Assembly (NCBI GenBank): GCA_040752435.1
Contig: JBFMGN010000001.1
Location: forward strand, 1-25,380
Direction of reading: 5' to 3'
DNA from: Spirochaetota bacterium
GTDB lineage: Bacteria > Spirochaetota > Spirochaetia > SPDA01 > JBFMGN01
Length of the DNA: 25,380 nt
In this document: piece by piece, positions 1 through 25,380 of the stretch
Position numbering within the stretch: position 1 is the stretch's first letter
Layout: each line of letters begins with the position of its first letter
Position numbers and translations under genes: made by a program
The notes under the pieces: model-generated
What the model saw: only the letters and a program-made list of their open reading frames with translations
Databases searched by the model: none
What the model was told of the DNA's origin: nothing

Positions 1-1
1 T

Positions 2-1849
2 ATTCCGGTTATTTTCGTAAAAGGTATAGCCGGATTAATTTTAAAAGATCTCGCCTACACCATCACCTTCGCCCTTTTTATATCCCTCGTCATGGCTCTG
101 ACTTTGGTGCCTGTGCTGTGTTCAAAATTCTTACGGCTGCAGAAGGGATCGGTTATTTCACAGAGGGTTTCGAAAATGGATCGGGTGGACCTTGAAATAA
201 GCCTGGCCGATCTTGAACTCCAAACGGGAAATAAGATTTTCGACCGGCTTGCAAGTCTTATCCAGCGCGCCCTGGTGAAAATTGATGAGTTCTACGAGAG
301 GGCTTTAAATTGGGCCGTACGCCACAGTCTGGCCGTAATAGCAACCGCTATCATCCTCCTTGCAATCAGCATATCCTCGATAATCCTCCTGGGAATGGAA
401 TTTCTTCCGGAAACCGATGAAGCCCAGTTTTCGATCAATATCGAAACAAAAATTGAATCCCCATATACCGTCACCGAAGAAAAAGTGAAAGAAGTTGAAA
501 ACCTGATTATTGGAACCCTGGGACCAGAGTTGGATTCTCTTTCATCGATAATAGGCAGGTCAGGCGGCTACGCGTCCCTCTCGGAGAAGGGAAGCCCGTA
601 TGCACGGATTACGGTGAATCTGGTAAATAAGGATTTGCGCAAACGGAGTATCTGGCAGATAGTAAATTTTCTTACACGGGAAATCAAGAATAAAATAGTA
701 GATATCAATTTTTTTATAAATATCGAAGGGATGGCTTCCCTCGCCTCCACCGCGACAGGCGAGACAAAACAGATAGCCGCGGAGATTGCCGGGGATAACC
801 TGGAGGAATCCTCGCTCTATGCGGAAAAAATCGCCGGTATTATTGCGGGGGTTAAGGGCACCAGGGATGTGGCTGTTTCCTATAAAACCGGTAAACCTGA
901 AATACAATTTCAGGTAAAAAGAAGGGAGGCGGTCAGCCTTGGCTTAAGCCCACTCGAGATCGCCGCAACGATAAGAACCGCCTATAACGGGACAGAGGTT
1001 TCCAGGTTCAAACGGAATGATGATACCTACGATATCTACGTGCTGTTGAAAGATGCGGACAGGAATTCCCTCTCTCAGATGCGGAAGATTTTCTTTATAA
1101 ATCCTCAAGGCACAAAGATTCTCCTGGAAAATGTGGTGGATATACAAGAGGCAAAGGGGCCGGTGGTCATTGAACGGAAAAACAAAACACGGCTCATCAA
1201 GGTGACCGCCTCCCTTACGGGGGAACGCCCTCTTAACCGGGTAATGCAGGCGATTGAAAAAGAAGTTGATGCCATGGGTTCGAAACCCATGGGACTACGC
1301 CTGGAGTTTACAGGCTCGAGTAAGCAGATGGGAGAATCTTTTAGAGACCTTTTCCTGGCTCTCTTAATCGGCGCCGGCCTTGTGTATGTTATTATGGCCT
1401 CCCAGTTTGAATCCCTCCTCCATCCGTTTATAATTATGTTCGCAATACCCTTTGCCTCCATCGGTCTTGTTTTTGCGCTGATGATCACCAATACAAGTTT
1501 CAGTATTGTCGCCTTTATCGGGGCCATACTCCTGGTAGGATATGTAGTCAACAACGCCATAGTCCTCGTGGATTATATGAATATTCTTCAGAGGCACGGT
1601 CTGCCTTTGGAGCATGCGGTCGTTGTCGGCGGGAAAACGAGGCTTAAACCGGTTCTGATGAGCACCATGACTACCATGCTGGGGCTGATACCCATGGCCC
1701 TTGGAATCGGCACAGGTGCGGAACTGCGGGCGCCGATGGCCAGGGCTGTACTCGGAGGTCTTTCGACATCGACCCTGATTACCTTAATTCTCATTCCTAC
1801 AATCTACTGGCTGGTTGAATCCCGGTTGAGGAGGAAAGTGAAAACATGA
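2..1849 (+). CDS. acrB: AcrB/AcrD/AcrF-family RND efflux permease, 5'-truncated by the window edge
   Basis: The frame is open from base 2 (IPVIFVKGIAGLILKDLAYTITFALFISLVMALTLVPVL, TM5-6), so the ATG at 92 is internal. RND motifs: FLPETDEAQF, MASQFESLLHP, GYVVNNAIVLVDY, RLKPVLMSTMTTMLGLIPMA, PMARAVLGGL. Confidence 0.93.
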   Translation: MPVIFVKGIAGLILKDLAYTITFALFISLVMALTLVPVLCSKFLRLQKGSVISQRVSKMDRVDLEISLADLELQTGNKIFDRLASLIQRALVKIDEFYERALNWAVRHSLAVIATAIILLAISISSIILLGMEFLPETDEAQFSINIETKIESPYTVTEEKVKEVENLIIGTLGPELDSLSSIIGRSGGYASLSEKGSPYARITVNLVNKDLRKRSIWQIVNFLTREIKNKIVDINFFINIEGMASLASTATGETKQIAAEIAGDNLEESSLYAEKIAGIIAGVKGTRDVAVSYKTGKPEIQFQVKRREAVSLGLSPLEIAATIRTAYNGTEVSRFKRNDDTYDIYVLLKDADRNSLSQMRKIFFINPQGTKILLENVVDIQEAKGPVVIERKNKTRLIKVTASLTGERPLNRVMQAIEKEVDAMGSKPMGLRLEFTGSSKQMGESFRDLFLALLIGAGLVYVIMASQFESLLHPFIIMFAIPFASIGLVFALMITNTSFSIVAFIGAILLVGYVVNNAIVLVDYMNILQRHGLPLEHAVVVGGKTRLKPVLMSTMTTMLGLIPMALGIGTGAELRAPMARAVLGGLSTSTLITLILIPTIYWLVESRLRRKVKT

Positions 1850-2595
1850 AAATTAAATTATATTTTTTAAGCCTTCTAGGGTTAATTCTGCTTCCGGCAA
1901 GCTGCGGCCGATATTTTTCCACGGAAATTGCGGGCTATGTAAAAGACGCCGGAAGGGAGTATTCCGGCATGAAAGTCGGCATTAATGATGCCACGGTTAA
2001 AATTTATCTTAACGAGCCGTCCGCAGCCGGGGAAACGGGGTACATGGCGGAAACAACGACGATCCCCTCTTCCGGTCAGGTTCCAGGCTATTTCAGCCGC
2101 ACGATAATGTGGTACTCTTCATCGCCGAAATACAAAGAGGAAGGGGATTCAATCGATATCTGGATTGCCGCGGAACATTCCGATTTCACTGCCAGGCTCG
2201 TAAAAGTCTCAGGCATTGTTTCGGATACGCAGAATCTGGTGCCCGATATTGAGCTTACCCGGGTTGTCTTCACGGCCGGCACTGTCACCGGAACCGTTAC
2301 TTATTCATCTAACGGTGTGAATGACGCCCGGGTGGTGCTGGATTTAACCCCCGATAACGGTGTCGATAATGAAGACTATGTCACCATAACAACTACATCC
2401 AGCGAGACAACCACGCCGGGTACATTTACCTTTCTCAATGTAAAATGGAGGAATGATGCACCCGTATCCATAAGTTCGGATACAATCAAGATCCAGATAC
2501 GGGCGAGCCATGAGACTTTAGGCAGCAAGTCTATTTCAACCTACCTTACCTCCGGTGATATACCGATAATTTTAAACCCTATTTCTCTCAATTAA
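1846..2595 (+). CDS. Hypothetical lipoprotein with two tandem beta-rich (carboxypeptidase-regulatory-like) repeats
   Basis: Signal peptide MKIKLYFLSLLGLILLPASC ends in Cys20. ATGA overlap with the permease stop. Internal repeat: IAGYVKD..GINDATVKIYL..PGYF..DSIDIWIAAEH versus VTGTVTY..GVNDARVVLDL..PGTF..DTIKIQIRASH. Confidence 0.7.
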   Translation: MKIKLYFLSLLGLILLPASCGRYFSTEIAGYVKDAGREYSGMKVGINDATVKIYLNEPSAAGETGYMAETTTIPSSGQVPGYFSRTIMWYSSSPKYKEEGDSIDIWIAAEHSDFTARLVKVSGIVSDTQNLVPDIELTRVVFTAGTVTGTVTYSSNGVNDARVVLDLTPDNGVDNEDYVTITTTSSETTTPGTFTFLNVKWRNDAPVSISSDTIKIQIRASHETLGSKSISTYLTSGDIPIILNPISLN

Positions 2596-2601
2596 AAAAA
2601 C

Positions 2602-4023
2602 ATGAACGGATTATTCGAAGCCGCCGTATTAAAGAGATGGGCTGTTTTATCCCTGTGTTTCTTTTTCCTGTTTCACTCTGCCCTGCCCGGTGCGGTGGGA
2701 GAAGATAAGCCGGCATCACTAACAATTGAAGAGGCCTATACGCTTCTGAAAACAAACTCCGAAACTTTGCACGTAAAAGCTTTGGAGTTACAGAAATCCC
2801 GGGAGATGCACAAGGAAGTCCGGTCAAAAGCCTTGCCACGGCTTACCCTTGAATCTTCCGCTTCCTACCTGATAAATCCACCGGAAGGCATGATAATGAA
2901 AAAAGGTGAGTTCGGCCGGATAACCATTCCCCAGGCCGGCAGTCTTTCGCTTCCGGAAAAAGATGTGGAAATTATGCCTGACGCCGAGCACACCTACTTC
3001 AAGCTTTCTGCAGTTTTAAGCCAGCCGGTTTTTACCTGGGGCAAGATCCGGAATGCCATAAATCTTGCAAGGTTGCAGGTGGAAATTTCCGGACTGGAAC
3101 TGGAAAAACAGGAAGCTGATTTGAAGCGTGAGGCCCACAGGGCTTATTACGGTGCCGTTTTAGCCAGGGAATCGGGGGTGGAGCTTCAAAAACTGAAAGA
3201 GATTCTTTTGGATATCCTTTCTGACCGGGAAAAAAATTTCAAAGCAGGCACCTTGAATCGGCAAAGCGTTCTCGAAGCCAGGGAGAAGGTAGCGGAACTG
3301 GAGACACAACTTATCGAAGCCGAGGAAAGCCAAAGAACATCTCTGGAAAGTCTGGGGATCCTGACGGGGGTCGACCCGGAAAATGTGGAGCTCACATCGA
3401 GTTTCAGGCAAGAGCTGCCTCTCATGGATGAGGAATTGTTGAAAGAACAAGTTATCAAATCCGCAAAGGAGGTGGAAATTTTTCGAAAAAGAGTTATTCA
3501 GGCTCAGAAAAAGCTCAAAATCGCCCAAGGTTCATCCATGCTGCTTCCGGACCTGTTTCTTTCCCTCGCTTTTGATGTGAAGGGGCAACGGATCCCGCTT
3601 GCGGGCGCAAATTGGACGGATACCTGGGATTGGGATCTGATAATAAGCGTCGGTACAAAGGTTGACCTTTTTGACAGTGGGGAATCCTTTTTCAAAATTA
3701 AGGAAGCTGAGAAGGAGCTGCAGATGGCGAGCTTTAGTCTTTCAGAGTATGAGAAGGTGTTGAAACTTCAGGTACGGCAGAACATCCAGGCAATGAAAAA
3801 GGCCTACTATGAAACTCTGGAAAAAAGTGCCAGGATCGAAAGAAACCGGGAACAGTTGAAAAATGCCGAAGTCTCCTTTGAAAATGAGCTGATTACCCGG
3901 GAGGAATACCTGGGTTCCCAGGCTGCCTCAATCAGCACAAACCTGGAATATCTTTTTTCCCTCTACACCTTTGAAGAAGCACTATCGGATTTGGAGTATC
4001 TCCTGGACAGGAGCTTCAAGTAG
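2602..4023 (+). CDS. tolC: TolC-family outer membrane efflux protein
   Basis: 473 aa with an N-terminal signal and two OEP-type repeats (ALPRLTLESS..LSQPVFTWGK; LLPDLFLSL..VDLFDSGE). It is the last gene of the RND operon. Confidence 0.88.
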   Translation: MNGLFEAAVLKRWAVLSLCFFFLFHSALPGAVGEDKPASLTIEEAYTLLKTNSETLHVKALELQKSREMHKEVRSKALPRLTLESSASYLINPPEGMIMKKGEFGRITIPQAGSLSLPEKDVEIMPDAEHTYFKLSAVLSQPVFTWGKIRNAINLARLQVEISGLELEKQEADLKREAHRAYYGAVLARESGVELQKLKEILLDILSDREKNFKAGTLNRQSVLEAREKVAELETQLIEAEESQRTSLESLGILTGVDPENVELTSSFRQELPLMDEELLKEQVIKSAKEVEIFRKRVIQAQKKLKIAQGSSMLLPDLFLSLAFDVKGQRIPLAGANWTDTWDWDLIISVGTKVDLFDSGESFFKIKEAEKELQMASFSLSEYEKVLKLQVRQNIQAMKKAYYETLEKSARIERNREQLKNAEVSFENELITREEYLGSQAASISTNLEYLFSLYTFEEALSDLEYLLDRSFK

Positions 4024-4083
4024 ATTAAAACCGGCTTTCCATCAGTTGCGGTGGTTTGAGCAGCAGGCTGCGAAACAGGCTGT

Positions 4084-4220
4084 TTATGCACCTGTTACTT
4101 TCCGTACGGTTTTTTCAAGGTCGTTATCCTTAAAGCGTTTGTATTTCCGCAAGGCTTCATTGATGCGAGTTTGGTAATTACCCCCTTCTGGGCCGTACTT
4201 TGGCGGAAGAAAAATAAAAT
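4084..4220 (-). pseudogene. C-terminal remnant of a BrnA-family antitoxin
   Basis: Manual translation of the minus strand gives KYGPEGGNYQTRINEALRKYKRFKDNDLEKTVRKVTGA*, with the BrnA-type YQTRINEALR motif. The upstream ILFFFRQ is one base out of frame, and no start or toxin gene is visible. Confidence 0.6.
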
Positions 4221-4690
4221 TCAGCTTACCTTGAAAATGGTGAGGATAAGCGATGCTTTATGTCCCACATGCAATGGATCGGGGAAAGCGGCCATTTTTT
4301 CGCTGAAGTGCGAAAGTTTTTCCATCCGTGGACCAGCATCAATGAACTTGTGAACCGAAGAAGGATCGATGCAATGTTTACCGCCGTTTCTGAAGAAACC
4401 TGCACTCATGGGCTGAAAAAGAATGCTTGTAATCGTAGTACTGGCATGTATGGGCTGTCCTAATCCCATGACTAATGTAAGCGTGAATTTTGATGCCGAT
4501 GGCTATGTGGTATTGTGGTTGAACTTTCCCTGTCATAAATCTTTCCTCATATTAGGTAATGATTGCAACTATAACATACTATTGGGAGTTTCGGATACGC
4601 CTCACCCGATACGAACAAACGGGACATTTGACAAGAGGTATCGGCGGTGGCCGCGGTTCTGGCTGAAGCTCGTGGCGCGGCCTTTAGTCT

Positions 4691-4858
4691 TTACATCATC
4701 GCACCTATGAAGTCCGATGGCATTGCGATGGGCTGCATGCCGATGATGTCGGCCCAGGGAATGGCCAGCAACTCATCCCGTGTTGTCTCGGTTGTCTGAT
4801 AATCGGCTTCTCCAACGATCTCGATGTCTTTGACCAGCAACAACACCAGCATCTGATC
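4691..4858 (-). pseudogene. Internal fragment of a HepT/DUF86 (HEPN) ribonuclease toxin
   Basis: Manual translation gives DQMLVLLLVKDIEIVGEADYQTTETTRDELLAIPWADIIGM, matching the DUF86 pattern (IEIxGEA...IPWxxIIGM). It diverges exactly where the catalytic R-x4-H motif should follow. Confidence 0.7.
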
Positions 4859-4908
4859 TTGACCGCGATGCGCTTATGCTCGCCCGGCTTGAAGGGCAGC
4901 GAAACCGT
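4855..4908 (-). pseudogene. C-terminal fragment of a site-specific DNA methyltransferase (Mod-like)
   Basis: TVSLPFKPGEHKRIAVKI resembles the C-terminal S-x-PF...(R/K)IAVK(I/V) motif of long N6-adenine methyltransferases. Only 18 codons. Confidence 0.55.
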
Positions 4909-4922
4909 GGATAGTGGGCCGG

Positions 4923-4995
4923 TCAGCGACGCAGCGATTTCACGAGCCCGGTCAGCAATTTCCCGACTTCCTCGCAATTGTTCAATACAGTCTCT
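4923..4995 (-). pseudogene. C-terminal fragment of a four-helix-bundle (23S rRNA IVS-type) protein
   Basis: ETVLNNCEEVGKLLTGLVKSLRR* resembles the family's terminal helix (EVGxMLxGLxxSL). Confidence 0.5.
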
Positions 4996-5035
4996 CTATC
5001 GGTCTTTTCTTTTTGGTTGTCTTTTTTCTTGCCAT
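4982..5035 (-). pseudogene. 5' stub of a DNA methyltransferase-like gene at the start of cassette 5
   Basis: AAGGA SD, then ATG at 5035 encoding MARKKTTKKKRPIE(RLY*), 47 nt after the attC crossover point. The basic N-terminus ending in PIE resembles Mod-like methyltransferase starts. Confidence 0.45.
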
Positions 5036-5075
5036 CAATGCCTGTCCTTATCTCGATCTGGTTGCGATTATGGGA

Positions 5076-5203
5076 GGCTAACGACAGAGTCGAGCTGCAT
5101 CGTCGTCGGAAGCAGAACGTTATGTTTTTGCAAATGAAGTCTCCCTTTTCGAGCATCAGCTAAGGCGTCAGCTCCATCCAGATGATATGTCCTCTTGTTC
5201 TAT
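5076..5203 (-). other. attC site (degenerate) of the 4-TM cassette
   Basis: Minus strand: ATAGAAC...TGGAGCTGACGCC (L'', 5176-5167)...TGCAGCTCGA (L') ctctgtc GTTAGCC (R', 5082-5076). The R''-L'' spacing is abnormally long. Confidence 0.75.
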
Positions 5204-5265
5204 TATCCTTTTGATCGACCAAGTATTGCCACTGAAAGTTCCAAGGTTGCTATGCAAATGCTTGT

Positions 5266-5808
5266 CTAAAACGTTATGACTATCTGGACTAGAAAGAAAT
5301 AGGTCAATATTGCGTAAGTTGGTATTTCTGTATGATACCGGGAATCGATCACATCTTTCTTACCACCAAAGATCCGATAAATTAGATAGACGGTAGCCAT
5401 GATTGGGAACAACAAAGTTAAAATCATGATAGCAAAGGGTCTCCTCTTGTTTTCCCTCTTGTTCTTTTCAGTTTCCATTGCGTTGTTGTAAAGATCAGGG
5501 AATAAATTGACTGCCGTATCTGTGTCGATTTGCCTTAATAGGTTCAATAAGGCATATGATTCATATACCGACTGCCATCTGTGCCTGAATTGAAATGACA
5601 CGAATGAAAGAGCAGACAAGTAGGTTACGGCAAGAATAAGAATGGTTAGTAGCTCTTCTTCAAAATAGTCAAATGATCTATTGTGGAGCCATCTGAAACT
5701 CACGATAGTGAACGTGAGGTACAATGATGTAGCGATCCAAGCCATTTTTTCCTTATTCTGATGATAGTTTTCATTCAACTCGATCTTTTTTAGAATTAGG
5801 TCAATCAT
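5266..5808 (-). CDS. Hypothetical membrane protein with about 4 TM segments, integron cassette
   Basis: 180-aa AT-rich ORF between two attC sites. Hydrophobic stretches at about residues 22-38, 53-72, 125-147 and 162-180. Confidence 0.75.
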   Translation of the reverse strand: MIDLILKKIELNENYHQNKEKMAWIATSLYLTFTIVSFRWLHNRSFDYFEEELLTILILAVTYLSALSFVSFQFRHRWQSVYESYALLNLLRQIDTDTAVNLFPDLYNNAMETEKNKRENKRRPFAIMILTLLFPIMATVYLIYRIFGGKKDVIDSRYHTEIPTYAILTYFFLVQIVITF

Positions 5809-5951
5809 AAAAACTTCTTATCTAGAATTCCTTTCTCGTACGAAAAAGCCTAATAGCTTTGGCTTCTAGATTCTCATTAGTAAGACGGCTACTCATTTAG
5901 CCAATCGTAGTTACCTTTCTAACAAAGCCAAGGTATACAGCATGTACTCAA

Positions 5952-6035
5952 TGCGAACGGCCTTGCACTTAGTCCGGCGCCCTTGCAGGAGCGCAGGGAC
6001 GAGAAGGCGTCAAGTCCAGCGGCATGTTAAGCTCC
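5952..6035 (-). other. attC site of the toxin-antitoxin cassette
   Basis: GGAGCTTAAC (R'', contains the mazF TAA stop) atgccgc TGGACTTGACGCC...GGCGCCGGACTAAGTGCA aggcc GTTCGCA (R'). This is an imperfect hairpin with an unpaired central spacer. Confidence 0.85.
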
Positions 6036-6365
6036 GATTATTTCATCCAGTCCTTCTATGACTTGTGCAATCTCTTCTGGAGCCGCACGTCCGATTTTCT
6101 TGCCGATCCGTTCAACCGCCAAGGTTCTGATCTGGCTAATTTTCACCCAAGATCTTTTTAGCATCTTGACTGTCCTAAGTTCCAGTGTTAAAGGAAAGCC
6201 CGCTCGCTGCGGTTGACTGGTAATTGCTACGGTTATTACGGTCCCAGAGCGTTCATTGAAGATGTCTTGGCTTAAAATAAGGACTGGTCGATTTCTTGTC
6301 TGTTCGCTTCCGCAAACAGGATTTAGATCAGCCCAACGCACCTCCCCTCTTAGTATTCTGACCAT
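6027..6365 (-). CDS. mazF: PemK/MazF-family endoribonuclease toxin
   Basis: RGEVRWADLNPVCGSEQTRNRPVLILSQDIFNERSGTVITVAITSQ...SWVKISQIRTL. The start is placed at the ATG at 6365 (MVRILRG), overlapping the antitoxin end. Confidence 0.9.
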   Translation of the reverse strand: MVRILRGEVRWADLNPVCGSEQTRNRPVLILSQDIFNERSGTVITVAITSQPQRAGFPLTLELRTVKMLKRSWVKISQIRTLAVERIGKKIGRAAPEEIAQVIEGLDEIIGA

Positions 6366-6592
6366 TCCACTTTGTCCTGCGAAAGCCATTCTTCAGCCAA
6401 TGAGCGTTCGAATTCTGGATCTAACTTCGATACTTCGCGAGCTAGTCGGGATCGCTCTAAACGGGCTAATTTCTCTCTAACAGCCTCCTCGATAGCTTGG
6501 CTTCGGTTCGGGTATGCACGCTGACGGACCAGCGTATCAATACGCCCGACAATACCATCATCAAGGGTAATCGCGATTTTAGATTTTGGTAC
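6350..6592 (-). CDS. Ribbon-helix-helix (CopG/MazE-type) antitoxin; the codon at the expected start position is GTA
   Basis: PKSKIAITLDDGIVGRIDTLVRQRAYPNRSQAIEEAVREKL. An AGGAG SD (6603-6599) sits 6 nt before GTA at 6592. The ORF-track ATG at 6622 lies between the -35 and -10 boxes. Confidence 0.8.
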   Translation of the reverse strand, partial: VPKSKIAITLDDGIVGRIDTLVRQRAYPNRSQAIEEAVREKLARLERSRLAREVSKLDPEFERSLAEEWLSQDKVEWSEY

Positions 6593-6604
6593 GGTTTTCT
6601 CCTG

Positions 6605-6639
6605 AGTATGATAATACGTCATACTATTAAATTAGACAA
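6605..6639 (-). promoter_or_regulatory. Sigma70-type promoter and palindromic operator of the TA cassette
   Basis: TTGTCT (6639-6634)-N17-TATTAT (6616-6611), overlapped by the palindrome AGTATGA-N7-TCATACT (6605-6625). Confidence 0.75.
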
Positions 6640-6657
6640 TAGGTAATTCTGTCACAT

Positions 6658-6720
6658 GGAGCTTAACGGCGCGGTTAAGCTGCTGAGTTCACAAGGCCGG
6701 CTGGATTGATTTATTCTCTG
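6658..6720 (-). other. attC site (short, degenerate) of the R-M cassette
   Basis: CAGAGAAT (R'' with AAC changed to AAT) aaatcaat CCAGCCGG...CAGCTTAAC (L') cgcgcc GTTAAGC (R', 6667-6661). Confidence 0.75.
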
Positions 6721-6730
6721 ATTTTTTTAT

Positions 6731-7343
6731 TTACGCTGCAATTCCAATAATTACTAATGGAACCGCAGGGACGCCCCGACCTTGCCGGACGATATTGTAA
6801 AGCTCTCCCTCGTAATAGGCGACGCCGGAACTCATTTGGGCTTGAAGTGATTTCATGGGCAGAATCTCAATACCGACATCTATATGGTCTCTGATATAAA
6901 ACGCAAGGTGTTTGACAAAGAGGTCATAGGCCACAAAAGAGTACTTGCCAAATTGTACTTCTACGGCTACGCGATTCTTTACAAAATCCGTTTGATTATA
7001 ACTGAAGATTGGAATTTCGCCTACTGCCTCTATTTCTTTTTTTCTGCTCTGTAGCTGGCATGGTAAGTGTTTTTCTTATAAGTTTTTCGTTCTTCGTAAC
7101 CCAATAGCTGACTCTGCTTTCTTGCCATTCATTGGTGCGAAGCAATTTTGAAAACGCTTTATTCATGTCGATTGGGCTGTATAGCAGTTTCCCTTTCATC
7201 GTTTTTTCTTTAGAGACCTTGGTTTTGCAAGTCTCTGCATCTACAAGAGCAATAACTTTCTTGATTTCCCCCCATAATTTGGGTTTGTGAACAATCAAAA
7301 ACTCTAATCCGTTCAAATGCGAGTATGTTTCCACAATGTTCAT
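6731..7343 (-). pseudogene. BglII/BstYI-family type II restriction endonuclease, frameshifted
   Basis: Removing one A from the 7-A run (T7037-7043 on the plus strand) joins the 115-aa and 67-aa ORFs into 203 aa: ...EQKKEIEAVGEIPIFSYNQTDFVKNRVAVEVQFGKYSFVAYDLF..., with the BglII-type D...E-x-Q catalytic motif. GAGGT SD upstream. Confidence 0.85.
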
Positions 7344-7360
7344 TTAACAGAATACCTCGC

Positions 7361-8287
7361 TCATTTTTCAAGTAATCTCATTTGGGCATCTTCTTTTTTA
7401 GTTGCCCAAGGAGCGATTCTTAAGCTGTTTCCCGCTTCTTCTGGGTCGTAAACAGGTGTATCCATTGGACGCGTCCTTAACGTTCCGGCAATTTCCTGCT
7501 CAATTCTCTGTTTTGCAAGCTCTATGTACTTCCTAACCGTCTCAGCACCGGCACCCCGTCGTTTATGACGAATGGCTGCGATTATTGATGTACCGGTACC
7601 TAAAAAAGGGTCAAACACCCAGTCGCACTCGCTTGTCATCGAGAGAACGAGCCTTTCAATAAGTTCAACAGGAAATTGACATGGGTGGTCTGTCTTTTCT
7701 ACATGATTGCTTTTGACGTTGGGAATGACCCATAAATCCCCGGGGTTTTTGCCCAGAGGATTGCATGAATATTTTCCGGCATTGGGTCCTTTGAAATACT
7801 TTTTACCGGGATACTTTTGTGGCACCCTCACCGGGTCCAGGTTAAACATGTATTTTTCGGTTTTTGTGAACCAGATAATGGTTTCGTATCGTCCCGAAAA
7901 CCGGCGGGTACAATGAAGACCGTGCTCAAAGTGCTAGATAATGCGATTTCTCATCCTAAGGCCCAGGCTTGTGAAAATAGGATAAAGCACTGTGTCGAGC
8001 GGAATAATTGCACCGTTGTCGACATAATTTCCGACCTGCCAGCAAATGCTCCCATACGGGGAAAGGCACCTTACGCACTCTCGGATAACCGCCGCCTGCT
8101 GATCGATGTAGAATTCCAGCTTAAGCCGCTTTTCATATTCTTTACCAATGTTATAAGGTGGTGATGTAACGATGAGTTGTAGTGACTCGTCCGGGATAGT
8201 TTTTAGCAATTTCAGACAATCACCGGGATAGAGGACAATGTCCTCTGACAAGGAGAAAATATCCGCTATTTTTCGTTTATCGAACAT
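7361..8287 (-). pseudogene. Beta-class N4-cytosine/N6 DNA methyltransferase with an in-frame TAG
   Basis: TSPPY (motif IV) precedes FDPFLGTGT (motif I). The frame reads RNRII*HFEHGLHCTRRFSGRYETIIWFTK; the TAG at 7936-7934 falls where Trp is expected, and read-through gives 308 aa. Confidence 0.88.
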
Positions 8288-8293
8288 AGGCTT

Positions 8294-8322
8294 ATGATAG
8301 CAATATGAGGGTTTGCAGTCAA
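8294..8322 (-). promoter_or_regulatory. Sigma70 promoter of the R-M cassette, predicting a leaderless transcript
   Basis: TTGACT (8322-8317)-N17-TGc-extended TATCAT (8299-8294). The ATG at 8287 begins 7 nt after the -10 box, and there is no SD. Confidence 0.7.
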
Positions 8323-8340
8323 TGAATTCATTTTTTATTC

Positions 8341-8457
8341 AGGGAACGATAGAGCTGAGCTGCCGCGCCGAATCATCGATAAGCTTATATTTAAGCAATA
8401 GTACTTATCAGTTACCAAGCGTAGCATAAGCGGTCAACCGCATGTTATCCACATTTG
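8341..8457 (-). other. attC site (degenerate) of the cyclase cassette
   Basis: CAAATGTGGATAAC (R'') atgcggttgaccgc...GGCAGCTCAG (L') ctctatc GTTCCCT (R', 8347-8341). The complementary L'' (GAGCTG) is missing. Confidence 0.75.
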
Positions 8458-8475
8458 TCTTTCTTTTAACAGTAT

Positions 8476-9384
8476 CTACAGATGCCTGAATGGCTTGTAT
8501 TTGAACAATCTGTCATTATCATGCACAAAAGGATAGTACAGAATGAAGTTCGTCCTCTTAATATATTCCTCCATGAAGTACATAAGGTTTATCTGGTTTA
8601 CTGGTGTTACATCCCTTAAAAGAAGATCATTTTCATAATGCTCGAATTTATCCTCCATATCGATACAGATGATTGGATAGTCAACGTACTCGAGAATTCC
8701 TTTAATAGATTTCCTACCTTCGTAATACAATTCTATCCCTTCATCTTCAATTGTGAGGTAATTATCGCGTAACAGGAGAATTGCGAATTCAACGGAGATG
8801 ACGAACCTGTTAAGTGTCGAATGCTTGGCAATCCTAAAGCCAATGTCGATTTGCCGGCCTATGAAGTCTCGTTGTTTCAACCCATCGGCTTTGGCATTAT
8901 TAAATTCTATCTCTATATTTCCATACAACTCATCATAATTTGGACCTTTGACGATATTTGCAAACCATGCAGCTCCTTTTATTTTAAAGGCACGATCATT
9001 TTTCTTCAGTTTCTCATCAGCCGCACTATTATGAACTATGATTGCCCTTCTAAAAAGAATTGTATAATAGAGTACAAGTTCATAATAGGCTAACTCTTTC
9101 TTATCCTGTAGTTTTTCATATGTTTCGCTGATATCAATGAAGAATAGGACTTCATCCCCAACAAGTTTCCAGATGTTCGGGCAAGGCAAAGGGCGAGCTT
9201 CATGTCGTGGTATTTTTACACTTTTGCAGCTCTCGTTCAATTTATTTGGAAATGCTTCAAGGAACAACTTAAAGTCTTTGCTCCAGTCATTGAGAAACCT
9301 GCTCTTATACGCGGACGAATCAACTATGTCAACGCTAAAAAAAATAAACGCTTTCACATCCTTGTCTTTTGGCTGTTCTATCAT
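8476..9384 (-). CDS. Divergent stand-alone class III nucleotidyl cyclase-like protein, first cassette of the array
   Basis: FFSVDIVDSS (D19), WKLVGDEVLF (K73, D77), RDFIGRQIDIGFRI (D173, G176, R184), FVISVE and GRKSIKGI occur in the order of the class III cyclase core motifs. GAGGTGA SD upstream. Confidence 0.72.
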   Translation of the reverse strand: MIEQPKDKDVKAFIFFSVDIVDSSAYKSRFLNDWSKDFKLFLEAFPNKLNESCKSVKIPRHEARPLPCPNIWKLVGDEVLFFIDISETYEKLQDKKELAYYELVLYYTILFRRAIIVHNSAADEKLKKNDRAFKIKGAAWFANIVKGPNYDELYGNIEIEFNNAKADGLKQRDFIGRQIDIGFRIAKHSTLNRFVISVEFAILLLRDNYLTIEDEGIELYYEGRKSIKGILEYVDYPIICIDMEDKFEHYENDLLLRDVTPVNQINLMYFMEEYIKRTNFILYYPFVHDNDRLFKYKPFRHL

Positions 9385-9492
9385 TTCTCACCTCTCACTC
9401 AATGGCTGGCCCATATAGAATAAAATGATAACCTGAACGTTGCACTGGTTCTCAATCGGTAAAGGAAAGACATAATATGAAATACGAATCTT

Positions 9493-9535
9493 CAAATGTG
9501 GCTAACATATTATCTCGTTTGTCCTCCGCTGTTCC
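9493..9535 (-). other. Probable attI recombination site
   Basis: GTTAGCCACATTTG (9506-9493) is a 13/14 inverted match to the R'' of the cyclase cassette, which fixes the crossover. The upstream sequence (ggaggacaaacgagataatat) has no attC-type L'/L'' hairpin. Confidence 0.6.
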
Positions 9536-9651
9536 AGCCCTTAAGTACTTCGCAAGCGACTTGCGAACATCATGCCTTTCGTTGTTCGCAACACTTAAAG
9601 CATGCGAACAGTTCACACAGTAATTCTAGAGGGATTACCCCGAAACTGCAA

Positions 9652-9735
9652 GAGGAGGTTGGCATGCGTAAAGACAGACAGACCTTCGAGGTCTATCTTC
9701 TGGAAACGGCTCGGGTCGTACCGAAGTTCAAATTG
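9652..9735 (+). pseudogene. Possible 5' stub of the integron integrase
   Basis: Strong SD GAGGAGG, then ATG at 9664 (MRKDRQTFEVYLLETARVVPKF), divergent from the cassettes and just beyond attI, where intI normally sits. No tyrosine recombinase motif survives, so the evidence is positional only. Confidence 0.3.
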
Positions 9736-9924
9736 CAGATGTCACAGACCTTCCGATGCAACACAAGGTTCCCACGGAACGAACCAAAACTCTCCGGTAT
9801 CACGTGTTCTCTGTTTGCAGCAGCATGCAGCACCGGGCGGAGTACCTGCTTATTGGCATTGAAACGAACCTTGTAAAGATTATCAAGTTCAAATATTGTT
9901 ACATCTGTTGGAAAAGGAAACCGG

Positions 9925-11760
9925 ATGAATACAGTTAACATAACCTTTAAGCCGCAAAACATTACGGTGTGGATACCGGAAGGTAGTTCGATTATCGAAG
10001 CCGCGCAGGCTGCCGGGATAAAGATTACCGGCCCCTGCGGCGGAAAGGGAACATGCGGGAAATGCAAGGTAATAGTCCGGGATGGGATTTCGCCTCTTTC
10101 AAACGCAGAAAGACAGTTACTCGAGAAAATCGAAATCAACGCCGGCTGCCGGCTGGCCTGTCAGACTAAAGTATTTGAAGCTACTGTCGTCGAGATTCCA
10201 GCAGACGCCAACCTTCTAAAACAAAGGATCCTGGATCACGGAATTTCCAGGCCATTCCAACTCAATCCAATTGTAAAAAAACAAGCGTTGGAAATCAGAG
10301 CGCCCAGTATGGCAGACCAGAGAGATGATCTTTCAAGAGTCCTGGATGTGCTGGGTGAAAGGAACGGTTTAAATGTCAATCTGACATGCTTAAGAAAATT
10401 GCCAAAAGCTATCCGGAATAAAACTTGTTCATTGACTATTATACGAACGGATAGGATGTGGATTGATATAAAGGGTTTAAGCGATTCGGAAAAAATATAC
10501 GGCCTGGCTGTGGATATCGGAACAACCACGGTCGTAGGTTATCTCTGCGATCTTGAAACGGGCAAGCAGGCGGGGGTTGCTTCTATAACGAATCCGCAGG
10601 TGGAGTTTGGGGATGATGTGATAGCCCGTATCACTTACACTACCGTAAAATACGATGGCCTTCAAAAATTACATGCGAAGATAATCGGCGGTCTTAATGA
10701 AATAATTGAACAATTGAAAGTGAGTGTGTCGATTGATCGCATGGATATTTATACGGCGGTTATGGCAGGCAACACGACCATGCAGCACCTGTTCCTCGGC
10801 CTGGATCCACGGAATATCGCTCCGGCGCCGTTCATCCCCGTAGCTTCCAGACTGCTTACATTAAGGGCGGCCGACCTCAAGCTGCATATAAATCCCGAGG
10901 CTCCGGTTGTAACTATGCCGAATGTTTCTGGATATGTAGGGGGGGATATTGTTTCAGGTATTCTGGCTGTAAATCTGTTCAGAAGCAAAGAAATTAAACT
11001 TTTTATAGATGTGGGCACCAACGGCGAAGTTGTGTTAGGATCGGAAGGAAATCTATTTGCATGTTCCGCGGCGGCCGGCCCGGCCTTTGAAGGGGCTATG
11101 ATTTCCCAGGGCATGCGGGCTGTCCCCGGCGCCATCGAGAGTGTTGTTTTCGATAATGACAATGTCTATTATAAAACGATAGACAATGTTAAGCCCCGGG
11201 GGATATGTGGGTCAGGATTACTGGATCTAGTGGCGCAAATGTTTCTCTTCGGTATTATTGAGAAAAGCGGGAGAATCTGTGAATCCGGCAGTGCACGAAT
11301 AAAAGGGGGAGAAGGGCTTAGAAAAAGGATTGTGGATGCCGACGGCATGCGGAAATTCCTGGTCTACAACGGAGATGCGGCTGAAGACGATAGACCGATT
11401 TATATAACGCAGAAAGATGTCCGGGAAATGCAGCTTGCAAAAGGGGCCATCCGGGCGGGGATTAATATATTGATGGAGACACTCAAAATTACTCCGGATG
11501 ATATTAGTGAAGTGCTTCTTGCGGGGGGGTTCGGCAATTATATTAAGAAAGAGAGCGCGCTGGCGGTAGGAATGATTCCGGCTATGCCGGAGGAAAAAAT
11601 TAAATCGGTAGGGAACTCCGCCGGTGAGGGGGCGAAAATAGCCCTTCTTTCAAAGGAAGAACTTGCCCTGACCGATAAAATTGCAAGAGAAGTAACGTAT
11701 ATTGAACTCTCGAATCAGACGACTTTTCAGAACGAGTTTATAAAATGCATGTCGTTTTAA
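9925..11760 (+). CDS. RACo/RamA-type ATP-dependent reductive activator of corrinoid proteins (2Fe-2S ferredoxin + ASKHA/DUF4445)
   Basis: N-terminal PCGGKGTCGKC...RLACQ. ASKHA motifs AVDIGTTTV, FIDVGTNGE, AGPAFEG, GICGSG, LAGGFG and GNSAGEGA. Confidence 0.92.
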   Translation: MNTVNITFKPQNITVWIPEGSSIIEAAQAAGIKITGPCGGKGTCGKCKVIVRDGISPLSNAERQLLEKIEINAGCRLACQTKVFEATVVEIPADANLLKQRILDHGISRPFQLNPIVKKQALEIRAPSMADQRDDLSRVLDVLGERNGLNVNLTCLRKLPKAIRNKTCSLTIIRTDRMWIDIKGLSDSEKIYGLAVDIGTTTVVGYLCDLETGKQAGVASITNPQVEFGDDVIARITYTTVKYDGLQKLHAKIIGGLNEIIEQLKVSVSIDRMDIYTAVMAGNTTMQHLFLGLDPRNIAPAPFIPVASRLLTLRAADLKLHINPEAPVVTMPNVSGYVGGDIVSGILAVNLFRSKEIKLFIDVGTNGEVVLGSEGNLFACSAAAGPAFEGAMISQGMRAVPGAIESVVFDNDNVYYKTIDNVKPRGICGSGLLDLVAQMFLFGIIEKSGRICESGSARIKGGEGLRKRIVDADGMRKFLVYNGDAAEDDRPIYITQKDVREMQLAKGAIRAGINILMETLKITPDDISEVLLAGGFGNYIKKESALAVGMIPAMPEEKIKSVGNSAGEGAKIALLSKEELALTDKIAREVTYIELSNQTTFQNEFIKCMSF

Positions 11761-11876
11761 ACGAATGGATTCAACCGCGGCCATACCGCGAAAGTACTCC
11801 GGCAACGACTCTGCTTAAGGATATAGACATGGTACCAATATTTTGGTAATACGTTAAGAAAGCAGGCTAACAGTCT

Positions 11877-12677
11877 ATGAATCTATACAAAGAGGCGGCA
11901 CGACTATCGGCGGAGAATGTTCCTTTTTCAATTGCCATTATTATCGAGTCAAAAGGTTCTACGCCGCGGCATACCGGAAAAATGATAGTCCTTGAGGATA
12001 GAAGAATCATCGGAACCATCGGGGGTGGATTTGCAGAAAAATTTGTTATTGATGAAGCGGTCAAGGCCATAAAAGAGGATAAATCAAGGATAGTTGAATA
12101 CAAGTTAAATAGTGATATTAAAGATGGGATTCCAATGTTATGCGGAGGGAATTTGAAGGTGTTTATCGAGGTGAATAAAAGAAGGCCCAGGCTGGTACTG
12201 CTCGGCGGCGGTCATGTTAATTATGCCTTATCGAAATTTGCAGCTTTACTGGATTACGAGTTGATAGTCGTAGAAGACAGGGAAGAATTTGGTAACAAAG
12301 AGAGATTCCCAACCGCTAAAGAATTATACGTTAATGCAGATATTACGGCCGCGGTTGAAAAAGTCATTATTGATAATAACACGTATATAATTATCGCAAC
12401 AAAAGATGCTGATGAGAAAAGCTTAAGGAAAGTCATAGACAGTGAGGCTGCCTATATTGGAGTCATCGGCAGCAGAAGAAAAGCAAAAATAATAATGAAG
12501 CACTTGGAAGATGATAAATTTGATACAGGCAGATTTGAGCGTCTTCATCTGCCCATTGGTTTGGACATCGGTTCTGAAACGCCTGAAGAGATTGCAGTCA
12601 GCATTTTAGCAGAGATAATGAAAGTAAAATCTGAGGCTACTGGAAAATCATTTACGGACCTGATGCAGAAAGGATAA
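11877..12677 (+). CDS. xdhC: XdhC/CoxI-family molybdenum cofactor maturation/insertion protein
   Basis: KGSTPRHTGKM..GTIGGG..CGG, LGGGHV, AYIGVIGSRRK, LPIGLDIGSETPEEIAVSILAEI. Confidence 0.92.
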   Translation: MNLYKEAARLSAENVPFSIAIIIESKGSTPRHTGKMIVLEDRRIIGTIGGGFAEKFVIDEAVKAIKEDKSRIVEYKLNSDIKDGIPMLCGGNLKVFIEVNKRRPRLVLLGGGHVNYALSKFAALLDYELIVVEDREEFGNKERFPTAKELYVNADITAAVEKVIIDNNTYIIIATKDADEKSLRKVIDSEAAYIGVIGSRRKAKIIMKHLEDDKFDTGRFERLHLPIGLDIGSETPEEIAVSILAEIMKVKSEATGKSFTDLMQKG

Positions 12678-12692
12678 TCTTTAAGCGTTGAA

Positions 12693-13166
12693 TTATCGCT
12701 TCCTTATTGCTTGAGATCCCATCTTTATGGCATGAACAATATTTGTGTAACCGGTACACCGGCAGAGATTTCCGCGGATAGCTTCTTTTATCTCTTCCTT
12801 ACTCGGATCTGGACTTCGGTCCAGGAGGGCTTTGGCCGACATGATCATCCCCGGGGTGCAATAACCGCACTGCACGGCCCCGGCCGCTATGAAGGCCTCC
12901 TGCAGCGGGTGGAGGGACCTCTTCTCTTCCAATCCCTCGATAGTGGTTAAGTCCTGGCCGTCGACGGTAAAAGCCAGGGTTTGGCAGGCCAGGACGGCCT
13001 GCCCGTTCTTTAGTACGGTGCAGGCGCCGCATTCGCCGAGGCCGCATCCGTACTTGGTTCCCATCAGGCCCAACCGGTCTCTTAAGACATTGAGCAGGAT
13101 CTCGTTCGGCTTAACCAGTAATGGATATTCCCTTCCGTTGACCTTAAGTGTAATCGAGACCTTCAT
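12693..13166 (-). CDS. Xanthine dehydrogenase family [2Fe-2S] small subunit (CoxS-like), enzyme 1
   Basis: GTKYGCGLGECGACTV and QCGYCTPG..GNLCRCTGY. The start is placed at the TGATG overlap at 13166 rather than 13190. Confidence 0.93.
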   Translation of the reverse strand: MKVSITLKVNGREYPLLVKPNEILLNVLRDRLGLMGTKYGCGLGECGACTVLKNGQAVLACQTLAFTVDGQDLTTIEGLEEKRSLHPLQEAFIAAGAVQCGYCTPGMIMSAKALLDRSPDPSKEEIKEAIRGNLCRCTGYTNIVHAIKMGSQAIRKR

Positions 13167-14053
13167 CACTTTCCCCCTGACCTTTTCCATGCTTCCATAA
13201 GAGCTTCCCGGAGCAACAGCCCGGCGGCCTGTCTGCGGTAGTCTGCACTTGAGCGGACATCGGTAATGGGTGCAATGTCGTTTTCTACCATCACCGCAGC
13301 CTCATGGAACAGGCTCTCGCTTTTCTTTTGACCCTTAAGAGTTTCTTCTACCTTCGGTGCCCGCACCGGCGTAGGTGCGACGGACCCTAATGCGACCCTG
13401 GCCTGCCGGATGGAATCACCCTCCCGCTCCAGGTAGACGGCGCAGTTGATCTTGGCGATATCCAGGCTGACCCGAGCCAACCGGCGGAAAGCGGCGCCTG
13501 AGTGGACAGGGGGTTGCGGCACAAACACTGAGGTCAGCATTTGCCCGGGCTTTAAGACTGTCATTTTGGGACCGGTGAAAAAATCCTTAAGTGGCAAAGC
13601 CGTGCGCTGAAGGCCGGGCCCGTTGGAACAACAGATCTCTACTTCCGCGCCCAAAGCCAGAAGGATCGGCGGCGTGTCCGCCCCGGGCGATGCATTGCAG
13701 AGATTGCCTGCCAGGGTGGCCATGTTTCGGATTTGTGTGCCCCCGATCGCGTTGATGGCTTCCACCAGGGCCGGATATCGGCCGGCGACCCGCTCATTCA
13801 GCTCGATCTCGCTTAAGCGGGTACCCGCTCCGATTGTAAGCCCTTGATCGAACTTTATGTAATTGAGTTCCTTTACGCCCAGCACCCAGACCAGGCAACG
13901 AGGTTTTGCCGCATTGGTCTTCATACTGTTGATAAGATCAGTTCCGCCCGCTAAAACCTGGGCGCCCTCCTTAAGCAGATTCTCCAGGGCTTCCGCCAAG
14001 GTCGCAGGACGCCGGCACTCGAAATCTACGGAGATTATGCGTGTACTAGACAT
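13166..14053 (-). CDS. Xanthine dehydrogenase family FAD-binding subunit (CoxM-like), enzyme 1
   Basis: LAGGTDL, IRNMATLAGNLCNASPGAD, ALGSVAPTP, DVRSSADYR. Confidence 0.93.
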   Translation of the reverse strand: MSSTRIISVDFECRRPATLAEALENLLKEGAQVLAGGTDLINSMKTNAAKPRCLVWVLGVKELNYIKFDQGLTIGAGTRLSEIELNERVAGRYPALVEAINAIGGTQIRNMATLAGNLCNASPGADTPPILLALGAEVEICCSNGPGLQRTALPLKDFFTGPKMTVLKPGQMLTSVFVPQPPVHSGAAFRRLARVSLDIAKINCAVYLEREGDSIRQARVALGSVAPTPVRAPKVEETLKGQKKSESLFHEAAVMVENDIAPITDVRSSADYRRQAAGLLLREALMEAWKRSGGK

Positions 14054-16409
14054 GACTCACTGCCTGCTTTTTTTGATTTTTCACCGCAGCGCTGATATCT
14101 TCCGGACGCATTGGCAGCCGGGTGAACCATATACCCGTAGCATTCTGAACCGCAGAAGCCACCGCGGCCGGTACCGGGTTTAAGGCAGCTTCTCCGATGC
14201 CTTTAGCTCCCATTGGGCCGGTCGGTTCATAGGTATGGGCAAAAAAGATCCGGAAATTATCGCGGTCTGGGAGCTCCACTGCCCCGAGCATCTTGTAATC
14301 GGTTAAGAATCCCCCGTTCGTAAGTCGGCCGGTGGCTGGATCATAATCCGTGTCTTCCAGCAGTGCCATGCTTGCCCCGCGATAGAAGCCTCCGTGCAGT
14401 TGACCCTGCGCCAGGTCCGGGTTGATGACCGTTCCGGCGTCGCTTCCGGCGACAACCTGAAGGATACGCACCCTGCCGGTTTCCATGTCCACTTCAACTT
14501 CGACGAAGAAGGTGGTGTAGGCCGGGGGGCAGTTTACTTTTCGAACACTTCTGGCTGAGATGGCTGTACCCCAATCGTTGATCATTGCCGCCTGAGCTGC
14601 CTCGGCGATAGTCATCTTCTTCTCGGGCATGCCTTCAACGTAAATAATTCCCTGCCCCAATTCAACGTCCGGCCTGGTTTTAAGGGAATCTACAGGAGCA
14701 TTCAAAAGCCTTGAGGCGTATTCAAGCAGCACTCTTTTGGTGTCCCGGGCCACATCCAGAACAGCCCCTGCCCCGCAGTACACCCCGCGGGTAGCGTGGG
14801 TGCACACATCATAACCGGTGGAGCGCGTGTCCGCTGGCGAGATGCCCACCTTATCGAACGGTACGCCGAACTCTTCCGCGACCAGTTTGGCAGCGGCATC
14901 CAGGGTCCCGCCCCCATGATCCATCAGGGCGGTTAAGATGTCGATGGAACCGTCTTCGTTGACTTTGACTTGCACAGTGGTGTAATCCTTCACCTCCCCC
15001 GGGACAGGGGCTCCGGTGCCCGAAGTATGGAATCCACGGGCCACTCCGATACCCCGGCGGAAGCGGCCGGTCTGGGAGCCAGGGTGCGGACGATCCTTCC
15101 AGCCGATCAACTGTGCCCCGGTTTCCAGAAGCTCTCTCACCCCGTCGGATTGGATCAAGGATCTAACCGTCGGACCCTGTCCCCAGAATATCTCTCCCAG
15201 TCCTACGTAATTTTTCAGCCTAAGCTCGATGGGATCAATGTCCAGCTTGTCAGCCAGCATGCTCATCGTTGTTTCCACTCCGAAAGTTACCTGGGGTGCC
15301 CCATAACCCTGCATGGCGCAAGCCGGCGCCTTGTTGGTATAAACCGCGGTTCCCTCGTACTTCATGTTGGGCAGGCGATACAGGGAATGCCACCAGCCGG
15401 CCATGACTCCCAGGAAAGCCACGGCCTGGATATGGTGGGAACCGATATCCACCCAGGCTTTCATCTGACCGGCCGTAAGGGTGCCGTCCCGTTTAGCCCC
15501 CAGCTTGAGGGTATAACGGGTGGGATAACGGCAATGGTCGTAGATATCTTCCTCCCGGCTCGGAACGATCTTGACCGGCTTGCCGGCTTTCAAGGCGAGG
15601 GCCGTACAGATTAAGATAACCGGATTGGTGTGGATGCCGCTTCCGAAGTGTCCGCCACCCGCCACTCGAATTACGTTGACCTTATTGAGGGGGATATCGA
15701 AGAGTTCACCAAGGAGGATACGGGTATTGTGCAAAGCCTGCGTGGAGGGCCAGACTGTGATTCCACCGTCGGCTTCAGGCCGGCAGGTACAGGCCCTGGG
15801 TTCCAGTTGGCAATGGTACACCCGCGGAGTAACAAATTCGTTCTCGATTATCACATCTGAGTCGGCGAAACCTTTGGCCACATCCCCTTCGTTCACCTCC
15901 CGGGTGCAGGCGATGTTGTTCCGGATGCGGATCTCATTATCCTGTAAAAAGACCCGGTCGTGTACCAGGTTATCCTCGGCGGCCATCGCTTCTTCGATGT
16001 TGAAATAGGCAGGCAGGATTTCCCACTCGACCTTAACTGTCTCGGCCGCTTTCTCGGCTAACTCTTCCGTCTCGGCAGCCACCGCCCCATACGCATCTCC
16101 CACCTGACGAATATGGTCGCTTAAGATCTGCCAGTCCTTATAGGTGGAGCGTGGTATGGAAACCTGGCGCACGTTGAAAAATTTTTTTGGTGTTTCCGTG
16201 AAACTCAAGGTTACGGCTCCGAGTTTTTCCGCCTCGGAAAAATCGATGCCCTTAATCCGGGCATGGGGGTAAGGGCTGCGCAGGATTCGGCCGAAAAGCA
16301 TCCCCGGCAGTACCAGGTCTGAAGGGTATACTTCCCGCCCCGTTACCCGGGCCCGGCCTTCTTTTCTGGGAAAATCTTTCCCGACAAAGTAAAATTTAGT
16401 AGCCTGCAT
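14046..16409 (-). CDS. Xanthine dehydrogenase family molybdopterin-binding large subunit, enzyme 1 (atypical motifs)
   Basis: ILRSPYPHARI, DAGTVINP..GQLHGG, GPMGAKGIGE (catalytic Glu present). Variant motifs TPRVYH, GGHFGSG and AMQGYG. Confidence 0.93.
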   Translation of the reverse strand: MQATKFYFVGKDFPRKEGRARVTGREVYPSDLVLPGMLFGRILRSPYPHARIKGIDFSEAEKLGAVTLSFTETPKKFFNVRQVSIPRSTYKDWQILSDHIRQVGDAYGAVAAETEELAEKAAETVKVEWEILPAYFNIEEAMAAEDNLVHDRVFLQDNEIRIRNNIACTREVNEGDVAKGFADSDVIIENEFVTPRVYHCQLEPRACTCRPEADGGITVWPSTQALHNTRILLGELFDIPLNKVNVIRVAGGGHFGSGIHTNPVILICTALALKAGKPVKIVPSREEDIYDHCRYPTRYTLKLGAKRDGTLTAGQMKAWVDIGSHHIQAVAFLGVMAGWWHSLYRLPNMKYEGTAVYTNKAPACAMQGYGAPQVTFGVETTMSMLADKLDIDPIELRLKNYVGLGEIFWGQGPTVRSLIQSDGVRELLETGAQLIGWKDRPHPGSQTGRFRRGIGVARGFHTSGTGAPVPGEVKDYTTVQVKVNEDGSIDILTALMDHGGGTLDAAAKLVAEEFGVPFDKVGISPADTRSTGYDVCTHATRGVYCGAGAVLDVARDTKRVLLEYASRLLNAPVDSLKTRPDVELGQGIIYVEGMPEKKMTIAEAAQAAMINDWGTAISARSVRKVNCPPAYTTFFVEVEVDMETGRVRILQVVAGSDAGTVINPDLAQGQLHGGFYRGASMALLEDTDYDPATGRLTNGGFLTDYKMLGAVELPDRDNFRIFFAHTYEPTGPMGAKGIGEAALNPVPAAVASAVQNATGIWFTRLPMRPEDISAAVKNQKKQAVSHV

Positions 16410-16558
16410 GCTGCCCCTCTCCTTTCCTTTTCTATGGCCCTGTGTCTATATAAAACACACTGATTATGCCGGCCTTGCCGATTATATTCTGGTGAGGATA
16501 CTATCTGAATGTCAATAATAATTAAAGAATCGAATTCCAAATATTGATAATATTAAAT

Positions 16559-16587
16559 TTGACAGAGCCAGCCGTACCAGATAGGAT
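16559..16587 (+). promoter_or_regulatory. Sigma70 promoter for the second Mo-enzyme operon
   Basis: TTGACA (16559-16564)-N17-TAGGAT (16582-16587) in the AT-rich divergent intergenic region. Confidence 0.6.
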
Positions 16588-16668
16588 AGATCAGGTAAAA
16601 TAGCGGATTGCAAATAGTTAAGAATTTCCTTACCGGAATCGAAAAGAGATTACAAAATGGAGGAGGAG

Positions 16669-17526
16669 ATGGGGAGTTTTCAATATTTTAGACCCACAAC
16701 CCTGAGTGAACTCCTTAAGTTCAAGAAAAAAGAGGGCAGCCATGCCAGAATCCTGGACGGGGGTTCCAATGTTGTGGTCTATGTCAAGGAAGGTTCGATA
16801 GAGAGGGGAACTCTCGTCGATGTAAAGTACCTGGGGGCGATGAAAGGGATCAAGGCCCTGGACGGGACGATCGAGATTGGGGCGGGTGAAGTAATCGCAG
16901 ACATTTTGGAGTCCCCCCTCATCAGGGGAAAAGTTCCATTTTTGGCCGAGGCTTTAAGAAAATTCGCCAATCCGCTGGTACGGAATATGGCCACCCTGGC
17001 CGGTAACATCGCCGACTCTTCACCTATTGGGGATACGATCCCACCCCTGCTGGTACTTGGCGGACGGGTATTGATTGCCAGTGCAGACGGCGAGAGGACC
17101 ATCCCCCTGGATCAGTTTTTCACCGGCCCGGGTAAAAATGTATTGAAACCGGAGGAAGTGATTCTTAAGGTGCAGTTTCCAATTCCATCCCAAGGTCGCG
17201 GGGCGTTTATCAAGCTTGGCTTGCGCAAGGGTACTTCCTGTTCGGTAGCCTCTGTGGCCGTCTGGTTGATTGCCAGGGGGAATACGGTGGAGGACATCCG
17301 CATCGCCTGTGGTGGAGTGGCACCGACACCGGTGCGGGCCCGCAAAACCGAAGCGGCTTTTAAGGCTAAGCAACTGGACTGGGAGACCATCAATACGATT
17401 TCCGGGGAGATTGTAAAAGAGATCAGTCCGATCACCGATGTGAGGGGCAGCGCCGAATACCGGCGCCGGGTTTCGGCCAGGCTTTTGGCCAAAGCGGTGC
17501 GAAAGGCTCTGGGAATGGAGGAGTGA
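16669..17526 (+). CDS. Xanthine dehydrogenase family FAD-binding subunit (CoxM-like), enzyme 2
   Basis: ILDGGSN, VRNMATLAGNIADSSPIGD, GGVAPTP, DVRGSAEYR. The start is placed at ATG 16669, after the GGAGGAGG SD. Confidence 0.93.
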   Translation: MGSFQYFRPTTLSELLKFKKKEGSHARILDGGSNVVVYVKEGSIERGTLVDVKYLGAMKGIKALDGTIEIGAGEVIADILESPLIRGKVPFLAEALRKFANPLVRNMATLAGNIADSSPIGDTIPPLLVLGGRVLIASADGERTIPLDQFFTGPGKNVLKPEEVILKVQFPIPSQGRGAFIKLGLRKGTSCSVASVAVWLIARGNTVEDIRIACGGVAPTPVRARKTEAAFKAKQLDWETINTISGEIVKEISPITDVRGSAEYRRRVSARLLAKAVRKALGMEE

Positions 17527-17527
17527 G

Positions 17528-18007
17528 ATGAGCCAGCAGGAACTGTACGATATTTTAATCACGGTCAACGATCGGGAAGTGGAGGGCAGGGTAAAGGCAG
17601 AAACGACCCTGCTCGATTTCCTGAGGGAAAACAACTTTATCGAAGTCAAAAGGGGTTGCGACAAGGGAGACTGCGGCGCGTGCACTGTGATCATGGACGG
17701 CAAGGCGATTCTGGCCTGCATCACTCTGGCCCTGCAGGCTGACGGCAGCCAGGTTTATACGGTTAAGTCCCTCGGGACATGGGAAAAAATGCACCCTCTG
17801 CAGCAGACCTTTGTGGAGTACGAAGCCCTGCAGTGCGGTTTTTGTACGCCCGGCATGCTGATGAGCGCCAAAGCCCTGCTTGATAAGAACCCCAGTCCCA
17901 CCCGGGAAGAAATTCGGGAGGCTATTTCCGGTAATCTCTGCCGCTGCACCGGGTATACAAAAATAGTGGATGCCATCGAGGCAGTCGTTCAAGGAGGGGG
18001 GCGATGA
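17528..18007 (+). CDS. Xanthine dehydrogenase family [2Fe-2S] small subunit (CoxS-like), enzyme 2
   Basis: KRGCDKGDCGACTV and QCGFCTPG..GNLCRCTGY. Confidence 0.93.
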   Translation: MSQQELYDILITVNDREVEGRVKAETTLLDFLRENNFIEVKRGCDKGDCGACTVIMDGKAILACITLALQADGSQVYTVKSLGTWEKMHPLQQTFVEYEALQCGFCTPGMLMSAKALLDKNPSPTREEIREAISGNLCRCTGYTKIVDAIEAVVQGGGR

Positions 18008-20292
18008 AGACAGAATACAGTGTTATCGGTAAAAGGATAATCGGTATCGACGAGAAGGACAAAGTGCTGGGCAATGTCATCTTTGCCGATGACTTTACCC
18101 TGCCCGGTATGCTGCATGCCAAGGTTTTCCGGGCTGCCAGGGCTTCGGCCCGGATCATGCGCCTGGATGTGACCAAAGCCCGAGAGCTGTCGGGAGTGGT
18201 GTGCGTCCTGACTGCCAGGGACGTTCCCCATAACGAGTCGGTTAAAAATGTGGTCGGCCAGACCACCGAGGTGGGGCTGCTCGAGGCGAAACACCAGGTT
18301 TTAGCCGGTGAACGGGTGCGTTATTGGGGCGAACCGATCGCTCTGGTGGCGGCAGAGACAATGGACATCGCCCGGGCAGCCTTGCAGAAAATTGAAGTCG
18401 AATATGAAGATCTCCCTGCTGTTTTCGATCCATTTGAGGCGATGAAACCTGAGGCCCCGAAAATACACGGCAACAACAATATCATCGCCTCCTGGAAACT
18501 GCGCAAGGGGGACGTGGAGAAGGGATTCGCCCAGGCGGACGTCATCGTAGAGAACACCTATCGCACCCCCCGGCAAGAGCACGCCCACATCGAACCGGAA
18601 TCCGGGGTAGCCTGGGTCGATGATATGGGGGTGGTGAACGTGCGCTACGCCGCGCAGGTCATCGAGCATTACCGGGATATTGCCACGGTACTCGGTCTGC
18701 CGGAAAGCAGGGTGCGGGTTATAGGCACTCTTATCGGCGGCGGCTTCGGTGGAAAGGAAGATGTAACAGTCGAAGTCTTTCTTGCCCTCTTAGCCTGGAA
18801 AACAGGCAGACCTGTAAAACTTACCTTTACGCGGGAAGAAATGGGCTACGGCCGGCACAAGCGGCATCCTTATACCCTCAAATATAAGACAGGCGCCACC
18901 CGGGACGGCAGGCTGGTCGCCCTGGAGGCAGAGATTGTCTCAGATGCCGGCGCGTACGTGTACTTAAGCCCTTGGGTTCTGATTTATTCTACGGTTCATT
19001 CCACCGGACCTTACCTGATCCCCAATGTTAAGGTCGACGCCTATTCAGTGCTTACCAACAACGTGATGACCAGCGCCTTCCGGGGATTTGGAGGCATGCA
19101 GGTAGTTGTGGCTTACGAGGGGCAGATGGATGAGCTCGCTTCAAAACTGGGGCTGGACCCGCTGGAGTTTCGTAAGAAGAACTTTTTGAAGAAAGGGGAT
19201 GTGACCGCCAGTTACCAGGAAATTACTTCAGAGGTGTGGCTGGAAAAATGCGCTCTAAAGGCCCTGGAGGCTTTAGGAAAACCGGGCCAGGGTTCAAAAA
19301 CCAGGAAAATCGGCCGGGGCTTCGCCTGCTGCTGGCAGTCTTACGGCCGCATGACCTACCTGCACGACACCTCCAGCTGCTGGGTCAACCTGGAGCTGGA
19401 CGGCAGCGCCGTGGTGCGAACAGGTATCCCCGACCTGGGGGGCGGCCAGCGGGAATCGGTGCGTGCAATTGTGGCTGAGGTGCTGGGCTTGAAACTGGAG
19501 GAAGTCCGGGTAATCTCCACTGATTCCCAGGTAACCCCGCTTTCGGGCACAGTCACTGCCACCAGGGCGCTCTACATGTCCGGCAACGCCGCCAAACTGG
19601 CTGCCGAAAATGTTCGAAAAATAATCGTGGAAAAGGCGGCGGAGATGCTTTCGGCAGCCCCGGACTCCTTGGAGTTGAAGGATAAGAGTGTTTACTCGGT
19701 GGAAGAGGCCGGTAAAAAACTACGCCTGGTGGACGTGATTAAACAGTGCCACTTCGAAGGGCAGGTGCCCCAGAGTCTGGCCACCTTCAAGGCGCCGTTC
19801 ACTGAACCGATCAGCTCGGATATCATCAAGGATCCGGTCTTTCCGGATTTCACCTTCGGTGCCCAGGCGGCAGAGGTGGAAGTTGATATCGAGACCGGAG
19901 AGGTCAGGGTGCTCAAGTGGGCGACGGCTTATGATATCGGCCTGGCTGTTAACCCGAACCGGGTGGAAGGGCAGATGGAAGGCGGTGCCGCGCAGGGACT
20001 TGGTTTCGGACTTATGGAGGAGTACATTGAAGACCGGGGTGTACCCTTAACCTGGAACCTGCACGACTACTTGATCCCGACTTCCAAAGACGTCCCGGAT
20101 ATTAAAAGCATTTTGCTCGAATCCAAATCGGGCAAAGGACCGTTCGGCGCCAAAGGTATCGGCGAGCCGGCCGTTTCCGCCGCAGGGCCGGCAGTGGTTA
20201 ACGCGGTCAAGAACGCCATAGGAGTGCGGATAACCCATCTCCCGGTAACGGCAGAACGAATCTTCTTTGCCTTACAGGGAAAGGAAGAATAA
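18004..20292 (+). CDS. Xanthine dehydrogenase family molybdopterin-binding large subunit, enzyme 2 (canonical motifs)
   Basis: TPRQEHAHIE, IGGGFGGK, AFRGFG, GQMEGG, GAKGIGEP. ATGA overlap with the small subunit. Confidence 0.94.
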   Translation: MKTEYSVIGKRIIGIDEKDKVLGNVIFADDFTLPGMLHAKVFRAARASARIMRLDVTKARELSGVVCVLTARDVPHNESVKNVVGQTTEVGLLEAKHQVLAGERVRYWGEPIALVAAETMDIARAALQKIEVEYEDLPAVFDPFEAMKPEAPKIHGNNNIIASWKLRKGDVEKGFAQADVIVENTYRTPRQEHAHIEPESGVAWVDDMGVVNVRYAAQVIEHYRDIATVLGLPESRVRVIGTLIGGGFGGKEDVTVEVFLALLAWKTGRPVKLTFTREEMGYGRHKRHPYTLKYKTGATRDGRLVALEAEIVSDAGAYVYLSPWVLIYSTVHSTGPYLIPNVKVDAYSVLTNNVMTSAFRGFGGMQVVVAYEGQMDELASKLGLDPLEFRKKNFLKKGDVTASYQEITSEVWLEKCALKALEALGKPGQGSKTRKIGRGFACCWQSYGRMTYLHDTSSCWVNLELDGSAVVRTGIPDLGGGQRESVRAIVAEVLGLKLEEVRVISTDSQVTPLSGTVTATRALYMSGNAAKLAAENVRKIIVEKAAEMLSAAPDSLELKDKSVYSVEEAGKKLRLVDVIKQCHFEGQVPQSLATFKAPFTEPISSDIIKDPVFPDFTFGAQAAEVEVDIETGEVRVLKWATAYDIGLAVNPNRVEGQMEGGAAQGLGFGLMEEYIEDRGVPLTWNLHDYLIPTSKDVPDIKSILLESKSGKGPFGAKGIGEPAVSAAGPAVVNAVKNAIGVRITHLPVTAERIFFALQGKEE

Positions 20293-20334
20293 AAGGACGG
20301 TGGGTTAGTGTTACGTGCCCATTTGTTCCGGCGG

Positions 20335-21042
20335 CTAAAGCCCCAGGTAGAATTTCTTGATGTGCGGGTTAGCCGTCAACTCGGCACCATTCCCTTCTAA
20401 AACGATCCGACCGTTTTCCAGAACGTAACCCCTGCTGGCCAGTTCCAGCGCGTAGTTGGTGTTCTGCTCTATCAGGAGAACGGTCAGGCCTCGATCCTTC
20501 AATCTATGCAGCCGCTCGTAGATCTCGTCTACCAGTTTGGGTGCGAGCCCCAGTGAGGGCTCATCAAGCATCAGAAGCGTGGGGCGGGAGACAAGACCCC
20601 GGCCGATGGCCAGCATCTGCTTCTCCCCTCCGCTTAAAGTGCGGGCGAACTGTCGGCTGCGTTGTTTGAGGACGGGAAAAATCTCAAAGATTTCCTCCAT
20701 GATCCCGCTTTTTAGATTGGTACGTTTGGCATAGGCGCCCATGTACAGATTTTCTCTGACCGTCATGTTGGGGAAAAGGCGGCCCCCCTCTGGAACGTAA
20801 GAGAGGCCGCTGCGGGCGATCGCATGGGGAGACGAACCTGCCCTGTTTTTACCGTTAAAGACGATGTTTCCGGAGTAGGGTTTGATCAGGCCGGAAATGG
20901 TTTTCAGCAGCGTACTCTTACCCGCGCCGTTGGGCCCGATGATGGCGACTACTTCTCCCGGATCTATGTAGAAAGCGGCGTCGTGTAATATGGGAACCTT
21001 TCCGTAACCGGTGGTCAGTTTTTCAACCTGAAGAATACTCAT
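20335..21042 (-). CDS. livF: HAAT (branched-chain amino acid-type) ABC transporter ATPase, LivF-like
   Basis: GPNGAGKST Walker A, LSGGEKQMLAIGRGL, LDEPSLGLAP. Confidence 0.93.
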   Translation of the reverse strand: MSILQVEKLTTGYGKVPILHDAAFYIDPGEVVAIIGPNGAGKSTLLKTISGLIKPYSGNIVFNGKNRAGSSPHAIARSGLSYVPEGGRLFPNMTVRENLYMGAYAKRTNLKSGIMEEIFEIFPVLKQRSRQFARTLSGGEKQMLAIGRGLVSRPTLLMLDEPSLGLAPKLVDEIYERLHRLKDRGLTVLLIEQNTNYALELASRGYVLENGRIVLEGNGAELTANPHIKKFYLGL

Positions 21043-21770
21043 CGCACAAACCTCTTTCCTAAATAGGCTTCGATCACACGTACGTTTGTGCTGATCTGCT
21101 CCGGGGTCCCCTCGGCAATGATCTCACCGTAATCCAGAACGATTATACGCTCGCATAGCCCCATTACCATCTGCATTACATGTTCCACCACACAGAGAGT
21201 GATCTGTCTCTCCTGGCGGAGAGTTTTCAGAAGCGCCATCAGCTCCGCCAATTCAGCCGCGGTCAATCCGGCCCCGGCCTCATCCAGGAGCAGCAGTTCC
21301 GGGTCTGTAGCCGCGGCCCGGGCCACTTCCACCCGTTTGAGAGGTGCCAACCCGAGATCTTCGCACTTCCAATGCCGAATTTTCTCCAGATTGAAATATG
21401 AGATAACCTGGTTGACCCTCTCCTCTACCTCGTTTTCCCTATGCCGGTTATACGCGCCTACCCGGACCGCCTCCTCCACTGTCATATGGGCGAAGGCCTT
21501 GGTCACCTGAAAAGTCCTGGACATACCAAGCCGGCAGATTTTGTGGGGGTGAAGACCTGTTATGCCAGACCCCTTGAAAACCACCTCGCCCTCATCGGGA
21601 TGATACAGTCCTGAGATCGTGTTGAATAAGGTTGTCTTGCCGGCGCCGTTAGGCCCGATGAGGCCGAGTATCTCTCCCCGGTATATGGTAAAGTTGATGT
21701 TATTCACAGCTACCAGGTTACCGAAACGCTTGGTCAACTGCGTAACTTTAAGGATCGGTTCCGGGCTCAT
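21039..21770 (-). CDS. livG: HAAT ABC transporter ATPase, LivG-like
   Basis: GPNGAGKTT, RTFQ, LLLDEAGAGL, EHVM, VIEAYLG. Confidence 0.93.
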   Translation of the reverse strand: MSPEPILKVTQLTKRFGNLVAVNNINFTIYRGEILGLIGPNGAGKTTLFNTISGLYHPDEGEVVFKGSGITGLHPHKICRLGMSRTFQVTKAFAHMTVEEAVRVGAYNRHRENEVEERVNQVISYFNLEKIRHWKCEDLGLAPLKRVEVARAAATDPELLLLDEAGAGLTAAELAELMALLKTLRQERQITLCVVEHVMQMVMGLCERIIVLDYGEIIAEGTPEQISTNVRVIEAYLGKRFVR

Positions 21771-22762
21771 GGCTGCTCCTTTCTATCGGACGATCTTGCT
21801 TTAACCAGGGCATCGTGTATAAATGAGGCCAATCCCCGGGGGCGGAATAAAGCGCTTAAGATCAATGCCGCGGCATAGATAACCAGGTAGAGGCTTTCCA
21901 TGTGACCTCCCAGGTTAGCTCTAAGCAACTCCCTGCCTGTAACCAGAATAGAGGTGGCCATGAGAGGTCCGTAAATTATCCCCATCCCGCCTACGATTCC
22001 GAGGATCGCCACTTCCAGGCTGATCGTACTGGAAAAGAAGCTCGTATGGATGAAACCGTAGAGACAGGCATAAAGACCGCCGGTTACCCCCACGATAAAA
22101 GCGTAGACCATCAAGGCTTTCAATTTACTCCCCCGGGCGTCTACGCCGAGCACTTCGGCGGCATCTTCATCATCCGCCAGCGCAAACAGGTAATACCCCA
22201 GTCGGCGGCTGCGGATACGGAACGTGACAAACAAAGTAAAAATAAGTATTACCAGCATAAGGTAGTAATAAGGGAGGTAGGTTCCGAAACGGAGATGGTA
22301 AAAAGAAAAGTTGTAATAAGGAAGTAAACGCTCCATAGGACCGCCGACCTCTTTCCATAGGAGGAAAACCACCTGCAGAACCACCACCAGCGCCGCGGAG
22401 GAAAGAGCATACCAGACCTCCCGGATATGGAAGCGGAACAAAGGGTAACCTATTACAAAGGCGAAAAGGGTTGACACCAGCCCGCCGACGATCATCCCCG
22501 CCCATGGGGTGATATTCCAGCGCATCATCAGGGTGCCGGTGGTGTAAGCTCCCAGGCCTAAGTAAGCGCCGACGGATAAGTCGAGCTGCCCGGCCATTCC
22601 CCCGATTATATTCCAGGCGCTGGACAGCACACCGTATAAAACCACGGTAGTGAGCAGGATAAGGTTGTATTGATTGCGAAGAAAAGCCAAAGGCAGCAAG
22701 ACTGATATTGCCAGGAAAGCCAGGCTGATGTACCGTTGTCGTCTTGTCCGTACCATGCTCAT
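21767..22762 (-). CDS. livM: HAAT ABC transporter permease, LivM-like
   Basis: WNIIGGMAGQLDLS, SRRLGYYLFALADDEDAAEVLGVD, GIVGGMG. Confidence 0.9.
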   Translation of the reverse strand: MSMVRTRRQRYISLAFLAISVLLPLAFLRNQYNLILLTTVVLYGVLSSAWNIIGGMAGQLDLSVGAYLGLGAYTTGTLMMRWNITPWAGMIVGGLVSTLFAFVIGYPLFRFHIREVWYALSSAALVVVLQVVFLLWKEVGGPMERLLPYYNFSFYHLRFGTYLPYYYLMLVILIFTLFVTFRIRSRRLGYYLFALADDEDAAEVLGVDARGSKLKALMVYAFIVGVTGGLYACLYGFIHTSFFSSTISLEVAILGIVGGMGIIYGPLMATSILVTGRELLRANLGGHMESLYLVIYAAALILSALFRPRGLASFIHDALVKARSSDRKEQP

Positions 22763-23625
22763 TACTTCCTCCCGAACAAGCCGCGCGGTTTAAGCCAGAG
22801 GATTACCACAAAAATGAGGTAAACGATCAGTGACCGGGCCCGGGGTTCCCAGAGACTCATGGCTAAGGATTCCGCCGTACCCACGATGATTCCAGAGATC
22901 AGCAGGCCGGGGACTGAGCCCAGTCCGGACATGGCCAGGATACACCAGCTTAAGAGCCCGAACCGCAGTCCCATCGTGGGGTCTACCTGCTGGAAGGTCA
23001 TCAGCAGTCCCCCGGCTAAAGCTGTTAAGGCGGAGCCCAGGCCAAAGGCAAAAGCGTATGTAAAACGATAATTGACGCCCATTAAGGCAGCAGCATCCAC
23101 ATCGTCGGAAGTGGCGCGCACCGATCGACCGATCCAGGTGTGATTTAAGAACATGGAAACGGCAAAGACAGCTATAATACTCACCGAAGCCGAGATCAAG
23201 CGGGAGAGCATAATTGTGTATCCGCCCAATTGGACATTCCCCTGAATGATGGAAAATGGCAAGGCTCTCGGCCGGGCTTCCCAGATCATCTGGGTTAAGG
23301 CCCGGAGGAAAGTCATGAGGCCGACGGTGACGGCCACCTGTACTACAAACCGCTCCCTTAAGGTTTTTTCAATGATCAAGGAGTAGGTAAGAATCCCGAA
23401 AACGAAGAGAAGCGGAATGGTTATAAGCGGAGTGAAAACAGCATCGATGGAAAAGTAGGTGCCGGCCCAGAAGGTAAAATACATCGCCAGCATCACGAAA
23501 TCCCCGTGGGCGAAGTTCACGATGTTCATGACACCGAAAATCAAGGATAGGCCCAGGGCGATTAATCCGTAGATGCAGCCCATCATAGAGCCGTCGATTA
23601 CGTTTTGCAGAATGCTCGAGATCAT
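22762..23625 (-). CDS. livH: HAAT ABC transporter permease, LivH-like
   Basis: YGLIALGLSLIFGVMNIVNFAHGDF, GRSVRATSDD..AALMGVN, LKPRGLFG. Confidence 0.92.
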   Translation of the reverse strand: MISSILQNVIDGSMMGCIYGLIALGLSLIFGVMNIVNFAHGDFVMLAMYFTFWAGTYFSIDAVFTPLITIPLLFVFGILTYSLIIEKTLRERFVVQVAVTVGLMTFLRALTQMIWEARPRALPFSIIQGNVQLGGYTIMLSRLISASVSIIAVFAVSMFLNHTWIGRSVRATSDDVDAAALMGVNYRFTYAFAFGLGSALTALAGGLLMTFQQVDPTMGLRFGLLSWCILAMSGLGSVPGLLISGIIVGTAESLAMSLWEPRARSLIVYLIFVVILWLKPRGLFGRK

Positions 23626-23662
23626 CTCCCGTGTCCTTTTTTATCATGGTCAGGCAGGTTTT

Positions 23663-23695
23663 AAAAAGAACCGGCCGGGGATTCCCGGTCGGTTC
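23663..23695 (-). terminator. Rho-independent terminator/attenuator between the binding-protein and permease genes
   Basis: Minus strand: GAACCGACCGGG-aatc-CCCGGCCGGTTC (11/12 paired) followed by TTTTT. Confidence 0.7.
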
Positions 23696-23729
23696 GAGTT
23701 GTCTTTAAGTTTATCTAAGGGATCATCTC

Positions 23730-25007
23730 CTAATAGGTGGCATCCGGCCTGGGGAAAACCGCCTCGGCTTGTGCGTCGGCGAAAGGCCACACTACTTTCG
23801 GCTGCCCGTTGATTACCTGCATAACAACCGCCCGGGCGTGAGGGTTGTCACCTGTTTCCGTGAAGGTAAAACGATTAGTCGGAAATGTATCCACTGCCGG
23901 GCCGGAGGTGATGTCGAGCTTAAGGAAGGCTTGCCGTAAATTCTCAGGGTTCAATGGATCATCCGGAAACAGCCTGCCTGAAAGCTCCAAAGCTTCCTTT
24001 AAGACCCACATGGCGTAATAGTTCATGCCCGACGAATCAGTGGGGAGATTTCTCGTTTGGGCCTTAAAGTCTTTTACGAATTTCTGATTCCAGGTTGTGT
24101 TTTTCTCCGGGTTGTAGCCGTACGTATTGGAGTAATAGTTGCCGGTCTGCCCAAGAGCCTTAATCGAGTTGTCATCGACATAACCACAGGCGCCCATACC
24201 CGCAATGAACTTCGGTATTTTCCCCTTTTCACGGAAGGTTTTGGCAAAGAGAATCGCATCCATAAAATACGGGCAGTGTAACACGACATCCGCTTTGGCA
24301 TTGGTGATGTCTGACACGATCGAGGTCACATCGGAACTATCGTAGGGGTACTCCTTGTGATACACAATGGTAACTCCCTTGCCCAACGCAGCATTCACCG
24401 CACCCATGGCCACACTGCGGCCGAAGGCGGAGTCCTCGTTGATCAAGGCCACCCTGCTTTTACTCATATCGAATCCCTTTTTCTTGGCTATATCCGCCAG
24501 GAACTCAACGGCGGAAGAACCGTACTGGCCGGCATTCGCCGAAGGGCGGAACAGATAGCGCCGTCCCATGGCGGTTAAACTGTCTGCCAGAGCATCAGTA
24601 ACAAGGATCACCTTGTTGCGCTCCATGACCTCCGAGGCGGTTATAGTCAAGCGGCTGATGTACAATCCCAGGATAGCCACAGGATGATACTTGCTGATGA
24701 GGCTCTCCGCTCCCAATTTGGCGCTGTCAGGAGATTCCCCGCAATCCTCCGCCACCAGGGACAACGGAATACCCTTGAGAGAGGCGATGCCACCCGTCTC
24801 GTTGATGTGCTTAATGGCGATCTCCATTCCGATTTTAGCTTCAGTTCCGAATACGGCATAGGAGCCGGTTAAGGGTTCGAGGCAGCCCACTACGATTTTT
24901 TCGGGAAGGGCTTTAGGGGCTTCTTCCTTCTGACCGGCAGCAAAGACGGTGATGCTGGAAAACAAAAAACCTAATACAGCAACCGTGATAATACACCATT
25001 TCTTCAT
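23730..25007 (-). CDS. HAAT ABC transporter substrate-binding protein (LivJ/LivK family)
   Basis: Signal peptide ending ..VFAAGQKEE, then IVVGCLEPLTGSYAVFG, INETGGI, EDSAFG. GAGGAGG SD upstream. Confidence 0.92.
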   Translation of the reverse strand: MKKWCIITVAVLGFLFSSITVFAAGQKEEAPKALPEKIVVGCLEPLTGSYAVFGTEAKIGMEIAIKHINETGGIASLKGIPLSLVAEDCGESPDSAKLGAESLISKYHPVAILGLYISRLTITASEVMERNKVILVTDALADSLTAMGRRYLFRPSANAGQYGSSAVEFLADIAKKKGFDMSKSRVALINEDSAFGRSVAMGAVNAALGKGVTIVYHKEYPYDSSDVTSIVSDITNAKADVVLHCPYFMDAILFAKTFREKGKIPKFIAGMGACGYVDDNSIKALGQTGNYYSNTYGYNPEKNTTWNQKFVKDFKAQTRNLPTDSSGMNYYAMWVLKEALELSGRLFPDDPLNPENLRQAFLKLDITSGPAVDTFPTNRFTFTETGDNPHARAVVMQVINGQPKVVWPFADAQAEAVFPRPDATY

Positions 25008-25043
25008 ACTCTACCTCCTCTAAGAAATGTATTATTAAAAATA

Positions 25044-25072
25044 ACTTTAAAGCACACTGATACCCTTGTCAA
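25044..25072 (-). promoter_or_regulatory. Sigma70 promoter of the liv-type operon
   Basis: TTGACA (25072-25067)-N17-TAAAGT (25049-25044). Confidence 0.65.
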
Positions 25073-25179
25073 ATTATTATTATCAGAAAAAAAACAAATA
25101 ATTCTCAATATATGGAATTATTCTTAAACCTGGGGTATGGAAAGGAGGAGAAAAATGACATGTATTTCGGAACAGATTA

Positions 25180-25380
25180 TTACCTTGCCGCTCTCTTCAA
25201 TTTTTTTTCGGATCCCCTGGAAATAATCTGGATTGACAGTAGAAGGGACACAGAAAAAGCAAGCAGCAGGGAAGCAACGGCTGAAATGGTCGGATTGATA
25301 GCGATTCGGATACCATCCCACATCTGTTTGGGAAGGGTCGGTTTGCTGCCGCATAAAAATATTGCCACCACCACCTCGTC
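25180..25380 (-). CDS. C-terminus of a PotC-like (polyamine/opine-type) ABC permease, truncated by the window edge
   Basis: The frame is open to the edge: DEVVVAIFLCGSKPTLPKQMWDGIRIAINPTISAVASLL, matching the PotC C-terminal pattern. Confidence 0.8.
   Translation of the reverse strand, partial: DEVVVAIFLCGSKPTLPKQMWDGIRIAINPTISAVASLLLAFSVSLLLSIQIISRGSEKKLKRAAR

Follow-up and report, generated by a model that had tools for sequence, protein, structure and literature searches.

The question raised by this locus is whether the genes around positions 5076-9506 form a row of integron cassettes and, if so, whether the row still operates as the small bank of mobile defence genes that the original prediction made of it. 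The window, by which we mean the whole 25-kb stretch that was analysed, covers positions 1-25,380 of contig JBFMGN010000001.1 in assembly GCA_040752435.1, from a Spirochaetota bacterium. In our reading, 5076-9506 (minus strand, about 4.4 kb) is very probably a decayed, integrase-less row of four integron gene cassettes in the chromosome. The surroundings are chromosomal, with an RND efflux operon on one side and a RACo gene on the other, and the array is lower in GC than its flanks, with a shift at both borders. Instead of the intI and attI of a complete integron, a repeat followed by a RACo gene stands at the head of the array. Integrase-less cassette arrays of this sort are real, but they are already known and fairly common.

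The cassette limits had been placed by inverted matches between cassette ends, and both the limits and the positions of the matches proved right, as homology to related cassettes breaks at 9506, 8347, 8444-8450 and 6713-6719. Positions 8442-8457 and 9493-9508 are complementary at 15 of 16 bases, and pairs of this quality occurred at a mean of 0.07 per shuffle (30 shuffles of a 6-kb region). The 10/10 match of ggagcttaac (6658-6667) with gttaagctcc (6026-6035) is not significant alone, since 18 exact 10-mer inverted matches were observed against 14 expected in shuffles. The 6/8 match of 8340-8347 with 6713-6720 is weak and not significant alone either, but its limits are upheld by intact restriction-modification (R-M) cassettes, homology to which opens at G|TTCYCTGAA (8347) and whose R'' box AGAGAAC aligns to 6713-6719. 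A 5' core site of the form G|TTRRRY is found as GTTAGCC at 9506 and GTTCCCT at 8347, where homology starts, and as GTTAAGC at 6667, the perfect consensus, before mazEF. Complementarity of a cassette's own R'' to its own 5' core site is 6/7 plus 7 further bases in cassette 1, 5/7 in cassette 2 (6/7 before AAC became AAT) and 7/7, or 10/10 extended, in cassette 3; cassette 4 reaches 4/7 and does not show it. All four modules have true attC flanks at other loci, and every one recurs singly in other arrays with different neighbours, which bears out the proposed IntI-type cassette row. Compared with these homologues, each cassette is shown to start at a G|TT core site and to end in sequence homologous to a real attC. 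Reading the 15/16 repeat around the 302-aa open reading frame as an IS or MITE was rejected: the protein has a cyclase and not a transposase fold, no target duplication is present, the arms of the repeat are R' and R'' boxes, and the cassette homologues bear full attC sites.

Cassette 1, with its decayed attC, occupies 8347..9505 (-) and carries the cyclase-like 302-aa open reading frame (8476-9384). Over window positions 9506..8442, from G|TTA to two bases beyond R'', the module has 89.8% nucleotide identity to positions 118-1183 of locus L041, where the gene sits between attC 53-124 (36.5 bits) and attC 1175-1288; at two further loci (L044, L047) the homologue is also attC-flanked. The protein has a class III cyclase fold and its reading frame a dN/dS of 0.245, and it has no PADLOC, Pfam or NCBIfam match. 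Pycsar and CBASS-type systems place a cyclase beside a nucleotide-sensing effector; here the cyclase-like gene is a single-gene cassette, and the gene for the four-segment (4-TM) membrane protein lies 2.7 kb away in a separate cassette, with homologues of the two not linked. A functional pair of these two genes was considered and discarded. The weak-PF00211 neighbour of the 4-TM cassette at locus L136 shows no relationship to the 302-aa family (BLASTP E 2.7; hhalign probability 0.8%) and is also parted from that cassette by an attC, and the neighbour at L139 is likewise unrelated.

The second cassette, 6667..8346 (-), holds a BglII-like type II R-M pair, with the methyltransferase at 7361-8287 and the endonuclease at 6731-7343. 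Pfam N6_N4_Mtase and Endonuc-BglII both match, each in two pieces. Where a type II system has both genes intact, each has one lesion here: an in-frame nonsense change (TGG to TAG, 7934-7936) in the methyltransferase, and in the endonuclease a frameshift by one extra A in an A-run near 7043. The cassette has 84.4% nucleotide identity to positions 267-1920 of L050 (GCA_016209225.1, JACQWO010000089.1, annotated Desulfobacterales), which carries both M (315 aa) and R (203 aa) in intact form, with attC 1899-1956 after them. Between G|TTCYCTGAA (8347) and 6698, the latter 22 nt inside attC, the cassette is homologous to L050, L052 and L054. The methyltransferase has a dN/dS of 0.051, similar to the 0.04 of intact pairs, so that loss of the system is recent. 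The R-M genes are a pseudogene pair, each broken by one recent lesion. Like the present array, L050 has all its genes on one strand and a PemK/MazF-family toxin-antitoxin (TA) pair further along, but it differs in its intact R-M genes, in its five attC sites, which lie in one orientation and score 19-32 bits, and in its other neighbouring cassettes (flavodoxin, PNPOx, BrnTA and ParE).

Cassette 3 (5923..6666, minus strand) encodes mazE (RHH, 6350-6622) and mazF (PemK, 6027-6389), which overlap at 6350-6389 as expected of MazEF; MazF matches PF02452 at 98 bits and MazE matches RHH_1 at 29 bits. It had been predicted that the mazF stop lies within R'', and indeed the stop codon (6027-6029) falls inside GCTTAAC (6032..6026). 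Among 80 metagenome mazEF homologues an attC stands at the stop codon in many, beginning at the last codon, as at 6026-6032, in at least 13 loci. A mazEF paralogue in the same genome (contig C803, 69% nucleotide identity) immediately follows a true attC; its GTG start reads GTA in the window, where the reading frame uses an upstream ATG. The closest homologue, L056, shares 86.5% identity over window 6642..5977 and is likewise without a detectable attC, and dN/dS for mazEF is 0.20-0.23. Cassette 4 (5082..5922, minus strand) encodes the 180-aa membrane protein (5266-5808), in which hydropathy indicates three to four hydrophobic segments. It has only six homologues and no PADLOC, Pfam or NCBIfam match; at L136 the homologue forms a one-gene cassette flanked by attC 1054-1170 and attC 1965-2080.

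The original prediction had described four attC-like hairpins and proposed folding of the bottom strands, and it is here that it failed, as the sites are not hairpins. We ran the check as DNA folding, and z-scores lay near zero (-0.06 to +1.4 for the four sites; -1.4 to +0.5 at exact limits), no better than shuffles, while most of the intact homologous sites gave -2.3 to -6.6; none of the four folded into an R-box/L-box hairpin. Three home-made attC covariance models, R1, R2 and R3, the last trained solely on other metagenomes, returned nothing above 13.1 bits in the window (E 0.2-0.4), and the best hit was only a 20-nt palindrome (6661-6680) covering the R boxes alone. No Rfam family matched the sites. 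The cassettes in the window therefore lack the covariance-detectable 3' attC hairpin that their homologues have, and none of the two or more model-detected attC within 4 kb by which a CALIN is recognized was found with R1-R3. For relics 1, 3 and 4 the margin is modest, as intact long attC sites (114-117 nt) reach just 15-21 bits with R2. The prediction was to fall if no site was scored by a covariance model and relatives also carried the genes as a fixed block; the first of these was observed, and only the first. The closest available genomes belong to the same order only (about 42% protein identity).

Site by site, the features lost are different. Relic 1 (8341..8450, minus strand; R'' GGATAAC 8450..8444, R' GTTCCCT 8347..8341) shows, in alignment with the L041 attC, a deletion of about 14 nt in L'' and an insertion in the loop, and keeps 16 of 34 reference pairs; it folds with a z of -0.56 and matches no covariance model. 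In relic 2 (6661..6719, minus strand; R' GTTAAGC 6667..6661) the R'' box, spacer and L'' are conserved with L050 and L052, but the AAC of R'' has become AAT (AGAGAAT 6719..6713, formerly AGAGAAC), L' has diverged, and the palindrome 6661-6680 is the only fold of the single strand. Two other readings of that palindrome were set aside. A MazE operator does not agree with its absence ahead of the closest mazEF homologues (L056, C803), and an attC with its interior deleted does not agree with the alignment to L050 and L052, which identifies the palindrome as the diverged L' plus R' of a full-length 59-nt site. Relic 3 (5917..6032, minus strand) has two R boxes that fit the consensus (R'' GCTTAAC 6032..6026; R' GTTAGAA 5923..5917, or alternatively GTTCGCA 5957..5951), a branched fold (-18 kcal/mol, z -1.4) and no covariance-model match, and may be an atypical attC, not a decayed one. 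No other relic has so uncertain a 3' limit. Relic 4 (5076..5190, minus strand) aligns over its full length to the L136 attC, with 24 of 30 reference pairs retained in the alignment, and its L box keeps 7 of 9 pairs and the bulged C; R' (GTTAGCC 5082..5076) is intact, the conserved triplet of R'' is mutated (ACATATC 5190..5184, formerly ACATAAC), and the fold z is +0.5. Some residual recombination activity might therefore persist in relic 4. By alignment the four sites are decayed attC sites, with AAC lost in two, indels in one and a branched fold in one, and the array is probably an inactive fossil and not a working bank.

It could be argued that these are unusual yet functional attC sites, recombined in trans by the IntI of the genome, so that the cassettes are still mobile as in a working CALIN. 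The genome does contain an intact intI, relics 3 and 4 hold consensus R' boxes, relic 4 retains most of its L box and the bulged base, and IntI is known to read structure more than sequence (10.1101/2022.09.11.507474). Nonetheless, we consider this improbable: the conserved R'' AAC is gone in two sites, the L'' arm is deleted in a third, the hairpin forms in none, and three models fail on these sites even though R3 detects 16 attC sites elsewhere in the same genome at 22-52 bits.

A search of the genome for an integrase acting in trans, as had been suggested, found a full-length intact intI on contig C848 (462.6 bits against a cut-off of 265, TIGR02249 profile) and two partial copies on other contigs. 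TIGR02249 matches lay outside the window's contig only, and tblastn of the genome's IntI against the 25-kb window gave nothing below E 1, so that, as in a CALIN, neither intI nor an intI pseudogene lies nearby. What had been called an attI-like site is a 130-nt repeat (9503-9634), abutted by cassette 1 at G(9506)|TT; it has no intI or relic beside it. Two further copies, about 92% identical, occur in the genome (C25:1200-1289, C84:958-1042). The repeat appears specific to this genome, being absent from 12 same-order genomes and, as an exact 23-nt pattern, from species representatives; it has no similarity to the sequence adjoining intI on C848, and no attC was detected beside the copies on C84 and C25. 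Homology between the window repeat and the C84 copy begins exactly at TAAC 9503, and the C84 copy heads vapBC and another TA pair; two different rows of cassette-like modules start at the same nucleotide of two repeat copies (...ATAATATG|TTA...). The head repeat is possibly an insertion site, attI-like or an attG hotspot, and not an attC. We tentatively suggest, as an idea with a minority of the odds, that it is an orphan attI-like site or strong attG hotspot used in trans by the genome's IntI at two or more chromosomal places, the resulting arrays then being fixed by attC decay and invisible to attC-based finders.

The right border of the array, at this repeat, is a place prone to false assembler joins, and no sequencing run is listed. 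An assembly artefact, in which a repeat present on three contigs linked an array from another place or organism with the RACo side, would fit this border, the GC shift at both borders, and a bin of 1015 contigs with 83% completeness and 5% contamination. We regard it as very unlikely, since the repeat copies share only some 92% identity, a single 25-kb contig contains the array and ordinary genes to either side of it, and C84 independently shows the same kind of junction; were it true, the location would change and the cassette-array reading would stay. An ordinary defence and TA island, acquired by other horizontal transfer and resembling core sites at its ends by chance, would agree with the insignificance of the 10/10 and 6/8 matches, the missing attC signal in folding and covariance models and the low GC seen in any island, but is scarcely credible given that homology to independent cassettes breaks at G|TT and R'' for two modules, that all four are attC-flanked elsewhere and that the relics align lengthwise to true attC sites.

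For the decayed cassette row, we propose that an integron integrase, most likely that of C848 acting in trans, placed the cassettes, perhaps one by one at the G|TT that closes the repeat; alternatively, the row may have split off from a complete integron. The attC sites have meanwhile lost features that the integrase requires, through mutation of AAC in two, deletion of the L'' arm in one and loss of the R/L hairpin in all. With these features lost, the cassettes could no longer be excised and would stay fixed in place. Such decay is to be expected in a genome that makes IntI, because cassettes off the platform with working attC would be cut out. The genes have met separate fates: mazEF and the two uncharacterised reading frames remain open under purifying selection, and a nonsense mutation and a frameshift recently put an end to the R-M pair.

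Half of CALIN occur in genomes encoding IntI elsewhere, and integron splitting and integration at secondary sites have been proposed as their origins (PMC4889954). The present array resembles them in its co-oriented cassettes, the lack of intI or a pseudogene nearby and an IntI encoded elsewhere in the genome; however, CALIN are defined by covariance-detected attC, of which it has none, so that it would probably be missed; it represents a later stage of decay. Recombination of attC with attG was also shown to insert cassettes into genomes, with fixation predicted once attC is lost (10.1101/2022.09.11.507474, Loot et al.). Like such inserted cassettes and SALIN, the array has cassettes off the platform and a first junction at G|TT, but it has four in a row and not one, and its attC were lost by point mutations and small indels rather than by clean deletion of the hairpin. 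The near-random GWT target of the attG model would, moreover, not predict a junction at the same nucleotide in two repeat copies. The array supports the published prediction of fixation upon attC loss and offers a worked example of cassette fate off the platform, in which genes outlive their recombination sites. It was recovered solely by comparing modules with mobile relatives, the covariance models being blind to it, which suggests that attC-based finders undercount such arrays.

As to defence, integrons are enriched in TA and compact type II R-M cassettes (10.1101/2024.07.02.601686), and the array shares this typical content with the sedentary chromosomal integrons regarded there as defence stores. 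It differs from them in having no integrase or working attC, only four cassettes and a dead R-M pair, and in that its two uncharacterised cassettes have a candidate function only. Of the proposed defence bank, then, the cassette row stands and the working bank does not. The suggestion that the cyclase-like and 4-TM genes are candidate defence genes by association is weak, because genes for flavodoxin, PNPOx, HAD hydrolase, acyltransferase and ligase are found too in arrays that share these cassettes, and a defence role for either protein is a guess. Both the 302-aa class III cyclase-fold family and the 180-aa membrane family do travel as integron cassettes, which makes them reasonable candidates for functional screens, although defence activity does not follow from such travel.

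Between the array and the efflux operon lies a gene-poor stretch of short broken frames (4024..5075, minus strand), with no matches to the reading frames of the fetched arrays. Its one Pfam signal is a sub-threshold match to the C-terminus of the BrnA antitoxin at 4087-4257 (21 bits against a cut-off of 26.1), and the fragments are possibly older cassettes decayed past recognition.

All genes within 5266-9384 lie on the minus strand and, judging from homologous loci in other genomes, make up four modules, each of which is mobile individually elsewhere and which are separated in the window by decayed copies of real attC sites. These are a 302-aa open reading frame without a Pfam match (8476-9384), an N6_N4 DNA methyltransferase (7361-8287) and a BglII-family endonuclease (6731-7343), both recognized by Pfam and each in two pieces, an RHH antitoxin gene, mazE (6350-6622), which overlaps the PemK/MazF toxin gene mazF (6027-6389), and a 180-aa hydrophobic open reading frame (5266-5808). 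The GC content of the array is 0.37-0.46, compared with 0.45-0.57 in the flanks, where an RND efflux operon ends at 4023 and a RACo gene starts at 9925. The source genome bin is fragmented (1015 contigs, 83% completeness), and its closest species-level relatives share only the order with it, with a RACo identity of ~42%. Positions 4024-5075 contain broken frames only, together with one sub-threshold match to the C-terminus of a BrnA antitoxin (4087-4257, minus strand), and this stretch, the BrnA fragment included, may be older cassette debris.

It was originally predicted that the array contains four attC-like hairpins. As hairpins these proved to be absent, since folding of the candidate sites as single-stranded DNA gave z values of -0.06, -0.23, -0.79, +0.44 and +1.39, and folding at the exact site limits gave -1.4 to +0.5, while intact homologous attC sites mostly reach -2.3 to -6.6. 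A search of Rfam returned no match. Three covariance models were considered alongside the folds, all built in this analysis from real attC sites: R1 and R2 were trained on 4 and 13 sites of the source genome, and R3, an independent detector, on 30 sites exclusively from other metagenomic arrays. None of them, with filters off, matched any of the four proposed sites; their best match in the window, at 6661-6680 (12-13 bits, E 0.2-0.4), spans two R boxes only and skips the entire interior of the model. Long attC sites score low with these models even if intact, and the fourth decayed site (5190..5076), perhaps also the third (6032..5917), might have some remaining activity. A search for an integrase gene elsewhere in the genome had been proposed, and a full-length integron integrase was found on contig C848 (704-1699; TIGR02249, 462.6 bits, cut-off 265), with two further incomplete copies on different contigs. 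Genome-wide, a structural scan led to textbook attC sites on small contigs, and R3 detected 16 sites at 22-52 bits, none of which was in its training set. At least 16 model-detected sites are scattered on small contigs (C390, C401, C150, C761, C361, C838, C851, C814, C345 and C428 are named beside C848), and the real integron or integrons of this genome were probably split up by assembly.

The 302-aa open reading frame has 20 homologues, the closest of which, on locus L041, shares 88% protein identity. The two loci are 89.8% identical in nucleotides over 9506 to 8442, a span running from the core-site G↓TT to two bases beyond GGATAAC, and the L041 gene sits between attC sites at 53-124 (36.5 bits) and 1175-1288. 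On two further loci, L044 and L047, the homologue likewise lies between attC sites. When aligned to the L041 attC, the first decayed site (8450..8341) shows a deletion of ~14 nt in the L'' arm and an insertion in the loop, with its R' (GTTCCCT, 8347..8341) where it had been predicted. The predicted structure of the protein (pLDDT 89.5, pTM 0.90) best matched Cya2, CyaB and CyaC in the PDB (E ~2e-8, target TM ~0.7), all of them class III nucleotidyl cyclases, and on this model we assign the protein with confidence the fold of that class, extended by an additional C-terminal part. D19, G76-D77-E78 and R184 are invariant across the family (21 proteins, all from metagenomes) and probably correspond in position to the metal-binding aspartates and transition-state arginine of class III cyclases. 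The protein had no match in PADLOC, NCBIfam or Pfam and belongs to no sequence-level family there; its dN/dS is 0.245.

The second module, a BglII-like restriction-modification (R-M) cassette, is 80-84% identical in nucleotides to loci L050, L052 and L054 from 8350/8348 to 6698. L050 carries a true array, whose five attC sites share a single orientation and lie between M+R, flavodoxin, PNPOx, BrnTA, PemK-TA and ParE-TA cassettes. The window module and its homologues have a common 5' limit, G↓TTCYCTGAA, upstream of which the sequences are unrelated, and in the second decayed site (6719..6661), whose intact counterpart on L050 is at 1899-1956, R'' reads AGAGAAT versus AGAGAAC in the homologues, with L'' kept and L' diverged. 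The methyltransferase carries a single TGG to TAG change (7934-7936) and the endonuclease a single additional A in an A-run near 7043. Since the methyltransferase dN/dS against L050 (0.051) resembles that of intact pairs (0.04), the loss of R-M function was recent. The methyltransferase family is very widespread, with at least 8000 scored candidates, all passing E 1e-20; the best 120 of these show 81-90% identity, and the hosts listed are Desulfobacterales, other Deltaproteobacteria, Nitrospirae and Syntrophaceae bins. Such a distribution suggests high mobility of the M+R(BglII) cassette.

A paralogue of mazEF (69% nucleotide identity) was located on another contig of the same genome, C803 (L039, 1-507), directly 3' of a true 126-nt attC, and a 16-nt block of the promoter region is identical in both copies. 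The mazEF family is therefore represented in the source genome by a live cassette and, in the window, a fixed one. The window mazE has GTA where the paralogue has its GTG start, and dN/dS of mazE and mazF is 0.20-0.23. The mazF stop had been placed inside R'', and this holds more widely: in at least 13 of 80 metagenomic MazF loci the attC starts at the last codon, and the stop within R'' is therefore a trait of the mazEF cassette family. Six homologues were found for the 180-aa protein, which had no match in PADLOC, NCBIfam or Pfam. On locus L136 the homologue is alone in its cassette, with an attC on either side, and the fourth decayed site can be aligned to the L136 attC (1965-2080) over its entire length, with R'' now ACATATC in place of ACATAAC and 7 of the 9 L-box pairs retained. 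In this part of L136 (118-1909), the cassette adjoining that of the 180-aa homologue codes for a 313-aa protein, whose guanylate-cyclase Pfam match is weak and which has no sequence relation to the 302-aa family; this single observation may be coincidence, and no linkage of the 302-aa and 180-aa families was found in other loci.

In the light of these homologues, the predicted cassette limits are right, including the one drawn from a weak 6/8 match. The inverted end matches on which they were based are present as well. Positions 8442-8457 and 9493-9508 are complementary at 15 of 16 bases, and a shuffled region yields a pair of this kind only rarely (0.07 on average); the 10/10 match is unremarkable alone, as 18 of the kind were observed versus 14 in shuffles.

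No intI relic was found in the window. Its array opens at G(9506)↓TT, the final base of a 130-nt repeat (9503-9634) that has three copies in the source genome and was not found outside it, among 12 genomes of the order and species representatives. On contig C84 (L010 / L143, 1-1060) homology to the window stops at the identical repeat nucleotide, ...ATAATATG↓TTATGT, and the repeat is followed by a second row of cassette-like TA modules, first a vapBC-like one opening with GTTATGT and then another RHH-type pair. The vapBC-like stop codon lies within ACATAAC, the exact complement of the module's own start, and the models detected no intact attC on C84. The shared repeat junction fits an IntI that acts in trans and inserts cassettes at one preferred site, which is the most likely route. 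It was previously described that cassettes are inserted at genomic attG sites, with the prediction that they become fixed upon attC loss (10.1101/2022.09.11.507474), and the window array is in line with both. The row could also be a split-off part of a former complete integron, splitting being one of the proposed CALIN origins (PMC4889954). A false assembly join at the right border can be envisaged too, as that border is a repeat, where such joins arise. The interval from the repeat to the RACo gene contains a frame of ~66 aa (9652-9862, plus strand) with an ATG at 9665 and a strong Shine-Dalgarno sequence (GAGGAGG), for which neither a family match nor recombinase similarity was found.

Cassette arrays that lack an integrase, cassettes encoding TA or R-M systems, and the storage of defence genes in integrons have been described before (PMC4889954; 10.1101/2024.07.02.601686). 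What is new here is modest, namely an array whose attC sites have all decayed below detection, a junction in a repeat common to two rows, and two uncharacterised cassette families (302-aa and 180-aa). The core site GTTAGCC (minus strand) both closes the last decayed site (5076-5082) and opens the first cassette (9500-9506), where the closest homologue of that cassette has GTTATCC; its presence at both ends of the array may be coincidental or may reflect the insertion route.
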